Shown piece by piece: positions 1-64,000 of a stretch of DNA of 64,000 nucleotides (position 1 is its first letter; each line of letters opens with the position of its first letter). Source of the stretch: an uncultured Cellvibrionaceae bacterium. Its GTDB lineage: Bacteria > Pseudomonadota > Gammaproteobacteria > Pseudomonadales > Cellvibrionaceae. The notes under the pieces were generated by a model, which was given only the letters and a program-made list of their open reading frames with translations, made no database searches and was not told where the DNA came from. The DNA lies in NCBI GenBank assembly GCA_964342265.1, contig CAYFFE010000001.1, forward strand, positions 4,362-68,361, in the 5' to 3' direction. The translations under genes and the position numbers were made by a program.

Positions 1-677
1 AAATACAGCGCCAATTGGCTGTTGGCTGGGTAGAGCAGTTCTTCTTCGAGGATGAATAAATCGCGGTTAAGTTCGAGCAATTCCTGTTTTAGGTCTTCGA
101 TTTCGTCGCTGATCGAGCCCTCGGGCTTGGTTGCTTTGGCCAGGGCCGGTGCGTCTGTTGAATCGGCGGCGCTGTCAGTTGGTTCGGTTGTGGCCGGCTC
201 GGTGGTTTCGTCGCCGTTAAATTCGGCGCTGACGCCGGGGTTTTCTGCCGCTTCGCTGTCAGCTTCCGGGTCGGCCATGCTGGTTTCTTCTTGCAACGGG
301 GCTTCGTCTTGCGCCATGGCTTCTGTTGGGGTAGCGGATTCTTGATCCGATTCGCTCATGGTTTCGGTGGGCGCATCGCTCAGGGTTGTTTTAGGATCGC
401 TCAGGGCTGTCTCAGATTCGCTCAAGGCTGTTTCGGACTCGCTCAGGGCTGATTCAGGATCGCTCAAGGCTGTTTCAGGTTCGCTCAAGGCTGTTTCAGG
501 TTCGCTCAAGGCTGTTTCAGCCACAGTCGTATCGTCAGTTTGTTCCGTGTTGGCTGAGCCCGAGGCTGTGTCGTCTTGGCCGAACAGTTGGGTACTGGCA
601 GCCAGTAAGGTGGCACAGAGTACAGCCAGCAACCAAGGGTTAGCTCTGCCAGTGACGGGGAGTTGTCGTGCGGACAT
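1..677 (-). CDS. Secreted conserved hypothetical protein with acidic repeat linker (partial, runs off left edge; not in ORF track)
   Basis: Hand translation from ATG at 677 (AGGAG upstream): MSARQLPVTGRANPWLLAVLCATLLAASTQLFG signal peptide, a long E/D/S/T/A-rich linker, then IEDLKQELLELNRDLFILEEELLYPANSQLALY; the frame stays open to the window edge. Confidence 0.8.
   Translation of the reverse strand, partial: MSARQLPVTGRANPWLLAVLCATLLAASTQLFGQDDTASGSANTEQTDDTTVAETALSEPETALSEPETALSDPESALSESETALSESETALSDPKTTLSDAPTETMSESDQESATPTEAMAQDEAPLQEETSMADPEADSEAAENPGVSAEFNGDETTEPATTEPTDSAADSTDAPALAKATKPEGSISDEIEDLKQELLELNRDLFILEEELLYPANSQLALY
376..520 (-). repeat. 21-bp coding tandem repeat, about 7 copies (ETALSEP-like heptapeptide)
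   Basis: TCGCTCA recurs on the + strand at 376, 397, 418, 439, 460, 481 and 502; unit consensus TCGCTCAAGGCTGTTTCAGGT. Confidence 0.95.
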
Positions 678-879
678 GAAACGGTCTTCTCCTGAGTTAT
701 CGCCTGCCACAGGTCCCAAAACCTCGGCAGTGCTTCCTTCATGCTTAGGCGGATACCTTCATTGGCGCGCCGTCTTTCAGCAAGGCGACAAAGTATAAGG
801 GATGGCGAAAAAAGTTAGGTGCTAATAAGAGCACAATAAAGGTTATATTCTGCTAAAAATCTATCGCAATCGAAGCTTT

Positions 880-895
880 TGTGATGAATTTCACC
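880..895. promoter_or_regulatory. Putative CRP/Vfr binding site
   Basis: TGTGA-TGAATT-TCACC, 9/10 match to TGTGA-N6-TCACA, upstream of a TATACT -10 candidate (minus strand, 793-798). Confidence 0.45.
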
Positions 896-933
896 ATCTA
901 TTAAATTACTGACGCCCTTATCTTTACAGCCGA

Positions 934-1956
934 TTACTGTTCTGCCGGTGGCTGCAGTCCGCTGGAATATCGCACTTTACCTGCGCGGGTAATCACAATG
1001 GCTTCGTAACCGGGTAACTGATCGATCATGGCCAAGCCCGCTTCACTGCCCATAACAAACACAGCGGTCGACAGAGGATCGGTGGTAAAGCCCTCCGGCC
1101 CGATAACCGTTACGCTGATTAATTCGTGGCTGGACTTACCGGTTTTTGGGTTGATGATGTGATGCACCCGCTCGCCGTTGTCGTCGATAAAAAAGCGTTC
1201 GTAATCGCCGGAGGTGGAAATGGCTTCGTCCACTAAGGGTAGCTTAAGTACGCTCTGCCAGGTTTCGTCGGCGTTATTAGGGCGGGGGTTTTTAATGCCT
1301 ACCACCCAAGGTTTGCCCAGGTTGTCGCCAAGCAAACGAGTATCGCCGCCGGCGTTGACACTGGCATGACGAACGCCGTGTTGGCGTAAAATCGCGGCGG
1401 CGCGATCCACGGCGTAGCCTTTGGCTAAGCCGCCCAAATCGATTTTAACGCCCGGATGGCTGAATTTAAGCTGCTGTTGGCTGGGGTTCCACTGCAGTCG
1501 GCCCACAGCGGGCAGTTGTTGCTCGATTTTCTTCTGATCGGGTTTAACCCCGGCGCGGTAGTCGTAAAGGTGGCCCACCGAGGCGTAGGTTATATCGAAC
1601 GCGCCCTGGCTGATTTCGTTGACCCACATCGCTTTATCGAGCAAACGATTGAATTCTGGCGAGAGGGTTTGTGGGCTCTGGGCTGCGTTGCGATTTATTT
1701 GGCTGAGCGGGCTGGATTCGATGTAGGGGCTGTAGGTTTGATCAATGCGCTCCATTTCTTGGCGCACTTGGGCCAGTAATTTCTGCGCTTCGCCCTCATC
1801 GGGCCACCACAGGCGGGCACCCACGGTGGTGCCCATAATCGACCAATTTTGCTGGTACCACTCGGCACTGGCCGAGTTGGCGCGCAGCAGCAGGCCAAGC
1901 AGTGCAACTAGCGCGTAAAAAAACGGCGTGGGTAATGGCTTACTGCTGCCACTCAA
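934..1956 (-). CDS. apbE: FAD:protein FMN transferase (ApbE family)
   Basis: IMGT, GAFDIT, IDLGGLAKGYAVD, NAGGD, STSGDYER and HHIINPKTG motifs; signal peptide ending SASA. Start uncertain (TTG 1956 chosen; ORF extends to 2010). Confidence 0.93.
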   Translation of the reverse strand: MSGSSKPLPTPFFYALVALLGLLLRANSASAEWYQQNWSIMGTTVGARLWWPDEGEAQKLLAQVRQEMERIDQTYSPYIESSPLSQINRNAAQSPQTLSPEFNRLLDKAMWVNEISQGAFDITYASVGHLYDYRAGVKPDQKKIEQQLPAVGRLQWNPSQQQLKFSHPGVKIDLGGLAKGYAVDRAAAILRQHGVRHASVNAGGDTRLLGDNLGKPWVVGIKNPRPNNADETWQSVLKLPLVDEAISTSGDYERFFIDDNGERVHHIINPKTGKSSHELISVTVIGPEGFTTDPLSTAVFVMGSEAGLAMIDQLPGYEAIVITRAGKVRYSSGLQPPAEQ

Positions 1957-2734
1957 AGCGATAGCCTTGCTCGGTTTGCTCGCCAATGGCACCCACGGTG
2001 TTGTCGACAATGGGTTTTAAGTTGGGATGAGCTGCCTCGCGCACGCCCACTTGGCCGTTTAACAAAAAGCCGTATTCATCGTTGGGCCGGGCCACCGGGT
2101 TGTAGTTGATGTCCAATTCGGCGAATACCGGGCCGCCCAAATCGACTACGTCCATATCTACGCCGCCGTTGTTATCGGATTTGAGATTGGCGCCAAAGCT
2201 GCCGACTTTTATCCAATCCTTGCCGTCGTGAAAGGCCCCGTCGCGCCAAGAGAAGTTGCCTTCTAACTGCTCGATACGCTCGCCCACCATCACGCCTTTG
2301 TTTACCATCAATGACACGTCGCCGTTGAGGCTGGTGGAAAACCACAAATCCAGCAGAGCGGCGGGAATATTCAGCGAGAAATCTTCCAACTGCACACGCT
2401 GATCCTGCGCACAGACGTAGCCGTTGGCGCTCTGGTTTTGAAAGGCAAAAGCCACTTCGGCACAAGGCTTTAGGGTAATCAGATTACTGACATCGATATC
2501 CCACTGAAAGCGACCCAAACTGTACACGTCTCGATCGACCGAAATGGTTGCACTGCCGGCACTGCCTTTCCACAGTGAGCCGCGTACTTCGGCAAGGCTC
2601 AATCCGGGTACGGCTTGAGTAAACGCGTAGGCGGCGAAGGAGGCCGGTACGCGCATGATGATCAGCACCAGAAACAAAATCACCAGGGCCAGCCAAACCC
2701 AGAAGTTTTTGAGAATGTTGTTAGTTAATAGCAT
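1940..2734 (-). CDS. gspN: Type II secretion protein N
   Basis: N-terminal TM helix, VPAS...GSLWKGSA motif, last gsp gene. Confidence 0.88.
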   Translation of the reverse strand: MLLTNNILKNFWVWLALVILFLVLIIMRVPASFAAYAFTQAVPGLSLAEVRGSLWKGSAGSATISVDRDVYSLGRFQWDIDVSNLITLKPCAEVAFAFQNQSANGYVCAQDQRVQLEDFSLNIPAALLDLWFSTSLNGDVSLMVNKGVMVGERIEQLEGNFSWRDGAFHDGKDWIKVGSFGANLKSDNNGGVDMDVVDLGGPVFAELDINYNPVARPNDEYGFLLNGQVGVREAAHPNLKPIVDNTVGAIGEQTEQGYRFEWQQ

Positions 2735-2745
2735 GGTAACGGTTT

Positions 2746-3228
2746 CTATTTTGCCAAGCGCATACTGGCCGAAACTCGGCCGCTGACGCGCGTGGGGGTG
2801 ATGGTCAATTCACGGGTGGTTAGCTGGTGCTCGGTTTCCATTTCGGCGAGCCAGGCGATGAGGTTGTTGTAGGGCACATCGTCTAAACGCAGTCGCACCT
2901 CGCCCTCGCGCACCGGCTGAAAACTGCCCAGGACCATGGCTCGGGCGCGCAGGCTGCGGTCGATTAACTCACTCAATGGCGTATCGCCACTGCGGCTCAC
3001 ACCAGCTCCGCCGGAGCGATATTCGGCCAATTCTAGGGCCATTTCTCTCACGGTGGCCAGTGTTTCGGCAGTGGCTTTGGTGCGATTGGCCTGCTCCACC
3101 ACGGCTTTATTAGACGGCGCGATTAGCGCCCACCAGATAATGGCGACTCCCAGAGCCACACCACAGATTAACAGCGCCGTTTGATCGCGGCGGCTCAGGC
3201 TCATCCAGTAATTGATAGCCGCGTTCAT
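2746..3228 (-). CDS. gspM: Type II secretion protein M
   Basis: W..LS.RDQ N-terminus, single TM helix, LIAWLAEME ferredoxin-like domain; overlaps gspL by 4 nt. Confidence 0.92.
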   Translation of the reverse strand: MNAAINYWMSLSRRDQTALLICGVALGVAIIWWALIAPSNKAVVEQANRTKATAETLATVREMALELAEYRSGGAGVSRSGDTPLSELIDRSLRARAMVLGSFQPVREGEVRLRLDDVPYNNLIAWLAEMETEHQLTTRELTITPTRVSGRVSASMRLAK

Positions 3229-4469
3229 TGGGCACTCCTTAAGCGCAGTCGAGCTTGAACGCCCTCGGCGACGCTGGAGGTGCCCAGCAATTCAGCCACA
3301 AGGCGTTGTTTTTCCAATTCGCCGCGCATCTGCTCGATTTGACGAAAATCCGAGGACTCCACGTTAAGGCGCATTTCGCCGTCGACAAAATGCAGGTTGC
3401 GCAGGCTTATTTCCTCGCTGTTGGCGATCACTGGGCTAACGGCGGCCATTAGGCCGATAACGCCGCCGTCACTGTCGCCAGAATCGGATTTAAATTCTTT
3501 AAGCTTGGTGGATAACTGCTGAACAGGATCGACCATTTGACCCTGCGGCACCACGCTGCGATAAGCCTTTTCGTAGGCGGCGATGTGATTTTTCTGCTGG
3601 GACTTGAGCTGCGACACGGCCACATAATTGCCCACCAAAAACAGCACCACCGAAACGCCGGCGACGATAGCCGCGGGTTTCCAAGCCTGCCACCAGCGCG
3701 CCAGTGGCAGCGATCGGCCCAAGCTTTGCTGACGCAAATTAAGGGCGGGCACCAGTTCTACCGACAAACTCAACCACTGGTCCCACTGGGCGCTGGTGGC
3801 GATTTCTTGCAGGCTTTCCGGTAGGTTTTCCTGCAGGGTTTGCAAGTCTTCGAAGCTCTCGCCAAAGAGTTTGATTTGCTGGGGGTGCTGTTCGGCGTCT
3901 AACTCAGAATTCAGTGCCAGCAGGCTGTCTTGCAGCAACTCCATGGGCACCGTAAAGGCCAGGTCGTGGCCATAACGCACTTCCACCGAATTATCGCCAC
4001 CCAGCCAGCGCAGGCTCCATTGGTGCTCGTTGTAGGGCAGCAACAGTGGCAGTGGCAGGCACACGGCAACTTCTAAATTGAGGTTCTCGAATTGTTGCAA
4101 CAACTCGGCTATCCACTCTCTAGGCGTGTAGGCAACACTGACCTGATCGCCGTGGATGGCGCCGTAGGCAAAGTGGAAATCGTCCACGTTACCGAGAATT
4201 TGTTCTTCCAGCTCATAGGGCATGAGCTTGGCCAGATGGCTGCGCTCGCCGGATTCGAAGTGCGCGGCCACCATAACGATTTCTGGGCTGGCCACCGCCA
4301 ACCAGATTTCCGAGTGATAGTTGCTCTGGGCGGTGGCAAGCTCGGTGAGTGAACCCTGTTCGGGGGGCCCCAGCCAGTTGCCGTCTTCGATGCGACGCCA
4401 AATCAATACCGGAGCTTCTGGGCTCTGGCCTTCGACGGTGGCGTCGTAAATAACTATTAATCGGTTCAT
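3225..4469 (-). CDS. gspL: Type II secretion protein L
   Basis: PYELEEQI..HFA cytoplasmic actin-like domain, LNLRQ motif, TM helix, operon position. Confidence 0.92.
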   Translation of the reverse strand: MNRLIVIYDATVEGQSPEAPVLIWRRIEDGNWLGPPEQGSLTELATAQSNYHSEIWLAVASPEIVMVAAHFESGERSHLAKLMPYELEEQILGNVDDFHFAYGAIHGDQVSVAYTPREWIAELLQQFENLNLEVAVCLPLPLLLPYNEHQWSLRWLGGDNSVEVRYGHDLAFTVPMELLQDSLLALNSELDAEQHPQQIKLFGESFEDLQTLQENLPESLQEIATSAQWDQWLSLSVELVPALNLRQQSLGRSLPLARWWQAWKPAAIVAGVSVVLFLVGNYVAVSQLKSQQKNHIAAYEKAYRSVVPQGQMVDPVQQLSTKLKEFKSDSGDSDGGVIGLMAAVSPVIANSEEISLRNLHFVDGEMRLNVESSDFRQIEQMRGELEKQRLVAELLGTSSVAEGVQARLRLRSAQ

Positions 4470-4705
4470 GATTGTTGCTTTTTATACTCGCAAAGTTTGG
4501 GCTTCAAGCCTTTGACTTGAAGGTTTTTACTGGGCTGGCGGCGGCAAGTGACGCAGTTTAACGCATTCGCCGGGCCAAATACGCCCTGTTGTATTTATTT
4601 TCCTGTGCGCCCACGACTGACGGGGCAATCCCGCTCCAGTTGGGCTTTTATTTGGTTAATGAGCCAGCATTTTATTGCTGTGTCATTGCTTTCCAGTTAT
4701 CGACG

Positions 4706-5737
4706 CTAAAGCACAAAATCGCTGTGGCGCACCACTCGGGTTTGACCGCCGTCGCGATGTAAAAGCGTGAGCAAGCTGCGTCGCTGTCGGCCTACTTCCA
4801 CCTGAGTGGAAAGCAAAAAATAATCGCTGCTCACGCTCAGCCCGTCCGGGTCGAATTCCCCTTGGCCCGATAAACTGGAGGGAATTTGTCCCTCCAAAAA
4901 CTCGGGAATATCCAAGTAGGCGCCGGCGCGGTCGATAATAATTTGTTCGGCGTCGACCATGTCCAGCGGCGCTAGGTTGTCGTCGGTGTTCAGTGCCCGT
5001 ATTAACGTCATGCTGGCGGTGTTCACATTCAAGCCGGCGTTGCCCTCGGGCAATGCGGTAATGTGCGGCGACAAAGCCACGTACAGTTCCGGTGTAATGC
5101 CCTTAACGTAGCGCAGCTCGGTAATGCTGATGATTGGCCCATCCGGCGGCGTAATGGGCGGATCAAAGCGCTGATAAAACAAGTTTTCCGCCCCGCCGAA
5201 ACCAAACGGCGAGGTGTCGGGATCGATCCAGTCGACCACGGCCTCAAGGATGTCCACCGCCTCACTGAGACTCATCGGGTTTTCTTCATCGAGCAGTTGC
5301 AGCAGGCGAATAAACCGGCGCTGATCGGCAGTAAAGCGGCGCGGGTCGGTGGGGCTGAAGTTCTGCTGCTCGTTGCCTTCGGTGCTGACTTGCATGGCCA
5401 GCCGGTTGATGTCGAGCCGACTTTGCGCATCGACGATCTGGCCGATTAACGCGCCTTCGTCGAGCGGAAATTGCTGCTGTTGCGACCAGGGCTCCTCATA
5501 GGAGTCGATCATTTCGTTGTTGTCTGAGTCGTCTTCAAGATCCTGATCGAGAACAAATCGGGCCAAATCTTCACCGCCAAAGACGTACTCGCGCGCTTGG
5601 CTGCCGTGAAAGCGGCTTTCGGCGCGCAGCAGGCTGCGATCGTGACTCACCGCCAAGCCGATGGACAGGCTGACCACCAGCACGGAAATAATCAGCGCGG
5701 CGATCATTACCGCGCCGGATTGCCTGCGACCGCCCAC
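4706..5737 (-). CDS. gspK: Type II secretion minor pseudopilin K
   Basis: RQSG/AVM prepilin site; DAQSRLDIN, VDWIDPD and LNVNTA motifs. Confidence 0.95.
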   Translation of the reverse strand: MGGRRQSGAVMIAALIISVLVVSLSIGLAVSHDRSLLRAESRFHGSQAREYVFGGEDLARFVLDQDLEDDSDNNEMIDSYEEPWSQQQQFPLDEGALIGQIVDAQSRLDINRLAMQVSTEGNEQQNFSPTDPRRFTADQRRFIRLLQLLDEENPMSLSEAVDILEAVVDWIDPDTSPFGFGGAENLFYQRFDPPITPPDGPIISITELRYVKGITPELYVALSPHITALPEGNAGLNVNTASMTLIRALNTDDNLAPLDMVDAEQIIIDRAGAYLDIPEFLEGQIPSSLSGQGEFDPDGLSVSSDYFLLSTQVEVGRQRRSLLTLLHRDGGQTRVVRHSDFVL

Positions 5738-5739
5738 GG

Positions 5740-6369
5740 CTAGCCACCTCCCAGCAAAAACAGGCGGGTAATTCGGCCAAATTCTTCGTGTTCGATTTCC
5801 ACCTCAACAGCCACGGGCAGCTCTTCCGGGCCGCCGGGCTCGGGCCAACCGTCGGACCAGGGACCTTCGCGGTTATCGGCGTCCGGCGGTAAAAACCGAA
5901 ACAACAATTCGGTAACGCCGGTTAATAGCGGCAGTTGCGTGGCGTCTTCTACGGCGGCGTCTTGGGTTTCGGGCCAGGTCTCGCGGTAGATGGTTTCATC
6001 TTCCAGGCGATAGCCCACTTGCAGCAGGGAGCTGCGCACCAAATTGGCGGGATTGGGTCGGCCACCGCGGACAAACTTGAGCAGATAGTCGTTGTCGCTT
6101 TCAGTACTAAAGCCCGCGGGTATGACCACGTTAAACAGTTGCGTATCGCGGTCGACCACATGGCGAAAATCGGTTTCCAGTAGGTACATGGCGCGGCTGA
6201 TGTCGTCCACTTCGGCGAGCACTTCTTGGGTGACTTCCGAACCACTGATGGCCGTGGACAGCGTTTGGTAGGCCAGGGCGATCACCAAAATGCCAATGGC
6301 AAACGCCACCACCACCTCAATGAGTGTGAATCCCCCCTGTTTATTGGGTAATGTCGTCTTGGATCTCAT
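5740..6369 (-). CDS. gspJ: Type II secretion minor pseudopilin J
   Basis: QGG/FTLIE site, VGYRLED..IYR, LPVAVEV; start trimmed to ATG 6369. Confidence 0.93.
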   Translation of the reverse strand: MRSKTTLPNKQGGFTLIEVVVAFAIGILVIALAYQTLSTAISGSEVTQEVLAEVDDISRAMYLLETDFRHVVDRDTQLFNVVIPAGFSTESDNDYLLKFVRGGRPNPANLVRSSLLQVGYRLEDETIYRETWPETQDAAVEDATQLPLLTGVTELLFRFLPPDADNREGPWSDGWPEPGGPEELPVAVEVEIEHEEFGRITRLFLLGGG

Positions 6370-6769
6370 AAATGAACCCGGACAGGTGGGAGATAGGGTT
6401 GTCGGCGGCTTCCTCGGCACTCAAGCCCACCGAAATATTAATGCGGCGAATTTCTTCAACTGGAGTTTCTTCGCCCACGGCCAGCCAGTGCCATTCGATG
6501 CCACTCAATTCCTCGGTGCCGGTTTGACGACCATTGAGGATGCGCTGAGTTAATTGGTAGTTGAGCCGATGGGTATTGAGCTGGTTGGTGGCAACCCAGT
6601 CGGCCAGGGTTTGCTCGCGAATCGAGGTCGCATTGTTAGCCTGAGTAATGATCAAGCTCATCATTGCCGGTAATGCCACGGCAATGATCACCAGGGCCAC
6701 CATAACTTCCACCAGCGTAAAGCCGGTTTGGGTGCGCTTGTGGCGATTGTTGGTAATGTGCTTACTCAT
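6341..6769 (-). CDS. gspI: Type II secretion minor pseudopilin I
   Basis: QTG/FTLVEVMVAL, TLADWVATNQL; start ATG 6769 coupled to the gspH stop. Confidence 0.93.
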   Translation of the reverse strand: MSKHITNNRHKRTQTGFTLVEVMVALVIIAVALPAMMSLIITQANNATSIREQTLADWVATNQLNTHRLNYQLTQRILNGRQTGTEELSGIEWHWLAVGEETPVEEIRRINISVGLSAEEAADNPISHLSGFIYEIQDDITQ

Positions 6770-7359
6770 CAGCGTAATCCGGCCGCTCGTTCGTCCTGCT
6801 CGGAGCGCTCTCGCCAAACCACATAGCCCAGCTCGTTGATGTCCATGTGGATGCTTCGACTCTCGAAGTCGGTGACTTCGCGCGCGGCCTGGGCGTCTAA
6901 CTCAAAAATTAAGGGGGCGGCCAGCGCTTCCCCCCCGCCGTAAAAAATAATCACCGGCAGTGGATCTTCGTATTCCAGCCACTGCCACAAATCCACGGGT
7001 TCTTCGTCGATTTGGATGGTCATATCAACGAAGCTTGGCGGCTCGATAGCGGGAATTTCGCTAATGGGCTGCCATTGACCGTCGCGCCAGCGATGCCAAC
7101 CCAAGCGCCAATTCAAATCGGCCTCGTTTTCGTTGAGTGGCTCGGGCACTAAACCGATGTGCTCACCGCCGAACAGGGCCTGATCGGTACCAAAGCTCAA
7201 TTGCGCGTAGGTGTCTTCGCCAAAATCTTGCAGCTCACCGGCGGCGTCGAACTGAGCCACATTGAGGCCAACCACACCCACCATCAAACCGATGATGAAA
7301 ATGACTACCATCAACTCCAGTAAGGTGAAGCCGCGGTTTTGGTTGGCCTGGACTGTCAT
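6769..7359 (-). CDS. gspH: Type II secretion minor pseudopilin H
   Basis: NRG/FTLLELMVV prepilin site; lies between gspG and gspI. Confidence 0.92.
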   Translation of the reverse strand: MTVQANQNRGFTLLELMVVIFIIGLMVGVVGLNVAQFDAAGELQDFGEDTYAQLSFGTDQALFGGEHIGLVPEPLNENEADLNWRLGWHRWRDGQWQPISEIPAIEPPSFVDMTIQIDEEPVDLWQWLEYEDPLPVIIFYGGGEALAAPLIFELDAQAAREVTDFESRSIHMDINELGYVVWRERSEQDERAAGLR

Positions 7360-7361
7360 GA

Positions 7362-7802
7362 TTATGCGTCTGGGTCATCCCAAACACTGATGTCGGCGTT
7401 GTCGCCTTCACCGCCGGGAACACCGTCGGCACCGTAGGTGAAAATATCGTACTGTTTGGTTTCACCGGGGCTCAGGTAAAGGTACTCGTTACCCCAAGGA
7501 TCTTTGGGTGGCTTGCTGATGTAGCCGCCCTGGCGGTATTTGCGCGGTACTGGGTCGAGCGTGGGTTTTTCCCACAGAGCTGACAAACCCTGCTCGCTGC
7601 TCGGGTACACGTAGTTATCTAATCGGTAGGTTTGCAGTGCGGTTTCCAGGTTGCGGAAATCGGCGAAGGCTTTTTTCTTGTTGGCTTCTTCTAGGTTGCC
7701 GATCACGTTTGGTGCGACGATGCCCACCAATAGCCCCATGATGACCAATACCACCATAATCTCAATCAGTGAAAACCCGTTTTGTCGGTGTTGGAGTCTC
7801 AT
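7362..7802 (-). CDS. gspG: Type II secretion major pseudopilin G
   Basis: QNG/FSLIEIMVV, YRLDNYVYPSSEQGL, DPWGNEY, YGADGVPGGEG. Confidence 0.97.
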   Translation of the reverse strand: MRLQHRQNGFSLIEIMVVLVIMGLLVGIVAPNVIGNLEEANKKKAFADFRNLETALQTYRLDNYVYPSSEQGLSALWEKPTLDPVPRKYRQGGYISKPPKDPWGNEYLYLSPGETKQYDIFTYGADGVPGGEGDNADISVWDDPDA

Positions 7803-7857
7803 AATGTTTATCCCAATCGTATTCTTGCTCAATGTTGTTACTAACGCTTGCGTAGAC

Positions 7858-9102
7858 TCAGCGACCCACCATTTGGTTCAGTTCAAAGATGGGTAAAAGA
7901 ATGGCCATCATAATCAGGCCAATGGAGCCGCCCATGATCACCACAATGGCCGGCTCAAAAATGCCCATAGTGGTAGTCAATTTCATTTCCAGCTCGCGCT
8001 CTTGGTTAGTGGCGCAATGCTTGAGTTGTTTGTCGAGAGTGCCGTTGGCTTCGCCGCTGGCGGTCATTTGCACCAGCAACGGCGGGAACCAACCGGCCTG
8101 CTTGAGTGCTTTGTGCATGGAGCCGCCCTCTTGCACGGTGCGCGATACATCCGAGCAGGCGTGCTGCAGTTCGGTGTTGCCCAGTACCTGAGTGGCAATG
8201 CGCAGCGCCTGCAACAGGGGCACGCCACTTTCTACCAACAGGCTGAGCGTGCCCGCAAAGCGGGAGCTGTCGGCCAGCAAAATAACGTCTTTAACGATGG
8301 GTACCTTCAATACAAAACGGTGCCAGGCGCGTTTGCGCTCGGGGTGTTTGATTAACTGCTTGAAAGCGATCACCAGCGCCACGATGCTGAGCAAAATAAA
8401 CAGCCCGTAATTGGATAGCACAAAACTGGCACCGATAAGAATTCGGGTAATCAGCGGCAGGGTGCGTTCGCTCTGCTCGAACATTTGCACCAGATCGGGC
8501 ACCACAAACACCATCAAAATACCCACCACGCTGGCACTCACTACCAACAGCACCATGGGGTAGATCATGGCCATTTGCAGCTTGTTGGCGGTGTGTTGGT
8601 TGCGCTCGATGTACTCGGCAAGCTGCTCCAATACTTGGCCCAAATAGCCCGAGGATTCGCCGGCGCGCACCATCGAACGGTACATGGTATCGAAGCTTTT
8701 GGGGTGCTCGGAAAACGCCTGAGCCAGGGAGTGGCCCTCTAACACCCGGGAGCGGATGCTGAGCAAAATGGAGCGGGTGGAATCTTTGGTGGACTGCTTG
8801 GCGGCGGTGTTCAGCGACTCGTCCAAGGGCAGGCCGGATTGCAGCAGCGAGGCTAACTGGCGAGTTACCAGTGCTCGCTCTTTGGTGTTTAAGCTCGGTT
8901 TAAACAGTTTAGCCAGCGAAAAACCGCCCTTGCCCGCGCCTTTTTTGCCGGTGGCTTTGGGCTCGCGAGTGGTGGCAACCGTTAACGGCTTGAGCTGCTG
9001 ACCGCGCAGCTGGCTGCGCACTTGGCGTTCGCTGTCGCCTTCGATAACGCCCTTAACGGTTTTGCCTTTGGTGTTGATTGCTGTGTAACTGAACGCTGCC
9101 AT
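7858..9102 (-). CDS. gspF: Type II secretion inner-membrane platform protein F
   Basis: TRQLASLLQSGLPL, AGESSG, MIYP, SGVPLLQAL; three TM segments. Confidence 0.97.
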   Translation of the reverse strand: MAAFSYTAINTKGKTVKGVIEGDSERQVRSQLRGQQLKPLTVATTREPKATGKKGAGKGGFSLAKLFKPSLNTKERALVTRQLASLLQSGLPLDESLNTAAKQSTKDSTRSILLSIRSRVLEGHSLAQAFSEHPKSFDTMYRSMVRAGESSGYLGQVLEQLAEYIERNQHTANKLQMAMIYPMVLLVVSASVVGILMVFVVPDLVQMFEQSERTLPLITRILIGASFVLSNYGLFILLSIVALVIAFKQLIKHPERKRAWHRFVLKVPIVKDVILLADSSRFAGTLSLLVESGVPLLQALRIATQVLGNTELQHACSDVSRTVQEGGSMHKALKQAGWFPPLLVQMTASGEANGTLDKQLKHCATNQERELEMKLTTTMGIFEPAIVVIMGGSIGLIMMAILLPIFELNQMVGR

Positions 9103-9115
9103 GACCTAAATCACC

Positions 9116-10672
9116 TTAAACTGCGGTTGTTACGCGCATGACTTCTTCAATGCTGGTTTCGCCCAGCAGCACCCGATCGCGACCGTGTTCGGTAATCGAT
9201 TGGCTCTGCTTGCGGGCAGCGGCATCGAGTGCCTGCTCGCCCAAATCCTCGTGGATGCACTGGCGAATGTCGTTGTTGATGTCGACCCATTCGTAAATGG
9301 CGCTTCGGCCTCGGTATCCCTGATGGTGGCACTGATCACAGCCGTTAGCGCGATAAATTTCGGCGCTGGGATCTAGGCCTAAGTGGGTGCATTCGGCCGG
9401 AGTGGGGTGGCCCGGTTGCTTGCAGTGTGGGCACAGCAAACGCACCAAGCGCTGAGCCATAACCGCCGCCAAGGAAGACGAAAGCAAGAACGGCTCGACG
9501 CCCATATCCTGGAGGCGCGTTACCGCGCCGATGGCAGTGTTGGTGTGCAGGGTGGACATCACCAAGTGGCCCGTCAAACTGGCCTGCACGGCGATGGCGG
9601 CGGTTTCTTGGTCGCGAATCTCACCGATCATCACCACGTCCGGGTCCTGACGCAAAATAGCGCGCAGTCCGCGGGCAAAGCTCATATCGATCTTGGTATT
9701 CACCTGCGTCTGGCCGATACCGGGCAGCAAATATTCCACCGGATCTTCAATGGTAAGAATGTTGCGGCTGCGATCGTTAATGTGGCTGAGGCCGGCGTAG
9801 AGAGTGGTGGTTTTACCCGAACCGGTAGGCCCGGTCACCAAAATAATGCCGTGCGGTTTGGCCAGAGCACCGGAGAAGCCGTTGTGCACATGCTCGGGCA
9901 TACGCAATTGCTTGAGCGTGAGCTGGCCGGCGGTGGTGTCGAGTAGACGCAACACCACGCGTTCGCCGTGGGCGGTGGGCGTGGTGGACAGACGAATGTC
10001 CAAGCCGTGACCGGCCAGTTTGACGGTAATACGACCGTCTTGCGGCAGGCGTTTTTCGGCGATATCGAGCTTGGCCATAACCTTTAAACGCGATACCAAC
10101 AGCGGTGCTAACACCGCTTTGGGCGAGAGCATTTCGGTCAGTACTCCGTCGACGCGAAAGCGCACGGCAACCCGATCTTCGTAGGGCTCGATGTGAATAT
10201 CGGAGGCTTTCTCGCGCACCGCTTGCGAGAGAATGGCGTTGATCAGTCGAATAACCGGTGCGTCGTCGTTGCCCGAGAGCAGCTCCTGGTCGTCGGATAA
10301 CTCTTCGGCCAGCGAGCCTAAATCGATGTCGGTGCCCAGATCATCGGCGACCTCATCGGCGGCCTGTTGGGCCGAGCCACTGGCACCGTGGTACATCTCT
10401 TTGAGGTGGTGTTGAAAGTCTTCGTCGCTCACCGGCAGTGGCGTAAACGCGCTTTGTAAAAAGCGCTGTAATTCCAACATCAGTGCCAGTGACAGGCGAC
10501 CGCGATAGAGCAGCTCGCCGTCTTTAAAGACCACGCCGTGCTGGCTGGCAAACTGGTAGGGAATCACATTGCCGGTGGCCGGCGGCGCTTCCTCGATTAG
10601 ATCCTCACCTTGAGGCTCTAACAGTTCGATGTTGTCGAGTGCTTCACCGGCTGCTGTTTGACTTTCAGACAT
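9116..10672 (-). CDS. gspE: Type II secretion ATPase E
   Basis: ASDIHIEP, Walker A GPTGSGKTT, TIEDPVE, LRQDPD, tetracysteine motif. Confidence 0.97.
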   Translation of the reverse strand: MSESQTAAGEALDNIELLEPQGEDLIEEAPPATGNVIPYQFASQHGVVFKDGELLYRGRLSLALMLELQRFLQSAFTPLPVSDEDFQHHLKEMYHGASGSAQQAADEVADDLGTDIDLGSLAEELSDDQELLSGNDDAPVIRLINAILSQAVREKASDIHIEPYEDRVAVRFRVDGVLTEMLSPKAVLAPLLVSRLKVMAKLDIAEKRLPQDGRITVKLAGHGLDIRLSTTPTAHGERVVLRLLDTTAGQLTLKQLRMPEHVHNGFSGALAKPHGIILVTGPTGSGKTTTLYAGLSHINDRSRNILTIEDPVEYLLPGIGQTQVNTKIDMSFARGLRAILRQDPDVVMIGEIRDQETAAIAVQASLTGHLVMSTLHTNTAIGAVTRLQDMGVEPFLLSSSLAAVMAQRLVRLLCPHCKQPGHPTPAECTHLGLDPSAEIYRANGCDQCHHQGYRGRSAIYEWVDINNDIRQCIHEDLGEQALDAAARKQSQSITEHGRDRVLLGETSIEEVMRVTTAV

Positions 10673-10754
10673 GTCAGATCTCTCTGGTGGCTCAGTTTCG
10701 AGCCTGGCATGTACTCAATCGATGATCTGCCCGGCTCAACCCTTCAAAATTCAT

Positions 10755-12782
10755 TTACTCGGACTCAGTGTCGGCGTCCGCTGGTTTTTCTGATCGCTTG
10801 TTTCTGTTCTTTTTGGCTTGCTTGGCTTCGAAGTCTTCTAGAGCCTCGCGGTAGCCGGACAAATCGCGATCAGGCGAAATCGGCCACTCGGGTACGACCG
10901 GCAGCAGTTTCTTCTTCAACGACAAGCCCTGCTGTTCGCGTTTTTGCAACTGTTGCGCGCGGATGAATTTGTACTTCTCGGCGGTGGTGCCGGTTAGGGA
11001 TTCATCGTCGCGAATCACTGTGGCACGAATAAAGACCAGCAAGTTGGTTTTGGTGACCTGATCGCGATTGGAGCGGAACAACCGGCCAAGGACGGGAACG
11101 CTACCCAACAGCGGTACTCTTGCTTGGAATGTTTGCACGTTGTCGCGCATCAAGCCGCCCAGCACCACAACTTGGCCGTCGGAAGCCAGTACTTGGGTGG
11201 TAATGGAGCGCTCGTTGGTAATAACGTCCGAGGCGCTGGTTTCACCCGTCAAACTGGACACTTCCTGTTCGATATCGAGAATAATTTTATCGCCTTCGTT
11301 AATTTGTGGCGTCACACGCAAAGTGATACCAACGTTTTGGCGCTCGATGGTTTGGAATGGGTTGTTGACGTTGCCTTCGGTACTGGTGAACGAGCCGGTA
11401 ACAAACGGTACTTCCTGACCCACGGAGATTTCCGCTTCGTGGTTATCGGTGGTGAGAATGCTCGGCGTCGATAAAATGTTGGAATTGGTTTTTTCTTGCA
11501 GGGCGGTAATTAAGCCCACAAAGCCGCGCTCGTCTTGAAAGTCGCCTACACCCAACACGGTGCCAGAGACACTGCCAATAGCCGTGGCCAAATCTTCGAG
11601 CACATCGTCGTCGTCGGAGAAGATCGGCCCGGCGGCGCCACCAACACGACCCTGGTTAAAGGCGCCGAAACCGCCGTCTTGGTCGGCAAATAACCACTCG
11701 ATGCCCAATTCTTTGCCGTCGACGTCTTCAATCTCGGCAATCACCGCTTCTACCAAGACTTGCGCGCGACGAATGTCCAGTCGCTCAACAACCTGTAGCA
11801 GAGAATCCAAGGTATCGCCCTCGGCGGTAATCAGTAGTGCGTTGGTGGATTCGTCGGCTTCTACGGAAGCCATGGCCGAACCCGGAGCGTTGTTGTTGGC
11901 CTGTTGACCGCCACCGCCTTCGATGGATTGCAGCAGGCGCATTAATACCTGGGCGACTTCAGTGGCGTTGGCGTATTCCAAATAGAGTACGCGCACGTTG
12001 CCGGTTTGCGCTTGCGGACGATCCAGGCGGGCCACCAAGCTGTGAATGCGGGCGCGCTGTAATTCATCGCCACTGACCAACAGTGAGTTAGTGCGGGTGT
12101 CGGCCACCAGTTTGGTGGTGCCCGTGTCTTTGCCCGCATCACCGGCCAACAGTTGCTCCAAAATGCGGATAGCCTCGGTGGCTGGGGCGTATTGCAGCTC
12201 GATAATTTCAGTATCGGCCACGGCCGCGCCGTCGATTTGATCGATGACTTTTTTCACCCGGGCGATGTTGGCCGAGGTATCGGAAATAACAATGGAGTTA
12301 CTCGGATCGTAGGCGGCCATGTGGGCATGCTGAGCCACCAAAGGGCGCAATACCGGCAGTACTTTGGCCGCGGAAATATTGCGCAATACGATGACCTCGG
12401 TGATGTATTCGTCGTTGGTTACGTCGCTGTGATCACTGGTTACCGGAATGGGCGAGGAGCGCACGTCTTTGTTGGGTACTACGCGGGTCACACCGTTGCT
12501 TTCAAAGGCAGTAAAACCGTGGATCTCCAAAATAGACAACAACAGATTGTAGGCTTGCTCCTGAGACACAGCACCATTGGTAAATACCTGTACCTGGCCT
12601 TTTACTCGCGGATCGATAATCACGGTGCGATCGGTCATATTCGCAACAAAGCGAATTACTTCGACGATATCGGCATCGTTAAAATTAAGCTCTAGCTCCT
12701 CTGGTTGCTGGGCCTGGCTGTAAGCAGAAGCGGTGCCAAGCAACAGGGCCGCTAAAATTAATGCACGCACGATTTTCCTCAC
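10755..12782 (-). CDS. gspD: Type II secretion secretin D
   Basis: Signal peptide, LNFNDADI N0 domain, LDIRRAQVLVEA, VPLLGSVPVLGRLF secretin core. Confidence 0.97.
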   Translation of the reverse strand: MRKIVRALILAALLLGTASAYSQAQQPEELELNFNDADIVEVIRFVANMTDRTVIIDPRVKGQVQVFTNGAVSQEQAYNLLLSILEIHGFTAFESNGVTRVVPNKDVRSSPIPVTSDHSDVTNDEYITEVIVLRNISAAKVLPVLRPLVAQHAHMAAYDPSNSIVISDTSANIARVKKVIDQIDGAAVADTEIIELQYAPATEAIRILEQLLAGDAGKDTGTTKLVADTRTNSLLVSGDELQRARIHSLVARLDRPQAQTGNVRVLYLEYANATEVAQVLMRLLQSIEGGGGQQANNNAPGSAMASVEADESTNALLITAEGDTLDSLLQVVERLDIRRAQVLVEAVIAEIEDVDGKELGIEWLFADQDGGFGAFNQGRVGGAAGPIFSDDDDVLEDLATAIGSVSGTVLGVGDFQDERGFVGLITALQEKTNSNILSTPSILTTDNHEAEISVGQEVPFVTGSFTSTEGNVNNPFQTIERQNVGITLRVTPQINEGDKIILDIEQEVSSLTGETSASDVITNERSITTQVLASDGQVVVLGGLMRDNVQTFQARVPLLGSVPVLGRLFRSNRDQVTKTNLLVFIRATVIRDDESLTGTTAEKYKFIRAQQLQKREQQGLSLKKKLLPVVPEWPISPDRDLSGYREALEDFEAKQAKKNRNKRSEKPADADTESE

Positions 12783-13831
12783 TATTGTGTGTCTAGCTCT
12801 ATGTTCATCTGCAGCGACTGGCCATCGCGCAAAATTTCAATGGCGGCACTGGTGGCGGTACGCATTTCGCGATACACCTGAGTCACGCTGCCGGAGCTGG
12901 TCAGCGCGATGCCATTAATTTCGGTAACTATGTCGTTGGTTTGCAGGCCGAGTTCGGTAAACAGCTCCCGATCCCGTCCGGGCCGTATTTTGTAACCGAC
13001 GATCGAACCGCCCTCGCGGGCAATACTGAATTTGATAACGTCGGATAGGGATGTGGGCCGACGGCTGATGGAGCGGGTATCGTCTTGATCATCGCCCTCT
13101 TCGTCGTATTGCGAAACGGCCCCTCGGCCTTGCTCAGCTTGGAATTGCTCGTACTCGCGAATGCGTTCGAGCTCGACTTCACTCAAGCCGGAGCGATTGC
13201 TGGAAAACGAGGCGCTGCTGCGTCGCGAGGAGGGCGAAAAAGACGAACGGCTGCGACTGGTCGAGCCGGTAATTTTGCTTTCATCAAACAGTTTTAGCGC
13301 TTCTCGGCGACCGGAGTTTTCGAGGATGACCTGATCGGCGTTGACTTGCAGCAATTTAACCCGCGAGCCGCCGGGCAGATCGTCGCCAACGCGATAGGTT
13401 TTTTCCTGGCGACCGTGGGCAATGATGGCTTCGGAGTTGGCGGGAATGCTGCTGCGAATGACGCCTTTTAAAGTAAGGTTGAGTGAGGTTACCACCTCGG
13501 CGGTGAGTGTTTCGGTTGGCGGTGGTGCTTCGGGTTCGGGCGCGTTGGTGTCGAGCGGGCCAAACAGCTCTGCCGCCAGCAGGGCTTCGGTATCGACGCT
13601 ACTGCCGCCGCTGCTCTTAGTGGCAACCACTGTGTTGCGCGGCGTGGCGTTGGAGGCCTCGGGCAGAGCGGGGCTTGGCACGAGCAGCCAAAACAGGCGG
13701 GCTAGAGTGAAGCAAGACCACAGCAAAAACAGCAATATCAACAGGTTGCGCGCCACAGAGAACGCCTGAGGAGTCGCAAGCCGCTTTTGAAGTTGTGCGG
13801 TAACGTTGGTGATATTGAGTGGATAATTCAT
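12782..13831 (-). CDS. gspC: Type II secretion protein C (HR + PDZ domains)
   Basis: TM helix, TSLNLTLKGV HR domain, GYKIRPG..GLQTNDIVTEING PDZ domain. Confidence 0.93.
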   Translation of the reverse strand: MNYPLNITNVTAQLQKRLATPQAFSVARNLLILLFLLWSCFTLARLFWLLVPSPALPEASNATPRNTVVATKSSGGSSVDTEALLAAELFGPLDTNAPEPEAPPPTETLTAEVVTSLNLTLKGVIRSSIPANSEAIIAHGRQEKTYRVGDDLPGGSRVKLLQVNADQVILENSGRREALKLFDESKITGSTSRSRSSFSPSSRRSSASFSSNRSGLSEVELERIREYEQFQAEQGRGAVSQYDEEGDDQDDTRSISRRPTSLSDVIKFSIAREGGSIVGYKIRPGRDRELFTELGLQTNDIVTEINGIALTSSGSVTQVYREMRTATSAAIEILRDGQSLQMNIELDTQ

Positions 13832-14491
13832 GAACGTTGCTGTTTATTGGTGTCTGCCTGAGCGGACTTTTGTGTTGCGGTTCAGATAGCTAATTTTACG
13901 ATTGGTTCGATTGTAAAATCGCATCCATTGCAAAAAAGCGGTTAAAACCTCATTTAATAACCTTTGATTGCGCTCAGAGGTTCCATCGGTGCCCTTAGGC
14001 ACAGTACCAAATCGCACACTAAGTGTTTGAATTGGTAAACATAATTCGGTGCTGCCCGATCCGCCGCCTAGCGTGGCTTAATTCACGGATGAATAAACCT
14101 GTACTTTTTTATACTGTAATTAATTATTAGGCCGAGGGCTTTAAAGAACTGGCTATATTACCCGAAAAGCCTCATTTTTCATCCATTTATTCTTTAAAAA
14201 ACCATACCTTAGCGCAGAATTCTTAGGCCTGCCTTGAACTCAGGTAGGGGTGAAATTCTCAACTGAGCCACAAAATAATGTGATCTTGCATCGGGGGCGG
14301 CGATAATGGGACATTAATATTACAATTTGTGGAATTCAATTTGTTTCACCACCTGCCAATCCTTGCATCGATTGTGGGTAAAACGCATTGAAGTGCCACC
14401 CCTTTTAACCTGGCGATGATGCGTCAAACGCCGGGTTATCAAAGGTTAGGAAGAAAGCCATTTGGAACCAACCAACAGCAAAGAAGTAGGT

Positions 14492-14986
14492 ATGCCAACA
14501 GTATTTGTACTCAAAAACCAGCAAACATTATTCTGGAATCGACAGGGGGAATGGGTCAGCGGAACCGAGGCATCAAGCTTGTTCCGCTCTCAGCACAAAG
14601 ACGAGGCCATTAACGTGGTGTTTGAAATCAGCGCCCGCGATTACGCCCAGCGGGTGGAAATCGTTGCGGTAGAAACCACCGAAAAAGGCGTGCCGATCAT
14701 TCCGCCAGAATGGATTGTTGAATGGCCAGAACCCCAGCCCGAACAAGCTCTGCAAGACGAAATTGCTGAATCCGTCGAGGATGGCGTTAGCCCAAGCGGT
14801 GAAGATATCGCTAGCCCAAGCGGCGCAGATGAGGCCAGCGCAGAGACCGGTATGGGGCAAGACCAGCCAATCGCCGGTGGAGAAACCGACGGTGGCGAAG
14901 TTGGCGAGTGCGCCGAGAGTGCAGAGTCATCGGCAGAGACTGAGAGCCGCCAATCGCTTGACTTTTTTCAGGAGGAAAGTGCGTAA
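14492..14986 (+). CDS. Hypothetical protein with compact N-terminal domain and acidic disordered tail
   Basis: Protein-like ORF, ATG 14492; co-oriented upstream of gshA. Confidence 0.7.
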   Translation: MPTVFVLKNQQTLFWNRQGEWVSGTEASSLFRSQHKDEAINVVFEISARDYAQRVEIVAVETTEKGVPIIPPEWIVEWPEPQPEQALQDEIAESVEDGVSPSGEDIASPSGADEASAETGMGQDQPIAGGETDGGEVGECAESAESSAETESRQSLDFFQEESA

Positions 14987-15067
14987 TCCGCACTCATTGG
15001 GTTCGCCAACCGAATCGGTGGCGGGTGTCGCGAATATTCGCGTTAAGTGTTTTTAAAAGGAGCCAGT

Positions 15068-16666
15068 GTGGCCGATCTCGCCAATTTGCTGGAAAGCTTA
15101 AGTCAGCCGGCTAACGCCCCTCTGTTGAGTGGCATTTTACGTGGGGTAGAAAAAGAGAGTTTGCGGGTTACCGCCAACGGCGGCTTGGCGCACACGCCGC
15201 ATCCGCATGGGTTGGGTTCGGCGTTGACTCACAGCCAAATCACCACGGATTTCAGCGAAGCGTTGTTGGAATTCATCACTTCGCCGTCCCACCAAGTAGA
15301 CGCCGTGTTGGATCAGCTCTGTGCGGTTCAGCAGTTTACCTATCAGCATTTGGGCGACGAGCATTTGTGGCCGGCCAGTATGCCGTGCTTGTTGGAAGAC
15401 GACGAGTCGATTCCGGTGGCCCAGTACGGTTCGTCCAATGTGGGTAAGATGAAAACCATTTACCGGCTGGGGCTTGGCAAGCGCTATGGGCGCAAGATGC
15501 AAACCATCGCCGGCATTCACTACAACTTTTCTCTGCCCACGCCGTTTTGGGCGTTTTTGCACAACAACAGCGCCAGCACGCTGGACTTGCAGCAATTTCG
15601 CACCAATCGCTATTTCGACTTAATTCGCAACTTCCGTCGCTACTTTTGGCTGTTGCTGTATTTATTTGGTGCCTCGCCGGCGGTGTGCGGCTGTTTTATC
15701 GAGGGTAAAAAGCACCGCTTACAACCCTGGGATAAATCTGGCGGCACGTTTTATCACCCCCACGCCACCTCGTTGCGCATGGGTGATTTGGGCTACCAGA
15801 GCAACGCTCAGCACAGCTTGGTGGTGGATTACAATCACTTGGGCCACTATTTGCGGACCTTGTGTCAGGCCATTAACAAGCCCTACCCCGAATACAAAAA
15901 GATGGGCATTTTGGATGCCCAGGGCCAGCCGCACCAGCTCAACACTTCGCTGTTGCAAATCGAAAACGAGTTCTACAGTGCTATTCGACCCAAGCGCACC
16001 AGTCGCCCGGGCGAGACCGCGCTCACTGCGCTTTACTATCGCGGTGTGGAATACATCGAAGTGCGTTGTGTCGATCTCAACCCCTACGAGCCGTTGGGCA
16101 TTGGCCGCGATCAGATGCTGTTTTTGGATATCTTTTTACTCTATTGCTGCCTATCGCCCAGCCCGCTCACCTACGAGCAGGAATACCGCGCGGTGCAAGA
16201 AAACCAGGAGCGCACGGTGTATCGCGGTCGCGATCCCGATCTTCAATTGATCGCCAACGGCCACGAGCGATCGCTCAACGACTGGGGCCGCGAATTGATG
16301 GACAAAATGGCACCCATGGCCGAATTGCTCGACAAAGCCTGTGGCGATCAGGGTTACATGGCGGCGTTGGATCAGTATCGAGCTCAGCTCAACGAGCCGG
16401 ATCGTACCCTGTCGGGTCGCATTCTTAACGACATGCGTGACAAACAGCAGAGCTTTTTTGAGTTGACGATGGATTTGGCCAATAGTCACAGTGAGTTCTA
16501 TCACCAGCGCGGCGTGAGTTCGGAAATTCAAACTCAGTTTAGCCAGTTGGCCGAGCAGTCCCTGGCTAAGCAGGCCGAGATTGAAGCTGGCGATCACCAA
16601 AGCTTTGACGACTACCTGCGCGATTACTACGAGCAGTACGATTTCTGCTCGCGCGCTCAGTTTTAA
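15068..16666 (+). CDS. gshA: Glutamate-cysteine ligase
   Basis: RGVEKESLRV, LGSALTH..ITTDFSE, HYNFS, LQIENEFY, GVEYIEVR; GTG start after AGGAG. Confidence 0.97.
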   Translation: MADLANLLESLSQPANAPLLSGILRGVEKESLRVTANGGLAHTPHPHGLGSALTHSQITTDFSEALLEFITSPSHQVDAVLDQLCAVQQFTYQHLGDEHLWPASMPCLLEDDESIPVAQYGSSNVGKMKTIYRLGLGKRYGRKMQTIAGIHYNFSLPTPFWAFLHNNSASTLDLQQFRTNRYFDLIRNFRRYFWLLLYLFGASPAVCGCFIEGKKHRLQPWDKSGGTFYHPHATSLRMGDLGYQSNAQHSLVVDYNHLGHYLRTLCQAINKPYPEYKKMGILDAQGQPHQLNTSLLQIENEFYSAIRPKRTSRPGETALTALYYRGVEYIEVRCVDLNPYEPLGIGRDQMLFLDIFLLYCCLSPSPLTYEQEYRAVQENQERTVYRGRDPDLQLIANGHERSLNDWGRELMDKMAPMAELLDKACGDQGYMAALDQYRAQLNEPDRTLSGRILNDMRDKQQSFFELTMDLANSHSEFYHQRGVSSEIQTQFSQLAEQSLAKQAEIEAGDHQSFDDYLRDYYEQYDFCSRAQF

Positions 16667-16674
16667 CGACGGCA

Positions 16675-17298
16675 GTGAACTACCTAGCCCATTTGCTGTT
16701 GTCGGGCGATGAGCCCGAGCATCAAGTGGGTGGTTTGTTGGGGGATTTTGTTAAGGGTCGGCTACAGGGGCAATTGCCACTGGCGTTAGAGCAGGGTATT
16801 TGGCTACATCGCCAACTGGATGCTTACAGCGATCGTCACCCGCACTTTAAAGCGAGCCAAGCGCGATTGGGCAGTGACCATCGCCGTATTGCCGGTGTGC
16901 TGTTGGATTTGATGCTCGATCACTTTCTTGCCAAACATTGGGGCGATTTTCACGGTCAACCGCTGGAACATTACACGGCGCGATTTTATCAACGCATGGC
17001 CGCCATCAACGCGCCCTTGCCCGTCAACGCCAAACGCTGGCTCCGGTTCGCCGAGCCGGCGGATTTACTGGCTCAATACCAATACTTTGAGCAATTGCAG
17101 CCCATACTCGAACGCATGGACGCCCGCCGTCCTCGGTCGTTGGGGTTGGCCCGTGGCTTCGACGGATTGGCGGAGAACTACACGCTGCTTGAGGCCGACT
17201 TTTTTAATTTAATGCCCCTACTGCATGAGCGGGCTGGCGAATTGCTGCAACAGTTGCCCGAGAACTTTAGTACTGATGCGGCTAGCGCTGAACAATAA
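16675..17298 (+). CDS. acpH: ACP phosphodiesterase
   Basis: MNYLAHL, GDFVKG, LHR..D.YSD.H, D...DHFLA. Confidence 0.93.
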   Translation: MNYLAHLLLSGDEPEHQVGGLLGDFVKGRLQGQLPLALEQGIWLHRQLDAYSDRHPHFKASQARLGSDHRRIAGVLLDLMLDHFLAKHWGDFHGQPLEHYTARFYQRMAAINAPLPVNAKRWLRFAEPADLLAQYQYFEQLQPILERMDARRPRSLGLARGFDGLAENYTLLEADFFNLMPLLHERAGELLQQLPENFSTDAASAEQ

Positions 17299-17725
17299 AG
17301 TTATCAAAATACAAATCCACCACGCCGCTTTCGCCTTCCTCGGCTTCCAAAACGGAATGCACTTCGGCCAAGGCTGCCTTGCGTAAAATTTCCTTGCCTT
17401 GCTGCGTGTTGATGGCCTCCTCGGTTTGTTTGCTCAGCAACAGCACCAGGTTATTGCGAATGTAGGGCAGATGATGGCGTACCTTATTGCCGGAGATGGT
17501 GTCTTTCACTCGCAGGGTAATATCGGCTTTAATGTAGCGCATGCGGCCTGGGCCGCCAAAATTAACAATAAAAGAAGGTTTGATTGGAATGTACACCGCC
17601 GAGGGGGGCGAGTGTGCTTCTTCGCCGCCTTCTCCGCCCTCGGCTTCGGCCTCCTGTGCCCATACCGGTGAAACCAACAGGGTGGTGATGATGAGAGTGA
17701 GTATTCGTCGGATAATCAGGGTCAT
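17282..17725 (-). CDS. fliL: Stand-alone FliL-like protein
   Basis: FIVNF, HLPYIRN, GKE.LR, DLYFDNFIVQ; outside any flagellar cluster. Confidence 0.88.
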   Translation of the reverse strand: MTLIIRRILTLIITTLLVSPVWAQEAEAEGGEGGEEAHSPPSAVYIPIKPSFIVNFGGPGRMRYIKADITLRVKDTISGNKVRHHLPYIRNNLVLLLSKQTEEAINTQQGKEILRKAALAEVHSVLEAEEGESGVVDLYFDNFIVQR

Positions 17726-17792
17726 ATCGTCGGGTTCGTCCTCTGTAAATCAGTTAAACTGCGCTCAAATCACGCGAAGGAATGACATAACA

Positions 17793-18296
17793 ATGCAAAT
17801 AAATGCTTGGTTACCCGGAATTCGTCTCACCAACGCCATTTTGGTGTTGGGCACGGCCGGGCTTATTGGCGTCGGCCTGTATTTTCAATACGCACTGGGA
17901 TTAAACCCCTGTGCTCTGTGTATTACGCAACGTATTTTTATTATAGCTGTTGGATTGGTGGCTGCTGTGGCGGCGATCGTCGGTTTTAAACACTGGCCGA
18001 GGCGTTTGTGTGCCGCCTTGGGGGCCATTTTTGCCATTATTGGTGGCAGCTTTTCGGCTCGGCAGTTGTGGTTACAAAGTCTGCCCGAAAACCAACAGCC
18101 CGCCTGTGGCCCCTCGCTGGGTTACATTATGGATACCTTTCCCCTGCAGGAGGCCTTCTCGGTATTGCTGCGCGGCGACGGCAACTGCGCCGAGGTGGTG
18201 TGGACTTTCCTAGGCATTAGCATTCCCGGTTGGACTCTGGTGGCGTTTATCGGTTTGGCTTTGATCAACGTCTGGCAGTTACTGCGCAAAGCTTAG
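17793..18296 (+). CDS. dsbB: Disulfide bond formation protein B
   Basis: PCALCITQR, PACGP, GNCAEV.W.FLGISIP; four TM segments. Confidence 0.95.
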   Translation: MQINAWLPGIRLTNAILVLGTAGLIGVGLYFQYALGLNPCALCITQRIFIIAVGLVAAVAAIVGFKHWPRRLCAALGAIFAIIGGSFSARQLWLQSLPENQQPACGPSLGYIMDTFPLQEAFSVLLRGDGNCAEVVWTFLGISIPGWTLVAFIGLALINVWQLLRKA

Positions 18297-18310
18297 TATC
18301 GAGCAATTCC

Positions 18311-18649
18311 ATGATGGTAAAAGGCCTAATTTGGCTGTTGGTGTTTCAGTTTGTGGGCGTGTTGGTGGCCGATTTAATGGGCTGGATCGTGCCGGGCCCG
18401 GTAATCGGCATGGCGCTGCTGTTTGTTTTATTGCTGATGATTAAAACGCCGCCCGCCCTGAGCCAAGTAAGCGAACCCATCATTAAGCACATTGCTCTGT
18501 TGTTTTTGCCGCCCAGCGCCGGATTGTTCTTTCTGCCCGACAGCATTTACCAACAGTGGCTGGCACTGGCCGCCGCCATGGTGGTGGGCACGGCCATTTC
18601 CATTACCGTGTGCGCGTTGTTATTAAAGTGGATGTGTCGGCAAACGTGA
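18311..18649 (+). CDS. CidA/LrgA family holin-like membrane protein
   Basis: VPGPVIGM..LF and LLFLP motifs; paired with LrgB. Confidence 0.9.
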   Translation: MMVKGLIWLLVFQFVGVLVADLMGWIVPGPVIGMALLFVLLLMIKTPPALSQVSEPIIKHIALLFLPPSAGLFFLPDSIYQQWLALAAAMVVGTAISITVCALLLKWMCRQT

Positions 18650-19356
18650 ATTGGGATCTGATTAAAGACAACGTGGATTCGCCGCTGGTGAGCGCACTGC
18701 TCACCTTGGTGGCGTTTCAAATTGGCCTGTCGTTGTATCGCCTATCGGGCAACAAAGTGGGCTTGCATCCGGTGTTGGTGGGTGCGTTGGTGATTGCCGG
18801 CGGACTTAAATTAATGGGCTTGTCCTATCCAACTTACCTCGCCAATTGCGGTGTGGTGATGTTCTTCTTGGGGCCGTTGATTGTCGCTTTAGCCGTACCC
18901 TTGCGCGCCGAGTTAATGGCTTTGCGCGGCATTGCCGTGCCGGCGTTAATCACTGTGTTGGTGGGCAGTTTCGTCGCGCCGCTGGCCGCCATTGGCTGCG
19001 CTTGGCTGGCCGGGGCGGACGAGCAAGTATTGCTGAGCTTGGTGCCCAAATCGGTGACCAGCCCCATTGCGATCAACCTCTCCGAAATCGTTGGCGGTTT
19101 AATGGCACTGAGTGCCGCGATTACCGTGTTTACCGGCGTTATTGGCGCGTTTATGGCACCGTTTATTTTTAAATGGGTGGGTCTCACCGATGACCGATTA
19201 CAAGGACTGGTGCTCGGCATAAATTGCCACGGCTTGGGCACCTCCCGAGCGTTTGAAATCAGTGTGCGCTGCGGTGCCTTGGCCGGGCTCGGTATGGGGC
19301 TAACCGGTTGTTTTAGCGCCTTTATGCTGCCTTATTTGGCTCTTGAGTTGTTTTAA
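18646..19356 (+). CDS. LrgB family membrane protein
   Basis: LGP..VALAVPL, PKSVTSPIA, HGLGT.RA; start approximate (GTG 18634 or 18646). Confidence 0.92.
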   Translation: MNWDLIKDNVDSPLVSALLTLVAFQIGLSLYRLSGNKVGLHPVLVGALVIAGGLKLMGLSYPTYLANCGVVMFFLGPLIVALAVPLRAELMALRGIAVPALITVLVGSFVAPLAAIGCAWLAGADEQVLLSLVPKSVTSPIAINLSEIVGGLMALSAAITVFTGVIGAFMAPFIFKWVGLTDDRLQGLVLGINCHGLGTSRAFEISVRCGALAGLGMGLTGCFSAFMLPYLALELF

Positions 19357-20133
19357 ATGGCCGGTGATTCCAGCAAGTCAAAACGGGCCGATCAACTACT
19401 GGTGGAGCAAAATTTGGCTGCCTCCCGCGCCCAGGCCTCGCGCTTGATCAAAGCGGATGCCGTACAAGTGCAGCAGGCGGGCCAGTGGCAGTTGGTGCAA
19501 AAACCCTCCCAGCCTCTGTTTGCCGACAGCGTTTTGCGCGTGCTCGACAATACCGAAACCCAATACGTATCGCGCGGCGGCCACAAGCTGGCGCGGGCGT
19601 TGGATGCCTCGAATACAATCGTCGATGGCTGCACCGCGCTGGATGTGGGTCAGTCCACCGGCGGCTTTACCGATTGCTTGTTGAGTCGCGGCGCCCGCCA
19701 AGTTGTGGGGGTGGATGTGGGCCGCGATCAATTGGCCGAGCGGCTGCGCTTGGATGCGCGCGTGGTGTGTTTGGAAGGCATTAACGCGCGCAACTTGCCG
19801 AGCGAACAACTGCTGGCCTACGCGCCGGGCGGCTTCGATTTGGCCGTTATGGACGTATCGTTTATCTCCCAAACCCTTATTTTGCCCAACCTGCCCGATT
19901 TGCTGAAACCGGGTGGCGTTTTGCTGAGTTTGGTAAAGCCCCAGTTCGAAGTGGGCAAAGACAACATCGGCAAAGGCGGTTTGGTGCGCGACGAGCGTTT
20001 GTACCCCGCGGTGCAAGACAAGATCGTGCGTTGTTTGCAGTCGCTGGACTTTACCGTGCAGCACTATTTACCCAGCCCCATCGAAGGCGGCGACGGCAAC
20101 CGCGAATTTCTGGTGGTGGCCCGTCGCTCCTAA
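19357..20133 (+). CDS. tlyA: TlyA family rRNA methyltransferase
   Basis: S4 domain, YVSRGG.KL, LDVGQSTGGFTD, DVSFIS, LVKPQFE, GGDGNREF. Confidence 0.95.
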   Translation: MAGDSSKSKRADQLLVEQNLAASRAQASRLIKADAVQVQQAGQWQLVQKPSQPLFADSVLRVLDNTETQYVSRGGHKLARALDASNTIVDGCTALDVGQSTGGFTDCLLSRGARQVVGVDVGRDQLAERLRLDARVVCLEGINARNLPSEQLLAYAPGGFDLAVMDVSFISQTLILPNLPDLLKPGGVLLSLVKPQFEVGKDNIGKGGLVRDERLYPAVQDKIVRCLQSLDFTVQHYLPSPIEGGDGNREFLVVARRS

Positions 20134-20187
20134 GCGCGTTAACAATTAGCGCCCCGCTCCCAAGCGCCTCTGATACAATGCCCCGCC

Positions 20188-22350
20188 ATGGACGTATCGC
20201 ACTTAATTGATCATCTCAACCCCGCCCAGCGCCAGGCCGTTTCCAGCGAGCCCGGCCATCAGTTGATTCTCGCGGGTGCCGGCTCCGGTAAAACGCGGGT
20301 GCTGGTGCACCGCATCGCCTGGTTGATTCAGGTGGCCGGCCACTCGCCGCACTCAATTTTAGCCGTGACCTTTACCAACAAGGCGGCGCGGGAAATGCGC
20401 GCGCGCATCGAAGAGCTGCTCGGCATTAACCCGCGCGGCATGTGGGTGGGTACTTTCCACGGTATTGCTCATCGATTGCTGCAGGCGCACTGGTCGGACG
20501 CCGGCCTAAGCCAGAATTTTCAGATTCTCGACAGCGACGATCAACTGCGACTGATCAAACGCATTTACGGCGAGCTGCACATCGACGAAAAAAAATGGCC
20601 GGCGCGTATGGCCGCCTCCTACATCAACGGCTACAAAGACGAAGGCCGGCGCGCGGCGCACATTCCCGAGAGCGCCGATCTCTACGAGCGCACCATGCTG
20701 GCGGTGTATCGCGAATACGAAGACGCCTGCAATCGTTCGAGCCTGGTGGATTTTGGCGAGCTGCTGCTACGCGCCCACGAGCTGTGGTTGCATCACCCGG
20801 CGCTGCTTAAGCATTATCAAGAGCGTTTCCCGTTTATTTTGGTGGACGAATTCCAAGACACTAACACCATTCAATACGCCTGGTTGCGAGTGTTGGCCGG
20901 CAGCAATTGCTGGGTTACGGCCGTGGGCGACGACGATCAGTCTATTTACGGTTGGCGCGGTGCCAAAATCGAAAACATTCAGCAGTTTGATCGAGATTTT
21001 CCCGGCACCGAAACCATTCGCCTGGAACAAAACTACCGCTCCACAGGCACCATTTTACGTGCGGCCAATGGTGTGATTCAGCACAATTTTGGCCGCTTGG
21101 GTAAAACCCTGCGCACCGACGGCGAAGACGGCGAAGCCATTAGCCTGTACGCCGGCTTTAACGAGCAGGACGAAGCCCGGTTTATTGTCGATCAATTGCA
21201 AAGCTGGACGGCCAAAGGCAATCGTCGCGAATCGGTGGCCATTTTGTACCGCTCCAACGCCCAATCGCGAGTGTTGGAAGAGGCGCTACTGCGCGAATCG
21301 GTGCCCTATCGCATCTACGGCGGCCAACGCTTCTACGACCGTCTGGAAATCAAAAACGCCCTGGCCTACCTGCGCCTATTGGTTAATCGCGACGACGATT
21401 CCGCCCTGGAGCGCATAATCAACACGCCCACGCGCGGCATTGGCGGCAAAACCCTGGATGACATTCGCCTGTTTGCCCGGGAACAGGGCTGCTCACTGTG
21501 GCAGGCTTCGGCCAAGATGTTGGCCAATGGTGTGTTCAGCAAGCGTGCCGGCAACGCTTTGCTGGCTTTTCGCGAGCTGATCGAGCAGTTGAGCCACTAC
21601 ACCGAGGAGCCCCTGGATGGCTTGGTGGAGCGCGTCTTGGAGGCCTCCGGTTTGCTGGAATTTCACGCCAAAGAAAAAGGCGAAAAGGGCCAGGCGCGCA
21701 AAGAAAACCTCGAAGAAATGGTCAGTGCCTGCGGCCAATTTATGCTCGAAGACATCGAGCAAGACCCGCTCACAGCCTTTCTAGCTCAGGCTGCGCTGGA
21801 TGCCGGCGACGAACAAGCCGACGAATTCGAAGACGCCGTGCAACTCATGACATTGCACTCGGCCAAGGGCTTGGAGTTTCCTCTGGTGTTTATCGCCGGT
21901 GCGGAAGAGAATTTATTCCCCCATAAAATGTCGGTGGAAGACCCGGATCGGCTCGAAGAAGAGCGCCGACTGGCCTATGTGGGAATTACCCGTGCCATGA
22001 CTAAGTTGGTGCTTACTTACGCCGAAACCCGGCGCATTCATGGCAAAGAAAGCTTTAATAGCGTCTCGCGCTTTGTTAAGGAAATCCCCGACGACTGTCT
22101 GCAAGAAGTGCGCTTAAAGTCCACCGTAGCTCGCCCGGGCAACTTTAACGCCGCACCGGGCAGTCGTTTCAGCGATGACCCCAGCGAATCGGGTTTCAGT
22201 TTGGGCCAGCGGGTGTTGCATCCGATTTTTGGCGAGGGGGTAATCATGCATTGCGAGGGCACCGGGCCCAACAGCCGCATTCAAATCAACTTCGACGATG
22301 TGGGCAATAAGTGGCTGGTGATGCAATACGCCAAACTGCAACCGGCCTAA
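20188..22350 (+). CDS. uvrD: DNA helicase II
   Basis: AGAGSGKT, VDEFQDTN, LEQNYRS, TLHSAKGLEF, C-terminal Tudor-like domain. Confidence 0.97.
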   Translation: MDVSHLIDHLNPAQRQAVSSEPGHQLILAGAGSGKTRVLVHRIAWLIQVAGHSPHSILAVTFTNKAAREMRARIEELLGINPRGMWVGTFHGIAHRLLQAHWSDAGLSQNFQILDSDDQLRLIKRIYGELHIDEKKWPARMAASYINGYKDEGRRAAHIPESADLYERTMLAVYREYEDACNRSSLVDFGELLLRAHELWLHHPALLKHYQERFPFILVDEFQDTNTIQYAWLRVLAGSNCWVTAVGDDDQSIYGWRGAKIENIQQFDRDFPGTETIRLEQNYRSTGTILRAANGVIQHNFGRLGKTLRTDGEDGEAISLYAGFNEQDEARFIVDQLQSWTAKGNRRESVAILYRSNAQSRVLEEALLRESVPYRIYGGQRFYDRLEIKNALAYLRLLVNRDDDSALERIINTPTRGIGGKTLDDIRLFAREQGCSLWQASAKMLANGVFSKRAGNALLAFRELIEQLSHYTEEPLDGLVERVLEASGLLEFHAKEKGEKGQARKENLEEMVSACGQFMLEDIEQDPLTAFLAQAALDAGDEQADEFEDAVQLMTLHSAKGLEFPLVFIAGAEENLFPHKMSVEDPDRLEEERRLAYVGITRAMTKLVLTYAETRRIHGKESFNSVSRFVKEIPDDCLQEVRLKSTVARPGNFNAAPGSRFSDDPSESGFSLGQRVLHPIFGEGVIMHCEGTGPNSRIQINFDDVGNKWLVMQYAKLQPA

Positions 22351-22407
22351 CGCGCGGACGATTACCGTTTAAAAACTTCGAACAATAAATTTAAAAGGGA
22401 AGTATTT

Positions 22408-23556
22408 ATGTCTGATTCTCGGACCGAAGCCCAGCGCTTAATGCCGGCACTGGTGGTGGCCTTGGTGGCGCTGGTGATGGTTTTGTTTGGCTTGTACATC
22501 AATGAGGTGATTAAAAAACCGGTCTCCGATGGCAGCAAGGGTCAGGATTTGGCCACCAGTAACGAAGTTTTTCACTGGAAGTTGGTTACCACCTGGCCGA
22601 AAAACTTTCCGGGCCTGGGCACCGCGCCCGAAACCTTCGCCCGCTTAGCCAGCGAGCTCAGTAACGGCCGCCTGCAAATTAAGGTGCATGGCGCGGGTGA
22701 GTTGGTGCCGGCACTGGGGGTGTTCGATGCGGTGTCGTCCGGCAGTGTGCAAATGGGCCACGGTGCGTCTTACTACTGGAAAGGCAAGGTGCCCGCGGCG
22801 GTGTTTTACACCACCGTTCCTTTTGGCATGAACGCCCAGGAAACCAACGGTTGGATCAACTTTGGTGGCGGTATGGAACTGTGGCGCGAAATCTACGAGC
22901 CGTTTAATTTGATTCCCTTCCAAGGTGGCAACACCGGCGTGCAAATGGGCGGCTGGTACAACACCAAAATCGAATCGCTCGACGACATCAAAGGCGTAAA
23001 AATGCGCATTCCGGGTTTGGGCGGCGAGGTTTGGTCGCGCGCTGGCGGTGTTTCGGTAACGCTGGCCGGCAACGAGCTGTACACATCCCTGCAAACCGGG
23101 GTCATCGACGCCACTGAATGGGTGGGGCCCTACAACGACTTGGCCATGGGGTTTCATCAGGTGGCCAATTACTACTACTACCCAGGCTGGCACGAACCGG
23201 GTGCGATGTTGGAATTTATCGTCAACAAAGATGCCTATGAAACACTGCCGCAAGATTTGCAAGCCATCATCGAAGTGGCCACCATCGCGGCCAACCAATT
23301 GATGCTCGACCAATTTACCGGGGCCAACAACGCCGCACTGAAAGAATTAACCGAGCAACACGAGGTGGAGCTGTTGGCCTACCCAGACGACGTTCTCAAA
23401 GAATTTAAAGCCATCGCTGCCGATGTGTATCGCGATATTTCCGCCAAGGATCCTCAGTTTGCTAAGGTGTATGAGAGCTACTCGGCGTTTCAGGAGCAAG
23501 TGAGCGACTATCATTTGATTTCTGAAGAGGCTTACTACCGGGCTCGCAAGCAGTAA
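22408..23556 (+). CDS. dctP: TRAP transporter substrate-binding protein (DctP/TakP type)
   Basis: WKLVTTWP, QMGGW, KMRIPGLGG, IDATEWVGP, PGWHEPG. Confidence 0.92.
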   Translation: MSDSRTEAQRLMPALVVALVALVMVLFGLYINEVIKKPVSDGSKGQDLATSNEVFHWKLVTTWPKNFPGLGTAPETFARLASELSNGRLQIKVHGAGELVPALGVFDAVSSGSVQMGHGASYYWKGKVPAAVFYTTVPFGMNAQETNGWINFGGGMELWREIYEPFNLIPFQGGNTGVQMGGWYNTKIESLDDIKGVKMRIPGLGGEVWSRAGGVSVTLAGNELYTSLQTGVIDATEWVGPYNDLAMGFHQVANYYYYPGWHEPGAMLEFIVNKDAYETLPQDLQAIIEVATIAANQLMLDQFTGANNAALKELTEQHEVELLAYPDDVLKEFKAIAADVYRDISAKDPQFAKVYESYSAFQEQVSDYHLISEEAYYRARKQ

Positions 23557-23674
23557 GCTCCACCTGAGACGATTGATGAATACAAGACTGGCAATTACCA
23601 AGTGATATTACTTATCATTTAGCACCGACTCGCAATCTCTGTTGAGCACCGGTGTCTGCATCATTGGAGTCTGT

Positions 23675-24349
23675 ATGTATGCGTTAAATTTGCAAACCCT
23701 ACGCGCGCTGTTTAAAAAAGACCGCAAGCGCTCGGTACCCGAAGAACTGGTAAACTCCATCTCCCACGGTGTGGGCGCGCTGGTAAGCATTGCCGCGGCC
23801 ACCCTACTGATCGCCATGGCCAGCGTCGAAACCGATGTTTGGACCATCGTCGCGGTGTCCATTTACGGGGGCAGTTTGTTTTTGCTGTATTTATCCTCCA
23901 CGCTCTACCACAGCATTCCATTTCCGCGCGCTAAAAAGGTACTGCGGCTGATGGATCACTGTGCGATTTACCTGCTGATCGCCGGCACTTACACGCCGTT
24001 TTTATTGGTGAGTATTCGCGGGCCGCTGGGTTGGAGTCTGTTTGCGTTGGTGTGGGTGCTGGCGATTGTCGGTATCACCATCAAACTGACCGCGCGCGGT
24101 AAGCTGCACGGATTGCACGTGTTTAACTACATCGTTATGGGTTGGGTTGGCATCGTCGCCGCACCTAAACTGGCGGCGGCCCTGTCGCCGTTAACGGCCG
24201 ATTTAGTGTTGGCCGGGGGAATTGTGTATACCGCGGGGGTTATTTTCTACGCCCTCGATCGACTACCTTACGCTCATTCAATTTGGCATATTTTTGTGCT
24301 GGGCGGCTCTTGCTGCCATTACATCGCCATTTATAACGATATGGTTTGA
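23675..24349 (+). CDS. trhA: PAQR/hemolysin III family membrane protein
   Basis: EELVNSISH, SSTLYH, DHCAIYLLIAGTYTP, HSIWHIFVL. Confidence 0.92.
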   Translation: MYALNLQTLRALFKKDRKRSVPEELVNSISHGVGALVSIAAATLLIAMASVETDVWTIVAVSIYGGSLFLLYLSSTLYHSIPFPRAKKVLRLMDHCAIYLLIAGTYTPFLLVSIRGPLGWSLFALVWVLAIVGITIKLTARGKLHGLHVFNYIVMGWVGIVAAPKLAAALSPLTADLVLAGGIVYTAGVIFYALDRLPYAHSIWHIFVLGGSCCHYIAIYNDMV

Positions 24350-24373
24350 TGTTGGGTTAGGTTGTTAGTGGCT

Positions 24374-24733
24374 TCAATTTAAGCAGTACTGGTGGTGGGT
24401 GATGGGTTGGCCTTCTTCTACCTCAATGCTCTCTATTCTGGCTGGTTTGGGACTCACAATTTCCAAAACAACTTTGCTCGTTTCGAGCTCAATGAGCAAT
24501 TCACCGGTGTCGACTGCTTGACCGTTTTTGACATGGACTTTAGCCACTTTGGTCTTGTGGGTTTCATAGTCAGGTAGTTGGGGGGCCCTCAGCTCGCCTG
24601 TCGACTCACAGAAGGTTTTAAGTTTTTTTTGTTTATTGTGTGGTCGCCGAGTGCAATAAAAATACAGGTTGCAAACGCCGATTACCGTCGCTGCTAAAAA
24701 GCAAACTGTCGAAAGCACCGATGAATCATACAT
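24374..24733 (-). CDS. Membrane-anchored biotinyl/lipoyl-domain protein, possibly frameshifted near the 3' end
   Basis: N-terminal hydrophobic helix; VKNGQAVDTGELLIELETSKVVLEIVSP resembles the lipoyl ETxK motif. Confidence 0.7.
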   Translation of the reverse strand: MYDSSVLSTVCFLAATVIGVCNLYFYCTRRPHNKQKKLKTFCESTGELRAPQLPDYETHKTKVAKVHVKNGQAVDTGELLIELETSKVVLEIVSPKPARIESIEVEEGQPITHHQYCLN

Positions 24734-24790
24734 TGGGAATTCTGCGGCAGGCGAAAGCCTGCCAAAATACCTAGAAAAACTGCAACAAGC

Positions 24791-25195
24791 CTAGCGTTCG
24801 ATTAAGCGGGTGCGGCCGTTTTGATCGATGGCCACGTAGATAAACTCGCCCTCGGTAACTTTCATCAGCTCCTGCTCGCCCACCACTTTTAGCCAGACTT
24901 CGACCATGGTTTTAATGGAGGAGCGGCCCACTTCCAGAATGTCGACGTAACAGCGCACCTGCGCACCCACCGGTACCGGACGCAAAAACGCCATGCTGCC
25001 GACAGCAACGGTGGTAACGCGACCGTCGGCCAGTTCCTGGGCGATTACCGAGCCGGCAATGTCCATTTGAGTGAGTAGCCAGCCGGCGAACACGTCGCCT
25101 TCGGCATTGGTGGCCGTGCGCATGGCGACGGTTTGCAGGCCCAATTCTCCATTGGGTTGAGGTATTTCATCCATATCGTCGTAGGAATCGCTCAT
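24791..25195 (-). CDS. yciA: Acyl-CoA thioesterase (hotdog fold)
   Basis: N..GDVFAGWL..QMDIA, TVAV..M.F.RPV.VG, VGRSS, YVAID. Confidence 0.9.
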   Translation of the reverse strand: MSDSYDDMDEIPQPNGELGLQTVAMRTATNAEGDVFAGWLLTQMDIAGSVIAQELADGRVTTVAVGSMAFLRPVPVGAQVRCYVDILEVGRSSIKTMVEVWLKVVGEQELMKVTEGEFIYVAIDQNGRTRLIER

Positions 25196-25379
25196 TGAGA
25201 TTTCCTTAATATTATTATCACTCTGTTGCAAGTAAGGGCTAGGCCGAGTCTTGTTATAAAATTTTTATGCTTGGTGGTGTATTGCGTCGGTTAGGGCAAA
25301 TACCAGCCAAGATTTAATTAATTTGTTTCACTAATTACAGGATACCCTGATTCTTAAATACTTATTGTAAGAAATAAGT

Positions 25380-25427
25380 TAAGGAACCTCTGATTAATTC
25401 AGGGATGAGTTAATCAGAGTTTTCTTA
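25380..25427. repeat. Palindromic intergenic element, copy 1 (MITE/REP-like)
   Basis: TAAGGAACCTCTGATTAATTC-AGGGAT-GAGTTAATCAGAGTTTTCTTA; 21-bp arms with 18/21 complementarity, TA at both ends. Confidence 0.75.
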
Positions 25428-26786
25428 AGACAGTTGCGATGGTAACCAAGTAACCAAACCGGGCCATATTGCCAGAGCTACCAGCAGCAGCAACTGTAAA
25501 ACGATAAAAGGCACCACGCCGGAGTAAATTTCTGACGTTAATACCGATTTTGGTGCGACGCCACGCAAATAAAAGAGCGCAAATCCAAACGGTGGCGTGA
25601 GGAAAGACGTTTGCAAGTTAATGGCAATCATAATTCCCAGCCAAATGGGGTCTACGCCCAAAATCAACAGCACAGGTGCCACCAACGGCACCACCACAAA
25701 GGTAATTTCAATAAAATCGAGAATAAAGCCAAGCAAGAAAATCACCAACATCACCACCAGCGTGGCGGTGACCACCCCACCCGGCATATTGGTAAACACA
25801 TGCTCGATTAATTCTTCGCCGCCGTAGCCGCGAAAGACCAGAGAAAACACCGATGCCCCCACCAAAATAGTAAAGACCATAACGGTAGTTTTGGTGGTGG
25901 CAGTGCACGAATCCCAGAAGTTTTTGCGGCTCAGTTGGCCTTTAATTAACGCTAAAAGTACCGCGCCAGTCGCTCCGACGCCAGCGGCTTCGGTGGGGGT
26001 GGCGACACCGCCGATAATCGACCCCAACACTACGGTAACCAGCGCCAACGGCGGTACTAAACTGCTGATCAACGACGGCCAATGAATGGCTTCGCGCGGT
26101 GCGTCGCCGCCGCTGTGGCCGGGGCGCAACAGGGCGTTGATTAAAACATAGGCGATGTACATCGCGACCAGTACCAAGCCCGGAATCACCGCGCCAACAA
26201 ACATATCGCCGACCGACACCGGTGTTGCGTTAAAAACGCCCTGGCTGAGTTGCGCCTGTTGATTGGCGGCCGAGAGTATATCGCCCAGCAGCACCAGTGC
26301 AATCGATGGCGGGATGATTTGTCCCAAGGTGCCGGTGGCGCAAATGGTGCCGGTGGCTAACGATTTGCTGTAGCCGGCGTTGAGCATGGTCGGCAGCGAC
26401 ATCAAGCCCATGGTCACCACGGTGGCACCAACAATACCGGTGGAGGCGGCCAGCAGCATACCCACCAACACCACCGAAATACCCAAGCCACCGGGCAGTG
26501 CGCCGCACAGCTTGGCCATGTTTTGCAGCAAGTCTTCGGCGATGCGGCTTTTCTCCAGCACCACGCCCATAAAAATAAACAGCGGCACGGCAATCAGTGT
26601 GGTGTTGGCCATGGTGCCAAACAGCCGATCGGGTAGCGCGCGCAATAAATGCGGATCGAACACGCCACTGGCAATGCCCGCGCCGGCAAAAATCAATGAA
26701 CAGCCCGCCAGGGTAAAGGCCACCGGGTAGCCCAGCATCAGCACCAAACACACGCAGGCAAACAACAGTAAAGGAATAAATTCCAC
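25425..26786 (-). CDS. dctM: TRAP transporter large permease
   Basis: GYPVAF, GTLGQIIPPS, ATPTEAA, LQTSFLTPPFG. Confidence 0.95.
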   Translation of the reverse strand: MEFIPLLLFACVCLVLMLGYPVAFTLAGCSLIFAGAGIASGVFDPHLLRALPDRLFGTMANTTLIAVPLFIFMGVVLEKSRIAEDLLQNMAKLCGALPGGLGISVVLVGMLLAASTGIVGATVVTMGLMSLPTMLNAGYSKSLATGTICATGTLGQIIPPSIALVLLGDILSAANQQAQLSQGVFNATPVSVGDMFVGAVIPGLVLVAMYIAYVLINALLRPGHSGGDAPREAIHWPSLISSLVPPLALVTVVLGSIIGGVATPTEAAGVGATGAVLLALIKGQLSRKNFWDSCTATTKTTVMVFTILVGASVFSLVFRGYGGEELIEHVFTNMPGGVVTATLVVMLVIFLLGFILDFIEITFVVVPLVAPVLLILGVDPIWLGIMIAINLQTSFLTPPFGFALFYLRGVAPKSVLTSEIYSGVVPFIVLQLLLLVALAIWPGLVTWLPSQLS

Positions 26787-26804
26787 GAAGAGTTCTCCTT
26801 GGGA

Positions 26805-27365
26805 TTACGCGGAAAGGCGTGTGACGGGACGATCGATCAGGCGCAAGGTGTTGGCCAATACTTCGTTTAAGCATTGCAGAGTGAGCAGGCCCGCGGCCAA
26901 TGGCAAAAACGATTTGAGCAAATACACCAGTGGAATTCCGCCGGGCTCGGCGGAGGTTTCGCCGATGGCCCAACTGCGCGCGGCGTAGTCGATAGTAGTT
27001 GCCAGCAGCACCACACACAGCGGCAACAGCAACACCAACCCGCCAATGGCATTTACCCAGGCTTGGTTTTTGGGGCTGAATGTGCGGTAGAGAATATCCA
27101 CGCGCACCTGGCCATCGGCTTTTAAGGTGTAGGCCATGGCCACCAAAAAAATCCAGGCGTGCAAATAGGTAATCGATTCCTGCAGTGCAATAGAGCCAAT
27201 GCCAAAACCGTAGCGCAACACCACCACGGTAAACATTACTGCCACCATAACCGGCATCAGCGCGGCGCAAATGTGGCCGGTAAAACCGGTGAGTCGGTCG
27301 ATGAAAGCGACAAGTTTGTGGAGAAAGCCGGCGTTTTGATTGTCCACCGGTGCGTGGTTTGGCAC
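26805..27365 (-). CDS. dctQ: TRAP transporter small permease
   Basis: VVLRY.F, ALQE, YTL..D..VRVDI.Y, E.S.EPGG.P. Confidence 0.93.
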   Translation of the reverse strand: MPNHAPVDNQNAGFLHKLVAFIDRLTGFTGHICAALMPVMVAVMFTVVVLRYGFGIGSIALQESITYLHAWIFLVAMAYTLKADGQVRVDILYRTFSPKNQAWVNAIGGLVLLLPLCVVLLATTIDYAARSWAIGETSAEPGGIPLVYLLKSFLPLAAGLLTLQCLNEVLANTLRLIDRPVTRLSA

Positions 27366-27642
27366 GAGTGCCCCCTTTGTTGATTATTTGTTTCAGGCGC
27401 CGGCGCAGTATACCCGAGATGAGCACCGGGTTGGCACGAGCGGATAAACAAAAGGGGTTTACAGAATTTATACAAAAATGACTAGTTTTTTTGACTCGAT
27501 CAACGCGCTTTAAAACGCCGGCATTTTTATAATGTTCAAGCTGCAAAAAAGTGCGCTTTTATAAACAATTCTGTCGCAGAGGCTCAGTATAGTGGGCTTC
27601 TTTAAACAGGCATGATCAGTTTTCAGTCAGCGCATCGAGTGC

Positions 27643-27694
27643 CTGTAATATTTTTATCATGTCATTGTAATAATATTGAAATCTAAAGTGTCAC
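27643..27694 (+). promoter_or_regulatory. Pho box array upstream of pstS
   Basis: Half-sites CTGTAAT (27643), TTATCAT (27654), TTGTAAT (27665), TTGAAAT (27676) at 11-bp period, and GTGTCAC (27688); PhoB consensus is CTGTCAT-N4. Confidence 0.75.
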
Positions 27695-27771
27695 AATGTC
27701 GGAAAGTTAAAGCCGTTGCTTTGATGTAATCCAACCGTGGCCAAAGTCGGCATAAGCCCTTAGGAGTTATT

Positions 27772-28824
27772 GTGAAGAATTTATGGAAAGTTATGTGCGC
27801 AACCGCCCTGGTGGCGATGCCGCTATCCCAGGCCAATGCCGCGCGCGACTACATCGAGATTGTCGGTTCTTCTACCGTCTATCCATTTGCCACTGTGGTG
27901 GCAGAGCGCTTTGGTCGCGCCACACCGTTTCGCACACCCAAAATCGAAGCGACCGGCTCTGGCGGCGGTTTAAAATTATTTTGCCAAGGCGTGGGCGATG
28001 CTCACCCGGATATCACCAACGCCTCGCGCCGCATTAAAGAAAAAGAAGTGCAGCAGTGTCGCAAAAACGGCGTTAACGAAATTGTTGAAGTATTAATTGG
28101 CTACGACGGCATCGTTTTGGGCCAGGACATCAGCGCGCCGCAAATGCATTTAACTCGCAAAGAATTATTTATGGCCTTGGCCGCAGAGGTCCCCGATCCT
28201 AACGCGCCGGGCAAACTTATTGCCAATCCCTACAAAACCTGGAAGCAGGTCAATGCCGAGCTGCCCGACAACAAAATCGAAGTGTTGGGCCCCCCGCCCA
28301 CTTCCGGCACACGCGATGCCTTTGTTGAGTTGGTCATGGAAGAAGGCTGCAAACAAGTACCCTGGTTGGCTACCCTTGCCGAAAACCACAAAGAGCAATT
28401 TAAAAGTGTTTGTCATCACGTTCGAGAAGACGGCGCGTTTATCGAAGCCGGCGAGAACGACAATTTGATCGTGCAAAAATTGCGAGCTAATCCCAAAGCG
28501 TTTGGTATTTTTGGTTTTAGCTTCCTAGATCAAAATAGCGACGTTATTAAAGGTGCTACCATCGACGGCGAAGCACCCACTTTCGATGATATTGCCGAAG
28601 GTAATTACCCGGTGTCTCGCCCGTTGTATTTTTACGTGAAAAAAGCGCACATTGGTGTTATTCCCGGTTTGAGCGAATACTTGGCGGAGTTTACCAGTAA
28701 CAAAGCTTGGGGAACCGATGGCTATTTGGCCGATAAAGGCATGATTCCGTTGAGTGCTGCTGAGCGCGCCCGCGTTGCCAAAGATGTAGAAGAATTGAAC
28801 AACCTGCAATTAAGCAGCAAGTAA
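27772..28824 (+). CDS. pstS: Phosphate ABC transporter substrate-binding protein
   Basis: Signal peptide, GSSTVYP, GSGGG, GPPPTSGTRD, YPVSRPLY. Confidence 0.96.
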   Translation: MKNLWKVMCATALVAMPLSQANAARDYIEIVGSSTVYPFATVVAERFGRATPFRTPKIEATGSGGGLKLFCQGVGDAHPDITNASRRIKEKEVQQCRKNGVNEIVEVLIGYDGIVLGQDISAPQMHLTRKELFMALAAEVPDPNAPGKLIANPYKTWKQVNAELPDNKIEVLGPPPTSGTRDAFVELVMEEGCKQVPWLATLAENHKEQFKSVCHHVREDGAFIEAGENDNLIVQKLRANPKAFGIFGFSFLDQNSDVIKGATIDGEAPTFDDIAEGNYPVSRPLYFYVKKAHIGVIPGLSEYLAEFTSNKAWGTDGYLADKGMIPLSAAERARVAKDVEELNNLQLSSK

Positions 28825-28864
28825 TTATTCTTTTGCCTCGGGCAATAATTTTTAGTTCGTAATT

Positions 28865-28912
28865 AAACCCGCTGTTTATCGGTTGCAAATTAATCGAGCA
28901 AACAGCGGGTTT
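28865..28912 (+). terminator. Intercistronic stem-loop between pstS and pstC
   Basis: AAACCCGCTGTTT...AAACAGCGGGTTT, perfect 13-bp inverted repeat. Confidence 0.6.
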
Positions 28913-28935
28913 TGTTACCCAAACAGTTCACCATT

Positions 28936-30324
28936 ATGAATGCAGTTTCATTGCTATCGGTCATTGCGGTGCTGGCGTTTCTGGCGTATCAGTTTAGCCG
29001 GCATCGCGCAGTTACTCAGGCGCGAGCGCTTGGCGGCCAACAGTTTCTTCACTCCCTGCCGCTCTATTACGGATTGCTATCGGCGCTGTGGTGTGTCATT
29101 CCAGCGCTGGCCATTGTGTTAATTTGGACGCTGGCCGACGACTGGTTTATTCGCCACTTAATCATCACGGGTTTGCCCGCCGAACAGCGCAATTTATCGG
29201 AATCGGAAATCGGCTTGCTGATGAGTTCGGTACAAAATATGGCCCAGGGCAACCCGTTGTTTGGCGAGCCCGATCCGGTGGTGGTTGCCGCCGCCGAACG
29301 ATTGCAATCCTATGCGCGCATTAATTTAATGGCCAAATCGGTGTTGGTGCTGGTGGTGGCGATGAGCTCGGCGTTAATCGTCTGGAGTAAAATTTCGCCC
29401 ACTTTGCGAGCTCGCCAACATGTGGAAAAAATATTCCAGTGGCTTTTGTTGTTATCGGCCACCGTGGCGATTTTCGTTACCATCGGCATTGTCTTGTCGG
29501 TACTGTTTGAAAGTATCCGCTTTTTTAACAGCGTGCCCGTTACCGAATTTATTTTTGGTACGCACTGGAGTCCGCAAATCGCTCTGCGCGAAGATCAGGT
29601 GGGTGGCTCCGGTAACTTTGGCGCGGTGCCACTGTTTACCGGCACGCTATTGATTTCTGCCATTGCCATGTTGGTGGCCGTGCCCACCGGTTTACTGGCC
29701 GCCATTTATCTTTCTGAATACGCCGATCGACGAGTGCGCAGTGTGGTAAAACCCATGCTCGAAGTGCTGGCCGGTATTCCCACGGTGGTGTACGGCTTTT
29801 TTGCCGCGTTAACCGTTGCACCGGCGGTGCGCGCAGGCTTCGAGAGCATTGGCTTGGAAGTGTCCTCCGAAAGTGCCTTGGCTGCCGGTGCTGTGATGGG
29901 CGTGATGATTATTCCGTTTGTGTCGTCGTTGTCCGACGACGTCATCAGCGCTGTGCCCAGCAGCATGCGCGACGGTTCCCTGGGGCTGGGTGCCACGCGA
30001 TCGGAAACCATTAAAAAAGTCATTATTCCGGCGGCGCTGCCGGGTATTGTTGGCGGAATTCTATTGGCCGTATCCCGAGCCATTGGTGAAACCATGATTG
30101 TGGTCATGGCGGCGGGACTGGCCGCTAATTTAACAATGAATCCGCTCGAGTCGGTAACCACGGTAACCGTGCAGATCGTAACCTTGCTCGTCGGCGATCA
30201 GGAATTCGACAGCCCCAAAACGCTGGCGGCGTTTGCGCTGGGATTAACACTGTTCGCCGCCACGTTGGTGCTGAATTTTATTGCTCTGCACATTGTGAAA
30301 CGCTATCGGGAGCAATATGAATAA
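28936..30324 (+). CDS. pstC: Phosphate ABC transporter permease
   Basis: LAGIPTVVYG, EAA-like loop, SRAIGETM. Confidence 0.96.
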   Translation: MNAVSLLSVIAVLAFLAYQFSRHRAVTQARALGGQQFLHSLPLYYGLLSALWCVIPALAIVLIWTLADDWFIRHLIITGLPAEQRNLSESEIGLLMSSVQNMAQGNPLFGEPDPVVVAAAERLQSYARINLMAKSVLVLVVAMSSALIVWSKISPTLRARQHVEKIFQWLLLLSATVAIFVTIGIVLSVLFESIRFFNSVPVTEFIFGTHWSPQIALREDQVGGSGNFGAVPLFTGTLLISAIAMLVAVPTGLLAAIYLSEYADRRVRSVVKPMLEVLAGIPTVVYGFFAALTVAPAVRAGFESIGLEVSSESALAAGAVMGVMIIPFVSSLSDDVISAVPSSMRDGSLGLGATRSETIKKVIIPAALPGIVGGILLAVSRAIGETMIVVMAAGLAANLTMNPLESVTTVTVQIVTLLVGDQEFDSPKTLAAFALGLTLFAATLVLNFIALHIVKRYREQYE

Positions 30325-31591
30325 TTCATCCACGAAAGAACAGGTTTATCGCAACCTGGCGCGGCGTCGCCGTGCCGAAAAGCGTTTTCGTTTTTACGGT
30401 ATTGCCTCTATTGGTTTTGGCTTGCTGTGTTTGGTGGTGCTGTTTACCGATATTATTTCTAAGGGCATTGGCGCTTTTTCCAGCCATTATTTGGAAATGG
30501 AAATCACCTTCGACGCCGAGCGATTGGAAATCACCGACGTTAATGATTCCACGCAAGTGATGTTGGCCAACTACACCGGAATTATTCGCGACAGCTTACA
30601 CAAAACCTTTCCGGAGGTGAGTCGTCGCTCGGATAAAAAACAGTTGTACCAATTGGTGAGCAATGGCGCGGGTTTTGATTTACAGCACAAGCTCGAAAAC
30701 AATCCCGAGCTGTTAGGCCAAACGGTAACCGTAAGCTTGCTGGCCGACGACGATGTGGATCTCTACGCAAAATATTATCGCAACAGCGACGAAGGCAGCC
30801 GGCTTACCGAGAAGCAGCAAGGCTGGGTGGACGAGTTACTGCAAACGCAACAACTCAAAAAACAATTAAGCCGTAAATTTTTTACCTCAGGCGATTCGCG
30901 CGAGCCAGAAATGGCCGGTATTCGCGGGGCGCTGTTGGGCTCGTTGTTTACCTTGCTGGTGACTTTTGCGCTGTCGTTTCCCATCGGCATTGCAGCGGCT
31001 ATTTATTTAGAAGAATACGCGCCGAAAAATCGCTGGACCGATTTTATCGAAGTGAACATCAATAATTTGGCGGCGGTGCCGTCGATTATTTACGGCTTAT
31101 TAGGCCTGGCGATCTTTATTAATTTTATGGGCATGCCGCGCTCCATTCCGTTAGTGGGCGGCTTGGTGTTAACGCTCATGACCTTGCCGACGATAATTAT
31201 TTCCAGCCGAGCGGCCATTAAATCGGTGCCGCCTTCCATTCGAGAAGCGGCACTGGGATTGGGCGCATCGCGCATGCAGGTGGTGTTGCACCATGTGTTG
31301 CCGTTGGCCATGCCAGGCATGCTCACCGGTGCCATTATCGGTATGGCTCAGGCGTTGGGCGAAACCGCGCCGCTATTAATGATTGGTATGGTGGCTTTTA
31401 TTGTCGATTTACCCGGTGGCATTACCGATCCGGCCACGGTTTTACCCGTGCAAATTTATTTGTGGGCCGACAGCCCCGAGCGTGCCTTTACCGAGCGCAC
31501 GTCTGCGGCCATTATGGTGCTCCTGGCGTTTTTGATTTTTATGAACACGCTAGCAGTACTGCTGCGCCGCCGACTCGAACGGCGCTGGTAG
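30317..31591 (+). CDS. pstA: Phosphate ABC transporter permease
   Basis: NLAAVPSIIYG, EAALGLGA, GETAPL. Confidence 0.96.
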   Translation: MNNSSTKEQVYRNLARRRRAEKRFRFYGIASIGFGLLCLVVLFTDIISKGIGAFSSHYLEMEITFDAERLEITDVNDSTQVMLANYTGIIRDSLHKTFPEVSRRSDKKQLYQLVSNGAGFDLQHKLENNPELLGQTVTVSLLADDDVDLYAKYYRNSDEGSRLTEKQQGWVDELLQTQQLKKQLSRKFFTSGDSREPEMAGIRGALLGSLFTLLVTFALSFPIGIAAAIYLEEYAPKNRWTDFIEVNINNLAAVPSIIYGLLGLAIFINFMGMPRSIPLVGGLVLTLMTLPTIIISSRAAIKSVPPSIREAALGLGASRMQVVLHHVLPLAMPGMLTGAIIGMAQALGETAPLLMIGMVAFIVDLPGGITDPATVLPVQIYLWADSPERAFTERTSAAIMVLLAFLIFMNTLAVLLRRRLERRW

Positions 31592-31644
31592 TTCTCAACA
31601 GTTAACACGCACATCGCGCCAAAGTTTTTATAACAGGTTTAATC

Positions 31645-32475
31645 ATGACGATTGCAGAAACAACAGACGCCAACAAACGACCCACCGGCGAAACCATTGG
31701 CAACCCCTATGTTGAGGAAAATGCCAAGTTCTCCATTCGTAACGTGGATGTTTTTTACGGCGAGAAACAAGCCATATACGACGTAAGCATGGACATCGCC
31801 CACAACGAAGTGGTGGCCATGATCGGCCCGTCCGGCTGTGGTAAATCAACGTTTTTGCGCTGTTTAAATCGCATGAACGACACCATTGAGGGTTGTCGCG
31901 TTAAAGGCTCGCTAAAGCTCGAAGATCAGGAAATAAACCACGCCAAAATGGACGTAGTACCGCTGCGCGCGCGGGTGGGTATTGTTTTTCAAAAACCCAA
32001 TCCGTTTCCCAAATCCATTTACGAAAACGTCGCCTACGGGCCGCGTATTCACGGTTTGGTGTCTAAGCGCACGGATATGGACGAGGTGGTCGAAACCAGC
32101 TTGCGTCGAGCCGGCCTTTGGGAAGAAGTCAAAGATCGCTTGGATGTGCCGGGCACCAGTTTGTCGGGTGGTCAGCAACAGCGTTTGTGCATTGCGCGCA
32201 CCATTGCCGTAAGCCCAGAAGTTATCTTAATGGACGAACCCTGCTCCGCCCTAGATCCCATCGCTACGGCTAAAATCGAGGAATTAATTGCCGAGCTGAG
32301 CAAGAATTTTACCATCGTCATCGTCACTCACTCCATGCAGCAGGCGGCCAGGGTTTCCAAGCGAACAGCCTACTTCCACCTTGGAAAATTGGTAGAAGTG
32401 AACGATACTGAAAAAGTATTTACTAATCCTGGCCACCAATTAACAGAAGCCTACATCACCGGTCGCTTTGGCTAA
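31645..32475 (+). CDS. pstB: Phosphate ABC transporter ATPase
   Basis: [31 protein letters not shown]. Confidence 0.97.
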
Positions 32476-32516
32476 GTGCATCCGGTGCACTTTAACCATT
32501 GCCGACTCTAACGCCT

Positions 32517-33248
32517 ATGAACAAACTCAGCTTCGATCAACACATCTCCCGACAGTACAACACCGATCTGGAAGATCTGCGTACTGAACTGTTGGAAATG
32601 GGCGGACTGGTACAAGAGCAGGTGCGCGACGGTATTTTAGCCATCAGCAATGCCGACGCCGATATTGCCCGGCGCGTGATTGATGTGGAAGACGAAGTAG
32701 ACGACCGAGAGTTGGCGCTGGACGAACATTGCACCTCGATCTTGGCGCGTCGTCAGCCTGCGGCTTCCGATTTGCGCATGGTGTTGGCGGTGTCGAAAAT
32801 TACCCGCGATTTAGAACGTATGGGCGACGAGGCCTGCAAAGTGGCGAAAATGACCGTGGCATTGGTGGAAGACGGCGGCAACGCTCAGGGCTACGTGGAA
32901 TTGCGTCATTTGGGCCAAAGTGTGTTGCACATGGTGGACGAAATGCTCAACGCCTTTGCGCGGTTAGACGTAGAAGGTGCCATGGCCGTGGCTCGTGAAG
33001 ACAAACAAGTCGACCGTGAATACAAATCCGCGACCCGAGAATTAATCACCTTTATGATGGAAGATCCCCGCTCCATCGGTAGGGTGATGAATGTCATGTG
33101 GGCGCTTCGAGCCATCGAGCGCATCGGCGACCACGCCCGCAACATCTCCGAACACATCATCTACCTGGTAAAAGGCCTGGATGTTCGCCATACCAGCGTG
33201 TCTGAAATGGAGCGCCAGATTAGCGAGTCCGATCAACAGCAGCCTTAG
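32517..33248 (+). CDS. phoU: Phosphate signalling protein
   Basis: HISRQY, RRQPAASDLR, ERIGDHA.N. Confidence 0.97.
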   Translation: MNKLSFDQHISRQYNTDLEDLRTELLEMGGLVQEQVRDGILAISNADADIARRVIDVEDEVDDRELALDEHCTSILARRQPAASDLRMVLAVSKITRDLERMGDEACKVAKMTVALVEDGGNAQGYVELRHLGQSVLHMVDEMLNAFARLDVEGAMAVAREDKQVDREYKSATRELITFMMEDPRSIGRVMNVMWALRAIERIGDHARNISEHIIYLVKGLDVRHTSVSEMERQISESDQQQP

Positions 33249-33278
33249 CTGTTGGGTTCGGAGTGCTGCTTAGCCGAC

Positions 33279-33428
33279 TTATTTGGATTCCTTTAATTTT
33301 TGTTCGTAGTGACGATTTTCTTTAATACGAGCAATACGAGCGACTTCTTCTTGCGTTGCCAGCTCGCCAGATTCATTGATGTATACATATTCTTTTCTGG
33401 ACTTAGACGCGATTAACGTCGTGCACAC
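33279..33428 (-). pseudogene. Short ORF or 3' gene remnant (49 aa)
   Basis: Hand translation ...SKSRKEYVYINESGELATQEEVARIARIKENRHYEQKLKESK*; the only start (GTG) lies inside the attC-like site. Confidence 0.35.
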
Positions 33429-33491
33429 TGGCCGACCGCAGGTGGCGTAAGCAGATCCGGGCCGACCGCCGATGGCGTTGTCTTGTTATGC
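33411..33491 (-). mobile_element. Degenerate attC-like site
   Basis: Minus strand GCATAACAAG (contains the upstream gene's stop) ... GC-rich core ... GTGTGCACGACGTTAATC; 81 bp; internal palindromy is poor. Confidence 0.4.
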
Positions 33492-33821
33492 TTGAGCTCC
33501 AAAATGCCTAAAATATACAAGCAAAGCTGTAGACCATAAAAGAAAAATACCAAAATAGATGCTTGTAAAAACCAGCAAACAAGTAAAAACCTGCCTGATA
33601 TATTTTGACTCTAAATACCTACCTTTGGCAGCCAATAATGTAGCAATTGATATGCATACAAACGCCATGAATACGCAGCTAAAAGTACCCACATGATTCA
33701 GCTTGTGAAAGAAGCTTCCCTGAACCATGTACATTACGTATATCGAAGCAAAAAATGCTGCAATACCAAATAACGCTAGTGGTAGAGAAATGCCTAACCA
33801 AAAATATTGCGATTTATTCAT
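33486..33821 (-). CDS. AT-rich hypothetical membrane protein (three TM helices)
   Basis: 111-aa hydrophobic ORF, visibly more AT-rich than its neighbours. Confidence 0.65.
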   Translation of the reverse strand: MNKSQYFWLGISLPLALFGIAAFFASIYVMYMVQGSFFHKLNHVGTFSCVFMAFVCISIATLLAAKGRYLESKYIRQVFTCLLVFTSIYFGIFLLWSTALLVYFRHFGAQA

Positions 33822-33913
33822 ACTTGGGCTTATAGCAGCTTGCGGCCGTTTAAAGTAAGCCGTATCCGCAAATGGGGCTCATCAAGAACCCACTAGACCG
33901 AATGCGTTTCACA

Positions 33914-34798
33914 CTACGCCTCACATTGCTCCGGCTTACCTTCAGCCACGGCCAATAAACACCGCTTGATGAGGTCTGTGCTGTGCATTTGTAGGAAGTG
34001 GTCGGTATCGGGCAGTTTGAGGACGTGGGCGGTGTCTTGGTTGAGCACGGTTTCGGCAAAGTCGGCATTGGCGGGATTAACCAGTGGGTCTTCGAGCCCC
34101 TGCACCACAACGGTGGGGATACTCAGGTCTTGCCAGCGCGGCTGCAGTTTGGCCATTTGATCTGACAGGGCATACATCTCCACATTGGCCGCGCGCAGGG
34201 GTTTGCCCACCATGCGCTTAACCAACCAAGTATTGGCGACTCGATTGTACCAGCGGGGTTTTACCAGTTCGGGATCGAGCCCGGCCGAGAATATCGCCAG
34301 ACCATCGATGCAGTGCGGAAAATCCGCCGCAATGGCCGGAACCACCGAGCCGCCCCAGGAATGGCCGGCCAAAATGAGCGGTACGTCGGGGTGTTGTAAC
34401 TTAAGCTGGTGCAAGAGCGGTCGGATCAGCTGAGCGATGGTGGCAAAATCGGTGACTAAACGCGGCTCATCGCGGTATTGCGAGCTACCCCAGCCTGGGC
34501 GATCAATCGACACCACTAAACTCGACTCTGTAAATTCCCGATCGCGAATCAATCCGCCAACATCGGCCCAATTGCCCGGTGTGCCGTGCACCCACACCAC
34601 AATGGCTTTCTCGGCGTGGCCAAACTGACGGTAATGCAGGGTAAAATCCTCAACTTCCAGCGTATAAGGCGCCAGTGATGGATCGCTCTGCAAATCGCGC
34701 ATCAGTGCCAGATGATCTTGCAGCGGCGATTGCGAAGAGCAGGCGTTGGTGAATAGGGTTATAAAGGCCAAAGTGGTGAGAACAAGGGTTTTGCGCAC
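33914..34798 (-). CDS. Alpha/beta hydrolase, probable lipoprotein
   Basis: Lipobox-like TNAC, HGTPG, DRPGWG, GHSWGG nucleophile elbow, D and H of the catalytic triad. Confidence 0.9.
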   Translation of the reverse strand: MRKTLVLTTLAFITLFTNACSSQSPLQDHLALMRDLQSDPSLAPYTLEVEDFTLHYRQFGHAEKAIVVWVHGTPGNWADVGGLIRDREFTESSLVVSIDRPGWGSSQYRDEPRLVTDFATIAQLIRPLLHQLKLQHPDVPLILAGHSWGGSVVPAIAADFPHCIDGLAIFSAGLDPELVKPRWYNRVANTWLVKRMVGKPLRAANVEMYALSDQMAKLQPRWQDLSIPTVVVQGLEDPLVNPANADFAETVLNQDTAHVLKLPDTDHFLQMHSTDLIKRCLLAVAEGKPEQCEA

Positions 34799-35183
34799 GG
34801 TTTACCTATGCTAGCGTCAGTGAAAAGTAGAAGGCTACAGAGTTATAAACCAAGAGTTATAAACCAATTGAGCGATGGGTTGATCACAAATCGATGGATT
34901 TTTACCATCTCATTTCAATCGCCGAGCGTAGTTTAACGTCGAGTCATTCGGTTTACATCAAATTGATACCAGACAACTGAGTTTAATTTTCACCACCCGG
35001 TGGTTTGTGGGTATAATCCCGCGGCAAATCCAGCAGCCGCCACAGGTTGGCAAGGCTCTCTGGCACAGGGAAGAATTCGACCAGGCAAACAGCAAACAGG
35101 GTTCAACCCCAAACCGGCGACCAATGCAAGGCAGCACTGCGTCCGGCGAGAACCCATTAACCGGCTCCTGAGGGAAAATTGAG

Positions 35184-35627
35184 ATGGTAAAAGACCAACC
35201 CAGCAAGAAATTACGCGGCCTTATGGCCTTGGCCGTATTGGCGATGATCACGGTATTGACCAGTGCCGTGGCCAGCGCAAAAGATCCAAACGAAGCCATC
35301 GCCGAGCGCATAGCGCCTGTGGGTGATTTGTGTATGTCTGGCGATGATTGCGCCGCCGCACCGGTGGCTGCAGCCCCCGCCGAGCCTCGCTCGGGCGAGC
35401 AAGTTTACAATACGGCCTGTACAACCTGTCATGCCGTGGGCGTATCCGGTGCACCGCGCTTAGGCGAGCCGGGCGATTGGACAGCGCGCATCGCTCAAGG
35501 CGAAGACGTCTTGTTCGATCACGCTTGGAACGGTTTTAACGCCATGCCTGCCAAAGGCCTGTGTACCGATTGTTCCGAAGACGAAATCAAAGCGGCCATT
35601 GCCTATATGCTGGAAAACAGCCAGTAA
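35184..35627 (+). CDS. Cytochrome c5 family protein
   Basis: Signal peptide, ERIAPVG, CTTCH heme site, GAP, MPAKGLC..C. Confidence 0.93.
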   Translation: MVKDQPSKKLRGLMALAVLAMITVLTSAVASAKDPNEAIAERIAPVGDLCMSGDDCAAAPVAAAPAEPRSGEQVYNTACTTCHAVGVSGAPRLGEPGDWTARIAQGEDVLFDHAWNGFNAMPAKGLCTDCSEDEIKAAIAYMLENSQ

Positions 35628-35665
35628 GGATCGCACAAAAACACTGGCAAGCGTTGGTTCAATAC

Positions 35666-37558
35666 TCAGTCTGCCAACGCTTCCAGGGTTTCGGTGGTTT
35701 CCAGCCATTGTTCCTCACACTCTTCCAACCGATTGCGCAGCGTGCCCTGCTGTTTAACCAGACCCTGTAATTCATCCGCGCGACTGGCGTCGTTGTACAG
35801 TGCGGTATCGCCCAGTTGTTGTTCCAGTTCGGCCAAGCGCGATTGCAATTGATCAATTTCTTTTTCGAGTTTTTTTAACGCCTGAGTCAGCGGCTTTAAT
35901 TGCTGGCGCTTATTGGCAGCTTGCTGTCGGGCTTCTTTTTTATCGACTTTTACGCCGGAGTTTTTTTCCTGGGTGCTGGGGCGAGTATTGGATTTATTGT
36001 TTTGGCTGAGCCAATTTTGATAATCCTGCAGGCTGCCATCAAACGGCTCCACGCTGCCGGCGTGTACCAACAAAAATTCATCCACGGTATTTTTTAACAA
36101 ATGCCGATCGTGAGAAATCACCACAATGCCACCGCTAAAAGCCTGTAGCGCGAGAGTCAAGGCGTGGCGGACTTCCAAATCTAAATGGTTGGTGGGCTCA
36201 TCAAGCAACAACAAATTGGGTTTTTGCCAGGCGATTAAAGCCAGCGCTAGGCGTGCTTTTTCGCCGCCAGAAAAAAAGCGAATGGTTTCCAGGGCGCGGT
36301 CGCCAATAAAACCAAAACTGCCCAAAAAATTGCGAATGTCTTGTTCGCGGGCTTTGGGCGATAAACGTTGAATATGCAACGCACAAGAAGCATCTAAATC
36401 CAACGCTTCCATTTGATGCTGGTGATAATAGCCAATGCGCAAGTGTTCGCCGGCAACACGACTGCCGCTAACAGGCGTGAGTTCGCCGGTGAGTGCTTTG
36501 ATGAGCGTCGATTTACCCGCGCCGTTAGCGCCCAGCAAACCGATGCGGCTGTCCACCGATAGCGTTAAATTTACGTTGTTGAGCGTGGGCGATTGATCGT
36601 AGCCAATAGTGGCTTGGCTCAAACTTAACAGTGGTGTGGAAATTTTTTCGGCACAGGGAATGTTAAAACTGAATTGGGAATCCACATGGGCCGGGGCAAT
36701 GGTGGCCATGCGCTCCAATTCTTTGAGTCGACTCTGCGCTTGTTTGGCTTTGGTGGCTTTGGCTCGAAAGCGCCGCACAAAATCTTCAATCTCGGCGCGA
36801 CGCTGTTGCTGTTTCTCGAAGGCTTGTTGCTGCTGAGCCAAACGATCGGCTTTTTGGGTCTCAAAGCTGGAATAATTGCCGGTATAAAATTGCAATTGCT
36901 GTTGCTCAAAACTTACGACTTCGCCAATAACATTGTCGAGAAAATCCCGATCGTGGGAAATGATTAGCAGAGTACCTTTATAAGCTTGCAGCCAAGCTTC
37001 CAGCCACAAGGTGGTATCCAAATCCAAGTGGTTGGTGGGTTCGTCGAGCAGTAATAAATCCGATGGGCTCATTAAAGCTTGTGCAAGATTTAAACGAATT
37101 CGCCAGCCGCCGGAAAAATCTTTTACCGGGCGATTAAAGTCATCGTCGCTAAAACCGAGTCCGGATAACAATTGTGCAGCGCGCGCCGGGGCACTGTAGC
37201 CGTCGATTTCTTCGAGGCGAGCGTAGCAACGGCTTAATTGCTCACCATCGCTCTGGTGTTGTTCGATGTCTTGCTCTATTTCTCGCAGAACTTTATCGCC
37301 ATCAATTACAAAATCCAGTGCGGTGCGCGGGCTATCGGCGGTTTCCTGAGCCATGTGCGCAATACGCCAGTCGCCGGGTATGTGCATATCGCCGGCGTCG
37401 TGGCTGATTTTGCCGAGCAGTAATTGGAATAGCGTGGATTTACCGCTGCCGTTAGCGCCGATAATGCCCAGTTTATGGCCGGGATACACACGCAGACTGG
37501 CGTCTTCCAGGAGAACTTTGTGGCCGCGTTGAACGCGAATTTGGTTAAGATTAATCAT
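35666..37558 (-). CDS. yheS: ABC-F family ATPase
   Basis: Two ABC domains (GANGSGKS, GANGAGKS), FSGGWR, DEPTNHLD, C-terminal coiled coil; start MINL at 37558. Confidence 0.92.
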   Translation of the reverse strand: MINLNQIRVQRGHKVLLEDASLRVYPGHKLGIIGANGSGKSTLFQLLLGKISHDAGDMHIPGDWRIAHMAQETADSPRTALDFVIDGDKVLREIEQDIEQHQSDGEQLSRCYARLEEIDGYSAPARAAQLLSGLGFSDDDFNRPVKDFSGGWRIRLNLAQALMSPSDLLLLDEPTNHLDLDTTLWLEAWLQAYKGTLLIISHDRDFLDNVIGEVVSFEQQQLQFYTGNYSSFETQKADRLAQQQQAFEKQQQRRAEIEDFVRRFRAKATKAKQAQSRLKELERMATIAPAHVDSQFSFNIPCAEKISTPLLSLSQATIGYDQSPTLNNVNLTLSVDSRIGLLGANGAGKSTLIKALTGELTPVSGSRVAGEHLRIGYYHQHQMEALDLDASCALHIQRLSPKAREQDIRNFLGSFGFIGDRALETIRFFSGGEKARLALALIAWQKPNLLLLDEPTNHLDLEVRHALTLALQAFSGGIVVISHDRHLLKNTVDEFLLVHAGSVEPFDGSLQDYQNWLSQNNKSNTRPSTQEKNSGVKVDKKEARQQAANKRQQLKPLTQALKKLEKEIDQLQSRLAELEQQLGDTALYNDASRADELQGLVKQQGTLRNRLEECEEQWLETTETLEALAD

Positions 37559-37714
37559 TGCACCATTGTACCTGCCCGAGACTCGATTGCGCATCTGCTA
37601 TTGAAAAGTCACCGCAATAAAAATTAACCTGTACTTTGGCAGCCGCTAGACTTGAGTCTCAACACAGACTTTAAATTCAAGCCCCTAAACCGCACACAGG
37701 GAGGCAACCCCAAG

Positions 37715-38161
37715 GTGTCAGCCCATTTATTGGACAACCCCTTTTGGCAATTTGCCCTCCGTTGCTACAGTCGGCCCGGCAATGCGGCCTTTTGTTTAAA
37801 ACTGCAGGATGAATATCGGGTAAATGTAAATGTGCTGTTGTTCAGCGCTTGGCTTGCGCAGAGCGACCGTTCGTTGCCGCGCAGGGATTGGAATGCATTA
37901 ACGCAGCAACTGCAGCCGTGGCAGCAGCGAACCGAACAAATTCGAGTATTAAGACGCGCGCTAAAGCCGTTTAATCATCGCGCGGAGGGCAATAATTTGT
38001 ACAAAGCCGTTAAGCGATTGGAATTAATCAGTGAGCAATATCAGCAATATTTAATGTGGCGGGCTGCCGCTTATTCAAAGACTGGGGGGGATGCTTGGCA
38101 GTGTTTGATCGAGGATTACAACATTGGCCAATTTAAGCGTGAATTGTTAAAGCTTCAGTAA
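37715..38161 (+). CDS. TIGR02444 family protein
   Basis: FWQFAL..Y, CL.LQD...NVN.LL...W, LRR.LK, ELISE; divergent from yheS as in related taxa. Confidence 0.8.
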   Translation: MSAHLLDNPFWQFALRCYSRPGNAAFCLKLQDEYRVNVNVLLFSAWLAQSDRSLPRRDWNALTQQLQPWQQRTEQIRVLRRALKPFNHRAEGNNLYKAVKRLELISEQYQQYLMWRAAAYSKTGGDAWQCLIEDYNIGQFKRELLKLQ

Positions 38162-38284
38162 TAATGATGTGATAGCGCAAAAGGCGATGGGTAAGTCGGT
38201 ACTACGCCACTCAAACAATTAATTGGATTGATTCTTTGCAGTCCAGCTCTCGCAGACCGCTAATAATAAAAGCGTAGCCGATAA

Positions 38285-38320
38285 AACAAAAAGGCCACTG
38301 AATTCAGTGGCCTTTTTGTT
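38285..38320. terminator. Bidirectional intrinsic terminator
   Basis: AACAAAAAGGCCACTG-AATT-CAGTGGCCTTTTTGTT, a perfect palindrome between convergent genes. Confidence 0.85.
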
Positions 38321-38471
38321 TGCCGACACTGGCATTTAAACATCCCTGTGTTGCCTTTATTTCTGTTCAAAAGCTTGTTAACCCAAAACTCATTTTTGCT
38401 CACACCCGCTTTACTTAAAGCCCAATGGCCAACCGCGGGTATAAGCAAAATACCACGGTTTATTTCGAGAA

Positions 38472-39620
38472 CTAATCCTTCGGCGAATCGAACAGGCTTT
38501 TCACTATGGCAGAAGAGTGAGTGTCTTTTTCGGCATCGTCTTTGGAATCAGATTCGGATTCATCAGCTGAGGTGGTGTCGGTGGATGTTGCAGGCGTGTC
38601 CTCAGTGTTGTTTTCCGAAGTTTTATCTTCCGTTGTTGCACTGCTAAAGCCGCTGTTAAACGCCGCAACGTTGTTGGTCTCGGGCTTATCTTCGCTAGCC
38701 GGTGTCTCGGTAGTTTCGTTTGCCGATACATCCGTGCTGGCAGTTGGCGTAGCAGGAGTTGGTGTTGTGCTTGCAGGGCTGGCCGGTGTTGCCACTGCAG
38801 GCGTATCGTCGTTTGCCGTCGTTGTTAGGAGCGACGATTGTTCAGGAGCTTCCTCTTTTTCAACTTTTGGTTTACGACCGCGCTTTTTTGGCGCCGCTGG
38901 CGCTGGGTTGGCAGTGGCTTCGGCTTTGGGCTTGCGGCCGCGCTTTTTCGGCGCCGGAGCTGCTTCGCCAGTAGCAGCGGTCTCTGCTTTTGGTTTTCGG
39001 CCGCGCTTTTTCGGCGCTGGCTGGGTGCTTTCTGTTGCAGTGGTCGCGGCGGCCTTCGGCTTACGACCGCGTTTTTTCGGCGCCGCTGCTGCTTCAGTGG
39101 TTGCGGTTGCAGCTTTTGGCTTACGGCCTCGCTTTTTAGGGGCGGCCTCTTTTTCGGTTGTTTCCGATTTTGCAGCGGTGGCGCTAGCTGCTTTGGGTTT
39201 GCGTCCGCGTTTTTTCGGTGCGGCTTTTTTACCCAGTTTTGCGGCTTCTTTCGAAATCGCTTTGCTGATGTTATTGAATTCTTTAATTTCTTCTTTAATA
39301 GCTTTCGCTGTTTCTTTAGCAGCGGCAACCTCGGCTTTGGCTAATGCCTGAGCTTCTTTGGCCGTGGCCATTGCTTCTTTGGCCTTTTCGGCACGGGCTT
39401 TTTGTGCAGCCGTCTTTACATTTTTTACGGCGGTGGTGGCTTTGGATTTTGCCGTGGTGAGTTTCTTCGCGGCTGCAGCATAGGCTTTCTCGGCTTTTGC
39501 TACCGCCTTCTCGGCATCAGTGGCTTTCTTTTGTCGGGCTTTTTCTAAGTCTGCGGTAACTTTCGCGATGCTCTTTTCAAGCTCGGCAATCGATGCAACA
39601 GGTTTCTTTCGGGCGGCCAT
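38472..39620 (-). CDS. AlgP-like histone-like protein with six PKKRGRKPK repeats and an acidic tail
   Basis: ATG 39620 after AAGGA; MAARKKPV N-terminus and K/A coiled coil resemble AlgP; lies between TIGR02444 and an FKBP gene. Confidence 0.8.
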   Translation of the reverse strand: MAARKKPVASIAELEKSIAKVTADLEKARQKKATDAEKAVAKAEKAYAAAAKKLTTAKSKATTAVKNVKTAAQKARAEKAKEAMATAKEAQALAKAEVAAAKETAKAIKEEIKEFNNISKAISKEAAKLGKKAAPKKRGRKPKAASATAAKSETTEKEAAPKKRGRKPKAATATTEAAAAPKKRGRKPKAAATTATESTQPAPKKRGRKPKAETAATGEAAPAPKKRGRKPKAEATANPAPAAPKKRGRKPKVEKEEAPEQSSLLTTTANDDTPAVATPASPASTTPTPATPTASTDVSANETTETPASEDKPETNNVAAFNSGFSSATTEDKTSENNTEDTPATSTDTTSADESESDSKDDAEKDTHSSAIVKSLFDSPKD

Positions 39621-40682
39621 GGATACGTCCTTTAAGTCAGTGAAAAGAAATAAATTGCGTGGCAAAAATATAATAACGCTACTGGTAAAAAAAATGTACG
39701 TTTTATCGCCTGATTGGCAAAAAAAATGTGCATTAATTGGATTTGGGATCGCTTTGTGAGTTTCTTGCAATGCAATTACGAACAAAATTGGCCGCTGCTA
39801 AAGATTTGGGGTTCGTAATGCGTTTCGACTAACAGCGCAAAGCCGCAAAGTAATTTGGTTAAACCGTTTGTTCTTTAACAAATCAGCAATCGCTAGTTTG
39901 CTACTTTGCGAGCGTCGTGAATTGTAAATGCCGTGTTCAGTTCAAGTAATGCTAGGTGTGAATCGGTAATTATGTCGGACCCTTATTAAGTGCTGTGATA
40001 AATGCCGACTGAAATCAGTATTTGGGTAATCAATCCGACCGCTAACAGTCGATTGGGCGGTATTGCAAAATCACTAACTGCTCGTTCATCAAACTATCTA
40101 GCTGTGGCTAAATTACGATGCCGTTGTTATTGGCCAAACAATTTAAGGCTCGGCCAATGAGTAGATCGGCGAGTCGCTCTCTGCAATGTTGACAAATGGC
40201 GCAAAAGCTCAGTGTGTGAGTCGTCTATAAAGCACTCAAAGTGTGTTGTTGCGCGCAACTTATCCGTTTGCTGGGTGCCTGGGTTTGTAAGGCGGTGGCG
40301 ATCTTGGTATGTTCGAGCCCGCTCAGTGTGTTCAATTTGCCGTGAGCAGTGAACTCTTGCCTAACTGTCGGTCCAATATTTTTGCAACGCGCCACCGCTA
40401 CAATACTGGCGGCTCAAATTGCCGTTTATTATGGCGTTGCGGTTTGAGCGAAATGGACGTTGGTACCGCTAAAAGGCTTCGATGTGTAATCTAAATGCAT
40501 TACCATGCCGCAGGCACAGATAGGCGGCTCGCTGGGAATGCAGTGGTTTAACCTTATTCGGGTTTTATCGTTGGGGGAATCTCGGTAAAGCTCAACTCTG
40601 CTCTAAGTGCAGGCGGTTTGCATTACCTCAGTAAAAAGTTCGCGGTCACTCTGTTAAATCTATCAATAAATAGGAACAAGCA

Positions 40683-41480
40683 ATGAAATTTAAAGTAATT
40701 ATTGGAGCCGTGGCGAGCTCGGTACTGTTAGCAGCCTGTAATGGCGAGAAAAAACAGGAAGAACAAGCTCCACTACAACTAGACACAACCGAACAAAAGG
40801 TTAGCTACATTCAAGGCTACCGTTTGAGCCGTCAGTTGGAAGAGTTGGAATTCAGCTTGGACAGCAGTGCCATGCAAGCGGGTATTGAAGATCACTTGGC
40901 GGGTAAAGAGTCTCGCTTCAGCGATACCGAAACGCGCACTGTTATGACCGATTTCCAAAACTCTATGTTGGAAAAACAAAAAGAATTGCGCGCTAAGCAA
41001 GATAAAGAGCGCAAAGCCGCTGCCAAAGCCAATGCCGCAGAAGGCGAAGCTTTCATGACCGAAAACGCTGCTAAAGATGGCGTTGTAACCACCGACAGTG
41101 GTTTGCAGTACCGCGTAATTACCGAAGGTACTGGCGAGCAGCCGAAACCTACCGACAAAGTTACTGTTAATTACCGTGGTACGTTAATCGACGGCACTGA
41201 GTTCGACAGCTCTTACAGCCGTGGTCAACCCGCCACTTTTGGCGTAACTCAAGTTATTCCAGGTTGGACCGAAGCGCTGCAATTAATGAGCGAAGGTTCA
41301 AAATGGGAATTGTACATTCCTTCCGATTTGGCTTACGGCGAAACCGGTGCGCCTCCTTCAATCGAGCCAAACTCCACTTTGATTTTCGAAGTTGATTTGC
41401 TCAACATCGGCGAGCCGAAAAAAGTTGAAGCTGAAGCGGAAACCGAAACGGAAGAAGCTGAAGCCTCTGCAGAAGGTTAA
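40683..41480 (+). CDS. FKBP-type peptidyl-prolyl isomerase (FkpA/FklB family), lipoprotein
   Basis: Lipobox LAAC, SGLQY, YRGTLIDGTEFDSS, VIPGWTEAL, IPSDLAYG. Confidence 0.95.
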   Translation: MKFKVIIGAVASSVLLAACNGEKKQEEQAPLQLDTTEQKVSYIQGYRLSRQLEELEFSLDSSAMQAGIEDHLAGKESRFSDTETRTVMTDFQNSMLEKQKELRAKQDKERKAAAKANAAEGEAFMTENAAKDGVVTTDSGLQYRVITEGTGEQPKPTDKVTVNYRGTLIDGTEFDSSYSRGQPATFGVTQVIPGWTEALQLMSEGSKWELYIPSDLAYGETGAPPSIEPNSTLIFEVDLLNIGEPKKVEAEAETETEEAEASAEG

Positions 41481-41502
41481 AGCGCACACGCCGCTAACCT
41501 GT

Positions 41503-41536
41503 AAAAAAAGCCCTGTTGCGAAACAGGGCTTTTTTT
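41503..41536. terminator. Bidirectional intrinsic terminator
   Basis: AAAAAAAGCCCTGTT-GCGA-AACAGGGCTTTTTTT between the convergent FKBP and rep genes. Confidence 0.9.
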
Positions 41537-41596
41537 GTGTTTGCGACGGGGGTTTTTATCGCGGCAAACACACTGAGCGTCATCAGGCCGACCGAT

Positions 41597-43621
41597 TTAA
41601 TTGTCCTCTTCGTCGAACATGGCCATTAAATTGGTGAGTGCGGCCTGGCCTTTTTGTTGATTTTCTTCCGGTGTGGCGTTACCAAAGCCTTCGAATTCCA
41701 AATCTTCGCGCGGTAATTCTTCGATAAAGCGGCTGTCGCTGGTTTCTGCGGTTTCGCCGTATTGTTTGCGTTTAGCAGCCAGCAGTAATGTTAAGGATTT
41801 TTGTGCGCGCGTGATTCCCACGTACGCGAGGCGTCGTTCTTCCTCGACGTTTTCTTCCTCAATACTGGTGCGATGAGGCAGGATGTCTTCTTCCATGCCT
41901 AAAATAAATACGTGCGGAAATTCCAACCCTTTAGAGGCGTGCAGCGTGAGCATTTGCACCTGATCTTGAATTTCCTCTTCTTTTTGCCGCTCCAACAAAT
42001 CCATTAACACCAATTTGGTAATGGCATCTTTTAAATTAATGGCCTCGCGGGCGGGATCTTCGGGCTTTAACATGCGGCCGATGGAATCGAGCAGGTAGTA
42101 AACATTTTCCATGCGCCGCTCGGCCACCTTGGAGGAGCTGGCGTTTTGATGCAGCCAACCCTCGTAATCGATGTCACTCACCATCTCGCGAATGGCGGAC
42201 ATGGCTTCGTCGGTTTCGGCATTTAGGCTGATGTTCATTAACCACTGGTGAAAACGCTGCAAACGTTGCAGGGCATTTTCCGACACCTGCGATTGCAAGC
42301 CCAATTCCTGGCAGGCGGTAAATAAACTGATGTCTCTTTGCGTGGCGTAACGGCCCAGTGCTTCTAACGTGGTTGGGCCAATTTGCCGACGCGGTGTGTT
42401 GATGATGCGCAAAAAGGCGTTGTCGTCGTCGGGGTTAACCACCAAACGCAAATAGGCCATGATGTCTTTAATTTCGGCGCGGGCAAAAAATGAGGTGCCG
42501 CCGCTTAAGGTGTAGGGAATTTGGTGGTGCTGCAATTTCATTTCCATCAAGCGCGCTTGATGGTTGCTGCGATAAAGGATGGCAAAATCTTGGTATTTGG
42601 CCTGACGATTTAAACGCAGGGCAATAATTTCGTTGGCCACGCGCTCGGCTTCGGCTTCTTCGTTACTGCATTTAATAATGCGAATGGGATCGCCGATGCC
42701 CTTATCGCTCCACAGGGTTTTTTCGAATGTGTGTGGGTTATTGGCAATAAGGTGGTTGGCGGTTTTTAGGATTCGCTGTGTGGAGCGATAATTTTGCTCC
42801 AATTTAATAACTTCTAAATTAGGAAAATCCACCGTTAATTGCGTCATATTTTCTGGCCGTGCTCCGCGCCAAGCGTAAATCGACTGATCGTCGTCCCCCA
42901 CCACGGTTAAGGTGCCGCGATCGCCAATTAATTGTTTGACGAGCAAATATTGGGCGTTGTTGGTGTCTTGGTATTCGTCGACTAATAAATAGCGAATGCG
43001 TTTTTGCCAGCGCTGTAAAATATCCGGTTGATCTTGAAATAACTGCACGGGCAATAGGATAAGATCATCAAAATCCACGGCGTTGTAGGCGCGCAACGCT
43101 TGGCAATAGCGCTGGTATACCAGGGCGATTTTAACTTCGCCATCGCTCTCGGCTTTGCTTAACGCATGGCCCGGCAAGACCTGATCGTTTTTCCAATTGG
43201 AGATAATATTTTGCGTGAGGTTAAGTTGATCGGAATCCAAATCGCCGTCTTTGAGCATTAATTCTTTAATAAGTGCGCGGGCGTCTTCGGCATCAAAAAT
43301 GGAAAAGCCCGGTTTAAAACCCAGCGATTGATATTCGCGGCGAATAATATTCAACCCCAAATTGTGAAACGTCGAAACGGTTAACCCTTTGGCGGCGCTG
43401 CCGGTGACCAGCGATTGCGCGCGTTCTTTCATTTCTTTGGCGGCTTTGTTGGTAAAGGTCAGCGCGGCAATGTAGCGCGCGCTAATACCGCACTGCTCGA
43501 TTAAATAGGCAATTTTGCGAGTGATTACGCTGGTTTTGCCACTGCCCGCGCCGGCCAGTACCAGGCACGGACCGCTGACGTATTGCACGGCTTGTTTTTG
43601 ACGTGGATTGAGTTGAGTCAC
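41597..43621 (-). CDS. rep: Rep helicase
   Basis: LNPRQ, AGAGSGKTSVITRKIA, VDEYQDTN, WRGARPEN, TLHASKGLEF. Confidence 0.96.
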   Translation of the reverse strand: MTQLNPRQKQAVQYVSGPCLVLAGAGSGKTSVITRKIAYLIEQCGISARYIAALTFTNKAAKEMKERAQSLVTGSAAKGLTVSTFHNLGLNIIRREYQSLGFKPGFSIFDAEDARALIKELMLKDGDLDSDQLNLTQNIISNWKNDQVLPGHALSKAESDGEVKIALVYQRYCQALRAYNAVDFDDLILLPVQLFQDQPDILQRWQKRIRYLLVDEYQDTNNAQYLLVKQLIGDRGTLTVVGDDDQSIYAWRGARPENMTQLTVDFPNLEVIKLEQNYRSTQRILKTANHLIANNPHTFEKTLWSDKGIGDPIRIIKCSNEEAEAERVANEIIALRLNRQAKYQDFAILYRSNHQARLMEMKLQHHQIPYTLSGGTSFFARAEIKDIMAYLRLVVNPDDDNAFLRIINTPRRQIGPTTLEALGRYATQRDISLFTACQELGLQSQVSENALQRLQRFHQWLMNISLNAETDEAMSAIREMVSDIDYEGWLHQNASSSKVAERRMENVYYLLDSIGRMLKPEDPAREAINLKDAITKLVLMDLLERQKEEEIQDQVQMLTLHASKGLEFPHVFILGMEEDILPHRTSIEEENVEEERRLAYVGITRAQKSLTLLLAAKRKQYGETAETSDSRFIEELPREDLEFEGFGNATPEENQQKGQAALTNLMAMFDEEDN

Positions 43622-43905
43622 GCGTTTTGGGTTTCCGAATTTTTGAATAAGTGTTTCATGGCCTGGGCGTTCGCCAAATAGTAAAAGCCAACTATATTAA
43701 GTATTAGGGTCCAAAACCGACCCTAAGACAGTTTGTTCACCAACAGGCCATTAGTGTAAGTGGCCCGGAGCGAAACCGAAAGCTACGCGGCAACGTTCGC
43801 TGGTATCTAATTCAGTCTGTCTTTATTCAGCCAGCAGGCAACGCCCAGTCCATCGGTTGTAAACGCCGGCGTTGTTCGGAATTCAAACAATAATTAGCTG
43901 ATGCA

Positions 43906-45618
43906 ATGGAATCCGATATTCATGTTTTAGTGGCAACGCCGCACGAAGGCGAGTTCGATCTTATCCAGGCTCGATTGGCGCAGTTTGACCAATACATTTG
44001 TCATTGGCAGGCGCAGCTTCCCGGCTTGGACAAGTTAATTGCTACTAATGAATTTCAGTTATTGCTGTTGCAGCATCACTGGCTGAAAAAAACCTCGCAA
44101 ATGCTGCTGTATCGGCTCAACCATCTGGCCAAACCCATTCCGGTGGTGGTGTTTACCGAATTCCAAGAATCCGATCTGGACGACCAGCTCATCGCCGCCG
44201 GCGCGGACGATTACTTCTCTTTGGATAACCTCACCAACGAACGCCTGGATCGACTCTTGCGCCACGCCGTGATTCGCTGCGACTACGAACAGCGCCTGGT
44301 GGCTCGGGCCAAATACGATCAACTGTGTGGCATCGCCAGCCGAGAAAAGTTTAACGATCGACTCAACCATGCGGTGAACGTCAATCGCCGCAACCGCAGC
44401 CGTTTTGCCGTGGCGTTGGTCGACATCAACCAGTTTAAGCACGTCAACGATCAGCACGGTAAGGCCATCGGCGATCAGGCCCTGGTGGAAGTGGCCAAGC
44501 GCTTGCAGCAAGCGGTACGCGACAGCGATTCGGTGGCGCGGTTGGCCAGCGATGAATTCATTGTGCTGGCCGAGGGGATTGATTCTCAGGAGGGCATTGA
44601 AGCGCTGGCGGAGAAGTTGGTTCGTCAAATCAAAAACCCCATTGTGTTGGGCAATATTACCCTGGAGTTGAGTTTAGCGGTGGGCGTTGCCGTATTCCCC
44701 GACAGCGGCGACGATGCCGACAGCCTCTTGGCCCACGTAGATCAAGCCTTGCAAGAGGCGAAAAGTTTGGCCGGCAACAACTACTCCATTCACCAACGCC
44801 AAAACGGCGGCCATCAATGTGCTGGCGAGGATTTGCACGGCGATTTGCTGCGCGCCATCAAGCGCAATGATTTACGCATTTGCTATCAACCGAGAGTGGA
44901 TATCAACTCCGGTAAAATTACTGCCGTAGAAGCCCTCCTACGCTGGCCCCATCCCGAAAAAGGCCTGCTCGCGCCGGCGGAATTTTTCCCCATGGCCAAA
45001 AGCAAGGGCTTGATTTCTACGTTGGGCTTTTGGGTGCTGCAAGAAGCTGTAAGCCAGTGGCAACACTTGAATTTATCGCTGGATCAGCCGATTGGCTTGG
45101 TAGTGAATGTGGCCCCGACCATGCTCGCCGAAGTAAAAATGATCGATAAACTGCGTGTCTGTGCCGATAAATCCGCCGATGGTCAACTGATCGGCCTGGA
45201 GTTAGAGGTGGATCAATCCGCCTGGCTCAAGCAGGGCCGATGCATTGAAGCGCTGTCGCTGGCCACCGAAAAAATGGGCGTGGTTTGGTCGGTGGATGGT
45301 GTGGGCAAAGGCTATTTGCCGCTTGGCGACATCGCCAGCCGGGCCGTGCAAAGCTTGGTGATCGATCGGGCAGTGATTGCGCAATCGGAAATCGATGACA
45401 ACACCGCAGCCTTGGTTAAGGGCTTGGTGGCCCTGGGTGATAGCCTGAATAAACAAATCGTTGCCCAGGGCGTAGAGAATTTACCGCAAATGCGCCTGCT
45501 GCAGGGTTGGGGGTGCCACCTAGTGCAGGGTTATTTTACGTCGTCTCCGCTGACGCTTGGCGACTTACGAGTGCGCCTGTTGCAGCAAAAACGCGGGCAG
45601 CTGACCTTTCTTGGCTAA
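43906..45618 (+). CDS. Receiver-like/GGDEF/EAL protein with degenerate catalytic motifs
   Basis: GADDY receiver remnant; FKHVNDQHG; ASDEF in place of GGDEF; YQP..EALLRW; DGVGKG in place of DDFGTG. Confidence 0.9.
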   Translation: MESDIHVLVATPHEGEFDLIQARLAQFDQYICHWQAQLPGLDKLIATNEFQLLLLQHHWLKKTSQMLLYRLNHLAKPIPVVVFTEFQESDLDDQLIAAGADDYFSLDNLTNERLDRLLRHAVIRCDYEQRLVARAKYDQLCGIASREKFNDRLNHAVNVNRRNRSRFAVALVDINQFKHVNDQHGKAIGDQALVEVAKRLQQAVRDSDSVARLASDEFIVLAEGIDSQEGIEALAEKLVRQIKNPIVLGNITLELSLAVGVAVFPDSGDDADSLLAHVDQALQEAKSLAGNNYSIHQRQNGGHQCAGEDLHGDLLRAIKRNDLRICYQPRVDINSGKITAVEALLRWPHPEKGLLAPAEFFPMAKSKGLISTLGFWVLQEAVSQWQHLNLSLDQPIGLVVNVAPTMLAEVKMIDKLRVCADKSADGQLIGLELEVDQSAWLKQGRCIEALSLATEKMGVVWSVDGVGKGYLPLGDIASRAVQSLVIDRAVIAQSEIDDNTAALVKGLVALGDSLNKQIVAQGVENLPQMRLLQGWGCHLVQGYFTSSPLTLGDLRVRLLQQKRGQLTFLG

Positions 45619-45760
45619 TACCGGCCGATTCGCTTTAAATTCAGTCGCTTAATAATAAGCATTTTCTAATAACCATCGGTTATGTCGAACTAAGTCTATT
45701 TTCCCTCCCCGACTCTGGGTATAATCGCGGCCAATTTTTACCCGCCCAGAGAATCTCCCT

Positions 45761-47572
45761 GTGATTGAGAAGTTAAGAAACATCGCCATTATCGCCCACG
45801 TTGACCACGGCAAAACCACCCTGGTTGATAAACTTTTAAGCCAATCGGGTACCCTCGATCGCAAGGACGAAGGTGCTGAGCGAATCATGGACTCCAACGA
45901 CCAGGAAAAGGAGCGGGGCATCACCATTTTGGCGAAAAACACCGCCATTCGCTGGAACGACTACCGCATCAACATCGTAGACACCCCAGGACACGCCGAC
46001 TTTGGCGGCGAAGTGGAGCGAGTCATGTCGATGGTCGACTCCGTATTGCTGTTGGTCGACGCCCAAGACGGCCCCATGCCACAAACACGATTCGTAACCT
46101 CCAAAGCTTTTGAGCGCGGCCTAAAACCCATTGTGGTGATCAACAAGATCGACCGCCCCGGTGCCCGTCCGGACTGGGTAATGGATCAGGTGTTCGACCT
46201 GTTCGACAATTTAGGTGCCACTGACGAGCAATTGGACTTTCCGGTTATCTACGCCTCGGCGCTTAACGGCATCGCCGGCGATGACCCGGAAAACATGGCC
46301 GAAGACATGACGCCGCTCTATCAAATGATCGTCGATCGCGTGCCGCATCCGGATGTTGATCCCGATGCGCCTTTCCAAATGCAGATTTCCGCTCTGGATT
46401 ACGACAGCTACACCGGCGTAATCGGTGTGGGCCGCATTTCTCGCGGTAGCCTTAAGCCGAACCAACAGGTGGTGGTGAAATCCGCCGATGGCACAGAACG
46501 CAAAGGCCGCGTACTGAACGTAAAAGGCTACATGGGGCTGCAGCGTGTCGACACCGAACTGGCCACCGCCGGTGACATCGTGTGTATTAACGGTATCGAC
46601 AAACTGAGTATTTCCGACACCTTGTGCGATCCCGAAAACATCGAAGCGCTGCCCGCGCTTACTGTTGATGAGCCCACCGTGAGCATGACCTTTATGGTCA
46701 ACGACTCGCCGTTTGCCGGCAAAGAGGGCAAGTTCGTTACCTCGCGCAACATTAAAGAACGTTTGGAGCAAGAGCTGATTCACAACGTGGCTCTGCGTGT
46801 TAAGCAAGGCGACAGTGCCGATAAATTCATCGTTTCAGGTCGCGGCGAGTTGCACTTGTCGGTATTGATCGAAAACATGCGTCGCGAAGGTTTTGAGTTG
46901 GGCGTTTCACGTCCGGAAGTGGTGCAAAAAGAAATCGACGGCGAAATCCAAGAGCCTTACGAGGCCGTGGTTATCGACGTGGAAGACGAGCACCAGGGCC
47001 CGGTTATGGAAGAGTTGGGCTTGCGCAAAGCGGAAATGACCAACATGGAGCCCGATGGCAAAGGTCGAGTACGCTTGCAATTTATTGTGCCGTCGCGTGG
47101 CTTGATTGGATTCCGTGGTTTGTTCCTAACCATGACGTCTGGCTCGGGCATTATGACCAGCGTATTCGATCACTATGGCCCGGTTAAAATGGGCGACATG
47201 GCCGGTCGTCAAAACGGTGTTTTGGTGAGCATGGTCTCGGGTAAAACACTGGCCTATGCACTATACAGTTTGCAGGATCGCGGTCGATTATTCCTGGGCC
47301 ACGGCGTCGATATTTACGAAGGCCAAGTTATCGGTATTCACAGTCGCGCCAACGATCTGGTGGTTAACCCCACGAAAGCCAAACAATTAACCAACGTGCG
47401 CGCCGCCGGCACCGACGAAGCCTTAACACTGACTCCGCCGATCAAGCACACCCTTGAACAGGCGTTGGAATTTATTGAAGACGACGAACTGGTAGAAGTA
47501 ACGCCCGAGAGCATTCGCATTCGTAAAAAATTGCTTAACGAAAACGAACGCAAGCGCGCGAAAAATAAATAA
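45761..47572 (+). CDS. typA: Translational GTPase TypA/BipA
   Basis: [30 protein letters not shown]. Confidence 0.98.
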
Positions 47573-47585
47573 GTCGGTAAATAGA

Positions 47586-47611
47586 GCACTCTGCCATTAA
47601 TGGCAGAGTGC
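47586..47611 (+). terminator. Hairpin downstream of typA
   Basis: GCACTCTGCCAT-TA-ATGGCAGAGTGC followed by T-rich sequence. Confidence 0.65.
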
Positions 47612-47667
47612 TGCTTATTATTTGCTTTGTTATTCAATTGTTTTCAAACCCAATCAAGAGCCAAACC

Positions 47668-47985
47668 ATGAAAATAAAATTAATTGTATTATTATTTCTG
47701 GCTCAGCTTGCCCTGACGGGTTGCGAAAAAGTTATTAATAAAGCCGCAGCTGAGTATTTAAAATTAAACTTAAAAGATACCTGCGGCGAAGATGATCCTG
47801 AATGTATTGCCGCTGTTGAAGATCAGTTTGATCCCTGTCACGAGCAATACGAAGACGATTGGAGTCAGTACATGGAAGCCAGCGATTCCGAGTCGGATGA
47901 GCGGTTAGAAATCTATTCCGAAAATATGTACAACTGCATTGTGGATAAAGACGGCGACCCTTATTTTTATTACTCGCCGGAATAG
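47668..47985 (+). CDS. Small acidic cysteine-containing lipoprotein
   Basis: MKIKLIVLLFLAQLALTGC lipobox; four further Cys. Confidence 0.75.
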   Translation: MKIKLIVLLFLAQLALTGCEKVINKAAAEYLKLNLKDTCGEDDPECIAAVEDQFDPCHEQYEDDWSQYMEASDSESDERLEIYSENMYNCIVDKDGDPYFYYSPE

Positions 47986-47988
47986 TTT

Positions 47989-48022
47989 TAGGAAACTCTG
48001 ATTAATCCATCCATGAGTTAAT
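47989..48022. repeat. Palindromic intergenic element, copy 2 (truncated)
   Basis: TAGGAAACTCTGATTAATCC-ATCCAT-GAGTTAAT matches the reverse complement of copy 1. Confidence 0.65.
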
Positions 48023-48061
48023 ACTCGAGTCTACAACTCTCGCCCTTTTGGCCATCGGGTG

Positions 48062-48937
48062 CTACATTTTTAACAATCGAGACTCTTCTGTAAAAGACTC
48101 GTACAAAAAAGCCATTAAGCGCCTTACCTTTTCAACTTTTCTCAAATCCGCATGGGTTAACAGCCATAAACTGTTGGTACCCACCTCGTCTACGCTCACC
48201 AATTTTCGCAAACCATCGGTGGATAAATCCTCGGGCAGAAACGCCAAACCCACGCCAGCTTGGGCGCATTGCGCGAGAGTGGAAATATCATCGCAGCGCA
48301 ACGCAATATTTTGCCCGAGATTGTTTTCCAGCCATGTGTAGGCGCGCTGGTTTTTTAACGCACCGGCGGCCGCGATAATGGGTTGGCCCACGAGTTCGCG
48401 CCAATGTTTAGGTGCATCGTTTAAAACCTGCGATTGAGCGGCGTAAAGACCCCAACGCAAATCACAGACTTTGCGCCCCACGGCGTATTCGGGTGGGTTG
48501 TCGGTTATGCGCACAGCAATGTCGGCTTGGCGGCTGGATAAATTCACCTCTTCATCGGATACCAACAACTCAATTTCCACATCGGGATGCTGCTCATTAA
48601 ATCGCTGAAAATAACGCGGCAAAAAATAACTGGCAAAGCTGTTGGGCGCAGTGACGCGCACGGTTCCCGATAAGCGCTGATTGTGGCCGAGCAGTTCGCG
48701 GGCAATGTCGTCGGCGGTGGCGGCCATAATGCGCGCGCGTGCTCGCAAGGCTTCGCCGGCGTCGGTGAGTTCGTAGTGCCCATTATTGCGTTCGAACAAG
48801 CGGGTGTTGAGGGTGCTTTCGAACTCGCGCAGTTGGCGGAATACCGTTGAGTGGCTGAGCCCCAGCGACTTGGCTGCCTGTTTTAAGTCGCCAAAGTGAG
48901 CGACTTCTAAAAATACCTTAATGCTGTTCCAGTTCAT
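48062..48937 (-). CDS. LysR family transcriptional regulator
   Basis: MNWN..AA..LGLSHSTV.R HTH, LFER, LTDAGE, substrate-binding domain. Confidence 0.95.
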   Translation of the reverse strand: MNWNSIKVFLEVAHFGDLKQAAKSLGLSHSTVFRQLREFESTLNTRLFERNNGHYELTDAGEALRARARIMAATADDIARELLGHNQRLSGTVRVTAPNSFASYFLPRYFQRFNEQHPDVEIELLVSDEEVNLSSRQADIAVRITDNPPEYAVGRKVCDLRWGLYAAQSQVLNDAPKHWRELVGQPIIAAAGALKNQRAYTWLENNLGQNIALRCDDISTLAQCAQAGVGLAFLPEDLSTDGLRKLVSVDEVGTNSLWLLTHADLRKVEKVRRLMAFLYESFTEESRLLKM

Positions 48938-49073
48938 GGGGTAATGCCATTGTAACAATTCAAAATTGCAAGCACAGATGTCAAATACGCCTATCGCGTG
49001 CACTTATGCAAACGTTTATGCTAAATCCCCGATAAACACCTGTAAACAAACTTTGCAACAAAAGGGGATTCGC

Positions 49074-49454
49074 ATGATTGGTTACACCACGGTAGGCACC
49101 GACCACCCGGAACGCGCGGCGCAGTTTTACGACACCGTGCTGGCGGTTATGGGCGCACAACGCAAATTCGAGCACGAGGATTTTATTATTTGGGGCGTCG
49201 AAGACCCGGCCGCGCCCATGTTTTCCATTCACCGGCCACACGATGGCAACGCGGCGAGCGTGGGCAACGGCACTATGATCGGATTAAGAGCGACCAACCC
49301 CGAGCAGGTGGCCGCAGTTCATGAAGCGGCGTTAAAAGCCGGCGGTAAAAATGAAGGCTCGCCGGGTATTCGCCAAGAGGAGCAAGGTTTTTACGCGGCT
49401 TACTTTCGCGATTTAGACGGCAATAAATTAAACGTTCATTGTTTTGTGCAGTAG
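49074..49454 (+). CDS. VOC/glyoxalase family protein
   Basis: MIGYTTVGT, FYD, GNGTM, FYAAYFRDLDGNKL. Confidence 0.93.
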   Translation: MIGYTTVGTDHPERAAQFYDTVLAVMGAQRKFEHEDFIIWGVEDPAAPMFSIHRPHDGNAASVGNGTMIGLRATNPEQVAAVHEAALKAGGKNEGSPGIRQEEQGFYAAYFRDLDGNKLNVHCFVQ

Positions 49455-49462
49455 GAGGCCGT

Positions 49463-50122
49463 ATGCCGCACTATCAATTAATTTCCCATACGCTTTGCCC
49501 GTACGTGCAACGAGTAGCCATTTTAATGCAAGAAAAACACATTCATTTCGAGCGCACAGATATCGATTTATCCAACAAGCCGCCATGGTTTTTATCGTTA
49601 TCGCCGTTTGCTAAAGTGCCGGTTTTAGTGGTCGATAATCAGCAGTCGTTGGTGGAGTCGCAAGCCATTTGCGAATTTTTAGATGAGGTGAGTAACGGCT
49701 CTTTTTATCCGAGCAGCGCCATTGCGCGGGCTCGGCATCGAGCGTTAATTACCACGGGCGATGAGATTTTAGGGTTGCTCGCAAAAATAATTTATCAATG
49801 TAAAACTGCCGAGGAAATTCAAAAACCCGCCGAGGCCATTAACGAAAAATTGCGCTATGTAATGTCTCAGCACTCGGCCGACCGGTATTTTTCGGGCAGT
49901 GAGTTTTATTTAATTGATGGCGTATATGCGACTATTATTCGATATTTTTCCGTCGTCAAAGAATTGTTTGGGTGCAATTTTTTTGCCGATTGGCCGCAAC
50001 TGCAACACTGGTATCAAAGCTTGAGCCAACGGGCTTCTGTTATTAACGCCGTACCGGGCGACTACCAACACTTGCTACGCGAATTTATTATCGACAAAAG
50101 TCCAATGGATTTAGCCGCTTAG
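49463..50122 (+). CDS. Glutathione S-transferase family protein
   Basis: LCPYVQR, IDL.NKP.WF..SP..KVP, ES.AICEFLDE. Confidence 0.93.
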   Translation: MPHYQLISHTLCPYVQRVAILMQEKHIHFERTDIDLSNKPPWFLSLSPFAKVPVLVVDNQQSLVESQAICEFLDEVSNGSFYPSSAIARARHRALITTGDEILGLLAKIIYQCKTAEEIQKPAEAINEKLRYVMSQHSADRYFSGSEFYLIDGVYATIIRYFSVVKELFGCNFFADWPQLQHWYQSLSQRASVINAVPGDYQHLLREFIIDKSPMDLAA

Positions 50123-50134
50123 TTCTATAATTAG

Positions 50135-50161
50135 GTCTATTATTTACGGTAAATAATAGAC
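50135..50161. repeat. Perfect AT-rich palindrome between convergent genes
   Basis: GTCTATTATTTAC-G-GTAAATAATAGAC. Confidence 0.7.
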
Positions 50162-50178
50162 GCTATTTTGTTGCCGCA

Positions 50179-50210
50179 GTGTGATTAACTCCAAGCAGAG
50201 TTAATCACAC
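50179..50210. repeat. Palindromic intergenic element, copy 3 (variant)
   Basis: GTGTGATTAACTC-CAAGCA-GAGTTAATCACAC; same core and 6-nt loop as copies 1 and 2. Confidence 0.6.
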
Positions 50211-50222
50211 AAGCAATGGGGA

Positions 50223-50987
50223 TTAAACGCGATTAATCGAAACACCGCCATCCACTAACAGCGCCGAGCCGGTGGTAAAACTGGACGCATCGCTGGCTAG
50301 ATAAAGCGCCGATTGTGCAATCTCATTCGGCGTGGCAATGCGCTTTAGCGCGTGTAAATTGGCTACAAACTGTTGGGCCTCGGGTGTGTCGGTAAACTCC
50401 GCCGCGGCTGCGGTATCGGTGCCACCGGGCAACAGGGCATTCACGCGAATATTCTGCGGCCCGTATTCGCTGGCGAGCACTTGAGTTAAACCAATCATCC
50501 CCGCTTTACTCGCCGCGTAAGCGCCCATACCTGGCATGCCCGCAGTGTGGCCAACAAAGCTGGAGGTAAAAATAAGCGAGCCGCCACCATTTTCAATCAT
50601 TGCTGGTAATTGGAATTTGGCTGCTAAAAAAGCACTGGTTAAATTGCTTTGTAAAACCTGATTCCAACTCTCTAACGACATCTCCGGTATCGGCCCCATA
50701 TTCCCTAAAATACCCGCGTTATTGAATGCTACATCCAACCGGCCAAACTGTTGCAGTGTTTGCTTAACTAAATGCTGATGAAAACTGGCCTCGCCCACAT
50801 CGCCAACCACCGCCAAAGCGCGGCCACCGCTTTTATTAATGGAATCGACCAGGGTCGCCAACTCAAATTCACGCCGGGCTGCCACAACCACCGCCGCACC
50901 TTCCTCGGCAAATAACCGAGCGGACGCTTCGCCAATACCGGAGCTGGCCCCGGTGATAATAGCCACTTTATTGTCTAGAGCTTTCAT
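50223..50987 (-). CDS. SDR family oxidoreductase
   Basis: TGASSGIG, NNAG, YAASK, IRVNAL.PG. Confidence 0.95.
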   Translation of the reverse strand: MKALDNKVAIITGASSGIGEASARLFAEEGAAVVVAARREFELATLVDSINKSGGRALAVVGDVGEASFHQHLVKQTLQQFGRLDVAFNNAGILGNMGPIPEMSLESWNQVLQSNLTSAFLAAKFQLPAMIENGGGSLIFTSSFVGHTAGMPGMGAYAASKAGMIGLTQVLASEYGPQNIRVNALLPGGTDTAAAAEFTDTPEAQQFVANLHALKRIATPNEIAQSALYLASDASSFTTGSALLVDGGVSINRV

Positions 50988-51165
50988 TGAAATTGCCTCG
51001 CCTAATAATTGTTGAGCGGATTGTTCCGCACCAAGCAATCATAGAATTAAGCAAATAAGGCAACGACCCGAATCTTGCTGTTTATCGGGTAATATGGGCA
51101 AAATGTTTTAAAGCAGGGTTTTAATGGCTCTTAGTGGTGGTAATGTTGATGATGGGCGATATTGC

Positions 51166-52197
51166 TTATCGGCCAGACGGATCATTCAAGCTTTCCAGCC
51201 ACTGTTCGTTTTTCTCGCGAATTTCTTCTTCTGTTAATTCTTTGGGAGCGTCGATTTTGTCGGATTTTGGTTGGCTCGGTTCGGTTTTTTCTTCGTCGAA
51301 CCCGGTAATTTCCTCGGTCTCAATTTGATTTTTTTCGACTTCTTGTATTTCCTCCACCAGCGCCATGTAGGCTTGTTCCAGCTGGGCGCATTCGGCTTGG
51401 CTGCGTTGTAGCTCTTCAGAAACGCCCTCGGCCTCTTCGAGTTGTTTTAACAGTTCAAGATATTGCTGTTCGAGAAATTCACGCTCGCGCTCGGCGCGCT
51501 CCAGCGCGGCTTGTAGCGATTCTCCGTCGTCGTCGGCGTTGGGAATTTGCAATCGTTGCAAGGCACGCTGGGCTTCTTCGGCGGCAGTCTGAGTGGCGAT
51601 TAATTTAGACTGCAGTTTTTTAATGAGGTGGTCGCTTTTTTTGGTTTTGTCGATGTACTCTGCCATGCGTTCGGTGAGTAATCGATGTTCGTCGCGATAG
51701 CGTTTGAGTCGCTGGTTGTGGCGAGTAATTTGTTCAACTTTTTCGTGCAAACTGGCGTTTTCGTTGCGCAGAGAATTGACCTTATGGCGCAGTGAATTAA
51801 CGGTAAACGATTGGTCGTTATCCGCTTGGTTGAGGGTGTTTTCGTCGGCCACTAGACTGGCTTGCCGGTTAATGATTTTTAAGCTGTCGTGCAGTTGCGA
51901 TTCTAAATAGCCCACTTCCTCCTGCAATTCGCTTATGCGGGTGTCGTCGTCATCGAATTCATCGAGAAATTGGTTGATTTTATCCACTGATTGCTGTTGG
52001 TTTTTGTTATTTTGGATCAGTTCTGAAAAGGGATTTTCTTCCTCGTTAGCTGTATTGTTGTTGCTTTTTTTATACTTCTTTTTTAAATGCTGAATGCGCG
52101 TGCGGTATTTAGAGAGAATTATTACAAAAAACAGCCACGACAACAGTAGCAATAATCCTAAATTAACGATAACGGCTACGGCAATATTCAGTGGCAT
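51166..52197 (-). CDS. Membrane-anchored long coiled-coil protein
   Basis: One N-terminal TM helix followed by a basic patch, then E/Q/L heptad-rich sequence and an acidic tail. Confidence 0.8.
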   Translation of the reverse strand: MPLNIAVAVIVNLGLLLLLSWLFFVIILSKYRTRIQHLKKKYKKSNNNTANEEENPFSELIQNNKNQQQSVDKINQFLDEFDDDDTRISELQEEVGYLESQLHDSLKIINRQASLVADENTLNQADNDQSFTVNSLRHKVNSLRNENASLHEKVEQITRHNQRLKRYRDEHRLLTERMAEYIDKTKKSDHLIKKLQSKLIATQTAAEEAQRALQRLQIPNADDDGESLQAALERAEREREFLEQQYLELLKQLEEAEGVSEELQRSQAECAQLEQAYMALVEEIQEVEKNQIETEEITGFDEEKTEPSQPKSDKIDAPKELTEEEIREKNEQWLESLNDPSGR

Positions 52198-52205
52198 AAG
52201 GTTTT

Positions 52206-53096
52206 TTAGGAGGTAACCACGATCATATGGCCCTGGCCGTAGCCGAGTACGGCAATTTCCAGGTCGATGCGATCGGTGGCAGTGGTCAGTATACTTTTTA
52301 ATTTGGCAAACGGTTTTTTAACCAAATTGGCTTGCCCCAATTTTAACTTGGCGGATTGTTGGGTGTTGGTATCTAAAAAGGTTTCGCCAATGGTTTGCAG
52401 AATGGTATCGCAGGCGGTTTTGTATTCGGGTTCAATGCTATTGGCTTGGCAGTTGGCGCGCACGTCGGTCTCCTGCGCGTTTAACACGGCGCCGGCGATG
52501 ATGTTGACGGCATTTTTATCCAGCAGGCAAAGTCCGCGTACTTTGTCGTTGATGGGCGAACAAAAAAACGCGAGCACATAGGGGGTTTTTAATTCGTCGG
52601 CGGAGAGCGGGTCGGTGGGTTCCAAAAACACTTCGCGCAGGGTTTTTTTATTAATGGCTCGTGCCAAATCATCGCTGTTGGCCATGGCGATGACTTCCGG
52701 CGGCGCGTTTTTATAGGCCGTGATTTGTTGTTCTTCTTCGAGTACCGGCAGCACCGTGTTAACCAGCGTGGCCATTTCAAACGGTTTATTAACAATAAAA
52801 CGAGCACCGGCTTGCTTGGCTTCATCGAGGCGGGTTTTTGAGGTCTCGGTGGTAACAAATCCCACTTTTATGCCGAGCATTTCGCGGTTGAGGGAGTGCA
52901 GTAATTCGATGCCGGTCATGCCCGGCATATGCCAATCAGTGATGATTAAATCCGGCTCCCAGTGACGGGCAACATCCAGTGCTTCAATGCCATCGCTGGC
53001 CATTTTTATGTCCAGGTTGCTGTAGCCGGCTTTTTCTAGGCCTCGGCGCACGATGTTTTGAATGGCACGGCTGTCGTCAACGATGAGTATTCGCAC
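52206..53096 (-). CDS. CheY-like response regulator with extra C-terminal domain
   Basis: VDDS, TDWHMP, VTT, KPF intact receiver; about 170-aa C-terminal alpha/beta domain. Confidence 0.9.
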   Translation of the reverse strand: MRILIVDDSRAIQNIVRRGLEKAGYSNLDIKMASDGIEALDVARHWEPDLIITDWHMPGMTGIELLHSLNREMLGIKVGFVTTETSKTRLDEAKQAGARFIVNKPFEMATLVNTVLPVLEEEQQITAYKNAPPEVIAMANSDDLARAINKKTLREVFLEPTDPLSADELKTPYVLAFFCSPINDKVRGLCLLDKNAVNIIAGAVLNAQETDVRANCQANSIEPEYKTACDTILQTIGETFLDTNTQQSAKLKLGQANLVKKPFAKLKSILTTATDRIDLEIAVLGYGQGHMIVVTS

Positions 53097-53107
53097 TGGC
53101 GGGCACC

Positions 53108-53572
53108 TCAGTGGCGAGCATGGCTAATCAATGCGGTGTAAAATGGGCGGTTGGTCGACAGGGCCAAGACTTCGGTTTCGATGGAGTAGTGGGCCAGTAA
53201 ATCGACTAACGCGGGCTTGTTGATTAGTTGTGGCGACTCCATGCTGTCTTCCAGGGCGAATTCGGTTTTTACCGAGCCGGCAATAATGTTGGAAATTTCC
53301 CCAACGGCATCGATGATGTCGGCGTCTTCGACGGCGGGTTCGGGTTTACCGAACATATTGCTGGTCAGTTGCAGGGCTAATCCCGGGTCGATACCCAGTA
53401 AAATAGTGTTGTGCGAGGGCATCATGGCCGTGGCCACAAACCAGGATAAATTGTCCATTAAGCTTTCGTCGATGCAGCCATCAGTGGCATAGGCCAGTGG
53501 CGTGTGCACGTAGCAGTCCCATGTTTTTTGAATGAGTGAAAACAAGCGCCCACTCGCTAAGGACTCAGTCAC
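53108..53572 (-). CDS. CheX-like phosphatase
   Basis: L...MFG and DAVGEISNIIAG (ExxN) motif; GTG start after GAGGT. Confidence 0.8.
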   Translation of the reverse strand: MTESLASGRLFSLIQKTWDCYVHTPLAYATDGCIDESLMDNLSWFVATAMMPSHNTILLGIDPGLALQLTSNMFGKPEPAVEDADIIDAVGEISNIIAGSVKTEFALEDSMESPQLINKPALVDLLAHYSIETEVLALSTNRPFYTALISHARH

Positions 53573-53743
53573 TGACAAACCACCTCTGTAATTTCCTTGC
53601 GATTGCCTTAAAGCAAAACCCAATCTCTCACAAAATATATAGTTCACCGCGATGGTGAGAGCAAATATGTGCCACTGTTTTAATGACGATGGCCCAATAA
53701 TTGTTTTATTGTTTATTACTTAAAGGAATTGGAAGAAGTCACC

Positions 53744-54346
53744 ATGGAGCAGTGGGCAATAGCGTGGCGGCCGGGTATTGGCGACCCTACCATCGGCGGT
53801 TGGATTACGGTGGTTTTGTATTTTGTTGCGGCCTGGGGGGCGTGGCGAGTCTTGCGCCACTCGTCGGAACTGTTCACGCATCGACTTGGCCGCCAGCGGG
53901 CGCTGTGGTTAGTTTTGTGGTTGGCGCTGATTTTTTTGGGTGTGAATAAACAGTTGGATCTGCAATCGCTGATGACCGATATTGGCAGGGTGTTAGCCAA
54001 GCAGCAGGGTTGGTATCAAGATCGTAAGCAAGTACAAGCTGCATTTATCGTTGCCGTGCTTATGGTTGCTTTAATGGTAACGGCGCTGCTGGTTTGGCTG
54101 TATCGCCGTACGCTGCTCTGCAATGGCTTGGCTATTGTTGGCTTTGTGGTGTTAATGGCTTTTATTATGGTGCGTGCCACGTCTTTTCATGGCTCCGATG
54201 TGTTGATTCATTCGAGGCTTATGGGGTTAAAAATAAATTGGTTGCTGGAATGTGGCGGTTTGTTGTTGATTGTCGCCAATGAATGGCTATTGCTGCGAAA
54301 CGGGGATCAACGAGAGCTACAAGAACGTTTACAGACACCAAAATAG
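53744..54346 (+). CDS. Hypothetical integral membrane protein
   Basis: About five hydrophobic segments; WRPGIGDP and NKQLDLQ segments look conserved. Confidence 0.75.
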   Translation: MEQWAIAWRPGIGDPTIGGWITVVLYFVAAWGAWRVLRHSSELFTHRLGRQRALWLVLWLALIFLGVNKQLDLQSLMTDIGRVLAKQQGWYQDRKQVQAAFIVAVLMVALMVTALLVWLYRRTLLCNGLAIVGFVVLMAFIMVRATSFHGSDVLIHSRLMGLKINWLLECGGLLLIVANEWLLLRNGDQRELQERLQTPK

Positions 54347-54421
54347 TCAGTCACCTATCTAGCCACCGAAAAATTCCAGCGGCTGAGAAGGCGCGGTGGG
54401 TAGCGAAGTAAGCGCCTGTGC

Positions 54422-54892
54422 TTAAACCCAGCGTCGTACCCGTTGGCAATAGTCGTTGTATTCCTCGCCAAAAAGCTCTCGCAGTGCCTGCTCTTCAGGA
54501 ACAATTTGCAGCCAAGTCGTTAACACAATAAACAGCACCACACCCACAACCGCCACCGGCGCGGTGAGATACACCACCAATGCCATCAATTGCAGGCAGA
54601 GCCCCAAATACATGGGGTTGCGAGTAAAACGGTACACGCCCGAGGTCACCAAGTTGCGGGTCGAATGCGGGCGCAGGGGGTTGATGGTGGTTTTGGCGCG
54701 GCGAAAAGCCAGCACGGCGCTCAATTCGATCACCAAACCCGCGAGCACCCACAACCCCACCAGCAGCCATTTGGTGGTGGCCGGTACCGCGTAGCTGGCG
54801 CTTATGTTCGCGACATACACCATGGGTCCGGCCATGGCCAGGGCAATTATTGGCGGCGGAATGCGCGCGGCTAAACCGTTAGCACTCGGCAC
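54422..54892 (-). CDS. Isoprenylcysteine carboxylmethyltransferase family protein
   Basis: TTINP, LVTSGVYRFTRNPMYLG, PEE..L..FG.EY..Y...VRRW. Confidence 0.92.
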   Translation of the reverse strand: MPSANGLAARIPPPIIALAMAGPMVYVANISASYAVPATTKWLLVGLWVLAGLVIELSAVLAFRRAKTTINPLRPHSTRNLVTSGVYRFTRNPMYLGLCLQLMALVVYLTAPVAVVGVVLFIVLTTWLQIVPEEQALRELFGEEYNDYCQRVRRWV

Positions 54893-55277
54893 AGTTGTCT
54901 TTTTTGTCTGATTGGGCGGTTTTCTGCTCGGCCAATTGACTGGCCGCCACTTTGGCGTCGTTAAAGCCACCTACGTTCACCGCGTTGGTGTAACCCAATT
55001 CTTCCATAACTTTTAACGCAATACCGGAGCGACGCCCGGAGCGGCAATACAAATACACCGGCGCGTCTTTATCGGGCACGGCCTGCAAAATGGCTTCTTT
55101 AATTTGGGTGTGGGGAATGTTCAATGCGGCGTCGATGTGGCCGGACTGGTATTCGCCTTCGGAGCGCACGTCGAGCCAGATGGCCTGTTGTGAGAGGTCG
55201 TCTGCCACGGCCGCACCGGGCATGGCAACGCCCAGTAGCAGCGCTAATTTGTAAATTACGCGTTTGAATGGAGTCAT
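54879..55277 (-). CDS. Periplasmic rhodanese (PspE-like)
   Basis: Signal peptide, DVR...EY..GHI..A.NIP, YCRSGRRS. Confidence 0.92.
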   Translation of the reverse strand: MTPFKRVIYKLALLLGVAMPGAAVADDLSQQAIWLDVRSEGEYQSGHIDAALNIPHTQIKEAILQAVPDKDAPVYLYCRSGRRSGIALKVMEELGYTNAVNVGGFNDAKVAASQLAEQKTAQSDKKDNCAEC

Positions 55278-55473
55278 GGCATTTGCCTCAGCTTTGCTAT
55301 TTGCTAAAAACATCAATTAACACAAAAAATGAATGCTCATCATAAAACAGTGTATCGGCAATCGCCGATACTTGTATCAAATTCGTGACCTTTGCTCAGG
55401 CTAAATCGGCGCCAACACTGCAATTGCCCGAGCGCTCGCGTACAATAGCGACCACATATTTGCGAGGTTTGTC

Positions 55474-56223
55474 ATGAGCGACGAAAACACCACTCATTTT
55501 GGTTATCAGCGAGTTAACAAAAACGAGAAAGCCGGGCGTGTGGCCGATGTTTTCCATTCGGTGGCGGCCAAATACGATTTGATGAACGATTTGATGTCCG
55601 GTGGTGTGCACCGCTTGTGGAAGCGTTTCACCATTGAGATGTCGGCGGTGCGCAAAGGCCAAAAGGTGTTGGATATAGCCGGCGGCACCGGCGATTTAAG
55701 CTTTGCGTTTGCCAAACTGGTGGGCGATCAGGGTTCGGTGGTGTTGGCCGATATCAACGATTCCATGCTGCGCGTCGGTCGCGATCGCCTCACTGATCGC
55801 GGTTTGGCCGGTAATATCGAATACTGCCAGGCCGATGCCCAGTATTTGCCGTTTCCCGATAACAACTTCGACTGCATCTCCATCGCCTTTGGCCTGCGCA
55901 ACGTCACCGATAAAGATCTGGCCTTGCGCTCCATGTTGCGAGTGTTAAAGCCCGGCGGCCGCTTGTTGGTACTGGAATTTTCTAAGCCCAAAAATCCACT
56001 CATGCAAAAGCTCTACGATCACTACTCGTTTAGCGTGTTGCCGCTGATGGGTAAAGTCATCGCCAACGACAGCGACAGCTATCAGTACCTGGCCGAGAGC
56101 ATTCGCATGCACCCGGATCAAGAAACGCTGCTGGCCATGATGCAAGACGCCGGTTTCGAGCGCTGCCAGTACCACAACATGACCAATGGCGTGGTGGCGC
56201 TGCACGTGGGATTAAAACCTTGA
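55474..56223 (+). CDS. ubiE: Ubiquinone/menaquinone C-methyltransferase
   Basis: [36 protein letters not shown]. Confidence 0.98.
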
Positions 56224-56888
56224 TCAGTCAATGGTTGTCGCAGGCACAGCAGTTACTGAGCGAGCCGGGGCCCACCGCCAAAACCGCTTTGTTGCTGGCG
56301 TTAGAGCAGATGATCAATCGAGCATTGGTGTACGATCCCGGCACCCGCGCGGGGCTTACGCGCCTGTCCGGCCAGAGCTTACTGATCAACCTCAAACAAC
56401 CCGACTGGCAAGTGGCCGTTACCGTTGCCGACGACAAAATCGGCTTGCAGGGCCACTGCGAGCAACCCACCACCGAAATCACTGGCAGCGCCGATGCGCT
56501 GCTCGCCTGGGTCGTGAGTGGCGAAACCAGCCTGGCCGATTTTGATATCGAAGTGCGCGGCAGCACTCACTTGCTGATTGAGTGGCAAGCGCTGGCGCGC
56601 GATCTGGATATCGACTGGCAAGATGCGCTATCGCGACTAACCGGCGATCTGGCGGGCCATACCATTGCCGAAACCCTGCGCCAGGTAAGCGGTTGGGCCA
56701 ATCTGCGACGACAAAACATGGGCGATCAACTGGCCGAGTTTGTCATTGAAGAAGGTCAGGTTGTGCCCAACCGGGCGCTGTTTGACGATTTTCGCCAACA
56801 CAATCAGGACCTGCGTTTAACCGTGGATCGCCTGCAAGCGCGCCTCAATCAGGTACGCGAGCAATTGCTGCAAAGGAACGCCGGTTAA
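56220..56888 (+). CDS. ubiJ: Ubiquinone biosynthesis accessory factor
   Basis: SCP2-like domain, LDIDW...L....GD, C-terminal DRL.AR; between ubiE and ubiB. Confidence 0.9.
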
Positions 56889-56897
56889 GGATTAGTT

Positions 56898-58526
56898 GTG
56901 CTCGCACTGTTTCGCATACTGCAAATTATTTATGCAGCGATAAAATTTCGTCTGGATACCTTCATCGACCTGGAGCGTCTGCCCTGGTTGGCGCGGGTTA
57001 TTACTTGGCCTTTAAGATGGTTGCCAGAGCCTAACACCACGCGCGGCCAGCGTTTGTGCGGCTTTTTTGAGCACATGGGGCCTGTGTTTGTTAAGTTTGG
57101 CCAGGTGCTCTCCACCCGGCCCGATCTTATGCCCTACGATTTGGTCGAGCACCTCGACAAGCTGCAAGATGACGTCGCCCCCTTTCCCAGTGATCGGTTC
57201 ATCGAGTTGGTGCAAACCGCTCTAGAAGCCTCCATCGACGAACTGTTTGCACAATTCGACTACCAACCGTTGGCCTCGGCCTCCGTAGCGCAGGTGCACT
57301 GCGCGGTGTTGCACGACGGCCGCCAAGTGGTGGTAAAAGCCGTGCGGCCCGAGCTGGCGCCAATTATCGAAAAAGACATCGCCCTGCTGCGCGTGATTGC
57401 CTGGATAGCTCAGCGCGTCAGTGCCGACGGTAAGCGCCTGCACCTGCCGGAGGTGGTGGAAGACTACCGTCACACCATTCTCGACGAACTGGATTTAATG
57501 CGCGAGGCCTCCAACGCCAGCCAATTGCGGCGCAACTTTAAAGATTCGCCACTGCTCTACGTGCCCGAAGTGTATTGGCCCTATTGCCGCCGCAACGTCA
57601 TGGTGATGGAGCGCATTTACGGCATTCCGGTTACGCACATCGAAGCATTGCACGCACAAAACACCGATATGCGCCGCCTGGCCGAGCGCGGCGTGGAAAT
57701 TTTCTTTACCCAGGTGTTTGAACACAATTTTTTTCACGCCGATATGCACCCGGGCAACATTTTTGTGGCCACCGAACAACCGTGCAATCCCCAGTACATT
57801 GCCGTGGACATGGCGGTGGTGGGATCGCTGTCGCGCGAGGACCAGTACTATTTAGCACGTAATATTTTGGCCATGTTTCGCCGCGATTATCGCCAAGTGG
57901 CCGAGCTGCATGTGTTCAGCGGTTGGGTGCCCGCCGACACCTCCGTGGGTGAGCTGGAAGCCGCCGTGCGCAGTGTGTGCGAACCCATATTCGAAAAACC
58001 GTTGGCGGAAATCTCGTTTGGCCAGGTGTTGATCAGCCTCTTTCAAACTGCTCGTCGCTTTAATATGGAAGTGCAGCCGCAACTGGTCTTGTTGCAAAAA
58101 ACCTTGCTCAACATTGAAGGCTTGGGCCGACAGCTCTATCCAGAGCTGGATCTTTGGTCCACCGCACACCCGTTTATGGAAAAATGGCTGCGCGATCGTT
58201 TCCATCCCAAGTCGCTATTGCGCGAGTTGCGCCGTTACGGGCCAGAGTGGATGGAGAAATTCCCCGAAGTGCCGCACTTGTTGTTCAACAATTTAGAGCG
58301 CTTTGTGGAACTGGCCGAAATGGCACCAAAACTGGAAGAAGCCGGTCGCGCGGTGGCCGTTCGCGAGCGCAAAAAGCGCCACAAACTGCGATTTTTGTGG
58401 CTGCCGTTGGCCCTGGCTGCCGCACTCAGCGCCTGGCCTGCGGCCTGGCAGTGGCTGATGGATTTATCGCCCTATACGCTGGGCTTGGCGGCACTGGCGC
58501 TATTGGCCTGGTTGATAGTGGGTTAG
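56898..58526 (+). CDS. ubiB: Ubiquinone biosynthesis kinase-like protein
   Basis: GPVFVKFGQ, ASASVAQVH, FFHADMHPGN, QPQLVLLQKT. Confidence 0.97.
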   Translation: MLALFRILQIIYAAIKFRLDTFIDLERLPWLARVITWPLRWLPEPNTTRGQRLCGFFEHMGPVFVKFGQVLSTRPDLMPYDLVEHLDKLQDDVAPFPSDRFIELVQTALEASIDELFAQFDYQPLASASVAQVHCAVLHDGRQVVVKAVRPELAPIIEKDIALLRVIAWIAQRVSADGKRLHLPEVVEDYRHTILDELDLMREASNASQLRRNFKDSPLLYVPEVYWPYCRRNVMVMERIYGIPVTHIEALHAQNTDMRRLAERGVEIFFTQVFEHNFFHADMHPGNIFVATEQPCNPQYIAVDMAVVGSLSREDQYYLARNILAMFRRDYRQVAELHVFSGWVPADTSVGELEAAVRSVCEPIFEKPLAEISFGQVLISLFQTARRFNMEVQPQLVLLQKTLLNIEGLGRQLYPELDLWSTAHPFMEKWLRDRFHPKSLLRELRRYGPEWMEKFPEVPHLLFNNLERFVELAEMAPKLEEAGRAVAVRERKKRHKLRFLWLPLALAAALSAWPAAWQWLMDLSPYTLGLAALALLAWLIVG

Positions 58527-58661
58527 GCTCGGCAATGTTCGAAATCACGTCGCGACAATGGATTTGTTTCCAGGCGAGGGCAAACCCCTTACACTAAGCG
58601 CCAGTTATTGAACAAATGAACGGTATCGACTTGAGTCATACCGAATTTAAGGATTTTATGT

Positions 58662-59054
58662 ATGTCTGACTCCACATCGTGGCTCGACGAAGTGCGCTGG
58701 ACCAGCGATGGGTTGGTACCGGCCATTGCGCAAGACGCCGATTCGGGTCGACTGTTGATGATGGCCTGGATGAACCGCGAGGCATTGGCTCTCACCGCCG
58801 AGAAAAAACAAGCGGTTTACTATTCCCGCTCGCGCCAGCAACTCTGGCACAAAGGCGAAAGCTCTGGCCATCAGCAAGAAGTCGTCGATCTGCGCATCGA
58901 CTGTGACGCTGACGTCATCTTACTAACAGTTAAGCAAAAAGGTGGAATTGCCTGTCATACTGGGCGTGAGTCTTGCTTTTATCGTCGCCTAGATCAGGGC
59001 CAGTGGCAGACGGTAGATCCAGTCATTAAAAATCCGGAAGATATTTACGGCTAG
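58662..59054 (+). CDS. hisI: Phosphoribosyl-AMP cyclohydrolase
   Basis: [28 protein letters not shown]. Confidence 0.97.
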
Positions 59055-59089
59055 CGTCGCGGCTGGTCATTAACGGCTAGGAATTAACC

Positions 59090-59422
59090 ATGAGCGATGT
59101 GTTAAATCAGTTAACCGCTATCATCCAAGCGCGCATGGCCGAGAGCAACCCAGACAGCTCCTACGTGGCAAGTCTGCACGCGAAAGGCTTAAATAAAATA
59201 TTAGAAAAGGTCTCGGAAGAATGTGCCGAGACGCTGCTGGCGGCTAAAGATGCGCAAACCAGTGGCGAGACTCAAGATTTGATTTACGAGACGGCCGATC
59301 TCTGGTTTCACAGCTTGGTGATGCTGGCGCATATGGGCGTCGACACCGACCAAGTATTGGCGGAATTGGCGCGTCGTTTTGATATGTCTGGCCTGGCCGA
59401 AAAAGCCGCGCGGGGCAAATAG
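59090..59422 (+). CDS. hisE: Phosphoribosyl-ATP diphosphatase
   Basis: [27 protein letters not shown]. Confidence 0.97.
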
Positions 59423-59502
59423 TCGGCTCCGAGCAAATCGGAGCGAGCAACAGTTTTTGTCGCGTGCTTACGGCTTGCGACAGTTATGAAAGGAGAGTTG
59501 AC

Positions 59503-59739
59503 GTGATCGGTGGCATAAGTATTTGGCAGCTATTAATTATCCTCGCCATTGTGGTGTTGTTGTTTGGAACCAAGCGCCTGCGCAGTATCGGCGGTGATTT
59601 GGGCGGCGCCATAAAAGGCTTTAAAAAAGCCATGGATGAAGACAAAGACGACGATAAAGATCAGCCTGCTAAAAAAGTCGAACACTCTGAGTCTGACGCG
59701 CCCGAAAAAACCGCGGAAGAAAAGCAATCCACCCACTAA
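59503..59739 (+). CDS. tatA: Twin-arginine translocase subunit A
   Basis: [23 protein letters not shown]; GTG start after AGGAG. Confidence 0.96.
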
Positions 59740-59759
59740 CGATTGTTTAGGAGCACTGG

Positions 59760-60425
59760 GTGTTCGATATCGGCTTTTTTGAAATCATGGTCATTGCTGT
59801 GGTGGGTTTGTTGGTCATCGGTCCCGAGCGCCTGCCCGAAACCTTGCGCACGCTGGCACTGTTAGCCGGGCGTGTTAAGCGCGGTTTGCGCGATACTCGC
59901 CAGGAGTTGGAAAAGCAAATTGGTGCCGATGAAATTCGCCGGCAATTGCACAACGAAGAAATTCTGGCACGCGTGGAAAAAACCCGACGGCAAATTAACG
60001 AGGGCATCGATCTGCCGCGCCAGCTCGGGCAGAGTGTATTAGACGATTACGAAGAGCCGCAAAGCCACCAATTTGGCACACACGAGCCGGGTGGCGATCG
60101 ACAAAAGCCCACGCAGCGCTTTGAGCCCTCCAATATCGATCCCGATATCGGCTCTCACGACGGTCACCAAAGCTCGGATATGCAATCCGCCGATCACCAA
60201 AGTATTGATAACCAAGGTATTGATAACCAAGCTATTGATCGCAAAAATACCGAGCACGCAGCTGTCGAACATCAGGCCGTGGGCCATCACACCGATCAGC
60301 AATACGATGCTCACCCTCAGCACAATGCTGAACCCAGCGAGCCCAGTGCCAACGATCATCACGAACCGCTGCCTGACCCCGATTCACCGGAACCCGCACC
60401 CACAGACACCTCAAAAACTTCATGA
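59760..60425 (+). CDS. tatB: Twin-arginine translocase subunit B
   Basis: MFDIGF.E, GPERLP. Confidence 0.96.
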
Positions 60426-61228
60426 AAGCGTCCAAAACTGGCACTGATACCGAGCAGCCGTTGGTTGCTCATTTAATTGAGCTGCGCGATCGCCTGTTAC
60501 GCGCCATTTTGGCGGTGGCTTTGGTGGTTGTGGTGATTTTTGCGCTGGGTTTATCCAACGATATTTACACCTACGTATCGCTGCCGCTGCAAAAGTTTTT
60601 GCCCGAAGGCACCAGCATGATCGCCACGCAGGTGGCCTCGCCGTTTTTAACGCCGTTTAAATTATCGCTGTTTGTCTCGGTATTAATCGCCTTGCCCTAT
60701 TTGCTCTATCAAATCTGGTCGTTCGTAGCGCCGGCGTTATACAAAGAAGAAAAAAACTTAGTGGTACCGTTGCTGATTTCCAGCGTGGTGCTGTTTTATT
60801 TGGGAATGACCTTCGCCTATTTTGTGGTGTTTCCCATTGTGTTTGGCTTTTTTACCTCGGTGGCCCCCGAGGGCATATCGGTGATGACCGATATCGGCAG
60901 CTATTTGGATTTTGTTTTAAAGCTGTTTTTTGCCTTTGGTTGCGCGTTTGAAATTCCCATCGCCACGGTGTTGTTGATTTGGTCCGGCGTTACCGATTCC
61001 AAATCACTGGCGCGTAAACGGCCCTACGTGATTGTGGGGTGTTTTGTGTTGGGCATGTTGCTCACACCGCCGGATGTTATTTCGCAATCCCTGCTGGCGT
61101 TGCCCATGTGGCTGCTGTTTGAAGTGGGTATTTTCTTTGGCCGCTTTGTGGGCCGATCCAAAGCGCGCGATGGCGACAGCGCTGAAGATAACGATTCTGC
61201 GGAAAATAATTCGGCGGATTTGCGCTAA
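60422..61228 (+). CDS. tatC: Twin-arginine translocase subunit C
   Basis: HLIELR.RL, FVAPALY..E, FEIP, TPPD. Confidence 0.97.
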
Positions 61229-61297
61229 CACTAAAGCGTTTTGTTTACCAAAATGCGCCAATAAAAAACGGCAATTTTAGCGCTAGCCGAAAGCTCG

Positions 61298-62419
61298 CTA
61301 GTTAAGCGTAATATCGGTTGGTGCCTGGCCCAAGCTCTCCTGGCGACACAACAATACTTGATCAATTACTCGTTCAAAGCTTGCCACCACTTCTGGGTCG
61401 AATTGGTGGCCGGCATTTTCGCGCAAATAATTTAACGCTTTCGAGACTTTCCAGCTTTCCCGGTAGGGGCGATCGGACGTCAGTGCGTCGAACACATCGC
61501 ACACGGCAACGATGCGACTGTAAAGCGGGATTTCCTCGCCTTTTAAACCGGCGGGATAACCGCTGCCATCCCAGCGCTCGTGATGAGTGCGGGCAATGGT
61601 GGCGGCAATTTGCATGAGTTTGGAGTCGTGAGCGCCCAAAATTTTAGCGCCGATTTCCGGGTGGGTTTTAACCGTTTGCCACTCTTCGTCGTCGAGACCG
61701 CCGCACTTGAGCAAGACCTGATCAGGAATGGCGATTTTGCCCATGTCGTGCATAGGGCTGGCTTGTTGCAGCAACTCGCATTCTTCTTGAGTCAAACCCA
61801 GTTCGCGAGCGACTAAATAAGCGTATTGGCTGATGCGAAATACGTGCGAGCCGGAGTGAGAATCGCGGTATTCGGCGGTTTTGGCGAGGCTGTCGATGAG
61901 TTTGATTTGAGTGCTGTAAAGTTGCTGGGTGCGTTCGAGGACTTTTTCTTCGAGATGGTCTTTCTGTTCGCGCAGTTGGTTGTGCAACATGCGCACTTCC
62001 AAAATATTGCGTACGCGCAACAACACTTCTTCGCGTTTAAACGGCTTACTGATGAAATCTTTTGCCCCAGAAGCCAAACATCGATGATGGGTTTCCAGGC
62101 TGTCGTCGGATGTGAGCACTAAAACTGGCAGGTAATCCTGGGGGTTGTCGTTGCTCAATTGCTGTAAAACGTCGAAACCACTCCAAATGGGCATGTGAAT
62201 ATCGAGAGCGATAAGGTCGTAGTGGTTATTGCGATGCAACGCGCGCACCGCGCCAGGATCGATGGTGGAATCGATGCGATGATAGCCGTCCGAGCGCAGT
62301 ATTTTTTCGATGATGGCAATATTAATAGGATCATCATCGACGACCAGTATTTTGCCTTCGTGGGGCTCTACGGCTGCCGGGCGAAACTCGTCTGTGCTTT
62401 GTTCCGATAAAGACGCCAT
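61298..62419 (-). CDS. Response regulator with HD-GYP cyclic di-GMP phosphodiesterase domain
   Basis: VDDD, LDIHMP, KPF receiver; HDMGK, HHERWDGSGYP, DVFDALTS.RPY. Confidence 0.95.
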   Translation of the reverse strand: MASLSEQSTDEFRPAAVEPHEGKILVVDDDPINIAIIEKILRSDGYHRIDSTIDPGAVRALHRNNHYDLIALDIHMPIWSGFDVLQQLSNDNPQDYLPVLVLTSDDSLETHHRCLASGAKDFISKPFKREEVLLRVRNILEVRMLHNQLREQKDHLEEKVLERTQQLYSTQIKLIDSLAKTAEYRDSHSGSHVFRISQYAYLVARELGLTQEECELLQQASPMHDMGKIAIPDQVLLKCGGLDDEEWQTVKTHPEIGAKILGAHDSKLMQIAATIARTHHERWDGSGYPAGLKGEEIPLYSRIVAVCDVFDALTSDRPYRESWKVSKALNYLRENAGHQFDPEVVASFERVIDQVLLCRQESLGQAPTDITLN

Positions 62420-62675
62420 GTTCTAGCTCGTTGTTTACGCTTTGAGTCAGTCAAAATAATTGTTTAGTGTTTAATATGCCAACGCCTAGTGTTTAAAGTT
62501 TTGCAAATATGCAGCAAAACCCTAGTGCCTGGCTAATACATTATTGGGAATTATTAGATTTATTATTAATTGTGGAAAAATCTTTTAGCGCAGGGTGTTT
62601 TATTCTGGTGCAATTGAAGTTTTTAATCAGCCCCAGTGCTATGCCCGGTTAAAAGACTTATCTTTCCCGAATAAT

Positions 62676-63113
62676 TTAACTTTCTATTATAAAGGTTACG
62701 GGGCCGTCATTTATTAACAAAATTTGCATATCTGCGGCAAAAATTCCGCTGGCGACGGGTTCGTGGCGTTTTTTCACCGTTTGCACAATATAATCGTACA
62801 AATTTTTGGCTTTTTCAGGCGATGCGGCGCGAGAAAACCCAGGACGATTGCCCTTTTTAACTTCGGCGGCCAATGTAAACTGTGAAACTAATAATAAACC
62901 ACCTGTAATATCCTGCACGTTTAAATTCATTTTACCGTCGACATCGGCAAAAATTCTTAATTGCAGTAGTTTCCTGATTAATTGATCAGCATTTTCGGTG
63001 GTGTCTTGTTGTTCAACGCCGATAAAAACCAGCAAACCCTGATCAATTGCCCCCACGGTTTCACCGTCTACGGTGACTGTTGCCTGACGAACTCTTTGAA
63101 TGACAGTTTTCAC
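62676..63113 (-). CDS. dtd: D-aminoacyl-tRNA deacylase
   Basis: QRV..A.V, SQFTL, KGNRPGF, NDGPVT. Confidence 0.97.
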   Translation of the reverse strand: MKTVIQRVRQATVTVDGETVGAIDQGLLVFIGVEQQDTTENADQLIRKLLQLRIFADVDGKMNLNVQDITGGLLLVSQFTLAAEVKKGNRPGFSRAASPEKAKNLYDYIVQTVKKRHEPVASGIFAADMQILLINDGPVTFIIES

Positions 63114-63190
63114 AAATTAACTCTTCGATTTAAATGACCCTTCGGTTAATTAACTTCCGTTATTTAAGCGCGAATTAATTTGGGATTTTT

Positions 63191-64000
63191 TTAATTTTTT
63201 TCCAAGCGCAGCGCAAAATCGCGAGTGGCTCGAACTAACGCATCGACAATACCGGCTTCGCGGCTGGAATGTCCGGCGTCGCGAATTATTTTAAGTGCTG
63301 ATTCCGGCCATTGATCGTACAGTGCCACAGCGTTATCCAATGGGCAGACCATATCGTAGCGGCCGTGAACAATAACGCCGGGAATATCTTTAATGATTTC
63401 CATATTGGCCAGTATTTGATTGCTTTCAATAAACGCGTCGTGCATGAAATAGTGTGTTTCTATTCGCGCCAGCGCGATGGCCACATGCGGCGCGGTAAAA
63501 TTATCCACCAATTCGTGATTGGGTCTTAAACTTGAGCATTGCGCTTCCCATTGCGACCAAGCTTTGGCCGCCCCCATTTGCGCCAATTCATTACTGCTGG
63601 TTAATCGCTGGTAATAGGCCGACAGCAAATTGCCACGCTCGGATTCGGGAATGTGGTTGACAAAGTTTTGCCAGTAATCGGGAAAAATATGCGCCGCGCC
63701 GCCTTGATAAAACCAATCGAAATCTTTTTGTCGGCACAGAAAAATACCGCGCAAAATTAAACCCAAAACACAATTGGGGTGGCTTTGGGCGTACAACAAA
63801 CTCAACGTGCTACCCCAAGATCCGCCAAACAATAGCCATTGATCGACGTTTAAATGTTGGCGCAGGGCTTCCATGTCATCGATCAGCGCTTGTGTATTGT
63901 TGTGCATTAACTCGGCGTAGGGTTTGGATCGGCCAGCGCCGCGTTGATCGAATAAAATAATGCGGTATTTCTCGGGATCAAAAAAGCAGCGATCGGACGC
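63191..64000 (-). CDS. pip: Proline iminopeptidase (partial, 5' end beyond window)
   Basis: FDQRGAGRS, FGGSWGSTL, LRGIFL, GRYD.VCP, AGHS. Confidence 0.95.
   Translation of the reverse strand, partial: ASDRCFFDPEKYRIILFDQRGAGRSKPYAELMHNNTQALIDDMEALRQHLNVDQWLLFGGSWGSTLSLLYAQSHPNCVLGLILRGIFLCRQKDFDWFYQGGAAHIFPDYWQNFVNHIPESERGNLLSAYYQRLTSSNELAQMGAAKAWSQWEAQCSSLRPNHELVDNFTAPHVAIALARIETHYFMHDAFIESNQILANMEIIKDIPGVIVHGRYDMVCPLDNAVALYDQWPESALKIIRDAGHSSREAGIVDALVRATRDFALRLEKN

Follow-up and report, generated by a model that had tools for sequence, protein, structure and literature searches.

What does an AlgP-like protein do when it carries six modules resembling AT-hooks and a long acidic tail? The gene that raises this question encodes 382 amino acids plus a stop codon on the minus strand, at 38472..39620 of the window (the full 64,000-nucleotide stretch from an uncultured Cellvibrionaceae bacterium analysed here). 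Its ATG lies at 39620 and its stop codon at 38472-38474. The start is fixed by orthologue alignment: a longer, TTG-started frame of 437 amino acids is unsupported because all orthologues begin with MAARKK. A Shine-Dalgarno sequence, AAGGA (39628..39632, minus strand), can be read directly 7 nt before the ATG. Further upstream, a match to the sigma-70 consensus (TTGCCA-16-TACATT, 39693..39720, minus strand) marks a candidate promoter within the conserved AT-rich proximal region. The last ~100 nt upstream of the gene are 34% GC and share 76% identity with the related genome G002.

The gene is transcribed in situ. RNA contigs from marine metatranscriptomes span 38567-39622 and 38721-39626 with 0 differences, and an RNA contig runs from the end of the coding sequence to 38318. 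Silent flanks have zero RNA cover, and DNA cover there is even. The two contigs spanning the coding sequence, which are contigs rather than reads and come from one study, stop 2-6 nt upstream of the ATG, which is not taken as a sign of a leaderless transcript. Downstream, a perfect palindrome at 38285..38321, consisting of an A-tract, a 17-bp stem and a U-tract, is predicted to fold as a bidirectional intrinsic terminator (z -5.5) common to the AlgP-like gene and the convergent TIGR02444 gene. Rfam matches at 38259-38362 (psRNA14, CsrC and a Phe leader) all fall short of the gathering score, and this palindromic terminator accounts for them.

The earlier note described a K/A-rich helical N-terminus, six repeated motifs and an acidic tail, and all of these, like the length of 382 residues, are confirmed from the sequence. 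The protein begins with a free basic peptide, MAARKKPVAS (39591..39620, minus strand), that is unstructured in the models. For residues 11-129 (39234..39590, minus strand), in the region noted before as a coiled coil, AF2 predicts a two-helix antiparallel hairpin (residues 11-66 and 71-129) with a pLDDT of 88, rising to as much as 98 when 46 sequences are supplied. A Foldseek comparison of this hairpin with the PDB returns generic helical hairpins only, such as Vipp1/PspA, chemoreceptors and colicin R-domains, none of them at E<=0.001. A protein atlas comparison gives weak leads only (scores 0.80-0.87), and no family is matched in profile searches of the AlgP-like protein against Pfam and NCBIfam.

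Residues 130-382 are predicted by AF2 to be disordered. Net charge divides the chain into a basic N-terminal part (+17 for residues 1-133), a strongly basic array (+29 for residues 134-256) and an acidic remainder (-20 for residues 257-382, pI 4.05), for a total of +26. The tail, rich in P, T, A, S, E and D (residues 253-372; 38505..38864, minus strand), contains two short conserved motifs, SSLL (38826-38837) and NVAAF (38658-38672), that are common to the relatives G001, G002, G106 and G145. It is followed by a C-terminal tip, SLFD (38487..38498, minus strand), that stands out in the family alignment and as a small rise in pLDDT. Among 46 family members, the invariant columns are M1, A2, L25, L376 and F377, and A3, K5, K6 and S375 are conserved in at least 90%. 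A [S/G/R][L/I]F sequence occurs near the protein end in 46 of 47 primary copies. This tip is the most conserved feature after the N-terminus and had been missed in the earlier note; it is absent from Pseudomonas AlgP. In the full-length AF2 model, which is silent on intermolecular contacts, neither the tip nor the acidic tail docks on the hairpin.

Six exact APKKRGRKPK modules make up the predicted disordered array at 38865..39221 on the minus strand. Their cores are at residues 134-143, 160-169, 180-189, 202-211, 223-232 and 243-252 (39192-39221, 39114-39143, 39054-39083, 38988-39017, 38925-38954 and 38865-38894, respectively), separated by A/T/E linkers of 10-16 amino acids that differ in sequence. 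The 30-nt cores are pairwise 3-8 nt apart (mean 5.2), as expected for the diverged synonymous codons reported previously at these positions. Because every one of these differences is synonymous, each of the six hooks is under purifying selection. A simulation puts the chance that five random core changes are all silent at about 4e-4.

These observations dispose of the possibility that the frame is a low-complexity product of biased composition and not a real gene. Several long open reading frames do overlap on both strands at this locus, and the Pfam and NCBIfam searches are empty. This reading is refuted by orthologues with conserved termini in 181 of 201 genomes, by hooks that diverge only synonymously, by the confident hairpin model, by RNA contigs confined to the coding sequence and by the presence of a Shine-Dalgarno sequence and a terminator. 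It is almost certainly wrong.

The modules are not canonical AT-hooks. As the earlier note cautioned, all six copies read R-G-R-K-P and lack the G-R-P core tripeptide, and the Pfam AT_hook model (PF02178; core R-G-R-P) does not match the protein at E<=1. Basic flanks (PKK...K) surround RGR in every hook. Other proteins show that RGRKP is a widespread hook variant that mixes with RGRP inside the same arrays. Two orthologues (L064 and L080) carry 6-7 APKKRGRPKA hooks followed by a final APKKRGRKPKA, and 22 of 150 unrelated proteins combine both versions, a mixture seen directly in P0289 and P0273. The sequence PKKRGRKPK occurs 163 times in 67 proteins of this set, among which are a Ppx/GppA phosphatase, a Rho factor and an ATP-grasp enzyme. 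Exhaustive phmmer and full-length word-indexed searches return mostly unrelated proteins that share the array, and were used for motif statistics, not for orthology. A search for related loci with the single protein yields nothing but hook arrays (Ruminococcus, Bacteroides, Lautropia and Clostridia MAGs).

Homology of the N-terminal part of the protein leads to Pseudomonas AlgP. In the profile-profile comparison suggested by the earlier note, hhalign aligns the N-termini of 17 window-type proteins with those of 20 AlgP proteins over 118 columns that are collinear from Met-1 (95.5% probability, E 1.6e-8). The score of 53.7 compares with 10.5 +/- 1.4 for 30 column shuffles (maximum 13.8), and reversed and column-shuffled controls fall below 1% probability. 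K/A-rich helices are prone to spurious similarity; these controls argue otherwise here. MAARKKPVAS aligns with MSAKQKPV of Pseudomonas AlgP. Gene order is also shared. The neighbours that had been named in support of an AlgP locus are all identified: a YheS-type ABC-F ATPase (35666..37594, minus strand), the convergent TIGR02444/DUF2390 gene (37652..38161, plus strand), which adjoins AlgP or AlgP-like genes across the order, and a divergent FKBP-type peptidyl-prolyl isomerase that resembles the FklB/FkpA lipoproteins (40683..41480, plus strand). The order FKBP(-)/AlgP(+)/DUF2390(-)/ABC-F(+) is shared without change by the window and the Pseudomonas-type genome G101, whose AlgP scores 217 bits on the AlgP_Nterm model and carries the NCBI name 'AlgP family protein'. 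No function for DUF2390 was found in the literature.

Stricter tests separate the two proteins. The curated AlgP_Nterm model (NF038178; cut-off 100 bits) does not match the AlgP-like protein even at E<=1 but gives 216.7 bits for a true AlgP (L013), and BLASTP finds no match between that AlgP and the AlgP-like protein. Judged from profiles and gene order, the protein is thus distantly homologous to Pseudomonas AlgP and is its orthologue by position. Since it fails the AlgP_Nterm model, it belongs to a sister subfamily and is not an AlgP family member by the NF038178 definition. The earlier claim of an AlgP orthologue therefore holds for N-terminal homology and the four-gene order, not for membership by the curated model.

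The P. aeruginosa protein (AlgR3; NF038178, Pfam PF27285) occupies the same slot and has a homologous alpha-helical N-terminal domain of ~125 amino acids. Both proteins have a basic start (M.A.KKPV) and, beyond the helices, a long disordered basic repeat domain. In AlgP this domain consists of ~30 KPAA repeats, whereas the AlgP-like protein has its six RGRKPK hooks. AlgP also lacks the 126-residue acidic tail and the SLF tip, and its net charge is +55 (PMC9239181) rather than +26.

The AlgP-like subfamily is common, and hooks are rare within it. Orthologues were collected by six-frame genome searches, and the 181 genomes matched by the N-terminal profile are among 201 from the bacterial family. 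A word-indexed homology search with residues 1-135 returns nothing at E<=0.001, probably as a result of composition filtering, and an exact look-up of six orthologue sequences finds none in the sequence collection. A map of repeat type across about 47 primary copies, another check that had been proposed, reveals full hook arrays in 5 and no hooks in 40; most relatives have lysine repeats where the AlgP-like protein has hooks. Two further families of the order also have hook arrays next to TIGR02444 (L010 and L040).

The window groups with G002, G001, G106 and G145 in a clade with support of 100/99, and its sister within this clade is G002 (support 96/80), which carries AAKPK repeats. In the genus to which the window belongs, canonical RGRP hooks are present in one species, and AAKPK repeats together with a non-acidic tail in the sister species. 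On this tree the hooks look ancestral in the local clade, and the sister species has replaced them with AAKPK repeats. The earlier proposal that H1-like repeats gave way to AT-hook-like modules thus agrees with the prevalence of lysine repeats among relatives, but the direction is partly reversed in the local clade. Overall, the two kinds of tail, hook array and lysine repeat, appear to be interchangeable in nature. Pairing of hooks with an acidic tail is not strict (L085 pairs hooks with a non-acidic tail, and in L089 an acidic tail follows lysine repeats), and the coupling rests on few independent events. Local GC content is on the whole lower at hook loci (0.43-0.54) than at lysine-repeat loci (0.43-0.61), a comparison that covers just 2-3 independent origins and is not evidence. 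The second paralogue in the window's genome is located close to a PHB depolymerase gene.

Several known systems resemble parts of this design. With six hooks (+29) and an acidic tail (-20) in one disordered region, the protein displays the HMGA/CarD-type architecture of at least three hooks plus an acidic segment; this likeness is one of architecture, not of homology. The clearest precedent for the exchange of HMGA-like and H1-like tails is Myxococcus xanthus CarD. According to the account of Garcia-Heras et al. (2009, PNAS) given in PMC4374960, some CarD orthologues have AT-hooks with an acidic region and others an H1-like domain rich in lysine, and the two forms are functionally equivalent. 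CarD is confined to myxobacteria, its hooks are canonical RGRP and its acidic segment precedes them, whereas that of the AlgP-like protein follows. Its N-terminus is an unrelated RNA-polymerase-binding CarD_CdnL_TRCF domain, for which the AlgP-like protein, with its AlgP-type hairpin, has no Pfam match. Eukaryotic HMGA1/2 proteins are likewise disordered, with several hooks, short linkers and a C-terminal acidic tail. They are not homologous, and they carry three P-RGR-P hooks and no folded domain, rather than six RGR-K-P hooks on a helical hairpin. Pseudomonas PhaF, a PHA-granule protein with an AlgP-like KPAA tail, also joins a helical N-terminal part to a disordered basic tail, and it links its storage granule to the nucleoid, binds RNA or does both. 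Its N-terminus is a phasin domain, so this likeness too is by architecture only. No paper linking AlgP to AT-hooks was found in the literature.

The reading that we favour, at a probability of roughly 60%, is that this sister-subfamily AlgP-type protein is a multivalent tether of low specificity for DNA or another polyanion, built around an exchangeable polycationic cassette. The family plan comprises a basic N-terminal peptide, the helical hairpin, a disordered polycationic array, a spacer tail and the invariant S-L-F tip. Most members fill the cassette with lysine/alanine/proline repeats and a few lineages with AT-hook arrays. RGR-K-P, which is the canonical hook plus one lysine and the last hook in sister-genus arrays, has come to fill all six positions here. 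The array would bind a long polyanion multivalently and with low selectivity for sequence, most probably chromosomal DNA and possibly polyphosphate or RNA. The hairpin and SLF tip may contact further partners or associate with additional molecules of the same protein, such that the whole would serve as a nucleoid-bound tether or spacer, the role that AlgP has for polyphosphate granules. The invariant tip, which Pseudomonas AlgP lacks, probably marks a further partner. The acidic tail brings the net charge down to +26, against about +55 in lysine-repeat relatives. It is likely to damp or gate binding by vying with the polyanion for the hooks, in the manner of the acidic tails of HMG proteins.

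How selective the array is for AT-rich DNA bears on the proposal, made in the earlier note, of an architect of AT-rich DNA or a xenogeneic silencer. Such a protein would insert its RGR cores into narrow AT-rich minor grooves, as HMGA, H-NS and Lsr2 do, and would oligomerize through the hairpin to coat or bridge AT-rich, foreign DNA. The RGR cores with their basic flanks, the canonical RGRP hooks in orthologues and the AT-rich (34% GC) region directly upstream of the gene are all consistent with this. The niche could also be open, since no H-NS (PF00816) or MvaT (PF22055) domain is found in G000, G001, G002 or G106, compared with four MvaT occurrences in the Pseudomonas-type control genome. However, the hook-less relative yields neither domain either, so that a lack of them shows no link with hooks. 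The AlgP-like protein itself has no Pfam match to the folded C-terminal Q/RGR-loop domains of H-NS/MvaT/Lsr2-type proteins (PF00816, PF22055), and neither domain was found in its genome. Unlike in those folded DNA-binding domains, its RGR motifs sit in a predicted disordered region. The AT_hook model, moreover, is unmatched. The sole case found in which this hook variant was put to experiment is AT-hook 2 of MeCP2, a single hook in a vertebrate methyl-DNA-binding protein, with the identical octapeptide PKKRGRKP. As a GST fusion, that single hook binds DNA weakly and is competed nearly equally by AT and GC DNA, with 'barely detectable AT-hook character' (PMC5028900); six tandem copies might behave differently. 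Finally, a need for sequence-selective binding is argued against because hooks exchange freely with lysine repeats: with AAKPK in the sister species and lysine repeats in most of the family, AT recognition cannot be the conserved function. The proposal is weakened by these results and is distinctly unlikely.

Two further alternatives centre on polyphosphate or RNA. A strict AlgP-type organizer would use the array to bind polyphosphate granules as well as DNA and so space granules along the nucleoid. Positional orthology and N-terminal homology to AlgP, which depends on its C-terminal basic domain to space granules (PMC9239181), favour this, as do the presence of ppk1 in all five genomes tested, including that of the window, and the fusion of the same module to a Ppx/GppA-family phosphatase elsewhere. 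Transfer of this function is uncertain because the protein is very unlike AlgP in its net charge and its long acidic tail; both should weaken purely electrostatic polyphosphate binding, and the SLF tip hints at a different set of partners. We regard this version as unlikely. An RNA-binding regulator, whose basic array would contact mRNAs or ribosomes and possibly cooperate with the neighbouring ABC-F translation ATPase, has precedents in the KPAA region of PhaF, which binds target mRNAs and activates their translation, and in AlgP, which became a candidate RNA-binding protein through its co-capture with CspD (PMC12818456). Synteny with ABC-F is conserved across the order, but it also takes in FKBP and DUF2390, and the convergent and divergent orientations leave no shared operon. 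The case is circumstantial, and regulation through RNA is highly improbable.

The low-specificity tether can also be extended into a more detailed reading, which is speculative and unlikely. The subfamily would be a modular bacterial chromatin or granule tether that flips between H1-like and HMGA-like cassettes, even inside a single genus, while the acidity of the spacer co-evolves with the hooks. The form with hooks and an acidic tail would be a bacterial analogue of HMGA with self-gated DNA binding, and the SLF tip, together with the SLL and VAAF motifs of the tail, would dock onto a conserved hub partner. One candidate is the beta sliding clamp, for which several proteins have a binding motif ending in SLF; others are the product of the adjacent DUF2390 gene or, through the conserved basic N-terminal peptide, a ParA-type positioning ATPase. 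If true, granule or nucleoid organization would be coupled to replication or active positioning.

AlgP is one of few bacterial proteins known to organize polyphosphate granules on the nucleoid, and this subfamily bears on the question of whether its basic tail recognizes DNA, polyphosphate or RNA. Close relatives provide a natural experiment in which RGRKP, RGRP or AAKPK arrays are mounted on a shared scaffold that may or may not bear an acidic tail. Comparison of these cassettes could separate the contributions of charge, valency and minor-groove reading. The equivalence of HMGA-like and H1-like domains, for which CarD is the precedent, would then reach a second bacterial family that is unrelated and far more widespread.

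The AlgP-like protein is encoded on the minus strand by a 382-codon open reading frame (window positions 38472-39620) whose ATG start codon follows an AAGGA sequence at a spacing of 7 nt. A longer, TTG-started frame is ruled out as the gene because all orthologues begin with MAARKK or MAAKKK at the equivalent methionine. Six exact copies of the hook motif APKKRGRKPK (residues 134-252, nt 38865-39221) are joined by linkers of 10-16 residues that are rich in A, T and E. Pairs of the six 30-nt hook cores show 3-8 nucleotide differences (mean 5.2), all of them synonymous. Simulation puts the chance that five random substitutions in these cores would all be silent at P about 4e-4. Selection therefore maintains each hook individually, and recent duplication does not explain the copies. 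The N-terminal 133 residues carry a net charge of +17, the array +29 and the last 126 residues -20 (pI 4.05), +26 in total. In the AlphaFold2 prediction a free peptide of 10 residues leads into an antiparallel hairpin of two helices (residues 11-66 and 71-129), followed by approximately 250 disordered residues. The hairpin has a pLDDT of 88, which rises to as much as 98 with a 46-sequence alignment. The earlier note's description of the protein, with its six exact motifs, variable linkers, diverged synonymous codons and acidic tail, is borne out in every part.

The gene is transcribed in situ. The window derives from a marine metagenome, and two metatranscriptomic runs from the same sample yield contigs over 38567-39622 and 38721-39626 with zero differences from it; a further RNA contig spans the end of the coding sequence to 38318. 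In these two runs no RNA covers a 600-nt stretch of the upstream spacer or the TIGR02444 gene, whereas DNA cover is even throughout, so DNA carry-over is an unlikely source of the RNA contigs. Among the neighbours, the FKBP gene has RNA cover and the TIGR02444/DUF2390 gene (37652-38161) has none in either metatranscriptome; no literature on the function of the latter was found. The contigs of both metatranscriptomes, which come from one study, stop 2-6 nt upstream of the ATG (39622-39626), downstream of the Shine-Dalgarno sequence, and are no more than a hint to the 5' end of the transcript. The spacer separating this gene from the divergent FKBP gene (39621-40682) measures 1,062 bp and has neither a convincing open reading frame nor RNA cover. 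It is about 750 bp in a second species of the genus (G001), about 580 bp in a third (G002) and 82 bp in the Pseudomonas-type locus. Only about 100 nt beside the start codon are conserved, and these are AT-rich (34% GC).

About 150 nt downstream of the stop codon lies a perfect palindrome (38285-38321) that reads as A-tract, 17-bp stem and U-tract on both strands, a predicted bidirectional terminator for the convergent AlgP-like and TIGR02444 genes. This palindrome accounts for sub-threshold Rfam matches and for a break in the assembly graph at the same place. Metagenome DNA contigs break exactly there, and a 38-nt piece occurs at double depth, as a palindrome would give. Between the DNA run and the window there are 42 mismatches to the left of the palindrome and none to its right, which suggests that the assembled contig joins strain variants at this point.

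The earlier note called the protein an AlgP orthologue, and this holds by position and descent but not by curated definition. No Pfam or NCBIfam model matches it, the AlgP_Nterm model NF038178 fails even at E<=1, and BLASTP against one true AlgP finds nothing. That reference AlgP comes from a genome of 6.5 Mb in the same order, where it was located by anchoring on the neighbouring TIGR02444 gene; it scores 217 bits on AlgP_Nterm, and NCBI names its near relatives 'AlgP family protein [Pseudomonas ...]'. Its locus reads FKBP(-), AlgP(+), DUF2390/TIGR02444(-), ABC-F(+), and the four window genes, taken on the minus strand, match it exactly in order and orientation. A check proposed in the earlier note, here the alignment of a profile of 17 window-type N-termini to one of 20 AlgP N-termini, detects homology (probability 95.5%, E 1.6e-8) over 118 columns collinear from both first methionines. 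The probability falls to less than 1% when either alignment is reversed, and 30 column shuffles score 10.5 +/- 1.4 against 53.7 for the real pair. Together, the shared gene order and the controlled profile similarity identify the protein as a distant homologue and positional orthologue of AlgP. AlgP is its closest known protein, with a common genomic slot and a homologous hairpin, but the cassette and the ends differ, and the AlgP-like proteins are best treated as a sister subfamily.

This subfamily is widespread. Its N-terminal profile has matches in 181 of the 201 genomes from the window's bacterial family, and a genome usually holds two paralogues. Across 46 aligned primary copies only M1, A2, L25, L376 and F377 are invariant, and S375 is conserved in at least 90% of them. 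The last two invariant residues belong to a C-terminal tip, [S/G]-[L/I]-F-[D/G], present in 46 of 47 primary copies and in TIGR02444-adjacent relatives from five or more further families of the order; Pseudomonas-type AlgPs lack it. The stretch between hairpin and tip is disordered and variable throughout. The tail in the window also carries SSLL and NVAAF, which resemble the tip. These three, and the basic peptide conserved at the N-terminus, have the appearance of short docking motifs. The sole primary member without the tip (L049, G014:C71) has odd internal C-terminal repeats, PSAGDSKR and QPVVKSLQ, and may be frameshifted or rearranged.

The second paralogue in the window's own genome is a hairpin-family protein of 239 aa (L046; C16:32348-33067, L100:6349-7068). 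It has AKKAA repeats followed by two terminal canonical KKRRGRPPKAKA hooks, and lacks both acidic tail and SLF tip. A gene for an intracellular PHB depolymerase (PF06850) precedes its own by 3.2 kb on the same strand, and a comparable proximity (4-5 kb) occurs in both sister species. This paralogue may be a PhaF/PhaM-like PHA-granule tether.

Within the subfamily, the basic array behaves as an exchangeable cassette, judging from about 47 primary copies, 20 of which were picked for length and so bias the sample to unusual tails. Lysine repeats of the AKKA, TAKKA, KPAA or AAKPK types make up 40 arrays; five are full hook arrays and two have a couple of degenerate hooks. The window's six RGRKP hooks correspond to six canonical RGRP(A/P)K hooks in G001 and to nine AAKPK repeats with no hooks in G002. 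In two species of a sister genus the array consists of 6-7 canonical APKKRGRPKA hooks and closes with a single APKKRGRKPKA. An IQ-TREE phylogeny of the N-terminal domain unites these five proteins (100/99) and places hook-less G002 as sister to the window protein (96/80). Hook arrays also occur in another genus of the window's family (L085) and, beside TIGR02444, in two other families of the order, with about nine PKKRGRPAKA units (L010) or about 11 KRG[P/R]GRPKKA units and an acidic tail (L040), so hooks arose or were acquired more than once.

In the simplest history, the ancestor of the five-protein clade would already have had hooks. RGR-K-P, a canonical hook with one inserted lysine, would first have existed as the terminal unit. 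It would then have spread to every position in the window's lineage, the copies later diverging synonymously, while lysine repeats took the place of hooks in that of G002. The idea that hooks replaced H1-like repeats fits the many relatives with lysine repeats, but the window's own clade would partly have run the other way. Tail charge varies along with the array. The last 100 residues carry -16 to -28 in the hook-bearing clade, whose whole proteins reach merely +4 to +26. G002 resembles most lysine-repeat members (median tail +1.5) in its neutral tail (+3) and its total of +55. The pairing hints at a functional coupling like that of HMGA, but the independent events behind it are very few and it has exceptions: L085 combines hooks with a tail of +7, and L089 lysine repeats with -21.

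By definition an AT-hook has a GRP core, which RGRKP lacks, and the protein is not matched by the Pfam AT-hook model. An exhaustive search of 1.8 billion representative proteins gave 158 matches, nearly all to the array alone. Among the best 150 of these, 75 carry at least three RGRKP, 43 at least three RGRP and 22 mix both, and 67 proteins hold 163 copies of the nonamer PKKRGRKPK between them. An identical APKKRGRKPKA module is found on a Ppx/GppA-family phosphatase (P0289; C-terminal array of four RGRKP and one RGRP), a Rho termination factor (P0286; N-terminal insertion) and an ATP-grasp-like enzyme (P0273; six RGRKP and three RGRP). RGRKP is thus a widespread and portable hook variant that is interchangeable with the canonical form. 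The one experimental test found in the literature concerns MeCP2 AT-hook 2, whose peptide holds an identical PKKRGRKP. It binds DNA, although it takes about 25-fold more protein than does the consensus hook of HMG-I, and poly(dA-dT) competes almost as well as poly(dG-dC), which the authors attribute to the displaced proline (PMC5028900).

Architecture, homology, selection and expression are established for this protein, whereas its function is inferred. Hook arrays and lysine repeats replace one another freely, and the RGRKP hook of MeCP2 shows little preference for AT. What is conserved therefore seems to be a need to bind some long polyanion multivalently, not to read a sequence. The protein would then be a nucleoid/polyanion tether of the AlgP type (probability roughly 0.6). 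This low selectivity is joined by precedent, since AlgP binds DNA and its basic domain is required for even spacing of polyphosphate granules (PMC9239181), and by ppk1, found in five of five genomes examined. The same two observations favour a stricter version of the tether, dedicated to polyphosphate granules, but the lower charge and acidic tail make simple transfer from AlgP uncertain, and this version is rather unlikely.

The earlier note also proposed an architect or xenogeneic silencer of AT-rich DNA. Searches of the whole genomes of G000 (the window's own), G001, G002 and G106 (sister genus) found no H-NS C-terminal domain (PF00816) and no MvaT DNA-binding domain (PF22055), whereas MvaT occurs four times in a Pseudomonas-type control genome; the clade may be without both known proteobacterial xenogeneic silencers, which lends the silencer proposal some support. 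However, the hook-less relative lacks them equally, so their absence does not track the hooks, and neither array exchange nor the behaviour of the RGRKP hook suits an AT-specific reader, which leaves silencing improbable. RNA binding, for which the mRNA-binding KPAA region of PhaF and the listing of AlgP as a candidate RNA-binding protein (PMC12818456) are precedents, is given very little weight. An AlgP-type tether is the favoured reading.

As a phenomenon, the nearest known parallel is CarD of the myxobacteria. Its orthologues bear either an HMGA-like or an H1-like domain, much as cassettes alternate here, and the two domains were shown to be equivalent in function (Garcia-Heras et al. 2009, cited in PMC4374960). 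A literature search found no paper tying AlgP to AT-hooks, and the AlgP study itself remarks that the variability of the C-terminal domain calls for more phylogenetic analysis (PMC9239181). The comparison overturns nothing established. It brings to light an invariant C-terminal SLF motif, and it makes the subfamily a clean experiment of nature on the targets that tails of the AlgP type recognise.
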